Assembly (NCBI GenBank): GCA_902785275.1
Contig: CACZYB010000007.1
Span: 1-49,502, forward strand
Direction: 5' to 3'
Origin: an uncultured Pseudomonadota bacterium
GTDB taxonomy: Bacteria > Pseudomonadota > Alphaproteobacteria > Rs-D84 > CACZYB01
Length of the DNA stretch: 49,502 nucleotides
Shown: positions 1 to 49,502 of the stretch, one piece after another
Layout: each line of letters opens with the position of its first letter
Position numbering within the stretch: the first letter of the stretch is position 1
Program-made: the position numbers and the translations under genes
Notes under the pieces: generated by a model
The model's database searches: none
Told to the model about the DNA's origin: nothing
The model's input: the letters and a program-made list of their open reading frames with translations, nothing else

Positions 1-3000
1 TATCCGCACGGCCTTCGCTTGTAAATACTCGGTTATCAATGGATGCAGTGGCATCAAGAGCACCGGTTGTCATATCCTTTGTAATTTCTTGGGCTTTTGA
101 GGTATCACGGTTAAGACCTGTCAAATCAGAATCTCCAGCAACCTCAATTACCCCTTCACCTATTGTTGCGTAGGTAATTTGCTCCTTATCACTACCTGTA
201 TCCTTTAAAGTAAGAGATGTTTCTCCGTTTGGATGAAGGGTTGTTTTTTCCTTATCCGTTGAAAAACCAACTGATGTGGAAAAACCAAAACCATCTTCTT
301 TTGTTTTATCGAAATCGTGAATATCCTTGAATTCAAGTTCATTTGTTGCAAGGTGGAGGCTTTCACTTCCATCAATCATTGCACCAGTAAGTGAAGTTTT
401 TCCTGCTACATTTATATCAACATTCTTTCCAGTCAACTCAGTTATATCGTTGACCCAAGCACTATCATGATATGATGAAGAAGAATTTACACCAAAGCCA
501 GAAGAATTTTTACCCTTTGCATCACCTTCTACACCCACACCGCCAGAGGTGTTAAATCCAAAACTTTTACCTTTTGCATAATCAGTATCTTGTTTTGACT
601 CAAGAGATAAATTTCCACCAATTGAAGCAATAAGAGTTTCGTTTGCATTTACGTTGGCACCACTAAATTCTGCATCACTACCTGTTGCAATTAATATATT
701 ATTTGCATTTGTATTTGAGCTTGTAAAGTTTGTTCCATGGGCACGATTAGTTGATTTATCATATCCAACATTTGCTTGAACAGCATTGTTTCCGTATGAT
801 GCACCAGCAACAATATGTTCATCAGATGATGAAGATGAGTATGTATTTTCTCCCGCTAATACCTTTAATTTATTTAATACATTATAAGAAACTGTATCAT
901 TTGCAATAACATTCGAACCAATTTGATTTAAGTTATTATCTGCTGAATTATAAACATTTTCTCCTGAAATGTTACTTGCAACACTTTGCATAGATGTATA
1001 ATTATCAGTATGCTTATTTATATCATTATTTGAGGAAACAGATGCATACATGCCTGTTCCAAAACTTGAAGCAGCAGCTGTCGCAGCACCTGAAACACTT
1101 GACGCTAATCCAAGCTCTGCATTTGCCAAGTTAATCAATGCTAATGATAAATTATATTCTGCATCTTTAACAGCTTCATTACTTGCTTTTCCATTATTTC
1201 GAGCATCTTTTATTTTGTTAAGATTTTCTTTAGCATCACTTACAGCTTTAGTTGCATTATACAATTCTTTCGTTGCATTAACAGTATCCACATAACTATT
1301 TCCAACATTTGCTCCTGCAGAAACAGTTATATCTTTTCTTATATTTTCTTTGCTTACAGTATCATAATCATTCAAAATATTTATGTTATTACCTGGCTTT
1401 AAAGTTATATCTTGATTAGAATTAAGATTTGATGCCTTTATATTAATATCTTTTGTTACTCCAATTGTTAGATTACCTTCAACATTAAGGTTTGAAGATA
1501 CAACCTTATTTTCTGTTTTACTCTCTTCAGATGAATTCTTTTTTGCAATATCTACATTTGCACTTACTTTAGCATTTTTTACATCTACATCTAAACCAAC
1601 TGGAACACCCATAGATAATGCAGTAAGTTGTAATCCTGCATTTACAATACCATTTAATGCATTTGTTTTTTCGTGTTTTTCATAATGTTTAGATATTTCT
1701 GTATCATTAACTATATTAACATTAGCATCATTTTCTGTCTTTTCTACACCACTTTCTGTAAGTTTATAACCAGCAAGTAGGTTTGCATCACCACCAACAT
1801 CTATATCACTTGCTACAACATTTACATCTTTGTTTGATACTATATTTAAACCATCTTTTACAGTAACATTTGAACCTTTAAGTTGTTCATTTTCATCTAT
1901 AACAGTATCTTTTTTAGTATATAAACCTCCGAATTTGGATTTAGACGTCTTGTTGTAATTATATTCTCTATCCTTTACTGCTGTAATGTTTGTATTACCA
2001 CCTATATCAAGTAAAGCATCTTGTCCAACATTTATATTTGCTCCTGCAAAATTTGCATCATCTGTTGTTTTTAATGTGAAGTTTCCACCTACGTTAATTT
2101 CACTTTCTTCATTTTCAATAGTATCTGTAATCCTTGTCTTTGTTGAAGAAGATACAATTCTATCTTTAGTAGTTGTTTTTTCTTCTCTATTATGAAGCTG
2201 GATGGTATTAAATGTTGCAGTTCCTGCCTTAATATTTACATCTCCATCTTTACTTTCTATTTTTGCTACTCTATTAATTAAAGCATTATTTGCTTCTATA
2301 GATAATCCTTTTTCTCCACTGATATTTGCAATATTTCCTGCTATTTCAGTATGTTTCTTAAGTTCATATTTATCATCATAATCTGAACTTAATACTTTTG
2401 TTTGATTTACAAGATTATCAGACTTTATTTGGGTTATTTTACCCTCTATGTTGCCTGATAGGTTTGCAATATTTTTAGAATCTATTGTTGTTAATCTTTT
2501 AGATTTCATTGTTGCAACTTGATCATCATTGCTTTCATTTACAAGACTATTAGATTTTACAGAAAGAATATTGTTTGATGTAATGTTTCCATAGTTTACA
2601 ACGTAATCTGATTCAATACCTACATTAAAGCCACTAATTTTTGAACCATCATTGGAATCTATAGCATCCAACGTCGCTTGTGATAAATATAATTCTGGAA
2701 CAAGGACCTTTTCTCCATTAACTTCCTTTTCTACATACCAAATAATATCTTTTTTAAGATTTGTAATCTGACTTTTGTTCAATGCAATACCAACTTTTAA
2801 CCCTAAATCTTCTCTAACTTCTAATGCATTATCATAAAGTTGTTTCATTTGATCGGCATCACTACCAATACTTCCATCATTAGCAAGATAATGCTGTTGT
2901 GTAGATCTTACAATAGCATCCATAATTATCTTTGTTTCATAGGCTGGATCTCCAAGTATTTTAACGGTATCTATACCATCCAAAATATTACCTAATCCTT

Positions 3001-6000
3001 TAAAGAAATACCCACTTCCAATATAATTTTCCACATTTATAAAAGGGACATTATTTTCAATAAGATATTTTCCACCTTCAGAAACTTTAAATAATCCATT
3101 GTTTCCAACAGGAAGTTGTATATCTATTGAAACATGTTGTTTTTCTATTGATTTATTGGAAAGTGTGGCAACGATATCTCCGTTTGGATTAACGTCTTGA
3201 TCATTTTCTATTTGACTATCTGTCTTGATTGATAAATTACCACCTGAAAGTATTGTTGCTCTTTGTTTATTGTAAATACGCTTTTTAGCTGTTTCTGTCT
3301 TATTTTCATGGTGTTTACCAATTTTCAACTTTCTTCTTTTTATTCTTATTCTTTGAGAATTTACGGTAAAAGAAGCAATTTCACTTGTTGTAAGATTTTT
3401 TAATTTTTGAGCTTTTAGTATCATATCTCCTTTTGAGGATAGAATACTATTTTGATTTAAAATATTTCCTACTGCATTAAGAACAAGTTTTCCTCCTGAT
3501 ATAATGGATGAAGGTAAACTATTAAGATTTACACTTACAATTTCATCTTGACCAAGCACCCTCCAACCACAAGTCCAACTACACGCTTCATTTCTGATTT
3601 TATGATAACGTTTTGTTACAGCTTTATCTCCAGTATTATAATCAAATCCTTTATTTGTAATAGACTTTGCTGAAATTTCTATATTTCTTTTTGCTTCAAT
3701 TTGTCCTGCATAATTTACAAAATTATTTAAGAAATTATTGATAAATGGGTAATTATTTGCAAAGTTTTTAAAAGTATCTAATACATTATTATTTATAACA
3801 TTTGTGTTATTCAATACTACTTCTTCATCATTTGGATCACCTGCAGGAATAGATTCAGTATAAAAAATATTGTTGCCATTACTATCTTTTATAGTAAATT
3901 TATCATCTCCACTATAATTGTATATAGTTTTCTTAATTGTTTGAGGTATTCCATCACATTCATCATCTACACAAGTTTGATATGCAGGATTTGGAACATC
4001 AATTTCTGAAACCGTTTCTTCTCCAATAATAAAAGTGTATCCAGCATATTTAAAACTATCTCCTGCTTGTATATTATCGCCCATAACATCTGGAGGAATT
4101 TCTAAACTTTCACCATTTTCAAGGATTATAGTTAAATCTACATCTTCATCAGCAGGAGTATCTGTATATGTAAATGGAATATTAACAACAGTGGTATTTG
4201 GATCTGTTTCTGCATCTATATATGGATTATCATAAGTTTTATTTGTATCTAGTTCTTGATAATTGATATTTAGGTCATCACGACCTTCAATAATCAAATC
4301 TCTTCCAGCATAAATATCAGCCTTGTAATTAACAAGATTATTTGCAATATAAAGGTGCATATCATTACCGGCTAAAATACCTGAACCACGATAATTTATA
4401 AGATCATTACCTATATATAAATCCATATCATAGTTTGAAAGTAACTGACCATAGTTATTAAGATTTAATGCACTTATAAAAAGATTATTGCCTGTATTTA
4501 TTTTTCCAACATTCTCTAGGTTATTATTTGTTATTATATCTAAATCATTATAAGCCAACAAGTAAGCATTTTGTTTATTAAAGATATTTCCTAATACATT
4601 TAATTCAAAATCGTTTTTAGATGCTACAGTAGAATAATTTGTTAAACTACCATTTATTCCAATATAAAGGTTGCTATCAGACACTATATTTGCAGAATTT
4701 ATAAAGTTACCACCAGTAGTAATATATAAGTCTTTTTTAGAATTTATATTTCCTTTTTTATTATCAAAATTTTGTTTTACTAATAATTCAATATCATCAT
4801 TTGAAATTATATTTGATTCATTTAAAAAATTTCCGTCTGTTGAAATATATAAAGATTTTTCTGATAACAAAGAAGAACTTTCATAATTTGAAAAATCTTC
4901 TTTAATTTTTAATTCCGTAATTTCATTAGATTTTATTTGATTATAATTAGATAAATTTTTTGCAGATATATTAAGATTTTTATTTGAATTAATTTCCCCA
5001 GAATTATTTAGATTTCCATTAATATTTATGTCTAAATCATTGTCTGATTTTAATAAAGATGTATTTCCTAAAATAAAATCACTTGTAGACTGTATAGTTA
5101 AATAATTTTTAGAAACTATATTTGCATTATTTTCTATATTTTTATTAGATGAAATAAAAAGATTATTTCCAGATATCAATAATCCATTTGAATTTTTAAA
5201 ATCTTTTTCCGAATATAATTCTAAATCATTAACTGCTGAAATATTAAGTTTGTTTTCTAAATTTCCTTTACTTGAAATATATAAATCATTATCAGATGTA
5301 ATATTTGAATTATTTACAAAATTATTTCCCGCAATTAAAAATATATCATTTGAAGTAATTTTGTTTCCAAGTAATGAAATATCTTTTTCTGAATTTAATA
5401 AAATAGAATTATTTGCTATTACTTTACCTTCGGTAATGGTAGAAAGATTTTCTTTAGAGTTTGCAATAATATTATTTTGAGCAACAATATTTTTTAATTT
5501 AATTTCGCCATTTGATGTAATTTCAATATTACCAGCATCTGCGATAACATCACCTCCAAGGTTTACTCCAAATCCATTTTGTGTAGCAATCACAAAAATA
5601 TTACCAGCTTTCATTCCTCCAATAGAAGAAACATCAATAGCAACTTCTGAATTTATATTGTTATTTGATGAAATTTCTTGTGTATTCCAATCATATTTAT
5701 CATTTCCTGATAAAACTTTTAAATCTCCATATATAGAAACATCCCCTGAAATTTTTATTGCATTGGATACAAGTTCTGCTGAGCTTGGAGCATAAAGCCC
5801 AAAATTTTCAACACCAACACCATTGATACGTAATTCTGCATTAGGTGAAATTCTAAAACTTTCTATATTCCCATTTACGATATTAGAACTACCTGTTACT
5901 AAGGATAATCTTGTTGTATTTATAAAACCACAACCATTACAAGTTATACCATTTGGATTTGCAACAACATAATCTGCTGGATGTCCATAAATTTCGGTAT

Positions 6001-6421
6001 AACCATTCATTGTTGTTTTGGAATTTGAAACAACTTCATTTAAAATAATTTTTGCATAATCTCCATCACGAAAATTTGGATTAAATTCAACATGCTGATT
6101 TGTTAGTGCTGACTTATAGGTAATGTTGTAATCTTGCAAATTAAGGTTGTTTACAATTAAACCTTCTGTTCCAACATTAAAGTCATTGAATTTGTTAACA
6201 GATACACCAGTAGCAGTTGGTTTTGTGATATTAAGAACAGGCGTATTATTTGATGGAATTCCTAATGTTGCATTATTGGAAACTGGATTAATTGGTAATG
6301 TTTGAGCAAATACAGGAAAAGAAAATAAAGGTGAAAAAATTAAATAAAATGAAAAATAAAAAACTAAACTCCCGCAAAACCTTTTCTTAACTGTCTGGAA
6401 GATTTTGCTATTTTTTGACAT
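1..6421 (-). CDS. Filamentous haemagglutinin / CdiA-like two-partner secretion (TpsA) exoprotein, 3'-partial (>2100 aa)
   Basis: Manual translation from ATG at 6421 (RBS AAAGGTG): signal peptide MSKNSKIF...FPVFA, TPS domain (PVLNITKP, SVNKFNDFNV, IILNEV, ANPNGITCNGCGFIN), beta-helix repeats, DIIWYVEKEVNGEKVLVPELYL motif, and LNRDTSKAQEITKD at the edge. The same frame was verified at 6421, 4380-3540 and 120-2. The ORF track lists no closed ORF in this frame, consistent with an open frame to the edge. Confidence 0.93.
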   Translation of the reverse strand, partial: MSKNSKIFQTVKKRFCGSLVFYFSFYLIFSPLFSFPVFAQTLPINPVSNNATLGIPSNNTPVLNITKPTATGVSVNKFNDFNVGTEGLIVNNLNLQDYNITYKSALTNQHVEFNPNFRDGDYAKIILNEVVSNSKTTMNGYTEIYGHPADYVVANPNGITCNGCGFINTTRLSLVTGSSNIVNGNIESFRISPNAELRINGVGVENFGLYAPSSAELVSNAIKISGDVSIYGDLKVLSGNDKYDWNTQEISSNNNINSEVAIDVSSIGGMKAGNIFVIATQNGFGVNLGGDVIADAGNIEITSNGEIKLKNIVAQNNIIANSKENLSTITEGKVIANNSILLNSEKDISLLGNKITSNDIFLIAGNNFVNNSNITSDNDLYISSKGNLENKLNISAVNDLELYSEKDFKNSNGLLISGNNLFISSNKNIENNANIVSKNYLTIQSTSDFILGNTSLLKSDNDLDININGNLNNSGEINSNKNLNISAKNLSNYNQIKSNEITELKIKEDFSNYESSSLLSEKSLYISTDGNFLNESNIISNDDIELLVKQNFDNKKGNINSKKDLYITTGGNFINSANIVSDSNLYIGINGSLTNYSTVASKNDFELNVLGNIFNKQNAYLLAYNDLDIITNNNLENVGKINTGNNLFISALNLNNYGQLLSNYDMDLYIGNDLINYRGSGILAGNDMHLYIANNLVNYKADIYAGRDLIIEGRDDLNINYQELDTNKTYDNPYIDAETDPNTTVVNIPFTYTDTPADEDVDLTIILENGESLEIPPDVMGDNIQAGDSFKYAGYTFIIGEETVSEIDVPNPAYQTCVDDECDGIPQTIKKTIYNYSGDDKFTIKDSNGNNIFYTESIPAGDPNDEEVVLNNTNVINNNVLDTFKNFANNYPFINNFLNNFVNYAGQIEAKRNIEISAKSITNKGFDYNTGDKAVTKRYHKIRNEACSWTCGWRVLGQDEIVSVNLNSLPSSIISGGKLVLNAVGNILNQNSILSSKGDMILKAQKLKNLTTSEIASFTVNSQRIRIKRRKLKIGKHHENKTETAKKRIYNKQRATILSGGNLSIKTDSQIENDQDVNPNGDIVATLSNKSIEKQHVSIDIQLPVGNNGLFKVSEGGKYLIENNVPFINVENYIGSGYFFKGLGNILDGIDTVKILGDPAYETKIIMDAIVRSTQQHYLANDGSIGSDADQMKQLYDNALEVREDLGLKVGIALNKSQITNLKKDIIWYVEKEVNGEKVLVPELYLSQATLDAIDSNDGSKISGFNVGIESDYVVNYGNITSNNILSVKSNSLVNESNDDQVATMKSKRLTTIDSKNIANLSGNIEGKITQIKSDNLVNQTKVLSSDYDDKYELKKHTEIAGNIANISGEKGLSIEANNALINRVAKIESKDGDVNIKAGTATFNTIQLHNREEKTTTKDRIVSSSTKTRITDTIENEESEINVGGNFTLKTTDDANFAGANINVGQDALLDIGGNTNITAVKDREYNYNKTSKSKFGGLYTKKDTVIDENEQLKGSNVTVKDGLNIVSNKDVNVVASDIDVGGDANLLAGYKLTESGVEKTENDANVNIVNDTEISKHYEKHEKTNALNGIVNAGLQLTALSMGVPVGLDVDVKNAKVSANVDIAKKNSSEESKTENKVVSSNLNVEGNLTIGVTKDINIKASNLNSNQDITLKPGNNINILNDYDTVSKENIRKDITVSAGANVGNSYVDTVNATKELYNATKAVSDAKENLNKIKDARNNGKASNEAVKDAEYNLSLALINLANAELGLASSVSGAATAAASSFGTGMYASVSSNNDINKHTDNYTSMQSVASNISGENVYNSADNNLNQIGSNVIANDTVSYNVLNKLKVLAGENTYSSSSSDEHIVAGASYGNNAVQANVGYDKSTNRAHGTNFTSSNTNANNILIATGSDAEFSGANVNANETLIASIGGNLSLESKQDTDYAKGKSFGFNTSGGVGVEGDAKGKNSSGFGVNSSSSYHDSAWVNDITELTGKNVDINVAGKTSLTGAMIDGSESLHLATNELEFKDIHDFDKTKEDGFGFSTSVGFSTDKEKTTLHPNGETSLTLKDTGSDKEQITYATIGEGVIEVAGDSDLTGLNRDTSKAQEITKDMTTGALDATASIDNRVFTSEGRAD

Positions 6422-6453
6422 AACACACCTTTATCGTCATTAATATGTTTCGG

Positions 6454-6482
6454 AATTTAGCATTATTTATTTGATTTTGCAA
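6454..6482 (-). promoter_or_regulatory. Putative sigma70 promoter of the TpsA gene
   Basis: TTGCAA-17 nt-TAAATT with TGn extension, 33 nt upstream of the ATG. Confidence 0.55.
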
Positions 6483-6600
6483 GTAAATTTTGAATATTTT
6501 CCTTTTAAACTATCCCTTTATTAATAAAATAAAAATTATTATAATTTACATTATCAGAAAATACTCTACGTTACAGCGGAAAACTAAGGTTTAAAAAGTT

Positions 6601-6633
6601 CAACTAGTATAAATCGCTACTGGTTGTTTTTTT
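6601..6633 (+). terminator. Terminator-like hairpin with no annotated upstream + strand gene
   Basis: CAACTAGTA-8 nt-TACTGGTTG (9 bp, one G-U) followed by a T run. Confidence 0.45.
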
Positions 6634-6815
6634 CACAAATTTTCTAACATACCCAAAGTTATAAAATCTAGTATTTTCAAACAGATAGCCGGACCCACTG
6701 TTAAACCATAGATAATAGAGAGAGAAAACATCGAAATTCCTAGAAATAAAAAATATATTATAATATAGAGAAATCTGTATTCCCTCAACACTTGGCAAAA
6801 TCTGGCCTTTAAGAA

Positions 6816-6845
6816 TAAAGAAAAAGGCTCCCTTTCGGAAGCCTT
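6816..6845 (-). terminator. Intrinsic terminator after the tRNA
   Basis: Minus strand AAGGCTTCC-GAAA-GGGAGCCTT then TTTCTTT. Confidence 0.85.
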
Positions 6846-6853
6846 CCTGATTT

Positions 6854-6930
6854 TGGTGGCGCCCCCCAGACTCGAACTGGGGACCTGCGGATTATGATTC
6901 CGTCGCTCTAACCAACTGAGCTAGGGCGCC
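6854..6930 (-). tRNA. tRNA-Met(CAT), most likely elongator
   Basis: GGCGCCC acceptor stem, D arm GCTC/GAGC, anticodon loop ATCATAA, TTCGAGT T loop, encoded CCA. G1-C72 is paired and there is no GGG/CCC anticodon stem, so not initiator. A27-C43 mismatch; Ile2 not formally excluded. Confidence 0.93.
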
Positions 6931-6942
6931 CAAGATTGCTTT

Positions 6943-6971
6943 ATAATACAATATTCCGTTTTGAATGTCAA
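6943..6971 (-). promoter_or_regulatory. sigma70 promoter of the tRNA
   Basis: TTGACA-17 nt-TATTAT just upstream of the tRNA 5' end. Confidence 0.7.
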
Positions 6972-7007
6972 TATAATTTGATATTTTATTTATAAAAAAA
7001 CTTTTAA

Positions 7008-7748
7008 CTAAGCATTTTTCCTTTTATAAAAATTGAATTTTTCTAAAATTTTATTCGGAATTTTTGTTTCATAAATTTCCCCAGGTTTAAGATTTCTTAA
7101 CTCCAATCCCGCATAGGAAATTCTAATAAGTCTATTAACCTGATACCCTAAACTTTCCATTGTACGTCTTATTTCTCTGTTTTTTCCTTCATGAAGCTTC
7201 ACAATAACCCAAGAATTTGATGTCTGTTTTCTTTCCGGTGTAACATCAATACTTTTGTACCTTACACCATCAACAGTTATACCATTCTTAAGTTTTGAAA
7301 TATCTTCTTTAGTAATGTTTCCACGAATTCTAACACGATATACACGCTCAAATTCATTGGCTGGACTTTCCATAAATCTTTGAAATTCACCATCATTTGT
7401 AAGAAGAAGCAAACCTTCGGAATTCAAATCCAACCTACCAATAGAAAGAAGTCGCCCATATTCTTTTGGTATTGATTCGAAAACAGTTTTTCTCCCCTGC
7501 CCATCCCTGTGAGAAGTAATAAGTCCAACCGGCTTATAATAAATAAAAAGCTTTGTTTCATCGAATTGAGTAATAGGTTTTCCATCAACCAAAATAGCAT
7601 CACCATCCGATACATTAAGTGCAGGACTTTCAATAACTTGTCCATTAACACAAACCTGTCCTGCCAAAATTTTTCGTTCTGCATCACGTCTGGAGCAAAG
7701 GCCACTTCTGGCAATAACTTTTGCAATACGATTTGATTCTTTTTCCAT
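7008..7748 (-). CDS. rluB: 23S rRNA pseudouridine synthase (RluB/RsuA family)
   Basis: S4 domain (RIAKVIARSGLCSRRDAE), catalytic GRLDLNSEGLLLLTNDG, EGKNREIRR. Confidence 0.88.
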   Translation of the reverse strand: MEKESNRIAKVIARSGLCSRRDAERKILAGQVCVNGQVIESPALNVSDGDAILVDGKPITQFDETKLFIYYKPVGLITSHRDGQGRKTVFESIPKEYGRLLSIGRLDLNSEGLLLLTNDGEFQRFMESPANEFERVYRVRIRGNITKEDISKLKNGITVDGVRYKSIDVTPERKQTSNSWVIVKLHEGKNREIRRTMESLGYQVNRLIRISYAGLELRNLKPGEIYETKIPNKILEKFNFYKRKNA

Positions 7749-7750
7749 AA

Positions 7751-8785
7751 CTAAATCCTTTTATTTACAACCGAGCAAATCATAAACATAAGTTGAGATA
7801 AAATAGTTTCCTGAGGAGCATTTGCTGACTTGCACCTTATATCTGCATCATTCATTTCCGAAATTACACGCATAATTTTTTCAGTCGTCCAAAAATGAAG
7901 CTGTCTTTCATAACTTGGTTTAAGTTTATAAAAAATTGGTGGTCGAGAATTTTCAATAACATCAGAAATACTTTTTCCACTTTCAATCTCACTTGCCATA
8001 TAGTAAAGGGCTTTAAAATGATTCATCACCATTTTCAAAAGCTGCACTGGATAATTTCCCTCTGATAAAAGTCGTGGCAAAATCATCGCCAATTTTTTAT
8101 AGTTTCCCTCTGCCACAGACAAAGGTAAATCCTGTAAATTCAAACTTGATGAATCCATAACACACTTTTCTGCATCATCAATAGTAATTTCCGTTTTTCC
8201 ATAAAGATAAAGCGAAATTTTTTCCAATTCCATACGTGTAGTTGCCCTGTTTTCACCAAGACGCGAATGCAAGAATAAAAGCACTTCATCCGGAATACGT
8301 TTTATCCCTGCCTTTTGTAAAGTCTGTCTAATAAGTTGAGAAAGATTTTCCCCATCATCAATATAGTTTGGTAAAACAGCTAATCTTTTATTTGTTTCAA
8401 ACAAAGATCTTAACTTTGAACTTGGAGCAAGCTCATCCGCAGAAAGTAATAAAAACGCTTCCAACTTTTCATAATTTTTAAGAAGCTCTTTTATAACTTC
8501 TGCCACATCATCGGTTGCATCCTTAATTTTTATAACTTTACGCGCACCTAAAAAAGAAATTGCCGTAGCTTCATCAATAAGTTTTGATGCATCTGACTTT
8601 ATATCACTACTGGAAAACTCAAACACAGAAAATCCATCATCCACTTCTGGAGCAATAGTTTCAAGCGCAATATTAAAATTTTCCAAAACTTGCCCACGAT
8701 CAGGACCATAAAAAAGCATCCCATCAAAGTTAGAAAACTTATTTCTCTTTTCGCTATTAAAATCCGCAAGCTTAAACTTTACCAT
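7751..8785 (-). CDS. holA: DNA polymerase III delta subunit
   Basis: LFYGPDRG N-terminus, ELEKISLY, RPPIFYK; directly downstream of lptE. Confidence 0.9.
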   Translation of the reverse strand: MVKFKLADFNSEKRNKFSNFDGMLFYGPDRGQVLENFNIALETIAPEVDDGFSVFEFSSSDIKSDASKLIDEATAISFLGARKVIKIKDATDDVAEVIKELLKNYEKLEAFLLLSADELAPSSKLRSLFETNKRLAVLPNYIDDGENLSQLIRQTLQKAGIKRIPDEVLLFLHSRLGENRATTRMELEKISLYLYGKTEITIDDAEKCVMDSSSLNLQDLPLSVAEGNYKKLAMILPRLLSEGNYPVQLLKMVMNHFKALYYMASEIESGKSISDVIENSRPPIFYKLKPSYERQLHFWTTEKIMRVISEMNDADIRCKSANAPQETILSQLMFMICSVVNKRI

Positions 8786-8786
8786 A

Positions 8787-9293
8787 CTACTTCTCTGTAA
8801 AATAAGTTATTATTGCAAAATATATCTGATTTGATAAATCTTCTATGGAAAGTTTTATTGCATTTTTTTTCAACATTTCGGTAGAAAATTGATTTTTCAA
8901 AAGGTTATATGGGGATGAAGTACTTACAGATTTATTAAATATAACATCTGCACTTCCCTTTCGTTTAAAAGTATATTTTGCACTCATACTAACAAGTCGT
9001 GATGATGCAACACCATTTGGCTTTATTGTATAATCAGAAATCCTTGGTTCAGACAAAGTAATATCCAAAATATAAACTGGATTTTCTGGCTTTCCCATAG
9101 GTGTAAGTTTATTAAGCAAACTGTTTCTTAATTCCACACCATACTGTCCATCAAAGCCACTAACCGGAGCAATAGAAATTTCCGAAGTCTTCTTTGATAA
9201 ATCATTATATGGGGTTTCCTTATACATCGGTTTAAACCCACAAGATGCAAGACACAAAAATAAAAACAAATTTTTAGTAAAATTCTTAAACAT
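8787..9293 (-). CDS. lptE: LPS assembly lipoprotein LptE
   Basis: Lipobox LASC followed by GFKPMY; position before holA. Start moved to ATG 9293, overlapping the aroK stop. Confidence 0.8.
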   Translation of the reverse strand: MFKNFTKNLFLFLCLASCGFKPMYKETPYNDLSKKTSEISIAPVSGFDGQYGVELRNSLLNKLTPMGKPENPVYILDITLSEPRISDYTIKPNGVASSRLVSMSAKYTFKRKGSADVIFNKSVSTSSPYNLLKNQFSTEMLKKNAIKLSIEDLSNQIYFAIITYFTEK

Positions 9294-9846
9294 TTTTTTC
9301 TCCATTACACAAATAATCATACAAAGCCCTTAAAACATTTTGTGTTGTTTTATAGGTTGGCTCATCCTTTGTTTCAACAGTAATATCCGCATTTGCATAA
9401 ATAGGATATCTTTCATCAATAAGCTTTTGCAAAATCTTTGTTGAATCATAATTTAAAAGCAATGGACGTGTATCCTTAAAGCTGGTTCTTTTTACCAAAA
9501 GTTCCAAATCTGCCTTAAGCCATATTGTAATTGCCTTTTCCTTTGTAAGCTTTCGAACATCATCAATAATAAACGCCCCCTCACCTGTTGATAAAACCTT
9601 TATTTTATTATCAGAAAGGATTCTATTTATCACCCTGTCTTCAACACGACGAAATTCGCTTTCTCCGTATATTGAAAATATATCGACGACAGAACATCCA
9701 GCAGACTTTACAATCTCACTATCCGAGTCAATAAATAAAAGATTAAGCTTCTTTGCCATCATCTTTCCAACCGATGTTTTCCCAGCCCCCATAAGACCAA
9801 CAATAACAATCGGCTTTTTAAGTTTTTCTTTTATCTCTGCAATCAT
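9286..9846 (-). CDS. aroK: Shikimate kinase
   Basis: GLMGAGKT P-loop, DSD, GESEFR, STGEG, RPLL, ERYPIY; likely start MIAEIK at 9846. Confidence 0.92.
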   Translation of the reverse strand: MIAEIKEKLKKPIVIVGLMGAGKTSVGKMMAKKLNLLFIDSDSEIVKSAGCSVVDIFSIYGESEFRRVEDRVINRILSDNKIKVLSTGEGAFIIDDVRKLTKEKAITIWLKADLELLVKRTSFKDTRPLLLNYDSTKILQKLIDERYPIYANADITVETKDEPTYKTTQNVLRALYDYLCNGEKNV

Positions 9847-9995
9847 AATCAATCCTAATAACTTTTTTCTTATATTTATAACATTATAAAACAAGTTTTA
9901 AAACAAAAAATTACATTTTTTACCAAATAAAATAAAGATTTACAAAAAAAACTTTTTGTGCTAAAATTACATCATAAAAACAAAAGGATGAAATT

Positions 9996-10370
9996 ATGGG
10001 TAAACTTTTTGATAAATTTTCTGATTTTGCTCTAGATAAAACTTTAAAATTCGATAAAAATGTACAAACCAAATTAAGAGCGGGTGGAAATCTAGTTGCA
10101 AACAGTATTCCATGGTTGGTAGGAATTAGCTTCTTTTTTGGGGGAGTTTATGGATTGGAAAGCTATCTTGCAATTGATTTTGCAAAAAATGCAGTCGAAA
10201 ACCTTAAGAAAAACAAAGCAATTTCCGATGCACAACAGGAATTTTATAAGTTTTTTGGTAATGAAATCATCGAAAAAGGAGAATACGAAAAGATTCAAAA
10301 GAAAAAGCTTGGAAAAATTTCAGATGAAAATTCAATGCTTACCGTATGGAAAAGCGTTTACGATAAATAA
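9996..10370 (+). CDS. Hypothetical membrane protein (one hydrophobic segment)
   Basis: RBS AAAGGA, 124 aa, followed by a terminator; no recognisable motif. Confidence 0.7.
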   Translation: MGKLFDKFSDFALDKTLKFDKNVQTKLRAGGNLVANSIPWLVGISFFFGGVYGLESYLAIDFAKNAVENLKKNKAISDAQQEFYKFFGNEIIEKGEYEKIQKKKLGKISDENSMLTVWKSVYDK

Positions 10371-10389
10371 GTTTGGCTATATCAAAATC

Positions 10390-10422
10390 ATAAAGGCCCC
10401 CAAAGGAGCCTTTATTTTTTTT
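10390..10422. terminator. Probable bidirectional terminator
   Basis: ATAAAGGC..GCCTTTAT inverted repeat plus T run, between convergent genes. Confidence 0.75.
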
Positions 10423-10439
10423 ACACAATAACAATTTTG

Positions 10440-11774
10440 TTACTTAAGTGGTAATTCTATTTGAACCTTTAATCCACCAAGTTTTTCACTGGAAAGAAGT
10501 TTTATTTCACCACCATGTTGATGAATAACTTCCTGAACAATAGAAAGCCCAAGTCCAACACCTCCAGTCTTTGAATTTCTGGATTTATCAAGTCTGGCAA
10601 ACGGTTTGAACATTTCATCTCGTCTATCTTCTGGAATACCATTTCCATTGTCTTCAATTAAAATATAAAGTTTATCGCTTTCCTTTTTAACACTAACTGA
10701 AATCTTCTTTTTACCATACCTTATAGCATTAGTTATAACATTACTTATCGCACGTTCAAAAGCCAAAGGTCTTACAACAGCAAAAAACTCTTTCTTTGAT
10801 TCAAAAGAAATATCATATTTCCCTTTGTTAAGTTTTCTAATCAAATTCTGTATAGTTTTTGTAATATTTAACTTAACAGAATTTTCCGGAGCAATTCCCT
10901 TTGCAAAACTTAAATATGAATCAATCATTTTTTCCATATCTTCTATATCATTAAGCAAAGCAAATTGAAGATTCTTATCATCACAAAATTCCAATTCCAG
11001 TTTCATTCTTGTAAGTGGAGTTTTCAAATCATGTGAAATACCCGACAACATATTTGTTCTGGATTTTATATATCTATGAATTCTGGTATATGTTTTCAAA
11101 AATGCAGAACCAGCCTGTCTTATTTGCAATGGACCAGATGGGACATATCCATCAATATCTTCACCTCTTCCTGCAAGTCCAATAACCCTTGTTAAATTTT
11201 TAATCGCGTTAACCTGACTTTTTGCAAAAGGAACAGCAATACTGATAAATATCAAACAACTTCCAATCATCCATAAAAAGAAAATATAAAATGTTTTTGA
11301 AAACACAGATTTCAAAGATGATGAAATAGAAAGCAATCCATTAGGATATTGAATTTTTATATTCAAACTGTTTTTATTTTCATCCGCAGAAAGAGAATAT
11401 GGAAGCTTTAAATTTTGGTTCAAAAACTTATACACATACTTCAAAGAAAGCTTTTCTAATCTTTTTGAATTACGACGTTTTTGAATTTGTTCACCACTTT
11501 CCCATTCAACATCCATCATAAAGTTTTTCTTTGCCATTTGTTGAAGTTCTTCAAACTTCTCAGTAGATTTCAAATCAACAACAGTCAAAACATTTCCAGC
11601 AAAAGAAATTGCATTTTGATTTGAAATTGTTTGCCAATGTCTTCTGTAAAAAATATAACCTGTCAATATTTGTGAAAGAACTATAGGAAGTATTATAAGA
11701 ATAAGCATTCTTGCAGTAATACCCTTTGGGAAATATGTTCTTATTTCAAAAAATTTTTTTATATTTTTATTCAT
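10440..11774 (-). CDS. EnvZ-like sensor histidine kinase
   Basis: Two TM segments, H-box SHDLKTPL, N-box NAIRY, G1 EDNGNGI, F-box FKPF, G2 GGVGLGL. Confidence 0.93.
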   Translation of the reverse strand: MNKNIKKFFEIRTYFPKGITARMLILIILPIVLSQILTGYIFYRRHWQTISNQNAISFAGNVLTVVDLKSTEKFEELQQMAKKNFMMDVEWESGEQIQKRRNSKRLEKLSLKYVYKFLNQNLKLPYSLSADENKNSLNIKIQYPNGLLSISSSLKSVFSKTFYIFFLWMIGSCLIFISIAVPFAKSQVNAIKNLTRVIGLAGRGEDIDGYVPSGPLQIRQAGSAFLKTYTRIHRYIKSRTNMLSGISHDLKTPLTRMKLELEFCDDKNLQFALLNDIEDMEKMIDSYLSFAKGIAPENSVKLNITKTIQNLIRKLNKGKYDISFESKKEFFAVVRPLAFERAISNVITNAIRYGKKKISVSVKKESDKLYILIEDNGNGIPEDRRDEMFKPFARLDKSRNSKTGGVGLGLSIVQEVIHQHGGEIKLLSSEKLGGLKVQIELPLK

Positions 11775-11785
11775 TTTACACCTCG

Positions 11786-12466
11786 CTAAATTGAAAATTT
11801 ATAACCTTCATTTCTTACAGTTGTAATATATTTTTCGTCCTTTGTCTCTATTTTTTTTCTAAGCCTTGCTATTGCGACATCAATATTTCGTTCATCTGAA
11901 AAATTAAGCACCTCCATAAAGTCATTTCTACTTACAATAGAATTCACATTTTTTAAAAATACATTCATAATTTTTCTTTGTTCCGAAGTCAACTTTACCA
12001 CATCATCATTTTTTTTCAAAACTTCAGATTTCATATCAAAAGAAAAATCTCCAAATATAATAACTTCATTTACATTTGATTTTGTTCGTTTAAGGATACT
12101 TTGGATTCGATAAAGTAATTCCTTTGGTTCAAATGGTTTTGCAACATAATCATCAACACCATTTTCAAAACCTAATATTTTATTATCAATATCACCCATA
12201 GCCGTAAGCATTATAACCGGAGTATTATTGTTAAGTTTTCTTATATCCCTAACAAAATCCACTCCGTCTTTTTCCGGCATCATTTTATCCGTAACAATCA
12301 AATCAAATTTTATGGAAGAAATAAGATTTTCAGCATCAATAGCATCTTCGGCAACAGTTACCAAAAAGCCATTTTCAAACAAATATCTTTTCAAAAGACT
12401 CCGTATAACACTATCATCATCAATAACAAGAATATGTGCAATAAAGTTAGGAGTCTTTTCTTTCAT
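11786..12466 (-). CDS. OmpR-family response regulator
   Basis: Receiver (IDDD, TDKMMP, MLTA, KPF) plus winged helix (IDVAIARLRKKI, TVRNEGY). Confidence 0.93.
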   Translation of the reverse strand: MKEKTPNFIAHILVIDDDSVIRSLLKRYLFENGFLVTVAEDAIDAENLISSIKFDLIVTDKMMPEKDGVDFVRDIRKLNNNTPVIMLTAMGDIDNKILGFENGVDDYVAKPFEPKELLYRIQSILKRTKSNVNEVIIFGDFSFDMKSEVLKKNDDVVKLTSEQRKIMNVFLKNVNSIVSRNDFMEVLNFSDERNIDVAIARLRKKIETKDEKYITTVRNEGYKFSI

Positions 12467-13451
12467 TATTGCTTGCCTTATTTTTATTATCTAAAGGAAT
12501 AACTTCATATTGCCCCGGTGCAATACGATAACTTTGATCATCACAAACACCAGTCTTGCAAGTAGAAGCAGGTCTTATACTGTTTTTATCGGTATATTGA
12601 AACTTCATTAAAACATATCCATCATGGCCACCGTTACTTGCACCACTCATACCAGTAGAATAATATGCGCCAATTATACCATAATCTAAATCAAGATAAT
12701 CAATATTGTAAATATTATATGATGTTGATGGCAAATCAGATGTAAGCTGACACTTATAAGTATTATCTCTTATCAATGCCTGTTTATCATCAGAAATTTC
12801 AATAGTATTATGAGATGCAGAACAGAATGATTTCAAACCATTTGCATAAAGATCATAGGAGAACATAAAACTGATTCGTTTAAGATTTTGTGAAAAAGAA
12901 ACATCAGTTATTGTAATAGATGGTATATAAATAACACCCGCAGTACCACCAATATTAACAGCATACTTTAAACCATTTGAAATACATGCTCTTGTATTTG
13001 TATTTGCTTCACATAAATAAACCTTTGTTTTATTATTTACATACAAAAGATTCGCAATAACGTTAAAAAGATAATTTCTTGTCATTTTATCGTTAAGTTC
13101 GGTACATCCTTTTTGTCTACAAACGACAACTGGCTTTTTATTATTCAAATCATTTACTTTAAAAGAAGAAAAGTTATAAGAGTCAAAACCAATACTACCT
13201 TCACTACCTAATATTGCAGCATCTTGAGCACCAGCCATATTTTTTTTCTTACCAGATTTTTTTGCACCATTATTTTTTGTTTTACTTGAACTTCCTTCAC
13301 CATTAGCGTAAGAAGTTCCCATCATGTTAAGTTCTTCATCTTCATTCTTCCAATAATTCCAAATAGAAGAATCAAAAACAGAAGCAAATACACTTGTTGA
13401 AACAAATAAGCATAGAAATGCAACAACTGATTTTAAAGATTTTTTATACAT
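12447..13451 (-). CDS. Hypothetical exported protein, 8 Cys in the mature part
   Basis: Signal peptide ending VFA, RBS GGGAGAAGG, overlaps the regulator start by 20 nt. Confidence 0.8.
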   Translation of the reverse strand: MYKKSLKSVVAFLCLFVSTSVFASVFDSSIWNYWKNEDEELNMMGTSYANGEGSSSKTKNNGAKKSGKKKNMAGAQDAAILGSEGSIGFDSYNFSSFKVNDLNNKKPVVVCRQKGCTELNDKMTRNYLFNVIANLLYVNNKTKVYLCEANTNTRACISNGLKYAVNIGGTAGVIYIPSITITDVSFSQNLKRISFMFSYDLYANGLKSFCSASHNTIEISDDKQALIRDNTYKCQLTSDLPSTSYNIYNIDYLDLDYGIIGAYYSTGMSGASNGGHDGYVLMKFQYTDKNSIRPASTCKTGVCDDQSYRIAPGQYEVIPLDNKNKASNNERKDS

Positions 13452-13607
13452 AACCTTCTCCCTTTTCTTTCTATAACTATATTTAATAGCATTGTTAAAT
13501 CTAAAAGTCCATAATGAAATTAAAAAAAATGAAAATATATTCTTTTTATTGCATTTTACTATATAATTACTGTAAAATAGAGCTATACGAAAGGAAGATG
13601 AGAAAAT

Positions 13608-14258
13608 ATGGATATAATTTTATCAGGTGCAAATGGCCGAATACAGGCAAGTTATTACAAGAATCCTAACCCAAAGGCTCCTATTGCCGTTGTGTTTCAT
13701 GATGTTCCAACAAACGGTGGAAACATGAATGAAAAGGTAAATTATACCATTTTTTATGCATTTTTACAAAAAGGTTTCTCTGTGATTCGCTTTAATTTCC
13801 CAGGTGTCGGAAATACCCAAGGTATATTCGAAGCTGGTGAACCAGAGCTTACTGATGCCTCAACCGTTGTTGATTGGATACAGGAACAAAACGAAGAAGC
13901 TACTGAATTTTGGCTTGCTGGTGTTGGCTTTGGTGCATGGGTTGCAATGCAACTTTTAATGCGAAGAATAGAAGTATCTGGCTATATTGCTGTTTCACCA
14001 TCACCTAAAAAGTATGATTTTGGATTCTTCAATCCTGCCCCATGTAGCGGTTTAATCATAGGTGCCGGCAATGATAACACCATCCCTGACGATTCGCTAA
14101 AAGGATTAATTAACTACATAAACAAACAAAACTTTGCTCAATCTTCATACAAGGTAATCTCTGGTGCCAATAAAAATTATGAGGGAAAATTAAAGGACTT
14201 GTTCACTTTAATTTGTACATACCTTGAAAAGAATGTAAAAAATAAGCAAGTTTTGTGA
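13608..14258 (+). CDS. Alpha/beta-hydrolase-fold protein (Atu1826-like), catalytic residues degenerate
   Basis: GGNMNEKV, RFNFPGVGNTQG, ELTDA..VDW, FGAWVAMQLLMRR, YDFGFFNPAPCSGLII match the conserved alphaproteobacterial family. Confidence 0.85.
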   Translation: MDIILSGANGRIQASYYKNPNPKAPIAVVFHDVPTNGGNMNEKVNYTIFYAFLQKGFSVIRFNFPGVGNTQGIFEAGEPELTDASTVVDWIQEQNEEATEFWLAGVGFGAWVAMQLLMRRIEVSGYIAVSPSPKKYDFGFFNPAPCSGLIIGAGNDNTIPDDSLKGLINYINKQNFAQSSYKVISGANKNYEGKLKDLFTLICTYLEKNVKNKQVL

Positions 14259-14266
14259 AATTTTTC

Positions 14267-14295
14267 TTTACAAATCAATCAAAAAAAAATATCAT
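14267..14295 (+). promoter_or_regulatory. Putative sigma70 promoter with A9 tract in the spacer
   Basis: TTTACA (14267-72)-17 nt-TATCAT (14290-95); A9 at 14281-14289. Confidence 0.55.
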
Positions 14296-14301
14296 ATAAG
14301 A

Positions 14302-14546
14302 AGTATATTACTTTTGTAGTGTACTTTTGAAAGGGTGTTGAATAAAACTACAATCTTTTCAAAAGGGAAAACTTTTAAAGCCATGAATTCAGAAGTATAG
14401 GCTTTCCCTATACGAATGCACTTCAAGACATTAAGGGTTTTTCGAACCGGTAAGGTTATGTATGGTTTCCTTACCACTCTGTTGAAGGATATTGATTCTC
14501 TTAACGGATTCGTAAAATCATATGAAACGAGGAGGGACAAAAAGCT
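14302..14546 (+). ncRNA. Candidate structured 5' leader / cis-regulatory RNA (no known family recognised)
   Basis: Stems 14324-35/14354-65, 14395-401/14407-13, 14449-55/14469-75, 14436-39/14445-48, 14421-26/14482-87 and 14383-90/14506-13. Confidence 0.5.
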
Positions 14547-14915
14547 ATGAAATTAAAGAAAATATTTCTGATTGCTTTATTCTTAAGCATAAGTGGCAAG
14601 GCCTATTCTGGTGTGACGACAGGGCAAGTCGAAGCCGTTCTAAGGAAATACTGCATTCCAAAACCAAACGAAACTGCATTTGAAGGATACAGTGGTCAAA
14701 CATGCCAAAGTATGGCACAGTCTGTGTACAGAAGAACTGACGGTTCATGTCTTTGTCATAATTCTGAACATCTTGTTTGGGATCCAACTATTCGTAAATG
14801 TAAACCAAAATGTCAACCAGGATATCATCCAAAGTTTGGTATTTCAAAATGCCCTGGCGGTACAGGAAAGAAAAACGTTAATGATGATTATCCAAACAAA
14901 GAATTTATAAAATAA
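14547..14915 (+). CDS. Small secreted Cys-rich protein (7 Cys)
   Basis: RBS GAGGAGG, signal peptide ending AYS, C-x2-G-Y module at the C-terminus. Confidence 0.85.
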   Translation: MKLKKIFLIALFLSISGKAYSGVTTGQVEAVLRKYCIPKPNETAFEGYSGQTCQSMAQSVYRRTDGSCLCHNSEHLVWDPTIRKCKPKCQPGYHPKFGISKCPGGTGKKNVNDDYPNKEFIK

Positions 14916-14927
14916 AAGGAGGACCTT

Positions 14928-16703
14928 ATGAAGCTAAGAAAATTAACAACTACAACAGGATTGATATTTACAATCACATCTCCTGCTCCACTTTTCGCAA
15001 CAGATAGCTATCTCTTCGTTTGCGAAGCATGTAAGGCAGGAACATATTCCGATGGTACAAATGATTGTATAAGTTGTGCTGCGGGAACTTACTCCCACGC
15101 AAGTTCAACAAGCTGTACGAATTGTCAAGAAGGTCATTCAACAGAAGGAAAAACAGGACAGGCTGAATGTAAACCATGTGCAGCTGGATACTATACAAAT
15201 AAAAAAGGTCAAAGTACATGTGCCCCTTGTTCTGCTGGAACATATGCAAAAGGAACAGGAAATACAAAATGTTTAAACTGCGGCCCTGGAACTTATTCTG
15301 CAAATAAAGGCGCTTCTAACTGCACAAATGTAAGTTCAGGTTATTGTGCAACAGGAAGTGCAAACTCATCACAAAAAGGTTGCACAAGTAGCACAAATCC
15401 TTCTTCTTATCCAGGAGTTGCTATATGCGACACAAAAACATGCGCAGCAACAAGCTGTAACGCAGGTTTTGGTTATAATTCTGGAATATGTAATCAATGT
15501 GGTAGTGGATATGCTTCCATAGGAGGAACAACATCATGTTATTACTGCTCAGGTGCAAAAAGTTATTCTGGTCAAGGTGCAAGCAGATGTTCTTCATGTT
15601 CTGCTGGTTATATTGCAAACTATAACCACTCAGGTTGCAATATTTGTAAAGCAAATACATACGATAATGGCTCATCATGTGTTCCATGCGGTGATTGGCT
15701 ACAATCAAGTGAAGGTTCAACAAGTTGCCACGGTCCTGTAAGAATTAGAAAAATTGAAGAGATATCTGGTAGCAGTAGAGCAATTGGACACATAGATCCT
15801 GGTTATTACGTTTTGGTACTTGGTGGTGGTAATGGTGGTTCTACAGATGGTAGAACTTCTGGTGAAGGTGCTAAATTAGCATACAGATTCTACATCGGTG
15901 ATACTAAAGGTGCAGATTATAAATTATACTCTGGTGCCCATGGAACTCACAGTGGTAATAAACATAATGGAGCCGGTGGTGGTGGTGGATCATGGGCTAT
16001 AATTGGAGGATCCGAATACATTGCTGGTGGTGGCGGTGGATCTCCTGGAGATTACGGATATTCTGAAGGTGGTACCGGTGGTGCTAAAGGTGCCGGCGGT
16101 GGTTCCGCATCTACTGTAAATGGAAAAAGTGCTCGAGCTGGTAGTAGCGGTGGTGATGCTGGAGCAATGTATTCTGGTGGAAAAGGAGGTTATGCTCATA
16201 TTGCCTGGACAGACTATGGCATATATATAAACTACTATGGTGAAACAACAGAAAAAGGTGGTGATGGTGAAGGTCCATCTGGTGGACAAGGAGGTCGTGA
16301 ACCAACATTTGTTAACCTATTGAGTAAACGTTCATCAAATAACACATACGGTGGACAAGGTGTTAGATTAGGTTACGATTGTGAAGGTCTTGTAAAAACA
16401 CAAAAAACAAGAGAAGTTTGCCTCTACTCTCAATATGGTTCATGTGTATCTAAAAGAACAGAAACATATTACGAAATAACTTCCAGACCTGAAAATTGTA
16501 AAGCTGCTAGCTCGATTTGTACTTCAAGAGGACAATATGGAGACTGTTTAGCTCAAGATACACTCTATTATGATATAGACGCATCTAATGGAAAGAACAG
16601 TATAAATGATGCACATACATACTCAAATCTCGCATCAGGAGATTTAGCAGCCGGAATTACCGGATGCACAAGTTGTGCTAAATTATATAAATACGAATAC
16701 TAA
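14928..16703 (+). CDS. CxxC-repeat (ephrin-receptor-like/VSP-like) plus glycine-rich domain protein, probably extracellular
   Basis: RBS AAGGAGGA; 11 CxxC in ~15-18 aa C-x2-C-x2-G-x-Y modules (15021-15728); PGYYVLVLGGGNGG-led Gly-rich domain; 37 Cys by hand count. Confidence 0.88.
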   Translation: MKLRKLTTTTGLIFTITSPAPLFATDSYLFVCEACKAGTYSDGTNDCISCAAGTYSHASSTSCTNCQEGHSTEGKTGQAECKPCAAGYYTNKKGQSTCAPCSAGTYAKGTGNTKCLNCGPGTYSANKGASNCTNVSSGYCATGSANSSQKGCTSSTNPSSYPGVAICDTKTCAATSCNAGFGYNSGICNQCGSGYASIGGTTSCYYCSGAKSYSGQGASRCSSCSAGYIANYNHSGCNICKANTYDNGSSCVPCGDWLQSSEGSTSCHGPVRIRKIEEISGSSRAIGHIDPGYYVLVLGGGNGGSTDGRTSGEGAKLAYRFYIGDTKGADYKLYSGAHGTHSGNKHNGAGGGGGSWAIIGGSEYIAGGGGGSPGDYGYSEGGTGGAKGAGGGSASTVNGKSARAGSSGGDAGAMYSGGKGGYAHIAWTDYGIYINYYGETTEKGGDGEGPSGGQGGREPTFVNLLSKRSSNNTYGGQGVRLGYDCEGLVKTQKTREVCLYSQYGSCVSKRTETYYEITSRPENCKAASSICTSRGQYGDCLAQDTLYYDIDASNGKNSINDAHTYSNLASGDLAAGITGCTSCAKLYKYEY

Positions 16704-16738
16704 GAAAAAGGTTGGATTTTCATCCAACCTTTTTTCTT
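16704..16738 (+). terminator. Intrinsic terminator
   Basis: AAAAAGGTTGGAT-TTTC-ATCCAACCTTTTT. Confidence 0.88.
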
Positions 16739-16899
16739 GTTTATAATAGTAAACAAAAACTAAAAACCACCCTTAAAAATTTACAATAAATTTACTAATG
16801 TTATTTAAGAATATTTTAGCCGTTTTTCCGCAAAATTTCTTGATTTATTACTTTTTTATGAATATATTGAAAAATGATAAACAAAAAAGGGTGGTTTAA

Positions 16900-18474
16900 A
16901 TGATAAAGTTTACAAAAAAATACTTCTTTAATATAACATCTATTATATTGATTTTATTACCATATTTCATATTAAAAACAAAACTTGCAAACCATTTTGC
17001 AATTGAAACTTTACTTATAATAATACTAAATAGCTTTTCATTAAATAAATTCACTAAAATTATAAGTATCCTACTATGCCTATGCAACAGTTTACAATTT
17101 ACAAATGCATCATTTGTTGGAGGATATATCGAAGCTCTCACCCTTGAAAACCTTGATTGTGCAAAAGATATCGGTATCTTTAATATAATAAAATTAACTA
17201 TCATCTTTTTGGTATACTTTTATTTATTACTAAAATCTAAAATAAATTTAACAAAAAATAAAAAGCAATATATTTTAACATTTTTTGTTTCTTTTTTAAT
17301 AATTTATTCATCAAAAAAATTTCCAACAAACGCTTTATTCAAAACAATAAAAGTTGCAACAAAAGGCTTCTTTTATAAAATAGAATATAGTCAAGGAAAT
17401 CAATTTAAAAAAGAAACTATACTTGATAAAGGAACATCATTTAACGATAAATCATTAAAAAATAACAATCTTATCATACTTTTTACCGAAGGTACTTCTC
17501 TTCGTGTAATATCAAAAGATTTAACTCCAAATGCTTTTGCATTAAAAAATAAATCTATTATTTTTGATAATTATTATAATCATACAGCCGCAACATTTAG
17601 AGGAATTAGAGGACAGTTAATTTCTGGTATTCAATACTTAGGTGGTTATTACCCTGGAAAAAATGGTTTCGGCCAAATTTCACAAAAAGAACTTAAAGAA
17701 ATACTAAAATACAAACCAGAGGGAATTCCATCAATCTTAAAAGATAAAGGTTATTACACAGTATTTGTTTCCCCACACGCAGATACTCACTTTAATAATT
17801 ACATAAAAGAAATTGGTGGATTCGATAAAATTTCACACCTAGGCACTAACGATAATCCAGACAAAGAAAACTTAACAGATAAAGAACTTTACGAAAAAAT
17901 ATTCAAAGAATATGAAATTGCATCAAAACAAAATAAACCATTTTTAATAGTTTCTTATATACTAGGAACTCATGAAGGTAAGGACTCCCCTGATAAAAAA
18001 TACAAAGACGGTAAAAATCCATATCTTAATAAATTCCACAACCAAGATTTTTGGTTCGGAAAATTCTTTGAAAAATATAACAAAAGTGCAAAAGCAAAAG
18101 ATACTATATTAGTTTACACAACAGATCATTGTACTCATTCAAGCACTGGATATAACAAAACATTCAACTATCCAGATATTGATTGGATTGATACTATACC
18201 TCTATTCATATACAAACCTCAATTTAAACACCAAATTATCGATGCAGATGGACTAACATCAATAACTCTTGCTCCTACTTTATTGGATATGCTTGGAATA
18301 CATAAGGTTACAAACCATTTCTTAGGTCATTCATTATTTGAAACGGGAAAACATGACACAATTGAATACCAAAGATTTTTAGGAGAAAGTTGTAGTGATA
18401 CAAAAACAAAAAAGGACCTAAATTTCAAAAAAGATTGTCAACCAGCTGAAAAATTTTATATATACGCTGGATAA
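16900..18474 (+). CDS. LTA synthase / phosphoglycerol transferase family (sulfatase fold) membrane protein
   Basis: N-terminal TM helices, FTEG metal-binding Glu, NHTAAT nucleophile region, THEG, TTDH, TLAPTLLDMLG. Confidence 0.85.
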   Translation: MIKFTKKYFFNITSIILILLPYFILKTKLANHFAIETLLIIILNSFSLNKFTKIISILLCLCNSLQFTNASFVGGYIEALTLENLDCAKDIGIFNIIKLTIIFLVYFYLLLKSKINLTKNKKQYILTFFVSFLIIYSSKKFPTNALFKTIKVATKGFFYKIEYSQGNQFKKETILDKGTSFNDKSLKNNNLIILFTEGTSLRVISKDLTPNAFALKNKSIIFDNYYNHTAATFRGIRGQLISGIQYLGGYYPGKNGFGQISQKELKEILKYKPEGIPSILKDKGYYTVFVSPHADTHFNNYIKEIGGFDKISHLGTNDNPDKENLTDKELYEKIFKEYEIASKQNKPFLIVSYILGTHEGKDSPDKKYKDGKNPYLNKFHNQDFWFGKFFEKYNKSAKAKDTILVYTTDHCTHSSTGYNKTFNYPDIDWIDTIPLFIYKPQFKHQIIDADGLTSITLAPTLLDMLGIHKVTNHFLGHSLFETGKHDTIEYQRFLGESCSDTKTKKDLNFKKDCQPAEKFYIYAG

Positions 18475-18588
18475 TTGATAAAAATATTAAAAAAACATTC
18501 CCATAATAATTTTATAATTTGGGAAACACCACATAAAACTTTTTATAAAGTAAAATATATTCAAACCACAAAAAATAAATTCTAATAA

Positions 18589-18627
18589 AAAAAATACCTC
18601 CACAAAAATGGAGGTATCCAATTTTGA
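18589..18627 (-). terminator. Intrinsic terminator of the 57-aa gene
   Basis: ATACCTCCA/TGGAGGTAT perfect 9-bp stem; T run on the minus strand. Confidence 0.8.
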
Positions 18628-18638
18628 AAAAACATATA

Positions 18639-18812
18639 TTATTTAGAAGCACTAGCCTTTTGATTGGCAATAACAGCTGCCTTCTCGGCATTTCTTTCAG
18701 CAGCTTCCTTCTTTGCAAGCTTATCAGCAGCCTCATTAAAGACATCTTCATCTTTTAAGAAAAAATCCATCTTAGCAAGACCAGTTTCAAACATTTCTTT
18801 TTTATTTGCCAT
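18639..18812 (-). CDS. Small hypothetical protein, 57 aa (absent from ORF track)
   Basis: MANKKEMFETGLAKMDFFLKDEDVFNEAADKLAKKEAAERNAEKAAVIANQKASASK; RBS AAAGAGG, own terminator. Confidence 0.8.
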   Translation of the reverse strand: MANKKEMFETGLAKMDFFLKDEDVFNEAADKLAKKEAAERNAEKAAVIANQKASASK

Positions 18813-18994
18813 AATAAACCTCTTTCTTAGTTTTTTCTTAAATATACCACAAAATTTACATCTTGTCTAGTATAATTTAAAAAATCTTTCGAATTTGTAT
18901 CAAGTAATTTAAATAAAAAAAATTCCTTTGTCAAGATTTTTTTTTGAAAAATTTATCTTTTATTTTACAAAACAATATGCTAATAATCATATAC

Positions 18995-19903
18995 ATGATG
19001 ATTATATATAAAAAAATTGTATTATTTATATCCATTATCTTACTTTTCGGATGTAAAGAAGATAACTTTACGGATTTCGCAAAAAACGTTGAAACCTCCA
19101 CAAAATCAGTAGTATACGACATAAAAAATTATAATTTTGATAACGCTTGGTACAACATAAAAACTGCATATAACATCGCCAACAGATCCAGATATTTTGA
19201 AGAACAAATTATTAATGTTGAAACTTCCAGAAACACTCAAATCGCCGGATTTCAAAGCATTTTAAACGAATGTCAAACATTAAAATGTAACGTTTTAGAA
19301 AAAATTTTAATAAAGAATCTTATATTTCCTGAAAACATAATAGGAAAAATCGAATTAGATATAGATATTTCCAATGCCCCTAATTTCATAAACTCTATCA
19401 CAAAATATGGAAACATAGTAAAAAACGATTACAAAAAAGACGAATACATAGAAAGGGATTTGGCATCATTCTATGACGAACTTATTCCTCTACGTTCTGC
19501 TTTGTTAAAAACAAATGAAATACTTAACAAAGACGATGTATACAACTTTGATAAAATAAGGGAAATGCAAAAATATGCAGAACAACTAAACAAAAAAATA
19601 TTTGTATTAGAGGAAAGCATAAAATACCTCTCATCCCTTAAAAACAAAAGACACATTTCAATACGTATAGAACGTGGATACAATTCCACATTTGGCTTTG
19701 TTAAATCACGAATTCAAAACGCATTCTTATATGCAATTGAATACATACACATAGTAATAATCATCGCATTCGTATATTTGATTATACTAGTTGTAAGAAA
19801 ATTCTTTGCCTATATACAGGCGAAAATAAAGGAAGAAAAAAGAAGACGAGAAGCATTAAACCTTCTCAAAAAACAGGAATTTAAGATTCCACCACGATTT
19901 TAA
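18995..19903 (+). CDS. DUF4349-like lipoprotein
   Basis: Lipobox LFGC; beta/alpha region, coiled coil, HISIRIE strand and C-terminal TM helix as in DUF4349 proteins. Start moved to ATG 18995. Confidence 0.6.
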   Translation: MMIIYKKIVLFISIILLFGCKEDNFTDFAKNVETSTKSVVYDIKNYNFDNAWYNIKTAYNIANRSRYFEEQIINVETSRNTQIAGFQSILNECQTLKCNVLEKILIKNLIFPENIIGKIELDIDISNAPNFINSITKYGNIVKNDYKKDEYIERDLASFYDELIPLRSALLKTNEILNKDDVYNFDKIREMQKYAEQLNKKIFVLEESIKYLSSLKNKRHISIRIERGYNSTFGFVKSRIQNAFLYAIEYIHIVIIIAFVYLIILVVRKFFAYIQAKIKEEKRRREALNLLKKQEFKIPPRF

Positions 19904-19925
19904 AAAAAGATAGGAGAGAGAGAAA

Positions 19926-20561
19926 ATGGTAAAAATAATAAAACCTTCATTTGAAATTTTGACACCAATAAATGGCAAAGAAATTTTAAAATTAATCGAA
20001 ATTGCTGGTCGTACCTGCTATAAATCAAACGATTTAATAACAGAAGATTCTGCAAAAAACTTTGTTGAAAAAATTGCAAAACGTGGTCACGAGTCAGTTC
20101 TTGAACATTTCAATATAACAGTTCGTTTCATCTGTAACCGTGGTTTTACACACGAACTTGTTCGTCACAGAATTGCATCTTTTTCCCAAGAGTCCACAAG
20201 ATACTGTAACTATACAAAGGATAAGTTTGGTAATGAAATCACAGTTATAAAACCTACCGAACTTAACGAAGGCACAAAAGAATACGAAATCTGGGAAAAT
20301 GCAATGAAAAACGCCGAAAAATCATATATGGATATGATGGCAAACGGCTCAAAACCAGAAAATGCACGTGGTGTTCTTCCAATTGATATTAAAACAGAAA
20401 TAGTAATCACAACAAACCTTCGTGAATGGAAACATATCTTAAAACTAAGAACATCTCCTGCTGCACATCCAAGTATGCGTGAGTTGATGATTCCTCTTGC
20501 TCATGAACTTCAAAAACAAATACCTGTGATATTTGATAAAGTTTTGGATGAAGCTTTGTAA
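19926..20561 (+). CDS. thyX: FAD-dependent thymidylate synthase
   Basis: GHESVLEH, ThyX motif RHRIASFSQESTRY, ARGVLP, NLREWKH..LR. Confidence 0.96.
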   Translation: MVKIIKPSFEILTPINGKEILKLIEIAGRTCYKSNDLITEDSAKNFVEKIAKRGHESVLEHFNITVRFICNRGFTHELVRHRIASFSQESTRYCNYTKDKFGNEITVIKPTELNEGTKEYEIWENAMKNAEKSYMDMMANGSKPENARGVLPIDIKTEIVITTNLREWKHILKLRTSPAAHPSMRELMIPLAHELQKQIPVIFDKVLDEAL

Positions 20562-20624
20562 TTTTTATATTGATTCTATAAACCAAAACATATATAATAG
20601 GGGTATAGGGGAGAGAGTTTAACT

Positions 20625-22106
20625 ATGTTATCAAAAAAACATTTTCATATTTTATTTGGTGTAATAGGCTTTTCTATTCTCACCCACTCTACCCCAGCTC
20701 AGGCTATAATAAATCTTCCTCCACAGGATTATGTTCAAACTTTGCGTGCAACTGATTTTTATTCCAATGTTATAAAAAATAAATTTTTATCAACTCTTGC
20801 AAATGAATATAAATCTTATGCATTGTTTAAGGCAAATTTCACACCAGACTATGAAATGGCAAATTACTTTGCAACAAAGGCTATAAACGCCTATCACGGT
20901 GAAACAGTTCGTCCGGAAGATATTTACACAAAAAATTTACCTGCAAATCAACTTGTTGAAATAAGTAATTATTACGAAGATTTGCTTCATTTCCTTGACA
21001 CTGATTTGGTAAACAAATATCCACAACTTATGGCCGAAGCTCAGGCAAAATTTGATTGTTGGGTTGATAGTCTTTCTCGTGGTGCCAGTCAAAAGCAAGC
21101 TTTGACCTGTCAAAATCGTTTTATGAAGGCAAGAAAATATTTATTTGCAAAATTAAATGATGGTTGCGGTTGTGAAAAATCTAAAAAAACAAAACAAAAG
21201 AAACCATCTGTTCCAAAATATGATGGAAAGATTCTTTCTATTCCAAAGTGGCCTAATCTTCCTATTGTTTCGAACAATCCACCTATTCCTGTTATAAAAC
21301 ATACCGTTGTTCGTGAATTAACAGTAAGCAAAGAAATAAAAGAAAGCATCTCAAGAATTGAAAAATCAATAAATGATATCAATACAAGACTTTCTAATAA
21401 TCAAACTAAGGCTGAAATCGAAGATATAAAGAAACAAATCGAAGAATTAAAGCGCTTGCTTAAAAATTCATCACAGGATAATCTTTCTGAACTTCAAAAG
21501 AAGTTATCAGAACTTGAAGAAAAGCTTTCAAAAATATCTTGCTCTGATTCTGTTGCAAAACCTACTGAACCAGAACCAACTATTGAAGCTCCTACTCCTG
21601 AAGAAACAGAGGAGGAGGTAACCGAACCAGAAGAAGAAGTTACAGAGGAAGAAATTGAAGAAGAAGCTCCTGCTGAGGAGGAGGAACATCAAGATGAAGA
21701 ATACCTCCCAGAAGAAGAACCAGAATTTGAATCTGTTGATGAAGATGAATACCTTGAAATAGAAATAAAGGATGCTCCATCAACATTGCTACCTTATGAA
21801 ATATTTTTTAACTGGAACGACGCAACCGTTGATCCAAAGTTCAATGATGCAATAAAAGATATCGCCGAAAATGCACAAAATTCCGAAGAAATGATTATAA
21901 TAAAGGGCCACACTGATGCAAGTGGCACACCAGAATATAATCAAAAACTTTCGAAAAAACGCGCCGAAAATGTTGGAAAGATTATAATGTCATACGGTGT
22001 TCCAAAAGAAAGAATTATTCTTCAAGGTGTTGGAAGTACCGAACCAAAAGTTCAAACAAAAACTGGCGAAAAAAATGCTCAAAATCGTCGTGTCGTAATA
22101 AAGTAA
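20625..22106 (+). CDS. OmpA-family peptidoglycan-binding protein with coiled coil and acidic linker
   Basis: Signal peptide ending AQA; AQAKFDCWV N-domain; C-terminal GHTDASG..YNQKLSKKRA..NRRV. Confidence 0.9.
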   Translation: MLSKKHFHILFGVIGFSILTHSTPAQAIINLPPQDYVQTLRATDFYSNVIKNKFLSTLANEYKSYALFKANFTPDYEMANYFATKAINAYHGETVRPEDIYTKNLPANQLVEISNYYEDLLHFLDTDLVNKYPQLMAEAQAKFDCWVDSLSRGASQKQALTCQNRFMKARKYLFAKLNDGCGCEKSKKTKQKKPSVPKYDGKILSIPKWPNLPIVSNNPPIPVIKHTVVRELTVSKEIKESISRIEKSINDINTRLSNNQTKAEIEDIKKQIEELKRLLKNSSQDNLSELQKKLSELEEKLSKISCSDSVAKPTEPEPTIEAPTPEETEEEVTEPEEEVTEEEIEEEAPAEEEEHQDEEYLPEEEPEFESVDEDEYLEIEIKDAPSTLLPYEIFFNWNDATVDPKFNDAIKDIAENAQNSEEMIIIKGHTDASGTPEYNQKLSKKRAENVGKIIMSYGVPKERIILQGVGSTEPKVQTKTGEKNAQNRRVVIK

Positions 22107-22187
22107 AATATAATAAAAACCTATTGTAAGAAAAATTTTTTTGATATAAACTATCTCCATAATTTAACAAAACGAAAGGAAGTTAAA

Positions 22188-23384
22188 ATGTCTACATTAA
22201 AGACAATAAATGATATAGAAAATATAAAAGGTAAAAAGGTTGTTGTTCGTGCCGATTTGAACGTTCCAACCGAAGGTACAACAATCACAGACAACAGCCG
22301 TATCGAAAGATTCGCTCCTACTGCAAAATTACTTTCTGACAAAGGTGCAAAGGTTATAATCATTACTCACTTTGGTCGTCCAAAGGGAAAAAAATCTTCA
22401 GAATTTTCTGTTGAATTTATGATTGAAAGTCTTTCAAACGCAATCGGTAAACCTGTAAAATTCGTTGATGATACAATTGGTGAAAAAGTTGAATCTGCAA
22501 TTTCTTCAATGAACGATGGTGATATAATTCTTCTTGAAAATGTTCGTTTCTATGCTGAAGAAGAAGCAAACGATTCTGAATTTTCAAAGAAACTTGCATC
22601 ACTTGGCGATGTATATGTAAACGACGCATTCTCTACATCACACCGTGCACACGCATCAACAGAAGGTATCACAAAATTCTTACCTTCATACGCAGGTCTT
22701 TTGATGGAAGAAGAAATCAATGCATTAACAAAAGCATTGGAAAATCCTGCACATCCTGCAATCGCAATCGTTGGTGGTTCAAAAGTTTCAACAAAACTTG
22801 CTGTACTTGAAAACATCACAAAGAAAGTTGACGCTTTGGTAATCGGTGGAGCAATGGCAAACACATTCTTGCTTGCAAAAGGTTACAACATTGGTGCATC
22901 AATGGCTGAACCAGAAATGACAGACACAGCATTAAAGATTATCGAAGAAGCAAAGAAAAATGGTTGTGAAATAATCCTTCCTATTGATGTTTGTGTTGCA
23001 AAAGAATTCAAAGCAAACGCAGAAAACAAATTCGTTGGTGTTAATGCTGTTGATGGCGACTGGAAAATCTTTGACGTTGGTCCAGAAACATCAAAAATGC
23101 TTGATGAAAAATTCAAAACTGCAAAAACAGTTCTTTGGAATGGCCCACTTGGAGTATTCGAACTTGTTCCATTCGATCGTGGTACAAACGAACTTGCAAA
23201 AACAGTTGCAAAATTAACTCGTGAAGGTCAACTTATTTCTGTTGCTGGTGGTGGAGATACTGTTTCAGCACTTAACAATGCCGGTGTAGAAGCTGACTTC
23301 TCATATATTTCAACTGCTGGTGGTGCATTCCTTGAATGGCTAGAAGGAAAGGAACTTCCTGCAATTCCACCACTCAGAAAATAA
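22188..23384 (+). CDS. pgk: Phosphoglycerate kinase
   Basis: VRADLNVP, HFGRPKG, LLENVRF, NDAFSTSHRAHAS, GGSKVSTK, WNGPLGVFE, STAGGAFLEWLEG. Confidence 0.98.
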   Translation: MSTLKTINDIENIKGKKVVVRADLNVPTEGTTITDNSRIERFAPTAKLLSDKGAKVIIITHFGRPKGKKSSEFSVEFMIESLSNAIGKPVKFVDDTIGEKVESAISSMNDGDIILLENVRFYAEEEANDSEFSKKLASLGDVYVNDAFSTSHRAHASTEGITKFLPSYAGLLMEEEINALTKALENPAHPAIAIVGGSKVSTKLAVLENITKKVDALVIGGAMANTFLLAKGYNIGASMAEPEMTDTALKIIEEAKKNGCEIILPIDVCVAKEFKANAENKFVGVNAVDGDWKIFDVGPETSKMLDEKFKTAKTVLWNGPLGVFELVPFDRGTNELAKTVAKLTREGQLISVAGGGDTVSALNNAGVEADFSYISTAGGAFLEWLEGKELPAIPPLRK

Positions 23385-23403
23385 GATAAAAACTAATATT
23401 TTT

Positions 23404-23433
23404 AATCCAGCAAAAAAATTGCTGGATTTTTTT
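23404..23433 (+). terminator. Intrinsic terminator after pgk
   Basis: AATCCAGCAA-loop-TTGCTGGATT plus T run. Confidence 0.85.
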
Positions 23434-23492
23434 TATTTTAATTGACTTTTTTTTCATTAACGGATTAGAATAAGAATCAGGAGAGAGAGATC

Positions 23493-23759
23493 ATGATAAA
23501 AAACACAGCACAAAAATTTAGAACACCAACAAACTCAACAATGGTTTTTCCTATAAAAAATTCAACTCTTTGTAACAGCAAAGAGTTTTTTTATGAAAAA
23601 ACTAAACCTCAAACCAATATAACTGAAGAAGAATATAAAGAGGCATTAACAAAAACAGAAAATATTGAAACAATATATTTCGAAATGTCCAACACTGAAA
23701 GACTTATATACAACAACAATATCAGAATTATAAAACAGTATTTATCACAAACAAAATAA
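23493..23759 (+). CDS. Hypothetical protein, 88 aa
   Basis: TTGACT-18-TAGAAT promoter and AGGAG RBS upstream; no motif. Confidence 0.65.
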   Translation: MIKNTAQKFRTPTNSTMVFPIKNSTLCNSKEFFYEKTKPQTNITEEEYKEALTKTENIETIYFEMSNTERLIYNNNIRIIKQYLSQTK

Positions 23760-23820
23760 ATATAGAAATAAATCCAATCTTATGATATAATGAAGCATAT
23801 AAAGCATAAGGAGGATTACC

Positions 23821-24369
23821 ATGAAATTTAAATTGGTATATGTTGGTGAAGTAAAAATCAACCCTAAAAAACGCAGTCAGCATTTACAGGAAATCCGTGA
23901 TGTTCTTTCACCTCAACTTAAACGCTTATCTGAAATTTCACCATATAATGAAATAAAGGCTCGTTTGGAAAAGAAAGGAAAGGCAATTAAAACAGTTGGT
24001 GGCGTAAAGTTTTTTCCACTTATCACACCTGATTTAAACTTGCTTGCCGAACTTGATATACAAATACTTCATCCTGAACTTCTTGAAACCCCAAGGGCAG
24101 ATATTGATAACAGAATGAAAACACTTCTTGATGCATTAAAAAGGCCTCAAAGTGCACACGAAATTGCTGAACGTATGAATAAAAAAGAAGTATGTTACAC
24201 ACTTCTTGATGATGACCATCTTGTTACAAAAATGACAATAAACACAAGCCATTTGCTATACAAAGATGCAATTCCAAAACACAGCCACGATTACGAACTT
24301 TTAATAATCATAACCGTAAATATTAAGGCATCAAAAGGAACACCTGATAACCTCGCAGTTATTGTATAA
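23821..24369 (+). CDS. RusA-like (Holliday junction resolvase fold) hypothetical protein
   Basis: RBS AAGGAGG; DIDNRMKTLLDAL...LLDDD resembles RusA DxDNxxK...DD. Confidence 0.6.
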   Translation: MKFKLVYVGEVKINPKKRSQHLQEIRDVLSPQLKRLSEISPYNEIKARLEKKGKAIKTVGGVKFFPLITPDLNLLAELDIQILHPELLETPRADIDNRMKTLLDALKRPQSAHEIAERMNKKEVCYTLLDDDHLVTKMTINTSHLLYKDAIPKHSHDYELLIIITVNIKASKGTPDNLAVIV

Positions 24370-24392
24370 AACAAAAATTCAAACGCATGCTT

Positions 24393-24424
24393 AAAAAAAT
24401 CCCCTTCGTTAACTCAAAGGGGAT
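24393..24424 (-). terminator. Terminator between convergent genes
   Basis: ATCCCCTT/AAGGGGAT stem; T7 on the minus strand. Confidence 0.7.
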
Positions 24425-24448
24425 AAAATTTAAACACTTGTTTGATTT

Positions 24449-25066
24449 TTAAATAAGTGGGGAAATTCTAATCTCGATTCTGTGGTTAAGAAGTCGCCCT
24501 TCCCTTGTTGTATTATCGGCAATCCACTGTGACTCACCCATACCGTTCATAAAGATTCGCTCAGGAATAATATTTCTATCCATAAAATATTTAGCCACAC
24601 TTATAGCCATATTTTTTGACTTTACAACATTAGAATAACTTGGACCCACACTAGATGTATGCCCAATAATTTCGATAAAGTTTCTATTATTCACCGATAA
24701 CAACCTTATAATATTATCAAGTTGTGGTCTAATAGAACTTATAACATTCATATCTTCATCCAAAATTATATGAGATTGAATTGTAAGTATTATATCATTT
24801 CCCGCCATCTGGTATGTGATATTTGTTTTTTCCAAATCCGGAATAAGAGCATTAAACAAATTATGCATATACCCCCTTGCCTCTGTCAAAGTAAGCGGTT
24901 TTATTCCAAGCTTTATAAGAGTAGGTTTTTGAACAATCTTACTTTTTCCAGTCAAAGAAGTCCTATTTGCAGAAGCATAATTAACCATTGACATTGTTTC
25001 TTCTCGTGGTTTTGAAGAACAAGAAGTAAGTGCAATCAAAATAAGTAACAAAGATATCTTTTTCAT
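24449..25066 (-). CDS. OmpA-family lipoprotein with degenerate PG-binding motif
   Basis: Lipobox LTSC; IEIIGHTS, GMGESQWIADNTTREGRLLNHRIEIRI. Confidence 0.85.
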   Translation of the reverse strand: MKKISLLLILIALTSCSSKPREETMSMVNYASANRTSLTGKSKIVQKPTLIKLGIKPLTLTEARGYMHNLFNALIPDLEKTNITYQMAGNDIILTIQSHIILDEDMNVISSIRPQLDNIIRLLSVNNRNFIEIIGHTSSVGPSYSNVVKSKNMAISVAKYFMDRNIIPERIFMNGMGESQWIADNTTREGRLLNHRIEIRISPLI

Positions 25067-25150
25067 TTTTCACTTTCTCCTTTAAAATTCAGAAAAAACT
25101 TTCTATAATACATAGTATAAAATTAAATTACTAAAAAGCAAATAAAAAAG

Positions 25151-26179
25151 ATGATTACACTTGGTATAGAAAGTAGCTGTGATGAAACAGCAATTGCAAT
25201 AATAAACGACAAGCACGAAATACTTGCCCATCAACTTATTACTCAGTATAAGGAGCACAGTATTTACGGTGGTGTTGTTCCAGAAATTGCTTCACGTGCT
25301 CATCTTGAATATATGGATGTACTTTTAAAACAAGCATTAGTTGATGCAAAAATAACAGCAAATGATATTGATGTATTTTCTGCTGGTATTGGACCTGGAT
25401 TGATTGGTGGATTGATTGTCGGTGCAAATATGGCAAAATCTTTAGCCTTCGCTCTTAACAAACCATTTGTCGGAGTTAATCATCTTGAAGCTCATTCCCT
25501 TATGCCAATGTTTTTTAATAAAGAGCTAAAGTTTCCATATTTGCTTTTGCTTGCCAGTGGTGGTCACACTCAAATCTTGATTGTAAAGGATGTTGGCAAT
25601 TATGAACTTCTTGGCACAACTATTGATGATGCCTGTGGCGAATGTTTTGATAAAACTGCAAAAATGCTTGGTTGGGAGTATATGGGCGGAAAGGATATTG
25701 AGGAATACGCAAAACATGGTAACCCAAAGGCATTTGATTTTCCACGCCCAATGATTTATTCAAAGGATTTAAATTTTTCATTCTCTGGTCTTAAAACATC
25801 GGTCAGAACTGTTATTGAAAAGCTTGGCGAAAATATTGATGACAAAACTAAGGCAGATATTTGCGCAAGCTTCCAGTCTGCAATTTGCGATATTATTGAA
25901 AAGAAAATGAAACTTGCTGTTAAAAAAGTAAAAGGCCTTAACATTCAACATATTGTTACAAGTGGTGGCGTTGCAAGAAATTCTGCAATACGTGGTGTAC
26001 TTGATAAAATTGCAACTTCTGCTGGAATGAAGCTTATTGTTGCTGAACCTAAATATTGCTCGGATAACGGTGTAATGATTGCCTTTGCCGGCGAACAAAA
26101 TTATTTAAAAGGTAAAATTTCCGACTTTTCTGTAACACCTCGCCCACGTTGGCCATTGGAGGAATTAAAGAATGAGTGA
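25151..26179 (+). CDS. tsaD: tRNA t6A threonylcarbamoyltransferase
   Basis: LGIESSCDET, GGVVPEIASRAH, HLEAH, SGGHT, TIDDACGE, FSFSGLKT, DNGVMIA. Confidence 0.97.
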   Translation: MITLGIESSCDETAIAIINDKHEILAHQLITQYKEHSIYGGVVPEIASRAHLEYMDVLLKQALVDAKITANDIDVFSAGIGPGLIGGLIVGANMAKSLAFALNKPFVGVNHLEAHSLMPMFFNKELKFPYLLLLASGGHTQILIVKDVGNYELLGTTIDDACGECFDKTAKMLGWEYMGGKDIEEYAKHGNPKAFDFPRPMIYSKDLNFSFSGLKTSVRTVIEKLGENIDDKTKADICASFQSAICDIIEKKMKLAVKKVKGLNIQHIVTSGGVARNSAIRGVLDKIATSAGMKLIVAEPKYCSDNGVMIAFAGEQNYLKGKISDFSVTPRPRWPLEELKNE

Positions 26180-27533
26180 TTTTTTTGATGATATAATTTC
26201 CGAAGTCACCCCTGCCCCAAAAACAAATACTTTGGGACCTTCCGAAATTCCACCAACACCACAGGTAGAAAAGGTTTTTAGTGTTGCCGAATTTTCTATG
26301 GTACTAAAAGAGATTTTAGAAGGTACCTTTAAAAAAATAAAAATTAAGGGTGAAATTCAGGGATTAAAAAAACATTCATCCGGTACCTACTATTTCGATT
26401 TAAAGGAAAGTTATGGCGGAAAAGATTACATTCTAAACTGCGTGCTTTGGAAATGGACAAAAATTGATGTAAAGTTAGAGGAAGGTTTAGAAGTAGTAAT
26501 TGGCGGAAAAATCACCGCATATACCGGCCGTTCATCATATCAAATTACAGTTGAAAGTGTCGAAGTTGCAGGTATAGGGGCCCTTTTAAAACTTATCGAG
26601 GAAAGAAAACAAAAGCTTTCTGCCGAAGGTTTGTTTGATGAAAAATATAAAAAGCCAATTCCTATGTTTCCAAAAACAATTGGTGTTGTTACTTCACCAA
26701 CCGGTGCAGTTATCCAAGATATTATCCACCGCATAACCGACCGTTGCCCAACACGAATTATCGTTTATCCTGTTGCTGTACAGGGCGAAGGTGCCGATAT
26801 CCAAATAACCGAAGCGATAAACAACTTTAATAAAATTCAAGGTGAAAATCGTCCGGACGTTATAATTGTTGCACGTGGTGGTGGAAGTGTTCAAGACCTT
26901 ATGCCATTTAACGAAGAAAATGTTGTGCGTGCAGTTTTCGCTTCCACAATTCCTGTGATTTCAGCCGTAGGGCACGAAACCGATACAACACTTATCGACT
27001 ATGTTTCTGATCTTCGTGCACCAACCCCAACCGGTGCCGCGGAAAAGGCTGTACCTGTACGTTCTGATTTAATAAGAAATATTAAGGAAAAAGAAAACTT
27101 CTTAACCAATACTATTTTCAGGATGTTCGAAACATTCAACCTTAAAATAAAAAGTTTTGCCTCCGCCATTAAAAATCCAATGCAATATATTGGCGATGCA
27201 ATGCAACGTTTGGATGATAAAAGTTCAAAACTCGACTTGCTTATTTCCAACAAAACAAACTCTCTTTCTGATAGAGTAAATTTTGCAGAAAAGATGCTCG
27301 AAAGTTACTCTTTTAAAAATGTTCTAAAGCGTGGTTATGCAATTGTTTGGAATGGAACAGAAACAATAAGTAGTAAAGATTATTTACAAAAATTATCATC
27401 CGCAACCGTTGAATTTGCAAATGGAAAGGTTGATGTTTTTACCTCTGTTCAACCACAAACAAAACCTATGAAAAAAGAAAAGAAGGAAGATAAAAAACAA
27501 GCCCCACAAAATTTGCAGGGCGACTTGTTTTAA
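26172..27533 (+). CDS. xseA: Exodeoxyribonuclease VII large subunit
   Basis: OB fold, IGVVTSPTGAVIQDI, VARGGGS, SAVGHETD, RAPTPTGAAE. Confidence 0.96.
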   Translation: MSDFFDDIISEVTPAPKTNTLGPSEIPPTPQVEKVFSVAEFSMVLKEILEGTFKKIKIKGEIQGLKKHSSGTYYFDLKESYGGKDYILNCVLWKWTKIDVKLEEGLEVVIGGKITAYTGRSSYQITVESVEVAGIGALLKLIEERKQKLSAEGLFDEKYKKPIPMFPKTIGVVTSPTGAVIQDIIHRITDRCPTRIIVYPVAVQGEGADIQITEAINNFNKIQGENRPDVIIVARGGGSVQDLMPFNEENVVRAVFASTIPVISAVGHETDTTLIDYVSDLRAPTPTGAAEKAVPVRSDLIRNIKEKENFLTNTIFRMFETFNLKIKSFASAIKNPMQYIGDAMQRLDDKSSKLDLLISNKTNSLSDRVNFAEKMLESYSFKNVLKRGYAIVWNGTETISSKDYLQKLSSATVEFANGKVDVFTSVQPQTKPMKKEKKEDKKQAPQNLQGDLF

Positions 27534-27733
27534 TCTCTACCAGATTTTATTTTAAAGCAAGTATTTCCTTCTATAAAACAACTTTGATTATCATTATTTT
27601 CTCCTACAGAAAACTTTGCTTTTATTTTAGAAGTTCCATCTAAAAACAACTTACGTTTTTTCTCTTCTTTTTCATATTTTTTTATATCTTTCTTTGTCAT
27701 ACGTAAAACAAAATCATTATCTTTCATCATCAA
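27530..27733 (-). CDS. Hypothetical basic protein, 67 aa
   Basis: RBS AAGGGAG; start overlaps the end of the upstream repeat-protein gene. Confidence 0.5.
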   Translation of the reverse strand: MMMKDNDFVLRMTKKDIKKYEKEEKKRKLFLDGTSKIKAKFSVGENNDNQSCFIEGNTCFKIKSGRD

Positions 27734-28685
27734 CTCCCTTTAATCCAACAAAAACAAAATTTCCATTATCTACTTTTCTATTTAGCACTATCTTGCGCTT
27801 ATATTTACTAAATATATATGCTTCGCCAGGGAAATTAAAATCTTTCAAGAAATCTAATGTATGTTTTACTTTTCTATTTGAATATTCACAATCATAAGTT
27901 TTAAACTCACACAATCTATTTGCTGTTCTATAGAAATCCATTTTTTCTACATCATCTGTCATTCCATAATCACACAAAAATTCTTTACCAACTTTCGTCG
28001 AACATTTATCGTTTTTTAATTTTGGATTATAGCAACATGTATAATATCCACCAACTTTCTTTGGACCATTTTCAAGTGATGTTAATCTGTTAAATGAGCA
28101 AGAAAAATTTCCACCAACAAATTCCGGCGCACCTTCTAAAGACTGCAAATTATTCATTGTACAAACAAAATCACCATCAACTTTAGAAGGTGCTCCCTTC
28201 AACGAACTAAGTCTTTTTGAAGTTACAAAAAAATCTCCCTTAACATGAACATTCGAAAAATCAGGAATTTCATGATATGTTTTATCCAATTGAAAATTAC
28301 CTGTTTCATACTTTTTATCCTTTGGTAATTTGTCATAAACACTGTAAAATTTACCATCTTTATCCCAAACAAGACCTGAAAAAAATTCGATTTGTTTACT
28401 ATGTTTAATATCAATACTATCTTTAGAAATACCTACATAATTTAAAAATTCTGCAACATATTTTGTATTACAAGCCAAAGAATAGCACCCAATTATCTTT
28501 CCATTTTTAACAGGAAGAAAAGCTAAATAACAATCTTTATCTTTCGGATTTTTATCTTTATCATAAAAGTTTAAAACTCTAATATCACCATCTTTTCCCC
28601 ATGAATCCTTATTATAAATATTCAAGTCAATAAGATTTTCTCCACCATCAAGGGAATAATCGATGTTTTTATCTAGTATTTTCAT
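27717..28685 (-). CDS. Hypothetical protein with 21-aa LRR-like SLEGAPxxVGGxFxCxxN repeats
   Basis: Three tandem repeats plus one degenerate copy; RBS GGAGG before ATG 28685. Confidence 0.75.
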   Translation of the reverse strand: MKILDKNIDYSLDGGENLIDLNIYNKDSWGKDGDIRVLNFYDKDKNPKDKDCYLAFLPVKNGKIIGCYSLACNTKYVAEFLNYVGISKDSIDIKHSKQIEFFSGLVWDKDGKFYSVYDKLPKDKKYETGNFQLDKTYHEIPDFSNVHVKGDFFVTSKRLSSLKGAPSKVDGDFVCTMNNLQSLEGAPEFVGGNFSCSFNRLTSLENGPKKVGGYYTCCYNPKLKNDKCSTKVGKEFLCDYGMTDDVEKMDFYRTANRLCEFKTYDCEYSNRKVKHTLDFLKDFNFPGEAYIFSKYKRKIVLNRKVDNGNFVFVGLKGVDDER

Positions 28686-28781
28686 AAGAAACCTCCAATA
28701 TAATATTAACAACTAGCCAATATATACTGGAACAACTAGCCTTAGTATATCATATTTTTTACCTCAACACAAGTACTTTTT

Positions 28782-29630
28782 TTAAGAATGTAAAATCAAT
28801 TCTAAAACAAATCCTAAAATAACACCAATACAATAAAGCGTTCCTGTAATCTTAAGGTTTTCTTTTACATTTTTATTCATCTTGAAAAGCACAACCAAAC
28901 CAACGCCTGATACAGCTAGAAGTCCGGCAATAAGAGATGAAACACTTATCGCACCACTAAGGTAAAGTTTTGATAAAATTACGGATGAGGCACAGTTTGG
29001 AATGAGACCTATTGCAGTAACAATAAATTTTGAAAATATAAAGTTATCAGATAAAATCTGACTTATTTTTTCTTCGCCAATTCCTTCGACCAAGCTTCCA
29101 AAAATAAATGTTACGATAAGAATCCAAAATGAAATTTTCATTGTATGCTCTATCGCAGAATACAAAATATTTTCCCCACAATGACAATTAGAACAATTAC
29201 AAAATTCCTTTATTTTAAGATTTTGCTGCTTCTTTTTGAAAATCGCATCAAGCAAAAATCCAACCACAACCGCACAAATAAACTTTATCGAAAGCACCTC
29301 TACAACAAACTCTAATGAAACACCTTCGGATAAAAATATCGCCACCATTTCATCGGATGTAGCAAGAAAAACAGCAAATAAAGTCCCAATCGTAATCACC
29401 CTTGTCGAATAAAAACTTGCAGCAATAGCACTAAACCCGCAATGTGGAAAAAGTCCACAAACAGACCCCACCAATGGACCAAACTTGTTCGATTTTTGAA
29501 TGATTTTCGTAATCTTTTTTTGTGATTTATGCTCCACAAACTCCAAAATCAAATACGCCACAAACAAAAAAGGAAGCAAATTCAATGTATCCAAAAAGCT
29601 GTCCTTTAAAATATCCCAAACATTAATCAT
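28782..29630 (-). CDS. Putative metal (manganese) transporter / permease
   Basis: Two-fold repeat with GLFPHCGFS and GLIPNCASS, ATSDE, central CNCSNCHC loop, ~8 TM segments; RBS GGGAGG before ATG 29630. Confidence 0.75.
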   Translation of the reverse strand: MINVWDILKDSFLDTLNLLPFLFVAYLILEFVEHKSQKKITKIIQKSNKFGPLVGSVCGLFPHCGFSAIAASFYSTRVITIGTLFAVFLATSDEMVAIFLSEGVSLEFVVEVLSIKFICAVVVGFLLDAIFKKKQQNLKIKEFCNCSNCHCGENILYSAIEHTMKISFWILIVTFIFGSLVEGIGEEKISQILSDNFIFSKFIVTAIGLIPNCASSVILSKLYLSGAISVSSLIAGLLAVSGVGLVVLFKMNKNVKENLKITGTLYCIGVILGFVLELILHS

Positions 29631-29714
29631 TTTAACCTCCCAATTTAAATTTAAAGATAACAAAATATCCGCACCAAGTCAATAGAAACAAAAAACTCTT
29701 TTACCCAACACTTC

Positions 29715-31223
29715 TTAAATTTTTCTTCTAAAATTAAGTGCCATAGAAATATCTTCCGGTAAAACTTTGTCACGGAACGACATATCCGCAACTGTCCTTG
29801 CCACACGCATAGTTTTATAATATGCACGAGCTGAAAGTTTCAATTTTTCCGCAGATTTTGTAAGAAGTGTTAAAGCTTCAGGTGACAAATTTGCACACTC
29901 CTCAATCTCACTTCCAGAAAGATGAGCGTTAAGTATTTCCACATCTCCAAAATATTTTTTAAGCCTTAAATTTTGAAATTCACGAGCCTTTATCACCCTT
30001 GCCTTCACAACTTCGGAACTTTCACTTGGTTTAAGCGAAGCAAGCTCCCACGGGTTAATATTTTCCACACCAACAGTCAAATCGATTCTATCATAAAGTG
30101 GGCCACTAATCCTGTTTTGATACTTTTGTGCACAAAGTGGAGCCATAGAACATTGACAGTCCGGCTCACCAAAATGCCCACACTTACAAGGATTCATCGC
30201 CGCCACCAGCTGGAACTTTGCCGGATAAGTAATATGTCCATTCGCACGGGCGACACTAACCACACCCGTTTCAAGTGGTTGACGCAAACTATCCAACGCT
30301 TGTGATGAAAACTCTGGTAATTCATCCAAAAATAAAATTCCGTTATGTGCCAAGGAAACCTCACCAGGTTTCGCATGAAGTCCACCACCAGTCAATGCTA
30401 CCTGAGACGCAGTATGGTGTGGAGAACGGAATGGACGCACAATAGAAAGTCCATTTTCTCCCAATTCCCCAGCAACAGATTTTATCGTAGAAATTTCTAA
30501 CGCCTCACGCGCAGTCATAGGCGGAAGTATGGTCGGAAGTCGTGATGCAAGCATAGACTTTCCAACACCCGGTGGACCAATCATAAGAAGATGATGACCA
30601 CCAACCGCAGCAATCTCCAACGCCATTCGAGCCATCTCCTGTCCCTTAATATCAGCCATATCCACAGAATATTTTTGCTCAAACCTTGGTGGTTCAGAAG
30701 AATTAGAAATAATCTGTGTCCCCTTAAAATGATTTATCAATTCAAGAAGATTTGCAGGACCAAGCACATCTTTATTTCCTGCCCACAAAGCCTCCGCCAC
30801 CTGTGGTTCAGGACAAATTATTCCAAGATTATTTGCAAGCGCAGACATAGATGTTGGCAAAATTCCATTTACTGACTTTATCACACCATCAAGCCCAAGT
30901 TCACCAAGTATCATATAGTTTTGAACTTCCTCCTCTGGTATAACATTAAGTGCAGTCAACATAGCAACCGCAATAGGCAAATCGAAATGGGATCCTTCCT
31001 TCACAACATCAGCCGGAGCAAGATTCACAATAATTCTTTTTGCAGGCAAAGCAAACCCCATAGAAGAAAATGCAGATTGTATACGTTCCTTCGCCTCACT
31101 TATAGCCTTATCCGGAAGCCCAACAATAGAAAACTTAGGTAGCCCCGCCGAAATCATAACCTCGACCGAAACTTTTATAACATCAATCCCACAAAACGCC
31201 GGTGTCCAAACCTTTGCTAACAT
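29715..31223 (-). CDS. comM: YifB/ComM Mg-chelatase-like AAA+ ATPase
   Basis: IVGLPDKAISEAKER, NLAPAD, GPPGVGKS, RPFRSPHH, FLDELPEF, AAMNPCKCG; start MLAKVW at 31223. Confidence 0.93.
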   Translation of the reverse strand: MLAKVWTPAFCGIDVIKVSVEVMISAGLPKFSIVGLPDKAISEAKERIQSAFSSMGFALPAKRIIVNLAPADVVKEGSHFDLPIAVAMLTALNVIPEEEVQNYMILGELGLDGVIKSVNGILPTSMSALANNLGIICPEPQVAEALWAGNKDVLGPANLLELINHFKGTQIISNSSEPPRFEQKYSVDMADIKGQEMARMALEIAAVGGHHLLMIGPPGVGKSMLASRLPTILPPMTAREALEISTIKSVAGELGENGLSIVRPFRSPHHTASQVALTGGGLHAKPGEVSLAHNGILFLDELPEFSSQALDSLRQPLETGVVSVARANGHITYPAKFQLVAAMNPCKCGHFGEPDCQCSMAPLCAQKYQNRISGPLYDRIDLTVGVENINPWELASLKPSESSEVVKARVIKAREFQNLRLKKYFGDVEILNAHLSGSEIEECANLSPEALTLLTKSAEKLKLSARAYYKTMRVARTVADMSFRDKVLPEDISMALNFRRKI

Positions 31224-31302
31224 AAAAAAACTCCCATTAAAAATTAAGAACAAATATAAAACATTTTTCAAATACAGTCAAGAATTTTTTCTTATTATAT
31301 TA

Positions 31303-31331
31303 TTGACAAAACAAAATATTTCAACTATATT
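31303..31331 (+). promoter_or_regulatory. sigma70 promoter of the 350-aa orphan
   Basis: TTGACA-17 nt-TATATT. Confidence 0.6.
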
Positions 31332-31352
31332 ATCATGAATAGGATGTAAAAA

Positions 31353-32405
31353 ATGAATAATATAGACCTTAACACTTTGCTTCAAGCAAAGATATATTAT
31401 TATTTTCATACCATTGGATATATCCCAAAGGACAGTGCTCTATTTCAAAAATTAAAAAAGAATTTATTAATAGATAAACTTCCAGAAAACATTTCAGATG
31501 AAGATATTAAAAAGGCTCAAACAAACATCCTTATCTATAAATACATTTGTATGAATGAAGAACTTTTCAAGGCAACAAAAGAAATTAAAAATTGCACAAA
31601 AAAAGCATTAGAATTTTTAGCAGACGCCGGCGATATTGATGCGTGCTATGCTGTATCACAGTTTTATCACAACATAACATTGAATGTTTGTTATAATATC
31701 GATGAAACAAAAACCTATGTTGCATTAAAAAACACTTTATTAAATGGTAAAAATCCAAATAACAAAGAATATCTTGAAAATATAAAAAAAAGCAGATTAT
31801 TAATTTATCATGGTGGGAAAAACGCAAACCAAGCTTCAATGAACACAAACCTTTTGTGGATTTACAAAAATGATATAAGCAAGACTGCAAACAAATGCAA
31901 AGATGAAACTTTGATGGAAAAAGCACGAGAGTTAGCTTATGCCTCTGCACAAATTGATAATATCAAAAAAGGTATTCTTTTCACCGGAAACCCAGATGCT
32001 GAATATTCATATTTCAGAAAACACAAAAAAGAAAATGATACGACATTGTTACTAAGGCTTGTCGTCTCCGCATCAAGGGTTAATTTTTTAATGGAAAATC
32101 CAGACTTCAATATTGGCTCTGCTGATGCTCAATGGAGACTTTTCAACAGTATGAAAAAAGGTATAGACCTTAGTGAATTTGGTATTGATTATAACGATAC
32201 AAAACTTCAACAAATCTTGCTTGAAAGTTCCGCCCGCATTGACGAAGTAAAATACAATGATATAGTAAACAATTACAGTGGAAACACAAATGCACTTATA
32301 TACTACTACGATAAAATAAATCGTAATAAATGCGATAAAAAATATAAGAAGATTAAGAAGAGTATTTCCGACTTTTTCGTAAAAAATCACATAAAACTTA
32401 AATAA
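31353..32405 (+). CDS. Hypothetical helical protein with degenerate Sel1-like motifs
   Basis: LADAGDIDACYAV, GNPDAEYSY, GSADAQWRL, GNTNALIYY; no signal peptide. Confidence 0.65.
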   Translation: MNNIDLNTLLQAKIYYYFHTIGYIPKDSALFQKLKKNLLIDKLPENISDEDIKKAQTNILIYKYICMNEELFKATKEIKNCTKKALEFLADAGDIDACYAVSQFYHNITLNVCYNIDETKTYVALKNTLLNGKNPNNKEYLENIKKSRLLIYHGGKNANQASMNTNLLWIYKNDISKTANKCKDETLMEKARELAYASAQIDNIKKGILFTGNPDAEYSYFRKHKKENDTTLLLRLVVSASRVNFLMENPDFNIGSADAQWRLFNSMKKGIDLSEFGIDYNDTKLQQILLESSARIDEVKYNDIVNNYSGNTNALIYYYDKINRNKCDKKYKKIKKSISDFFVKNHIKLK

Positions 32406-32459
32406 AAAAATTACCTAATTTTACATGAGATTTTTTTTAAACTTATCAAGTATCAGTAA

Positions 32460-32942
32460 TTATCTAACCTGATTAAAATTCTTTTCAATCACAGTCTGTA
32501 ACTTTGTCTTAACCTTTGGTGCATTCATAACACCACCAACAACCAAACCACCCAATATTGCTGAAAGTATATAATTACGAACAATACGACGATTAAATTT
32601 ACGAACCAAAGCATCCTTCTTTTTATCAGAAAATTTTGTCCTTAATTTTGATTGATAAGCCATTTTTAAAAGTATTTCTTGATCAAGTAATCCAAGCTGA
32701 CTTATCTTATACTTTGGTAAAAATCTCTCCATTTTTTTAGGTTTTAAACATACAGTATCATTTTCACTAAAAACTGTAGCATCCATACGCTTTGATTTAC
32801 CAGAATTAGAATTTTTAAATCCGCTTAAAATTGCATCAACTTCTTTCTTTGTTAAAGGACGATCTTCATCATTAAGAATTTGGTTATCTTCAAAAACTTT
32901 CTTCCTTTTTTCAACATATTCTTTTCCTTTTTGGGTAATCAT
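32460..32942 (-). CDS. Hypothetical basic protein with one C-terminal hydrophobic segment
   Basis: RBS GGAG, 15 nt downstream of nrdR. Confidence 0.7.
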   Translation of the reverse strand: MITQKGKEYVEKRKKVFEDNQILNDEDRPLTKKEVDAILSGFKNSNSGKSKRMDATVFSENDTVCLKPKKMERFLPKYKISQLGLLDQEILLKMAYQSKLRTKFSDKKKDALVRKFNRRIVRNYILSAILGGLVVGGVMNAPKVKTKLQTVIEKNFNQVR

Positions 32943-32957
32943 TTAAAATCTCCATAT

Positions 32958-33512
32958 TTAAAAGAGTTCATCTTTTTTTACAATCGGACTAAAATCAGTA
33001 TCCAATGAACATTTATCATATGATTTTGCCAAAACAACATCCGATTCATTATCATCCAAAACTTCTTTTTTTATCTTATCAATAAACTTTGAAAAATCAT
33101 CTTTTGTATCGAAATTATAATAAACCGAAGCAAATCTAATATACGCAACAATATCAAGTGATGAAAGTATCTCCATTGCCAAGCTTCCAATCTCACGTGA
33201 AGAAACCTCTCCTTCACCCGTTGTTTCAAGCTGGCGTTGTATCGACGATACAATTTTATCAATTCTTTCCTCTGATATAGGACGTTTTTTACAAGCAAGT
33301 TTTATAGAATTAAGAAGTTTTTCGCGTTCAAATGGAACAACAATTCCATTTGATTTTTTAACCATAATATCCTTTAATTGCACACGTTCAAAAGTTGTAA
33401 ATCTTGAACCACATTCAGTACAAAACCTACGACGTTTGATATAAGATCCATCTTCCGCAACTCTTGAATCTTTCACCTGAGTATCTGGAGAAGCACAAAA
33501 AGGACAACGCAT
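32958..33512 (-). CDS. nrdR: Transcriptional repressor NrdR
   Basis: MRCPFC, VKDSR, RRRFCTEC, RFTTFE, ATP cone, AYIRFASVY. Confidence 0.97.
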   Translation of the reverse strand: MRCPFCASPDTQVKDSRVAEDGSYIKRRRFCTECGSRFTTFERVQLKDIMVKKSNGIVVPFEREKLLNSIKLACKKRPISEERIDKIVSSIQRQLETTGEGEVSSREIGSLAMEILSSLDIVAYIRFASVYYNFDTKDDFSKFIDKIKKEVLDDNESDVVLAKSYDKCSLDTDFSPIVKKDELF

Positions 33513-33524
33513 AATAAAACTCCC

Positions 33525-34847
33525 TTAAACATCTTCCTTATAAACATCAATATCTGCACCAAGAGCCCTTAAATTTTCAACAAAATTTTCATACCCTCTG
33601 TAAATATGATAAACTCTGTGAAGTACAGTTTCTCCTTCAGCAACAAGCCCAGCCAAAGTAAGTGCCGCACCACTTCTTAAGTCCGATGCCATAACATCCG
33701 CAGCATAAAGTTGTTTAACACCATTAAACTTTGCTAAACTATCGCCAAGTATTTCAATATTCGCCCCCATACGAACAAGCTCTGGTACATACATCAATCT
33801 ATTTTCAAACAAAGTTTCCTTTAAAACAGAAGAGCCCTTTGCCAAAGTCATAAGAGCCATAAATTGAGATTGCATATCTGTTGGGAACCCAGGATATTGT
33901 TCAACATCAATATTCACAGCTTTCAAATCACAATCCCTACCATCTGCAATAAATCCATCATCAGTAGGTGTAATTTTTGCTCCAGCCTCTCTTAACTTTT
34001 CAATAACACAATCCATTGTAGAAAGATCAGCATTTTGAACTTCAACAACACCTTTTGTAATAATACCAGCAATCGCATAAGTACCAGCCTCAAGTCTGTC
34101 TGGCATAACAGAATATTCTGTACCATGAAGACTGTCTACACCTTGAATTCTGATTATATCAATATTACCATCTTTTTCACGAGTAATCTTTGCCCCCATA
34201 GAGTTAAGCATATTTATCAAATCATCAACTTCTGGTTCCATTGATGCATATTCAATAATTGTTTCACCCTTTGCAAGCACTGCCGCTTCAATTGCATTAA
34301 CTGTACCACCATGAGTAGTAATATTTACACCATTTTGAACACGAACACGACCATTGATTTTTCCACCAACAAGTCTGTTTTTACCATCAACTTCTGGTGC
34401 AACACCAACAATATATCCATGATGAATTTCAATATTTGCCCCCAAAGCTTCCAATGCTTCCAAATGAATATTTACTGGTCTTTGCCCAATAACACAACCA
34501 CCAGGTGCAGAAACCTTTGCTTTACCACAACGTCCCATAAGTGCACCCAAAACATAGATTGATGCACGCATTTTCTTTACTATTTCATAAGGAGCCTTAA
34601 CATTTGTAACTTCTGGTGTATGAATAGTAAGTGTATGTTCAGCCTTATCCCAAACAATCTTTGCACCAAAATTTTCCAACAACTCCTTTAATGTCTCAAT
34701 ATCTGAAAGACATGGAACATTGTGCAAAACAACAGGTTCCGAAGTCAAAAGCGATGCAGGCATCAATTCAAGTATAGAGTTTTTTGCACCTCTTACCTTC
34801 ACGCTACCATTTAAAGTTTTTCCACCTTTTATTTTAAAATAGTCCAT
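33525..34847 (-). CDS. murA: UDP-N-acetylglucosamine 1-carboxyvinyltransferase
   Basis: GAKN, MRAS, PGGCVIGQRP (catalytic Cys), YPGFPTDMQ, DLRSGA. Confidence 0.97.
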   Translation of the reverse strand: MDYFKIKGGKTLNGSVKVRGAKNSILELMPASLLTSEPVVLHNVPCLSDIETLKELLENFGAKIVWDKAEHTLTIHTPEVTNVKAPYEIVKKMRASIYVLGALMGRCGKAKVSAPGGCVIGQRPVNIHLEALEALGANIEIHHGYIVGVAPEVDGKNRLVGGKINGRVRVQNGVNITTHGGTVNAIEAAVLAKGETIIEYASMEPEVDDLINMLNSMGAKITREKDGNIDIIRIQGVDSLHGTEYSVMPDRLEAGTYAIAGIITKGVVEVQNADLSTMDCVIEKLREAGAKITPTDDGFIADGRDCDLKAVNIDVEQYPGFPTDMQSQFMALMTLAKGSSVLKETLFENRLMYVPELVRMGANIEILGDSLAKFNGVKQLYAADVMASDLRSGAALTLAGLVAEGETVLHRVYHIYRGYENFVENLRALGADIDVYKEDV

Positions 34848-34867
34848 AATAACTCCTTAATTATCTA

Positions 34868-37540
34868 TTAGTAAATTCCATCAAAATTTGTTTCTGTATT
34901 TTCTTCTTTTGGTAAAAAGTTTTCATGCTTATCATCAAAAGAATTTGATTTATCATTATCAATTCCGAATGGTTCTGTACCTTCCTTAAATGCCTCTAAT
35001 ACGACATTGTAATTCGAGTCATCAACAGTCGCAGGCTTTCCTGTTTCTCTGTTTACACGAACCAAACTAACACCTTCTGGAACACGGAAAGCAATATCTT
35101 TCTTATTCTTCAAAACTTGTTCCATAAAATCCTTAAATACAGGTGCAGCTAACGAACCACCCGCTGCATAGTTACCCAAACTTTTTGGTTGATCATACCC
35201 AAGGAATACACCAGCAACCAAATCAGGTGTTCCCCCAATAAACCAAACGTCTTTTTGATCATTCGAAGTACCTGTTTTTCCACCAATAGTTTTTCCCTGG
35301 ATTCGTGCCTTCCAACCACTTCCACGTTCAACAACACCCTGTAAAATATTTACAATTTGATAAAGAGAAACAGGATCAGAAAGTTGTTCTTTATCATCCT
35401 TTACTTCCGGTGGCAAAGATGCATCAACCCATTCTATACTACTGCAATTTTCACATTCTCTTTTATCGTTTTTATAGATAGTTTTTCCGTTTCTATCCTG
35501 TACCCTATCAATGATATAAGTATCAATATTTTTACCACCGTTGATAAGTTTGGCAAAAGCCGAAGTCAAGCCCAAAAGTGTTGTATCACCACTTCCCAAT
35601 GCCATAGAAAGATTTGGTTCATCAACCTTTTTGTAAACACCAAACTTTAATGCATTTTTAAGAAAAGTCTTAACACCAATATCTTTCGCAATACGGATTG
35701 TTGGATTATTCTTTGACTTTTCCAATGCTCGTCTCAAAGTAATTTCTCCGGAAAAAGCATTATCATAATTTTCAGGACGCCACAATTCACCATCAGCCTT
35801 TTCCAAAACAACCGGTGCATCAAGTATCACAGATGATGGAGTGTATCCATTTTCAATTGCAGTCAAATAAACAAATGGTTTAATTGTTGAACCAGGTTGT
35901 CTGTATGCCTGTGTTACACGGTTAAACTTGCTTCGGCTATATGAAAAACCACCAACCATAGCAAAAATTCGACCAGTATGAGGATCAAGCACAACCATCG
36001 CACCATTAAGTTCAGGCACTTGTTGTAAAGAATATGAACCATTTGCCTCATCAACAGCCTGCACAAAAATAAAATCGCCAACCTTTAAAACTTGTTTCAT
36101 ATTTGTAATAGAAACAGGTTCATCCTTACCTTGTGGAATATACTTATTCCAACCAAGATTCGGAATTAAAATTCTTCCACGTTTTCCTTTTGAAAGTCCG
36201 ATACTTGCAGAATTTTCATCCACAGAAAGCACTATTGCTTTTTTCCAACCTTCATCTTCCAATCCAGAAGCCATATATGTTTTTGAAAGCCATTTCTGCC
36301 AAACATCATCCTGTACCAAAGCATCTTTTGTAAGTTCTGGTTCTAAAAGAGTGTCTTTATTTTCTACAAATTCAACTTCTACTTCTGTATTTTCTGTATC
36401 TATTTCCGGTTTTACACCTTCCCTACTTTTCTTATCTATATCAAAAGCATTCTTTTCAGCACCTCTCCAACCACGACCTTTATCATAGTCCAAAAGAGCC
36501 TTTCTCAAAACCTTTGTCGCAATTCTTTGATATTCAGGATTAACAGTAGTTCTCACAGCCAAACCACCACTGTAAAGTTGTTCTTCACCATAAATTCCAG
36601 ACAAAAACTTTCTTACTTCCTCTGAAAAATAAAGTGAATATTTTTGATTTTTAGAAATAAAACTTTCACTTACTTCTATATCATCATTTTTTGCAACCAA
36701 AGCCTCCTCTTCGGAAATATAGCCATCTTCAGCCATTCTATCCAACACCCAATTACGACGAATAATCGCCCTATTTTTATTTGTAATAGGGTTATAGTTA
36801 TTAGGAGCTTTAGGAAGAGAAGCTAAAAAAGCACACTCTGATAAACTTAATTCATCCAAAGATTTATTGAAATAGTTAAGCGCCGCTGCAGCCACACCAT
36901 AAGATCTAAACCCAAGGAATATTTGGTTAAAATAAAGTGTTAAAATATGACGTTTTGAAAATGCTCTTTCCATTTTCAATGCTAAAATAATTTCCTTAAT
37001 TTTTCTGGTCAAAGATTGCTCTGACGATAAAAAGAAATTCTTTGCCACCTGTTGGGTAATAGTCGACGCACCAACCATTCTTCTACCACCACCCAAAAGT
37101 TTGTTTTTAACGTTTACAATAGTTGCCCTTAAAATACCAACCAAATCAATACCAGAATGAGTCCAAAAGTTTTTATCTTCCGCAGAAATAAATGCATTAA
37201 TCAAGTTTGGAGGAATATCCTTAAGTGGAACAAAAATTCTTTGTTCTGTTGCATACTCAGTAAGCAAACTTCCATCACCAGCATAAAATCTACTTGTAAC
37301 AGGAGGTTTATATTCAGAAAGTTGGTTATAATCAGGAAGATTAACACCATACCTCATAAACACAAAAATAAAACTAAATAATGAAAAAAGTGAAACAAAA
37401 AACAATGCCATAAAGGCAATTTCCAACTTGCTTCTTTTCCTCTTTGTTTCGGTTGAATTTTTCTTTTCATTAACAGACACAGACAAAGTTTTAACTTCAT
37501 CTTCTTTTTTTACATTATCTGCATTTTCAATAAATTGCAT
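34868..37540 (-). CDS. mrcA: Penicillin-binding protein 1A
   Basis: Transglycosylase (AEDKNF, GASTITQQVAKN, RKIKE) and transpeptidase (STIK, SKN, KTG) motifs. Confidence 0.95.
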   Translation of the reverse strand: MQFIENADNVKKEDEVKTLSVSVNEKKNSTETKRKRSKLEIAFMALFFVSLFSLFSFIFVFMRYGVNLPDYNQLSEYKPPVTSRFYAGDGSLLTEYATEQRIFVPLKDIPPNLINAFISAEDKNFWTHSGIDLVGILRATIVNVKNKLLGGGRRMVGASTITQQVAKNFFLSSEQSLTRKIKEIILALKMERAFSKRHILTLYFNQIFLGFRSYGVAAAALNYFNKSLDELSLSECAFLASLPKAPNNYNPITNKNRAIIRRNWVLDRMAEDGYISEEEALVAKNDDIEVSESFISKNQKYSLYFSEEVRKFLSGIYGEEQLYSGGLAVRTTVNPEYQRIATKVLRKALLDYDKGRGWRGAEKNAFDIDKKSREGVKPEIDTENTEVEVEFVENKDTLLEPELTKDALVQDDVWQKWLSKTYMASGLEDEGWKKAIVLSVDENSASIGLSKGKRGRILIPNLGWNKYIPQGKDEPVSITNMKQVLKVGDFIFVQAVDEANGSYSLQQVPELNGAMVVLDPHTGRIFAMVGGFSYSRSKFNRVTQAYRQPGSTIKPFVYLTAIENGYTPSSVILDAPVVLEKADGELWRPENYDNAFSGEITLRRALEKSKNNPTIRIAKDIGVKTFLKNALKFGVYKKVDEPNLSMALGSGDTTLLGLTSAFAKLINGGKNIDTYIIDRVQDRNGKTIYKNDKRECENCSSIEWVDASLPPEVKDDKEQLSDPVSLYQIVNILQGVVERGSGWKARIQGKTIGGKTGTSNDQKDVWFIGGTPDLVAGVFLGYDQPKSLGNYAAGGSLAAPVFKDFMEQVLKNKKDIAFRVPEGVSLVRVNRETGKPATVDDSNYNVVLEAFKEGTEPFGIDNDKSNSFDDKHENFLPKEENTETNFDGIY

Positions 37541-37634
37541 ATCTCGTTTCCCAATAAAAAGTTAATCTCGGATTATTCTAGACTTAAAAATACTAGGTTG
37601 CAAGATAAAAATCAATTAAAAAACAAAGAAATAA

Positions 37635-38351
37635 TTAATCAACAGAATACAAAGAAAGTCCATTTCTGGAAAGCCATTTTTGAGCTTCATCCACATCCCC
37701 AGAATAAATATCTTTCACAACTCGCCAAAATTTATATGAATGGTTAAGTTCCTCTAAATGAGCAACCTCATGCGCAACAATATAATCTATAACAAAAATC
37801 GGCGCAAACCCAAGCCTCCATGAATACGAAATATTTCCATTACTTGCACAACTTCCCCAACGAGAAACAGTATCTTTCACAGAAACATTATTAAATTTTT
37901 TACCAATTTTTTTTGCATAGAACCTTGTTTTTTCAGTAAAATATTTCTTCATTTCAACTTTCAAGAAATCCTTAACACGTCTATTCAAAAATTCCGGATC
38001 CCCTGAAACGAAAATATAGTTTTCCTCAAACCAAACACCACGCCTTGCATTAGGTATATTTGATATTGTATATTCATGCTCTAAAAAAGTAATTTTTGCC
38101 CCGTCTTTTATTTCAACTTTTTCTGGTACTTTCTCAAGCTGTTTTGCAACCCAATTTTTCTGTTTTTCCAAAAACGCAACTGCCCTTGAATGTAAAACAT
38201 ACACAGGATAAGTTACCCTTATAACCTTTTTTTGAAGCTGTGGAGTAATCTTAATGGACTTTGAACGAATAGAACGTTCAAATTCAACCGGAATAACTTC
38301 ACTTGTTCCGTCCCCACGTTTTATAACAAAAGAATATTCATAAGCCTTCAT
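37635..38351 (-). CDS. YgjP/DUF45-like zinc metalloprotein
   Basis: SRWGSC, DYIVAHEVAHLEELNHS..FW. Confidence 0.9.
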   Translation of the reverse strand: MKAYEYSFVIKRGDGTSEVIPVEFERSIRSKSIKITPQLQKKVIRVTYPVYVLHSRAVAFLEKQKNWVAKQLEKVPEKVEIKDGAKITFLEHEYTISNIPNARRGVWFEENYIFVSGDPEFLNRRVKDFLKVEMKKYFTEKTRFYAKKIGKKFNNVSVKDTVSRWGSCASNGNISYSWRLGFAPIFVIDYIVAHEVAHLEELNHSYKFWRVVKDIYSGDVDEAQKWLSRNGLSLYSVD

Positions 38352-38792
38352 CTAAACTAACTCTGAAATTCCACGTCTTGCAAGTTCATCAACACATTCA
38401 TTTTCTGGATGTCCATTATGTCCCTTTACCCAATTCCAAGAAATATTTAACCTACCTGAAAGAAAGTCAAGTTTTTCCCATAATTCTTTATTCTTAACAG
38501 GTTGTTTTTGAGAATTTCTCCAACCGTTTTTCTTCCATCCAAAAATCCAATCAGTAATACCATTTTTCACATACTGACTATCGGTATAAATTTCGACCGG
38601 AACATTTACATCACCAATAAACTCCAACGCCTTTATTACAGCAGTCAACTCCATTTTATTATTGGTTGTTGCATGCTCTCCACCATAAAGTTCAGTTTCA
38701 TTTCCGGCATTTATAACCAAAGTACCCCAACCACCATCACCTGGGTTTCCACTACATGCACCATCAGTGTAAATTATAATTTTATCATTCAT
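38352..38792 (-). CDS. rnhA: Ribonuclease HI
   Basis: YTDGACSGNPG, TTNNKMEL, TDSQY, VKNKELW, WVKGHNGHPENE. Confidence 0.97.
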   Translation of the reverse strand: MNDKIIIYTDGACSGNPGDGGWGTLVINAGNETELYGGEHATTNNKMELTAVIKALEFIGDVNVPVEIYTDSQYVKNGITDWIFGWKKNGWRNSQKQPVKNKELWEKLDFLSGRLNISWNWVKGHNGHPENECVDELARRGISELV

Positions 38793-38852
38793 TTTCTTGC
38801 TTTTTTCTCCAAAATATTGTTATATAGAAATACTAAAATAAAGGAGATAAAA

Positions 38853-40841
38853 ATGCAACAAAAAGAAATTGAAAAAATAAATAATATGGCAAATGCCGTT
38901 CGTTTTCTATCAATCGATATGATTACAAAGGCAAAATCCGGCCACCCTGGTCTTCCTATGGGATGTGCTGAACTTGCAACAACATTATTTGCAAAACATT
39001 TAAGATTCTCTGTAAACTATCCAAAATGGGAAAACAGGGACAGATTTATTCTATCTGCTGGTCATGGTTCCGCACTACTTTATTCTTTATTATATCTAAG
39101 CGGATACAAAGACATTACCATTGATGACATAAAAAACTTCCGTCAAATAGGATCAAAAACAGCCGGCCACCCGGAATATAGATTCTTGGACGGTATTGAA
39201 ACAACAACCGGCCCACTTGGTCAAGGTATTGCAACATCTGTTGGTATCGCCATTGCCGAAAAGATAAAAAAATCAAAACTCGGCTCAGATATCATTGATA
39301 ACAAAATTTATGTTTTAGCCGGTGATGGTTGCCTTATGGAAGGTATTTCAGAGGAAGCTATTTCCCTTGCTGGAACACTTAACTTAAACAACCTTATCGT
39401 TCTTTGGGATAATAACAATATCACAATAGACGGTAATGCAACCATTGCAAACAAGGTTGATATGAAGGCAAGATTCAAAGCAAACAACTGGAACGTTTTC
39501 GAAATAAAAGATGGTTATAATATAGAAGAAATTGATTCTGTAATAGAACTTGCAAAATCATCTAATAAACCTGCATTCATCGATGTTCATACGGTAATAG
39601 GTCATGGATACAAACCTGTTGAAAACAGTGCTTCTGTTCACGGTTCTCCACTTTCCGAAGAACAAATCATCGAAGCAAAATCTTCTGTAAATTACCCAGA
39701 AATTCCATTCGAAATTCCATCAGAAATTCTATCATCTTGGAAAGAAATCGGGCACAAATTTGATACAGAAGCAAAAATATTCAACGAAAAAGTTGAAAAT
39801 CTACCTGCTGATAAAAAGGAATTTTTCAACCTTATAACAAAGAAAACTTCTTCAAATATTGATTCTGTTATAACATCACTAAAAGAAAAATTCATAAAGG
39901 AAAATTATTCAAAGGCAACCCGTAACGCAAACGGTGTTATTGTTGAAGAAATAGCTGGTCTTATTCAAAACCTTATTGGTGGAACTGCTGACTTGGCTGG
40001 CCCAACAGTTGTGAAAAATAAAAACACAAAAGATATTACAGCCACAGATTTCTCGGGAAACTTCATTCACTATGGTATCCGTGAACACGAAATGGCATGT
40101 GCAATGAACGGTCTTTCACTTTCCGGATTAAAAGCTTTTGGTTCAACATTTTTCACATTCTTTGATTATCTTAAACCTGCATTAAGACTTTCTGCACTTA
40201 TGCATCAAGGTTGCGTTTACGTTTTCACACACGATAGCTTCTTTATCGGTGAAGACGGTCCAACACACCAACCAATCGAACATTTAGCAAGTCTTCGAGC
40301 AACACCAAATGTAAATGTGATTCGTCCAGCCGATGCAATAGAAGCTGCCGAAGCATGGCAAATTGCAATAAACGAAAATACAAAACCAACCGTACTTTTG
40401 TTCTCTCGCCAATCCGCTCCATTATTAAGGGCTGATGCGACAACAGAAAACAAAGTTTCACGTGGTGCATATATCATAAGTGACTTCAAAGAAGGTAAAG
40501 AAAAACTTATGACAATAATTGCAACCGGAACCGAAGTTGCCACAGCAATCGAAGTACAAAAAATACTTCTTGAAAAACACAACATCAACACACGTGTTGT
40601 TTCAATGCCATCAATGAACTTATTCGAAAATCAATCTGATGAATACAAAGAAAGTATAATAGATGACGAAACAATCACTGTTTCCATTGAAGCAGGTTCA
40701 ACATTCGGATGGGCAAAATATGCCGAAATAAACATCGGTCTTGATACATTCGGCGCATCTGCCCCAGCAAAAGATTTACAGGAAAAATTTGGATTTACTT
40801 CTGAACAAATCACACAAAAAATATTGGATAATTTAAAATAA
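38853..40841 (+). CDS. tkt: Transketolase
   Basis: SGHPG, RDRFILSAGHGS, TTGPLGQG, GDGCLMEG, YGIREH, THDS..GEDGPTHQP; start ATG 38853 after AAGGAG. Confidence 0.97.
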   Translation: MQQKEIEKINNMANAVRFLSIDMITKAKSGHPGLPMGCAELATTLFAKHLRFSVNYPKWENRDRFILSAGHGSALLYSLLYLSGYKDITIDDIKNFRQIGSKTAGHPEYRFLDGIETTTGPLGQGIATSVGIAIAEKIKKSKLGSDIIDNKIYVLAGDGCLMEGISEEAISLAGTLNLNNLIVLWDNNNITIDGNATIANKVDMKARFKANNWNVFEIKDGYNIEEIDSVIELAKSSNKPAFIDVHTVIGHGYKPVENSASVHGSPLSEEQIIEAKSSVNYPEIPFEIPSEILSSWKEIGHKFDTEAKIFNEKVENLPADKKEFFNLITKKTSSNIDSVITSLKEKFIKENYSKATRNANGVIVEEIAGLIQNLIGGTADLAGPTVVKNKNTKDITATDFSGNFIHYGIREHEMACAMNGLSLSGLKAFGSTFFTFFDYLKPALRLSALMHQGCVYVFTHDSFFIGEDGPTHQPIEHLASLRATPNVNVIRPADAIEAAEAWQIAINENTKPTVLLFSRQSAPLLRADATTENKVSRGAYIISDFKEGKEKLMTIIATGTEVATAIEVQKILLEKHNINTRVVSMPSMNLFENQSDEYKESIIDDETITVSIEAGSTFGWAKYAEINIGLDTFGASAPAKDLQEKFGFTSEQITQKILDNLK

Positions 40842-40860
40842 AATTATTCAGTAGTATTAT

Positions 40861-40901
40861 AAAAAAATCCCCCGAATACACTTGCGTTCGGGGGGATTTT
40901 T
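40861..40901. terminator. Bidirectional terminator
   Basis: AAAAATCCCCCGAA..TTCGGGGGGATTTTT between tkt and lpxI. Confidence 0.85.
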
Positions 40902-40913
40902 AAGCGAAAAAAG

Positions 40914-41729
40914 CTAAACTGCCATAACAAAAATATTATGCTTATTTGCAAAAGTTATAACTTCTTTTTCATTATCTATAATTGTTTTCCCTGCCTGTAC
41001 CACAACACCATCAAATCCAGCATTAACCAAAGATTTTATGGTATTAACACCCAAAACCGGAATATCCGCTCTAAGCTCCTGCTGTGGTTTTACAACCTTA
41101 ATCAAAATCGCCCCCCTTGAATTTTTAAGCTTTGACGCACGATTAATAAGTGCATCCGTACCACTAAATTTTTCAGTTGCGATAACAGTTTTTCCCTTAA
41201 CAATCACAGATTGTCCCTTATCTGTTAAGGCAAAATTCACAGCCTCCGGCACACCAAATTTAACATCATCCATATTCTTTAATGAGGGCAAAACATCGGT
41301 TAAAACACCCTTTTTAATCAAAAGATTTGGCATCAAATCCTGTATTCCAACAACTTTAAATCCAACCTTTTCAAATTCGGTAATAACCAAACGTAAAATT
41401 CCATCATACTTGTTTTTCATAAACAAAAGTTTGAAAAACATACGTACCAAATCAAAAGTAAACTTAAATTTTGCAGTATTAACTCCACCAACAAGGACAA
41501 CCGTATCCACACCACTTTCTTTAAAAAATAAAATAGTTTTTGAAAGCTCTGTCAAAAAAAGATTTTTATAATTTTTCGCATCAACCTTTTTTGATAAATC
41601 AGAATTAACACTTCCCGCTATTCCAACAATACTCAAAGGAATTTTATTCTTCTTCGCAAAATCCGTCACCAAAACAGGTAGATTTTTATCCCCAGCAACA
41701 AGCCCAATATGATTTACTTTAAAAGGCAT
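40914..41729 (-). CDS. lpxI: UDP-2,3-diacylglucosamine diphosphatase LpxI
   Basis: IGLVAG..LP, DKGQSV, E..GTDALI, KPQQELRADIP; directly after lpxA. Start moved to ATG 41729. Confidence 0.88.
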   Translation of the reverse strand: MPFKVNHIGLVAGDKNLPVLVTDFAKKNKIPLSIVGIAGSVNSDLSKKVDAKNYKNLFLTELSKTILFFKESGVDTVVLVGGVNTAKFKFTFDLVRMFFKLLFMKNKYDGILRLVITEFEKVGFKVVGIQDLMPNLLIKKGVLTDVLPSLKNMDDVKFGVPEAVNFALTDKGQSVIVKGKTVIATEKFSGTDALINRASKLKNSRGAILIKVVKPQQELRADIPVLGVNTIKSLVNAGFDGVVVQAGKTIIDNEKEVITFANKHNIFVMAV

Positions 41730-41739
41730 ACCAAAAACC

Positions 41740-42585
41740 TTATTCTGCACCTTCTTCAGCAGAAGATTTTTTATTTCTTGGTTTACAAATAATACGTCTG
41801 GAATCATGTTCTATGAAATTAAAAATTTCATCAGCAACTGTTTTTCCAGAATATACCGACTTTGCCATTGCAAGACGTTCACTCCACAAACCTTCATCAG
41901 AAATAAACAAAGCTTTATAAACTTCTTTTATTGTTCTAATATCTTCCAATGAAAACTTGTTTCGTTTAAGTCCAACAAGGTTAAGCCCATCCAAACTTTG
42001 AGGATTACCATCACTCATAGAAAAAGGAATAACATCTTGTGTAATCTTTGAACAACCACCAACAATCGCATACTTACCAACAGTACAGAATTGATGTATC
42101 GCAGTACAACCGCCAATAATTGCCTTTTCCTGAATAATAACTTCACCACCCAATGTTGTAGCCTGTGAAAGAAGTGCACCATCACGAACTTGACAGTCAT
42201 GACCAATATGAGTATGAGACATCAAAAATACATGATTTCCAATCCATGTCCCCTTTGCACCCAAAGGTGTTCCAGCATGAATATTTGTAAATTCCCTGAT
42301 ATCACAGTTATTTCCAATAGTAACAGTTGTAGCCTGTTCAGCAGTAAACTTCAAATCATGAGATTTATTTCCAATAATAACAAATTGGTGAATAAGGTTA
42401 TCATCACCAATAGTTGTCTTACCTTCAATAATAACATTTGATTTCAAGACATTATTTTTACCAATTTTAACATCAGGTCCAATAATACACCAAGGTCCAA
42501 TCTTTGTACCTTCGCCAATTTGTGCATTCTCATCCACAAAAGATGTTGGATGAATTTCTACATTTAAAAATTTTTCATTACTCAT
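41740..42585 (-). CDS. lpxA: Acyl-ACP--UDP-GlcNAc O-acyltransferase
   Basis: IHPT, hexapeptide repeats, IREFTNIHAGT, HIGHDC, IHQF, GLNLVGLKR; start MSNEK at 42585. Confidence 0.95.
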   Translation of the reverse strand: MSNEKFLNVEIHPTSFVDENAQIGEGTKIGPWCIIGPDVKIGKNNVLKSNVIIEGKTTIGDDNLIHQFVIIGNKSHDLKFTAEQATTVTIGNNCDIREFTNIHAGTPLGAKGTWIGNHVFLMSHTHIGHDCQVRDGALLSQATTLGGEVIIQEKAIIGGCTAIHQFCTVGKYAIVGGCSKITQDVIPFSMSDGNPQSLDGLNLVGLKRNKFSLEDIRTIKEVYKALFISDEGLWSERLAMAKSVYSGKTVADEIFNFIEHDSRRIICKPRNKKSSAEEGAE

Positions 42586-42733
42586 AACAAATTCCTTATT
42601 CTTTATAAAAGAATAATATCTTCTGTACAACACATCAATACAAGAATTATTTCAAATTGTTACAAAAAATTGATTTGTAAAAATCTCCTAAAAAAAGTAA
42701 AATAATCCCATTAACACAAATAAAAGGGTAAAA

Positions 42734-43288
42734 ATGAATAAAGAAGAAACATTAAGTAAAATAAAAAGTTATGGTGAAAATTTCGAACTTGGCGATTACG
42801 TTATTTTGAAAAAACCTGAACTTTTAACTATTGGTCATGATTGTCGTATTGCTGATTTTTGTCGTATTTCATGCGAAGCAAACATAGGCGACTATGTTGA
42901 AATCGCCCCATATACATCAATCGCAGGTGGTGGTGGAAAATTTTCATTCACTATGAAGGGATTTTCTTCACTCTCCTCTGGCGTAAGAATTTGGCTCTCC
43001 AGCAATGACTATGTGAATGAGCTTGTAACCCACGCCGTACCAACAGTACGCGAAATTATGGGTAACGTTACAATGGAAAAATATACTGGTATCGGTGCAA
43101 ACTCTGTAATTATGCCAAATAACCACATTCCAGAAGGTGTGACAATCGGTGCCCTAAGCTTTGTTCCAGAAAATTATCCATTTGAGGAATGGACCGTATA
43201 TGCCGGTTGCCCAATAAAACCTATTAAAAAAAGAGATAAAGAAAAAGTTCTTAAACCTCTTTATGATTTAGGCATCCTAAAGAAATAA
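42734..43288 (+). CDS. Hexapeptide-repeat (left-handed beta-helix) acyltransferase, sugar O/N-acetyltransferase-like
   Basis: IGHDCRIADF, IGDYVEIA, IGANSVIMP, IGALSFV, YAGCPIK. Confidence 0.85.
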   Translation: MNKEETLSKIKSYGENFELGDYVILKKPELLTIGHDCRIADFCRISCEANIGDYVEIAPYTSIAGGGGKFSFTMKGFSSLSSGVRIWLSSNDYVNELVTHAVPTVREIMGNVTMEKYTGIGANSVIMPNNHIPEGVTIGALSFVPENYPFEEWTVYAGCPIKPIKKRDKEKVLKPLYDLGILKK

Positions 43289-43323
43289 AAAAACTCCCTA
43301 TCATACAAGGTGGGGAATTTTTT
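43289..43323. terminator. Probable bidirectional terminator
   Basis: AAAAACTCCCTATC..GGTGGGGAATTTTT between convergent genes. Confidence 0.6.
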
Positions 43324-43339
43324 ACAAAAGTTAAAAATA

Positions 43340-44281
43340 TTATATCTGGAATTTCAAACCTACTGTTGCAATATGAGCCTCAAGCTCTGATTCTAATTGA
43401 ATATCATAAACAGTCGTTCCATTATCCATACCAATATCAGTTTTTACATAACCAAAATTATAATATCTGTAACCTATATCAAGGGAAATATAGTTGTTAA
43501 GTCCGGCAGTAAATCCTGCACCATAAACAATAGTTCTATTTCTTTGATCTTTTCCAGCAATAGTAAATGAATTACCAAATCTGTCTGTAAAAGCAATATC
43601 CCCAAGATTTATTTCTGTTGCACCAATACCTGCCATCACATAAGGGACAAACAACAAATATGGTTTTTGTCTTTTTCCAACTAAATCAAGATAAACATTA
43701 ACTGAACCACCCTTTAAATCAATAGTTCCATTATATTTTTGTGAATAATCTTCAACAATATTCAAACCTTCCATTTCAATTTCTTTTCCAAGACGGAAAT
43801 AAGAAAGTTCCATACGGAATATATTTGCCGAGTTAATACCAAACGAAGCAGAAAGAAAATAATCATCTTTGTATTCTACATTAAATGGATTTGTTACACC
43901 TTCCTCAGAACAAAAGAATGCTGACTTATACGCACCATTACATTTATTTACATCTTCAAAAAACATATCATTCTTTGTATAGAAATAACCACCATAAACA
44001 CCCAAATAAATACGTTTAAGTCTTGGAAGATCCTCTTCTTTTTCTGAAAAATACTCATTATTTTTAGTTTGAACATTATCTTCAACAACTTCATCATCAT
44101 AATCATAAGTTTTCTCAGGTTCAGATTTTTTATAAACTTTTACCTCTGAATTCATATCACTTTTTCTTGCAAGATACATTCTTTCAACATTTTCCTTTGA
44201 AGTAAATAAATCCTGTGCAAAAGCAGGCATACTCAAACTTGCAAGCCAAATTAAAACTAAACTTTTAACAGTATTTTTCAT
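43340..44281 (-). CDS. Outer-membrane beta-barrel protein (opacity/OMP 8-strand type)
   Basis: Signal peptide ending AFA; YLGVYGG, FRMELSY, PYVMAGIG, LDIGYRY, VGLKFQI. Confidence 0.85.
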   Translation of the reverse strand: MKNTVKSLVLIWLASLSMPAFAQDLFTSKENVERMYLARKSDMNSEVKVYKKSEPEKTYDYDDEVVEDNVQTKNNEYFSEKEEDLPRLKRIYLGVYGGYFYTKNDMFFEDVNKCNGAYKSAFFCSEEGVTNPFNVEYKDDYFLSASFGINSANIFRMELSYFRLGKEIEMEGLNIVEDYSQKYNGTIDLKGGSVNVYLDLVGKRQKPYLLFVPYVMAGIGATEINLGDIAFTDRFGNSFTIAGKDQRNRTIVYGAGFTAGLNNYISLDIGYRYYNFGYVKTDIGMDNGTTVYDIQLESELEAHIATVGLKFQI

Positions 44282-44363
44282 TTTATTTCCCCTGTTTAAT
44301 TTTCAATTTAGACATAAATTACAACAAATATTTTATTTTGTCAAGCATTTTGTACACAAAAAG

Positions 44364-44384
44364 AAAAAGGCGACAAAATCGCCT
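44364..44384 (-). terminator. Terminator after engB
   Basis: Minus strand AGGCGA-TTTTG-TCGCCT-TTTT. Confidence 0.7.
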
Positions 44385-44408
44385 AATCTCAAACAGATAA
44401 AAATAATT

Positions 44409-45014
44409 TTATTTAATTAAATCAAAAATTTCGCCACGTATTTCGTCCAAACCAATAGCTTTTTCACTACTAGTCAAAAGAACGATAGGATGCATTGCGG
44501 CATGCTCCTTATAAATAGCAGAAATATCATCCTTAACCTTCAATGCTTCTTTTTCCGAAACTTTATCAAGTTTAGTAAGGACAATCTGATAATTCACGGC
44601 CGACACATCAAGCATCTTCATCATATCCAAATCAACCTGCTTTATCCCCTGCCTTGAATCAATAAGCAAAAACACACGACGAAGTTGAGCCCTACCCTTT
44701 AAATAAGTATTAACATTGTCGTTCCAATTTTTCACAACATCCTTAGGCGCCTTTGCAAAACCATACCCAGGCAAATCAACAACCATAAGCTTTTCTTGCA
44801 TATTAAAGAAATTAAGTTGTTGTGTACGTCCCGGAGTAGCCGAAGTCTTTGCCAACCCCGGTACATTAAATATTGCATTAATAAGGGAAGACTTTCCGAC
44901 ATTCGACCTTCCAATAAATGCAATTTCCTTTAAATTTGAAAAAGGAATTTGCATAACACTTGGAAAACTTCCAATAAACACAGGTTTAATTTTGTAAAAG
45001 TCTTTTAAATTCAT
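44409..45014 (-). CDS. engB: Ribosome biogenesis GTPase EngB/YihA
   Basis: GRSNVGKSS, TPGRT, DLPGYG, TKLD. Confidence 0.96.
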   Translation of the reverse strand: MNLKDFYKIKPVFIGSFPSVMQIPFSNLKEIAFIGRSNVGKSSLINAIFNVPGLAKTSATPGRTQQLNFFNMQEKLMVVDLPGYGFAKAPKDVVKNWNDNVNTYLKGRAQLRRVFLLIDSRQGIKQVDLDMMKMLDVSAVNYQIVLTKLDKVSEKEALKVKDDISAIYKEHAAMHPIVLLTSSEKAIGLDEIRGEIFDLIK

Positions 45015-45026
45015 AGTAAACTTCCC

Positions 45027-46694
45027 TTATTTAATAAACTTTTGTTGAATAATACTCAACACATTATTTACAGTCCAATAAAGAACCAAACCACTTGGAA
45101 GACCACCAAACATCACAACAAAGATTAAAGGTAAGAACTTCATCATCTTTGCTTGAGTAGCATCAGTCGAAACCATAGGCTGCATTTTTTGTTGAATATA
45201 CATTGTTACACCCATAAGTATTGGCAATACCCCAAGATGTGGAAGCCAAGAATATGGTGTGAATGGCAACAATCCAAAAAGATTAAATACACTTGTTGGA
45301 TCTGGTGCTGATAAGTCCTTTATCCACAAAATAAATGGAGCTTGTCTCATCTCAATAGAAATCACCAAAGATTTATAAAGAGCAAAAAATACAGGTACCT
45401 GTACAAGCATTGGTAAACATCCAGAAAGTGGATTTATACCATGTTTTTTGTAAAGCATAGCAAGTTGCATATTCATCATTTGCTTATTTCCAGCATACAT
45501 TGTTTGAATACGCTTCATTTCCGGTTGCATTTTTTTCATCTTTTCCATACTTTTGAAAGATTTCTGTGCAATAGGGAACAACAAAGCCCTTATCAATATA
45601 GTAAACAAGATAATTGCGACACCAAAATTTCCAGTAAAATCATAGAATAATTTTAAAATTTTTGTAAATGGTTTTGAAAGGATATAAAAATATCCATAAT
45701 CAATCACCAAATCAAATTTTGGAATTGAATACTCTTTTTCATACTTTGAAATTATATCTGACTCTTTGGCACCCAAATAAGCTCTTGCAACAACAGATTC
45801 TGTTTTTTTAGGGGCAACCTTCACAACATCACGAACATAATCTGCCTGATATTGTTTATATCTCACAGAAGAAGTTTTTGGAACAGAAGCATCCCCAATT
45901 TCCAAAACTCTGGCTGTAAAGTTTTGATTATTTTCATCAGGAACCAAAACAGACATAAAATAATCTGATCCAAACCCAAGCCATCCATCCTTTGAATTAA
46001 ATTCATAAAGTTTTGAACCAGAAATTTTGTTATATCTATATTCTTCCAAAGAATTATTCAAATATCCAACAAATCCAGTATGTGATGATGAAATTGGTGC
46101 ATACTCATCATTTGATTTCACAACTCTAGCATAAGGGTAAAATTCCACATCAATATTTGAATTATTTTGAACCTTATCAGTCACAGTTAACATATAATCA
46201 TCATCAAAAGAAAGCTCTCTGATAAACTTAATTTTTCTTGAATTAGTCCATTCCAAAACAATTTTGCTATCTGTTTTTGAAACAACTTTCCACTCTGTTG
46301 TATTTGTTGGAAAAAGGTTTTCCCCTTCCTGTGCAGGAAGCAACCCAAACTCCACATATGATGATTTTTCGGCATCATCTTTTTCATCCTTCACATATTT
46401 CAAAAGCTCTACATTTTTGGAATTTTCAGCCAAACTTTTCTTATATTTCTTAAGGATTATATCATCAATCCTTAAACCAACGGTATTGAAATTTCCCTTC
46501 AAAAGCTTTGTTTCAAAAGGCACCAAATTTCTTTTTACCTCAACCTTTTTTGTAAGGCTAATTGGATTTATAGTTTTTAAATCCTCCTTTTTCTTTCCAA
46601 AAAGGATATTAAGAACCATAAAAACAAAAAATACATACAAAAAAGTTTTAAAAAAACTTGGACGTTGCATATTTGGAGTAACATTTTTTTCCAT
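45027..46694 (-). CDS. yidC: Membrane protein insertase YidC
   Basis: TM1, periplasmic domain, GNFGVAII, NPLSGCLP, WIKDLSAPDP, PSGLVLYW. Confidence 0.96.
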   Translation of the reverse strand: MEKNVTPNMQRPSFFKTFLYVFFVFMVLNILFGKKKEDLKTINPISLTKKVEVKRNLVPFETKLLKGNFNTVGLRIDDIILKKYKKSLAENSKNVELLKYVKDEKDDAEKSSYVEFGLLPAQEGENLFPTNTTEWKVVSKTDSKIVLEWTNSRKIKFIRELSFDDDYMLTVTDKVQNNSNIDVEFYPYARVVKSNDEYAPISSSHTGFVGYLNNSLEEYRYNKISGSKLYEFNSKDGWLGFGSDYFMSVLVPDENNQNFTARVLEIGDASVPKTSSVRYKQYQADYVRDVVKVAPKKTESVVARAYLGAKESDIISKYEKEYSIPKFDLVIDYGYFYILSKPFTKILKLFYDFTGNFGVAIILFTILIRALLFPIAQKSFKSMEKMKKMQPEMKRIQTMYAGNKQMMNMQLAMLYKKHGINPLSGCLPMLVQVPVFFALYKSLVISIEMRQAPFILWIKDLSAPDPTSVFNLFGLLPFTPYSWLPHLGVLPILMGVTMYIQQKMQPMVSTDATQAKMMKFLPLIFVVMFGGLPSGLVLYWTVNNVLSIIQQKFIK

Positions 46695-46696
46695 AA

Positions 46697-46936
46697 TTAT
46701 TTCCTTTCACTTTTCTTTTCCGGAGGAGGATCAAACCCACCATCACAAAAAGGATTACAGCGTAAAATTCTCTTTATTGTCAAATAACTGCCCTTAACTA
46801 TACCAAAATTTTTTAAAACTTCAATAGAATAATCCGAACACCTTGGGAAAAACCTACATCTATACCTTCCACCAAACAGTGGCGATATAAATATCTGATA
46901 CCCACGAATAATCATAATAAAGAATTTTACTAACAT
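46697..46936 (-). CDS. yidD: Membrane protein insertion efficiency factor
   Basis: [29 protein letters not shown]. Confidence 0.95.
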
Positions 46937-47041
46937 ACCAAAAAGATACTTGTAAAATAAATAAAACTCAAGTTAATAATTGATTTAAATTTCTTTTATT
47001 GTAATATAGTCTTTCAAAATAATAAATAACAAAGGAATATC

Positions 47042-47773
47042 ATGCCACTTAACAAAGAAGATTTTGAATTTATACATTTTGAAACCATAGACAGCACAAA
47101 TAACTATGCAAAAACTCTTTGTAAACTAGGGGTAACAAACCGCGTGGTAATTGCCGATACCCAAACTGCGGGCCGTACTACTAAAAAGCAAGGCTGGATA
47201 AGTCCAAAGGGAAACCTTTACTTTACAATGCTTCTTCCATTAAAAGATACCAAAAATCTTTCAAAATATTCATTTCTATCTGCACTATCCATTGCCCAAG
47301 CGGTAAAACAAATTGATACAAAGAACAATGTTATCAAAATAAAATGGCCAAATGATATTTTACTTAATACTCAAAAACTTTGCGGTATTTTAATAGAAAA
47401 AGAAGACGATAACGTAATAATTGGTATTGGGGTAAACATAAATTCATCCCCAGATTCAAACCTAACCCGTTACCCAACAACAAATCTTTTAACAAACGGA
47501 ATTATTACTACTCCTAATGATTTATCACATCTTATACTTGAAAATCTTATAAATAATGTGAATTTGTATGAAAGCAACGGATTCGAAAAAATACTTTCAC
47601 TTATCACACCATATATGTATAAATTCAAAGAAAATATATTCATCGCCACACCAAACAAAACCATCACCGGTATATTCGAAGGCCTAAGTCCTGATGGTGC
47701 ACTAATTCTAAACACAGGAAATGAAACCCAAATTATAATATCGGGTGAAATGACAAAGGAAAATTTCATATAA
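47042..47773 (+). CDS. birA: Biotin--protein ligase (no HTH)
   Basis: IDSTN, QTAGR, WISP, IKWPND, KLCGIL, GIGVN. Confidence 0.93.
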   Translation: MPLNKEDFEFIHFETIDSTNNYAKTLCKLGVTNRVVIADTQTAGRTTKKQGWISPKGNLYFTMLLPLKDTKNLSKYSFLSALSIAQAVKQIDTKNNVIKIKWPNDILLNTQKLCGILIEKEDDNVIIGIGVNINSSPDSNLTRYPTTNLLTNGIITTPNDLSHLILENLINNVNLYESNGFEKILSLITPYMYKFKENIFIATPNKTITGIFEGLSPDGALILNTGNETQIIISGEMTKENFI

Positions 47774-47895
47774 AATTTCCTCGTTTTTCCATAATGTTAT
47801 AAAAATACAAGAAAAAAATTAAAAAAAATTTTCAAATCCCCTGTTGCAAGGACCTCAAAAATGTGATATTATAAAAAAGTCGAAATGAGGGAACA

Positions 47896-49029
47896 ATGGC
47901 AGGAGAGAAAATAAATCTTTTAAAATTTGTGAGTATAGTCTGTTTAGGGCTAAGCTCCTGCCGTTCATCTCGAATTGATAACAGAATTTCCTTTAAAAAA
48001 TCAGAAAAGAAAATGAAACTAACTGAGTTAAAATTCTCCGATCTTCCAGGTTGGAAAATTGATAACCCGGCAAAAGCGTTAGAAGCATTCCAAAAGTCTT
48101 GTATAAAAATAATGAACGAAGGTGATTTTGTTGCATCCTCCCAAATCGTTATATCGGCAAGCTTTATGAAAGAAGCATGTGCCGCTATCCCTGAAACTCC
48201 TATCACAAAAGAATTGGCAAAAACATATTTCGAATATTGGTTCGCTCCATACAAGGTTCAAACTATGGACGATTCTGATAAAGGTACAATCACCGGCTAT
48301 TACGAAACCGAACTTGAAGGTGATATAAAACCATCTTGTACATACCTTAACCCAATATACGGAAGACCATCTGACCTTCCAATAAACGGCAAAAAATATC
48401 TATCAAGAAAAGAAATCGAAAGTGGTAAATTAAGAAACAAAGCCCCTGTTCTTTTCTGGGCCAAAAATCAATCTGACGTAATTTTACTTCATATTCAAGG
48501 TTCTGGTGTCGTAACCACACCAGATGGCAAACACTATCGTGTTGGATATGCCGGAAATAACGGATACTCATTCAAAGGTATTGGTTCTATTTTAATGAGC
48601 CATAATATAAAGCCAGAAGGTGGCTATTCCATGACATCTGTAAAACAATGGCTTGATACCCACCCTACACAAACAAAACAACTTATTCTTGAAAACGACA
48701 GATACATATTCTTCCAAGATATCGAAGGCGAAGGTCCAATCGGTGCAATGGGTGTACCACTTACACCAGAACGAAGCATCGCCGTTGATCCAGAATTTAT
48801 CCCTCTTGGATTACCTCTTTTCTTGGAAACAAAAGATGCTGACGGACAAAAGATTGAACGTACTGTTGTCGCCCAAGATATTGGTGCCGCAATCAAGGGA
48901 GCAATCCGCGCAGATCTTTTCTGGGGAAAAGGCAAACGTGCATTCTCAAAGGCCGGCCGTCAACACGCCCAAGGATCATACTACATCCTTCTTCCAAAAG
49001 AAGGTAAAAACTTTGCTGTAAAGAAATAA
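47896..49029 (+). CDS. mltA: Membrane-bound lytic transglycosylase A
   Basis: Lipobox-like LSSC, TGYYE, HIQGSG, SIAVD, AQDIGAAIKG..RADLFWG. Confidence 0.94.
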   Translation: MAGEKINLLKFVSIVCLGLSSCRSSRIDNRISFKKSEKKMKLTELKFSDLPGWKIDNPAKALEAFQKSCIKIMNEGDFVASSQIVISASFMKEACAAIPETPITKELAKTYFEYWFAPYKVQTMDDSDKGTITGYYETELEGDIKPSCTYLNPIYGRPSDLPINGKKYLSRKEIESGKLRNKAPVLFWAKNQSDVILLHIQGSGVVTTPDGKHYRVGYAGNNGYSFKGIGSILMSHNIKPEGGYSMTSVKQWLDTHPTQTKQLILENDRYIFFQDIEGEGPIGAMGVPLTPERSIAVDPEFIPLGLPLFLETKDADGQKIERTVVAQDIGAAIKGAIRADLFWGKGKRAFSKAGRQHAQGSYYILLPKEGKNFAVKK

Positions 49030-49184
49030 ACATTTCTTTTTGTTTACACATTTCATCCAATACCAGAAATACAAAATTTTCAGTTTCTTCGACAAAATTT
49101 CTTACTTTTAAAGATAAAAAGGAATATATTGAAAAACGTATACTTTAAAGGAAAATTTAAAGTTTTTGTTTACGTGGTTCCATT

Positions 49185-49403
49185 ATGTTCAATATCTTTA
49201 AAAACAAAGATTATCTACCGACATATTGTAAATTAGAAGCATGTTCTTTATGCCAACTTAATTGCAGAACTTGTTTTATGAGATTAAAAAATTATGGAAA
49301 AATTGGTAAAGGTTATTTAACAGCAAAAAATTTTGAAAAATTTCTTAAATTAAACCCTCAAATAAAAAAAATTGAATTATCAAATTCGGTAAGTTTTTCA
49401 TAA
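49185..49403 (+). pseudogene. Truncated radical SAM protein (N-terminal fragment)
   Basis: CQLNCRTC (CxxxCxxC), then a stop after IELSNS where GE would be expected; only 72 aa. Confidence 0.7.
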
Positions 49404-49475
49404 AAATTTCTCCATTTTACATTCAATAAAAATCCTTATATCGGTTATATTAAGAATAAATCAAGGGAACAAATT

Positions 49476-49502
49476 ATGAAATCAAAAATATAACCAATCT
49501 TT
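49476..49502 (+). CDS. Possible start of the next gene (partial)
   Basis: AAGGGA RBS then ATG AAA TCA, open to the window edge. Confidence 0.35.

Follow-up and report, generated by a model that had tools for sequence, protein, structure and literature searches.

The window analysed here is a stretch of 49,502 nucleotides and corresponds to contig C7 of the source genome (G000), which counts 1.05 Mb in 18 contigs, has about 31% G+C and is 95.7% complete. Within it, an alpha/beta-hydrolase gene (13608-14258) and the gene of a 122-aa protein are separated by a gap of 288 nt, which contains the structured leader described in this work (14302-14546). A promoter-like site occurs immediately 3' of the hydrolase stop codon and ends 7 nt upstream of the fold, thus implying a transcript start near 14302. 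Since no second promoter-like site was found between 14355 and the gene at 14547, this gene needs read-through from the upstream site. The features of the locus are collected in Table 1.

Table 1. Features at and around the leader, in positions of the window.
Feature	Position	Strand	Description
Promoter-like site	14267-14295	+	TTTACA, 17 nt, TATCAT; 10 of 12 positions match
5'-terminal hairpin P1	14304-14323	+	8 pairs (14304-11/14316-23) in the MFE fold, U-rich loop
Stretch under 100%-identical RNA-library contigs	14321-14539		Contigs at 14321-14538, 14342-14539 and 14326-14534
Hairpin 2	14324-14365	+	Stem of 12 bp (14324-35/14354-65), two of its pairs being G-U
Rod-like domain	14366-14443	+	13-bp long-range helix 14366-78/14431-43 around internal loops and hairpin 14395-401/14407-13
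Hairpin GGTAAGG/CCTTACC	14449-14475	+	MFE fold, stem 14449-55/14469-75
Two 3' hairpins	14478-14508 and 14509-14526	+	MFE fold
Shine-Dalgarno-like GGAGGG	14531-14536	+	Unpaired in the MFE fold; also before the ATG in G012 and G003
Downstream gene	14547-14915	+	122 aa, signal-peptide-like N-terminus, Cys-rich; multi-copy protein family
Second gene, presumed same unit	14928-16703	+	591-aa Cys-rich repeat protein (Ephrin_rec_like)

The protein encoded directly downstream of the leader belongs to a fast-diverging family with 35 matches in 12 of 41 genomes. Three copies occur in the source genome, the two paralogues being located at C15:1007-1333 and C5:71531-71851, and up to seven in the related genome G003. 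Searches in Pfam and the ESM Atlas returned no family for it.

Folding of positions 14302-14546 on the + strand yielded -66 kcal/mol, compared with -48.2 +/- 4.1 in 200 dinucleotide shuffles (z -4.35), none of which folded equally well, while the - strand returned a z of -1.70 with 10 of the 200 shuffles reaching the same energy. These data confirmed the strand-specific, multi-stem RNA-like fold that had been proposed from the letters of the stretch in an earlier, sequence-only reading. The source genome has 98 intergenic gaps of at least 245 nt, 26 of which were sampled to give a background of 52 strand-windows (mean z -1.24, sd 1.88); the value of the leader was the most extreme of the sample. 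As a separate observation, two intergenic stretches elsewhere in the genome, both on the - strand, gave z values of about -6.0 (C9, ~27480-27724) and -5.6 (C2, ~32570-32814) with 40 shuffles.

We read the MFE fold as a series of hairpins, whose stems of 12, 13 and 7 bp depart from Watson-Crick pairing by G-U pairs alone. The six nested stems listed in the sequence-only reading are all found in the sequence where they had been placed, and three of them are retained in the MFE fold, namely the stem of hairpin 2, the hairpin enclosed in the rod-like domain and GGTAAGG/CCTTACC; the GGTT/AACC, CTTCAA/TTGAAG and ATGAATTC/GGATTCGT pairings are absent from it. Conversely, P1 and the 13-bp long-range helix belong to the MFE fold but had not been named in that reading. 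Two further pairings of 7 nt that cross these stems (TTGTAGT/ACTACAA and TTAAGGG/CTCTTAA) had been put forward as pseudoknots or switchable folds. Complementary 7-mers, counting Watson-Crick and G-U pairs, number 75 in the stretch and 58 +/- 13 in shuffles, 11 of 100 of which reach 75. As 7-mer complementarity is at chance level, the pseudoknot part of the proposal was left unconfirmed. The hairpin at 14449-75, compared by eye, resembles hairpins with a G-rich and a C-rich arm located upstream of the ribosome-binding sites of the paralogues.

The Rfam searches agreed with the suggestion that the leader is novel. At the gathering score, a tRNA at 6857-6930 was the only RNA found over the whole window, and the search of 14200-14650 at E<=10 returned chance-level eukaryotic matches alone, the best with an E-value of 1.7. 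In the same genome, RNase P RNA was located at C8:16575-16867. A 301-nt stretch comprising the leader was unique in the source genome, short-word blastn giving chance-level matches of 14-24 nt, and a repeat or MITE was discarded. An invertible DNA segment was also dropped, because the pairings depend on G-U and good folding is confined to the + strand. The same applied to a hidden open reading frame: the antisense frame at 14292-14540 has nothing in common with the antisense frame of G003, and neither this frame nor a small sense frame at 14416-14550 reached a Pfam threshold.

The occurrence of the leader as RNA was investigated in sequencing runs using positions 13600-15200 as query. Three metatranscriptome runs, all from one study, each contained one contig identical to the leader with a depth of 2.9-4, and one of the three runs held a second contig at 15161-15200, on the edge of the queried stretch. 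It is suggestive that, within a query of 1601 nt, all three leader contigs lie on one stretch of 220 nt; their right ends are at most 5 nt apart and upstream of the ATG. Contigs of this type carry no strand, RNA ends or level, and RNA libraries can contain DNA; they support the existence of the leader as RNA and nothing further. A further run (X3), guessed to be DNA, contained two 151-nt pieces (14295-14445 and 14443-14593) and is uninformative on RNA.

These contigs raised the question whether the region gives rise to a stable small RNA of its own, some 220-240 nt in length, which is either processed or stops short of the coding region and acts independently. The closely spaced contig ends upstream of the ATG, the leader's own promoter and its compact hairpins would fit such an RNA. 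No contig covers the hydrolase gene or positions 14547-15160, and we considered whether this proved the RNA to be discrete or to end prematurely. The argument was dropped, since contigs lose rare sequence and the three runs come from one study, so that missing flank cover carries no weight. Moreover, contig ends are not RNA ends, the stretch 13500-15200 is devoid of terminator-like sites on both strands and the gene depends on read-through from the promoter-like site. At two orthologous metagenome loci (L044 and L045), the promoter at this position leads straight to the gene. The search for partner proteins in the source genome, at its completeness of 95.7%, returned no match for Hfq (PF17209) and none above the cut-off for CsrA (PF02599), whose best score was 17.7 bits (cut-off 27) inside a 705-aa frame. 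On this basis, an independent small RNA appears quite improbable. The lack of terminator-like sites also speaks against the attenuator suggested earlier, while the long structured leader on the + strand, starting from a promoter-like site about 250 nt upstream of the gene, was upheld.

Leader DNA was then compared with 40 related genomes, none of which gave a match. The arrangement of the hydrolase beside the Cys-rich gene is kept only in G012 and G003 among the 13 other species of the genus; a metagenome contig (L043) represents a near-identical strain of G003. In both species, as in the source genome, a CTTTACAA...TATAAT-like block follows the hydrolase stop codon, and a hairpin with a U-rich loop occupies the P1 position, with stem letters that differ from those of the source genome. 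The G012 leader spans about 430-440 nt (z -4.63) and that of G003 about 160-170 nt (z -3.56), while in L044 and L045 the gene starts only about 45 nt after the promoter. Leader length at this locus is therefore about 45 nt in L044/L045, 170 nt in G003, 245 nt in the source genome and 440 nt in G012.

A three-way alignment of the source genome, G012 and G003 retained the promoter and scattered columns alone, and little aligned beyond the first hairpin. Pairwise, the head of our leader aligned with that of G012 with a score of 45 against 28 +/- 4 in shuffles (0 of 300 as high), and with 25 against 18 +/- 3 once the promoter was removed (7 of 300). The tail, with the 5' part of the rod-like domain, aligned with the module following the core of the G012 leader with a score of 39 against 27 +/- 5 (5 of 300). 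Alignments between the source genome and G003 were not significant, 33 and 190 of 300 shuffles scoring as high. Both the range of lengths and the scant alignment past the promoter and first hairpin indicate that the leader is not conserved in the manner of a ligand-binding aptamer.

The upstream regions of Cys-rich paralogues in other species were found to have conserved blocks in common with the G012 leader. These regions define a family of multi-copy structured leaders of about 200-230 nt, located mostly upstream of genes for secreted Cys-rich proteins. From 5' to 3', its members consist of a promoter, P1, a short linker, P2, a conserved linker and P3 with a conserved 8-nt loop, followed by a variable hairpin, by P5 with its C-run and G-run, and by a junction domain comprising Pa (G-run/C-run), Pb, Pc (often with a GAAA or UUCG loop) and Pd. 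Covariance models were built for the junction domain (R1 and then R2) and for the 5' domain (R3). The promoter and P1 were read by eye upstream of 36 model matches, 30 of which served to model P1.

In the alignment of the 36 matches, which is fitted to the model, 95.7% of the cells are paired compared with 39-51% when the partner is slid. Changes on both sides occur in 20 of 26 pairs (128 cells), and 0 of 500 shuffles reach any of the measures. Covariation is strongest in Pb (8 of 8 pairs) and Pc (4 of 5), while Pa is nearly invariant and Pd weaker. In addition, the segment after P3 pairs in a copy-specific manner with the Pd loop: across the 36 members, the duplex energy is -11.2 kcal/mol within a copy and -4.3 kcal/mol between copies, a difference as extreme as which was seen in 0 of 2000 permutations. 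The copy-specific helix indicates that the 5' and junction domains form one fold. In the MFE folds of five full members, the long-range helix and P5 form instead of Pa and Pd, from which we infer that P5 plus the long-range helix and Pa plus Pd may represent two competing conformations. The switchable folds proposed in the sequence-only reading may thus occur in the parent family, in the form of mutually exclusive pairings, with descent indicated by synteny; in the leader itself that proposal was not supported, the crossing pairings being at chance level.

The 3' side of the family domain is variable. Some copies continue straight into an intrinsic terminator, and in others there are either two hairpins and then a ribosome-binding site, or long tails with G-arm/C-arm hairpins. 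By our reading, at least 23 of the 36 model matches lie upstream of Cys-rich secreted protein genes, and most of the remaining ones precede other proteins with a signal-peptide-like start. A simple scan flagged P5 together with the U-rich Pb strand as terminator-like in two members (L063:1492-1507 and L079:1576-1596), which could be an internal stop site inside the leader. Furthermore, a small open reading frame of 33-36 codons, which has a good ribosome-binding site, is conserved in two G009 copies (L030 and L039), where it separates the junction domain from the hairpin module that follows, and a different small frame of about 19 codons was observed in L026; these may encode leader peptides within some family members.

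The distribution of the family was assessed with the same models. With R2 at E<=0.001, about 900 matches were obtained, spread over 126 of 151 sampled genomes of the order at 1-29 copies per genome, and R1 had matches in 11 of the 13 other species of the genus, at 2-14 copies per species. Copy numbers range from 2 to 15 in the other species of the genus that have the family, with 6-7 copies in the species nearest to the source genome. Searches of three member stretches against Rfam returned no family at E<0.1, and a full-text literature search, at the level of titles and the beginnings of abstracts, retrieved no description of the family. The members of the order Rs-D84 are described as gut-dwelling, with genomes that do not exceed about 1 Mb (PMC12306168), and the text of that article contains 0 occurrences of the word 'RNA'.

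No R2 match at E<=0.001 was obtained in the source genome, nor in G006 and G007. Given the 6-7 copies of its nearest relatives, this result points to a recent collapse of the family in this lineage. The only recognisable member left in the source genome is located on contig C5 (~31080-31270, - strand; L050:1555-1782) and scored 24 bits with R3, with an E-value of 0.006, or 0.06 genome-wide. It is a short form composed of a promoter-like site, P1-P3, the junction domain and an intrinsic terminator (8-bp stem and six T). The gene that follows has a signal-peptide-like start and lies outside the Cys-rich family, while the orthologous locus of G011 has a Cys-rich gene. Two other hits were discarded: an R2 match at C4:48020-48084 (22.6 bits), judged to be due to chance and lacking a 5' domain, and an R3 match within the window at 20966-21031 on the - strand (14.3 bits, E 1.3), which is probably a chance hit and includes several non-standard pairs.

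The relationship between the leader and this family was evaluated by applying the models to the locus and its orthologues. The G012 leader is a full member, with 88.6 bits for R1 and 44.5 bits for R3, and was included in both seeds, whereas the G003 leader showed a weak 5' domain (R3 14.1 bits, E 1.6) in which all pairs are standard. In our leader the junction domain (Pa, Pb, Pc, Pd) is missing, R1 giving no match in the whole window at E<=1. R3 with default filters gave none on the leader at E<=10. With the filters turned off over 14150-14700, the best R3 match amounted to 8.2 bits and skipped the P2/P3 part of the model, and the best R2 match to 6.7 bits, compared with 23-94 bits for true members. 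Hairpin 2 occupies the position of P2/P3 and the core of the family and has no counterpart in R3 or R2. As P3 and Pd are absent, the long-range helix of the family cannot be placed, and the 13-bp long-range helix of the rod-like domain is a different one.

Two features of the family were found at the locus, namely the upstream promoter with P1 and a downstream gene of the Cys-rich secreted family. By these tests, the leader is a probable descendant of the family and not a member. The riboswitch proposed in the sequence-only reading is not supported for this leader, given that 0 of 40 relatives match at the DNA level, the orthologous leaders range from 45 to 440 nt and both family domains are absent.

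Taken together, these results led us to regard the stretch 14302-14546 as a structured 5' UTR that descended from the leader family without its core and has presumably lost the sensing function, a reading to which we assign a probability of roughly 0.55. Transcription would proceed from the promoter-like site into the operon of the small secreted Cys-rich protein. Descent from the leader family of the order, as suggested by synteny and modest similarity, would have been accompanied by the loss of P2/P3, of the long-range helix and of the junction domain, with the 5'-terminal hairpin and later hairpins being retained. Sensing would no longer be performed, and the unpaired ribosome-binding site might leave translation constitutively open. 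We purely infer a stabiliser role for the leader, in which the 5'-terminal hairpin and the compact stems would protect the 5' part of the transcript, which might then persist as RNA. Some of the data are less easily accommodated: the homology of the tail with G012 is modest (5 of 300 shuffles), the comparison with G003 is not significant, and a lineage-specific switch would escape models R1-R3. In addition, long and nearly perfect stems and the strongest fold of the sample fit a selected function better than passive decay.

The last point bears directly on the view that the leader is neutral debris, transcribed because of its position, carrying inherited hairpins and having no role of its own. 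The collapse of the family to one recognisable member (C5, R3 24 bits), the spread of leader lengths at the locus (45-440 nt) and the lack of both domains are what such decay would be expected to leave, but stems of 12, 13 and 7 bp and the top z of the sample are not expected to survive drift for long at 31% G+C. The quality of the stems therefore disfavours pure debris, which we consider rather unlikely, and makes a lineage-specific function possible, so that our confidence in the preferred reading is only moderate.

Such a function could in principle be that of a live cis-regulatory switch (a riboswitch, a protein-dependent attenuator or a thermosensor), in which a lineage-specific fold replaced the family core. 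The very strong strand-specific folding is in line with this idea, as are the alternative pairings and varied expression platforms of the ancestral family and the occurrence of RNA-library contigs on the leader. However, the fold is found in no relative (0 of 40 by DNA), and the orthologues are dissimilar in both length and sequence. Terminator-like sites are lacking, the MFE fold leaves the ribosome-binding site free, the crossing pairings do not exceed chance and neither family model recognises the leader. A live switch is thus an unlikely account of the locus.

A bolder version assumes that an RNA of about 230 nt (14302 to ~14540) is the live successor of the family, i.e. its relay half freed of the sensing core and accumulating as a discrete, abundant RNA. 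We regard this as decidedly doubtful. In that event, the RNA would fix the expression state of the Cys-rich operon or act in trans, its targets being the remaining family leader or leaders and the factor reading them, and nature would have dissected, at this locus, a new RNA switch that serves surface-protein genes across the order.

Under the preferred reading of a decayed but structured 5' UTR, the finding taken alone is a lineage-specific leader of modest interest, and its value resides in the context that it opened. If the source genome belongs to the order described in PMC12306168, as its lineage would have it, the apparent dependence on partners of these bacteria also applies to it, and secreted Cys-rich proteins would be a likely interface of such organisms with other cells. 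The source genome, with the family down to one intact copy and one copy without core, marks the parts that are dispensable for transcription and for the persistence of the RNA, the RNA-library evidence covering the copy without core and no intact family member.

Finally, we compared the leader with known RNA systems. 6S RNA is usually rod-shaped, whereas the MFE fold obtained here is a chain of hairpins; RF00013 gave no match in the whole source genome at E<=1, nor was it among the matches at E<=10 on 14200-14650, and this identity was discarded. GGA/GGG motifs suggest a CsrA-type sponge. Many of them occur in the leader, but neither a CsrA gene nor an Hfq gene was found, and a sponge of the CsrB/RsmZ type was also rejected. 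The sRNA-Xcc1 model (RF02221) matched the C5 member weakly within its junction domain, at 16.9 bits (E 2.4) against a cut-off of 53. The same model gave none on the full member L053 (E<=10), on L003 and L004 (E<=1) or on the leader, and a relationship with sRNA-Xcc1 is not supported.

The parent family can be likened to three-strand attenuators and terminating riboswitches, such as the PyrR-binding pyr leaders (RF00515), in that it likewise has competing helices and some of its copies end in an intrinsic terminator. The PyrR model on the C5 member gave 23.2 bits (E 0.38), far below the cut-off of 54. Unlike PyrR leaders, our leader has no terminator and no Rfam match better than E 1.7. Another known group is that of mRNA-stabilising 5' UTRs with a 5'-terminal stem-loop, for instance the E. 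coli ompA leader. The leader described here is unrelated to it in sequence, has roughly double its length and is much more highly structured. Like the ompA leader, it is a long leader preceding the gene of an exported envelope or surface protein, has a hairpin a few nt from its presumed 5' end and leaves the ribosome-binding site free.
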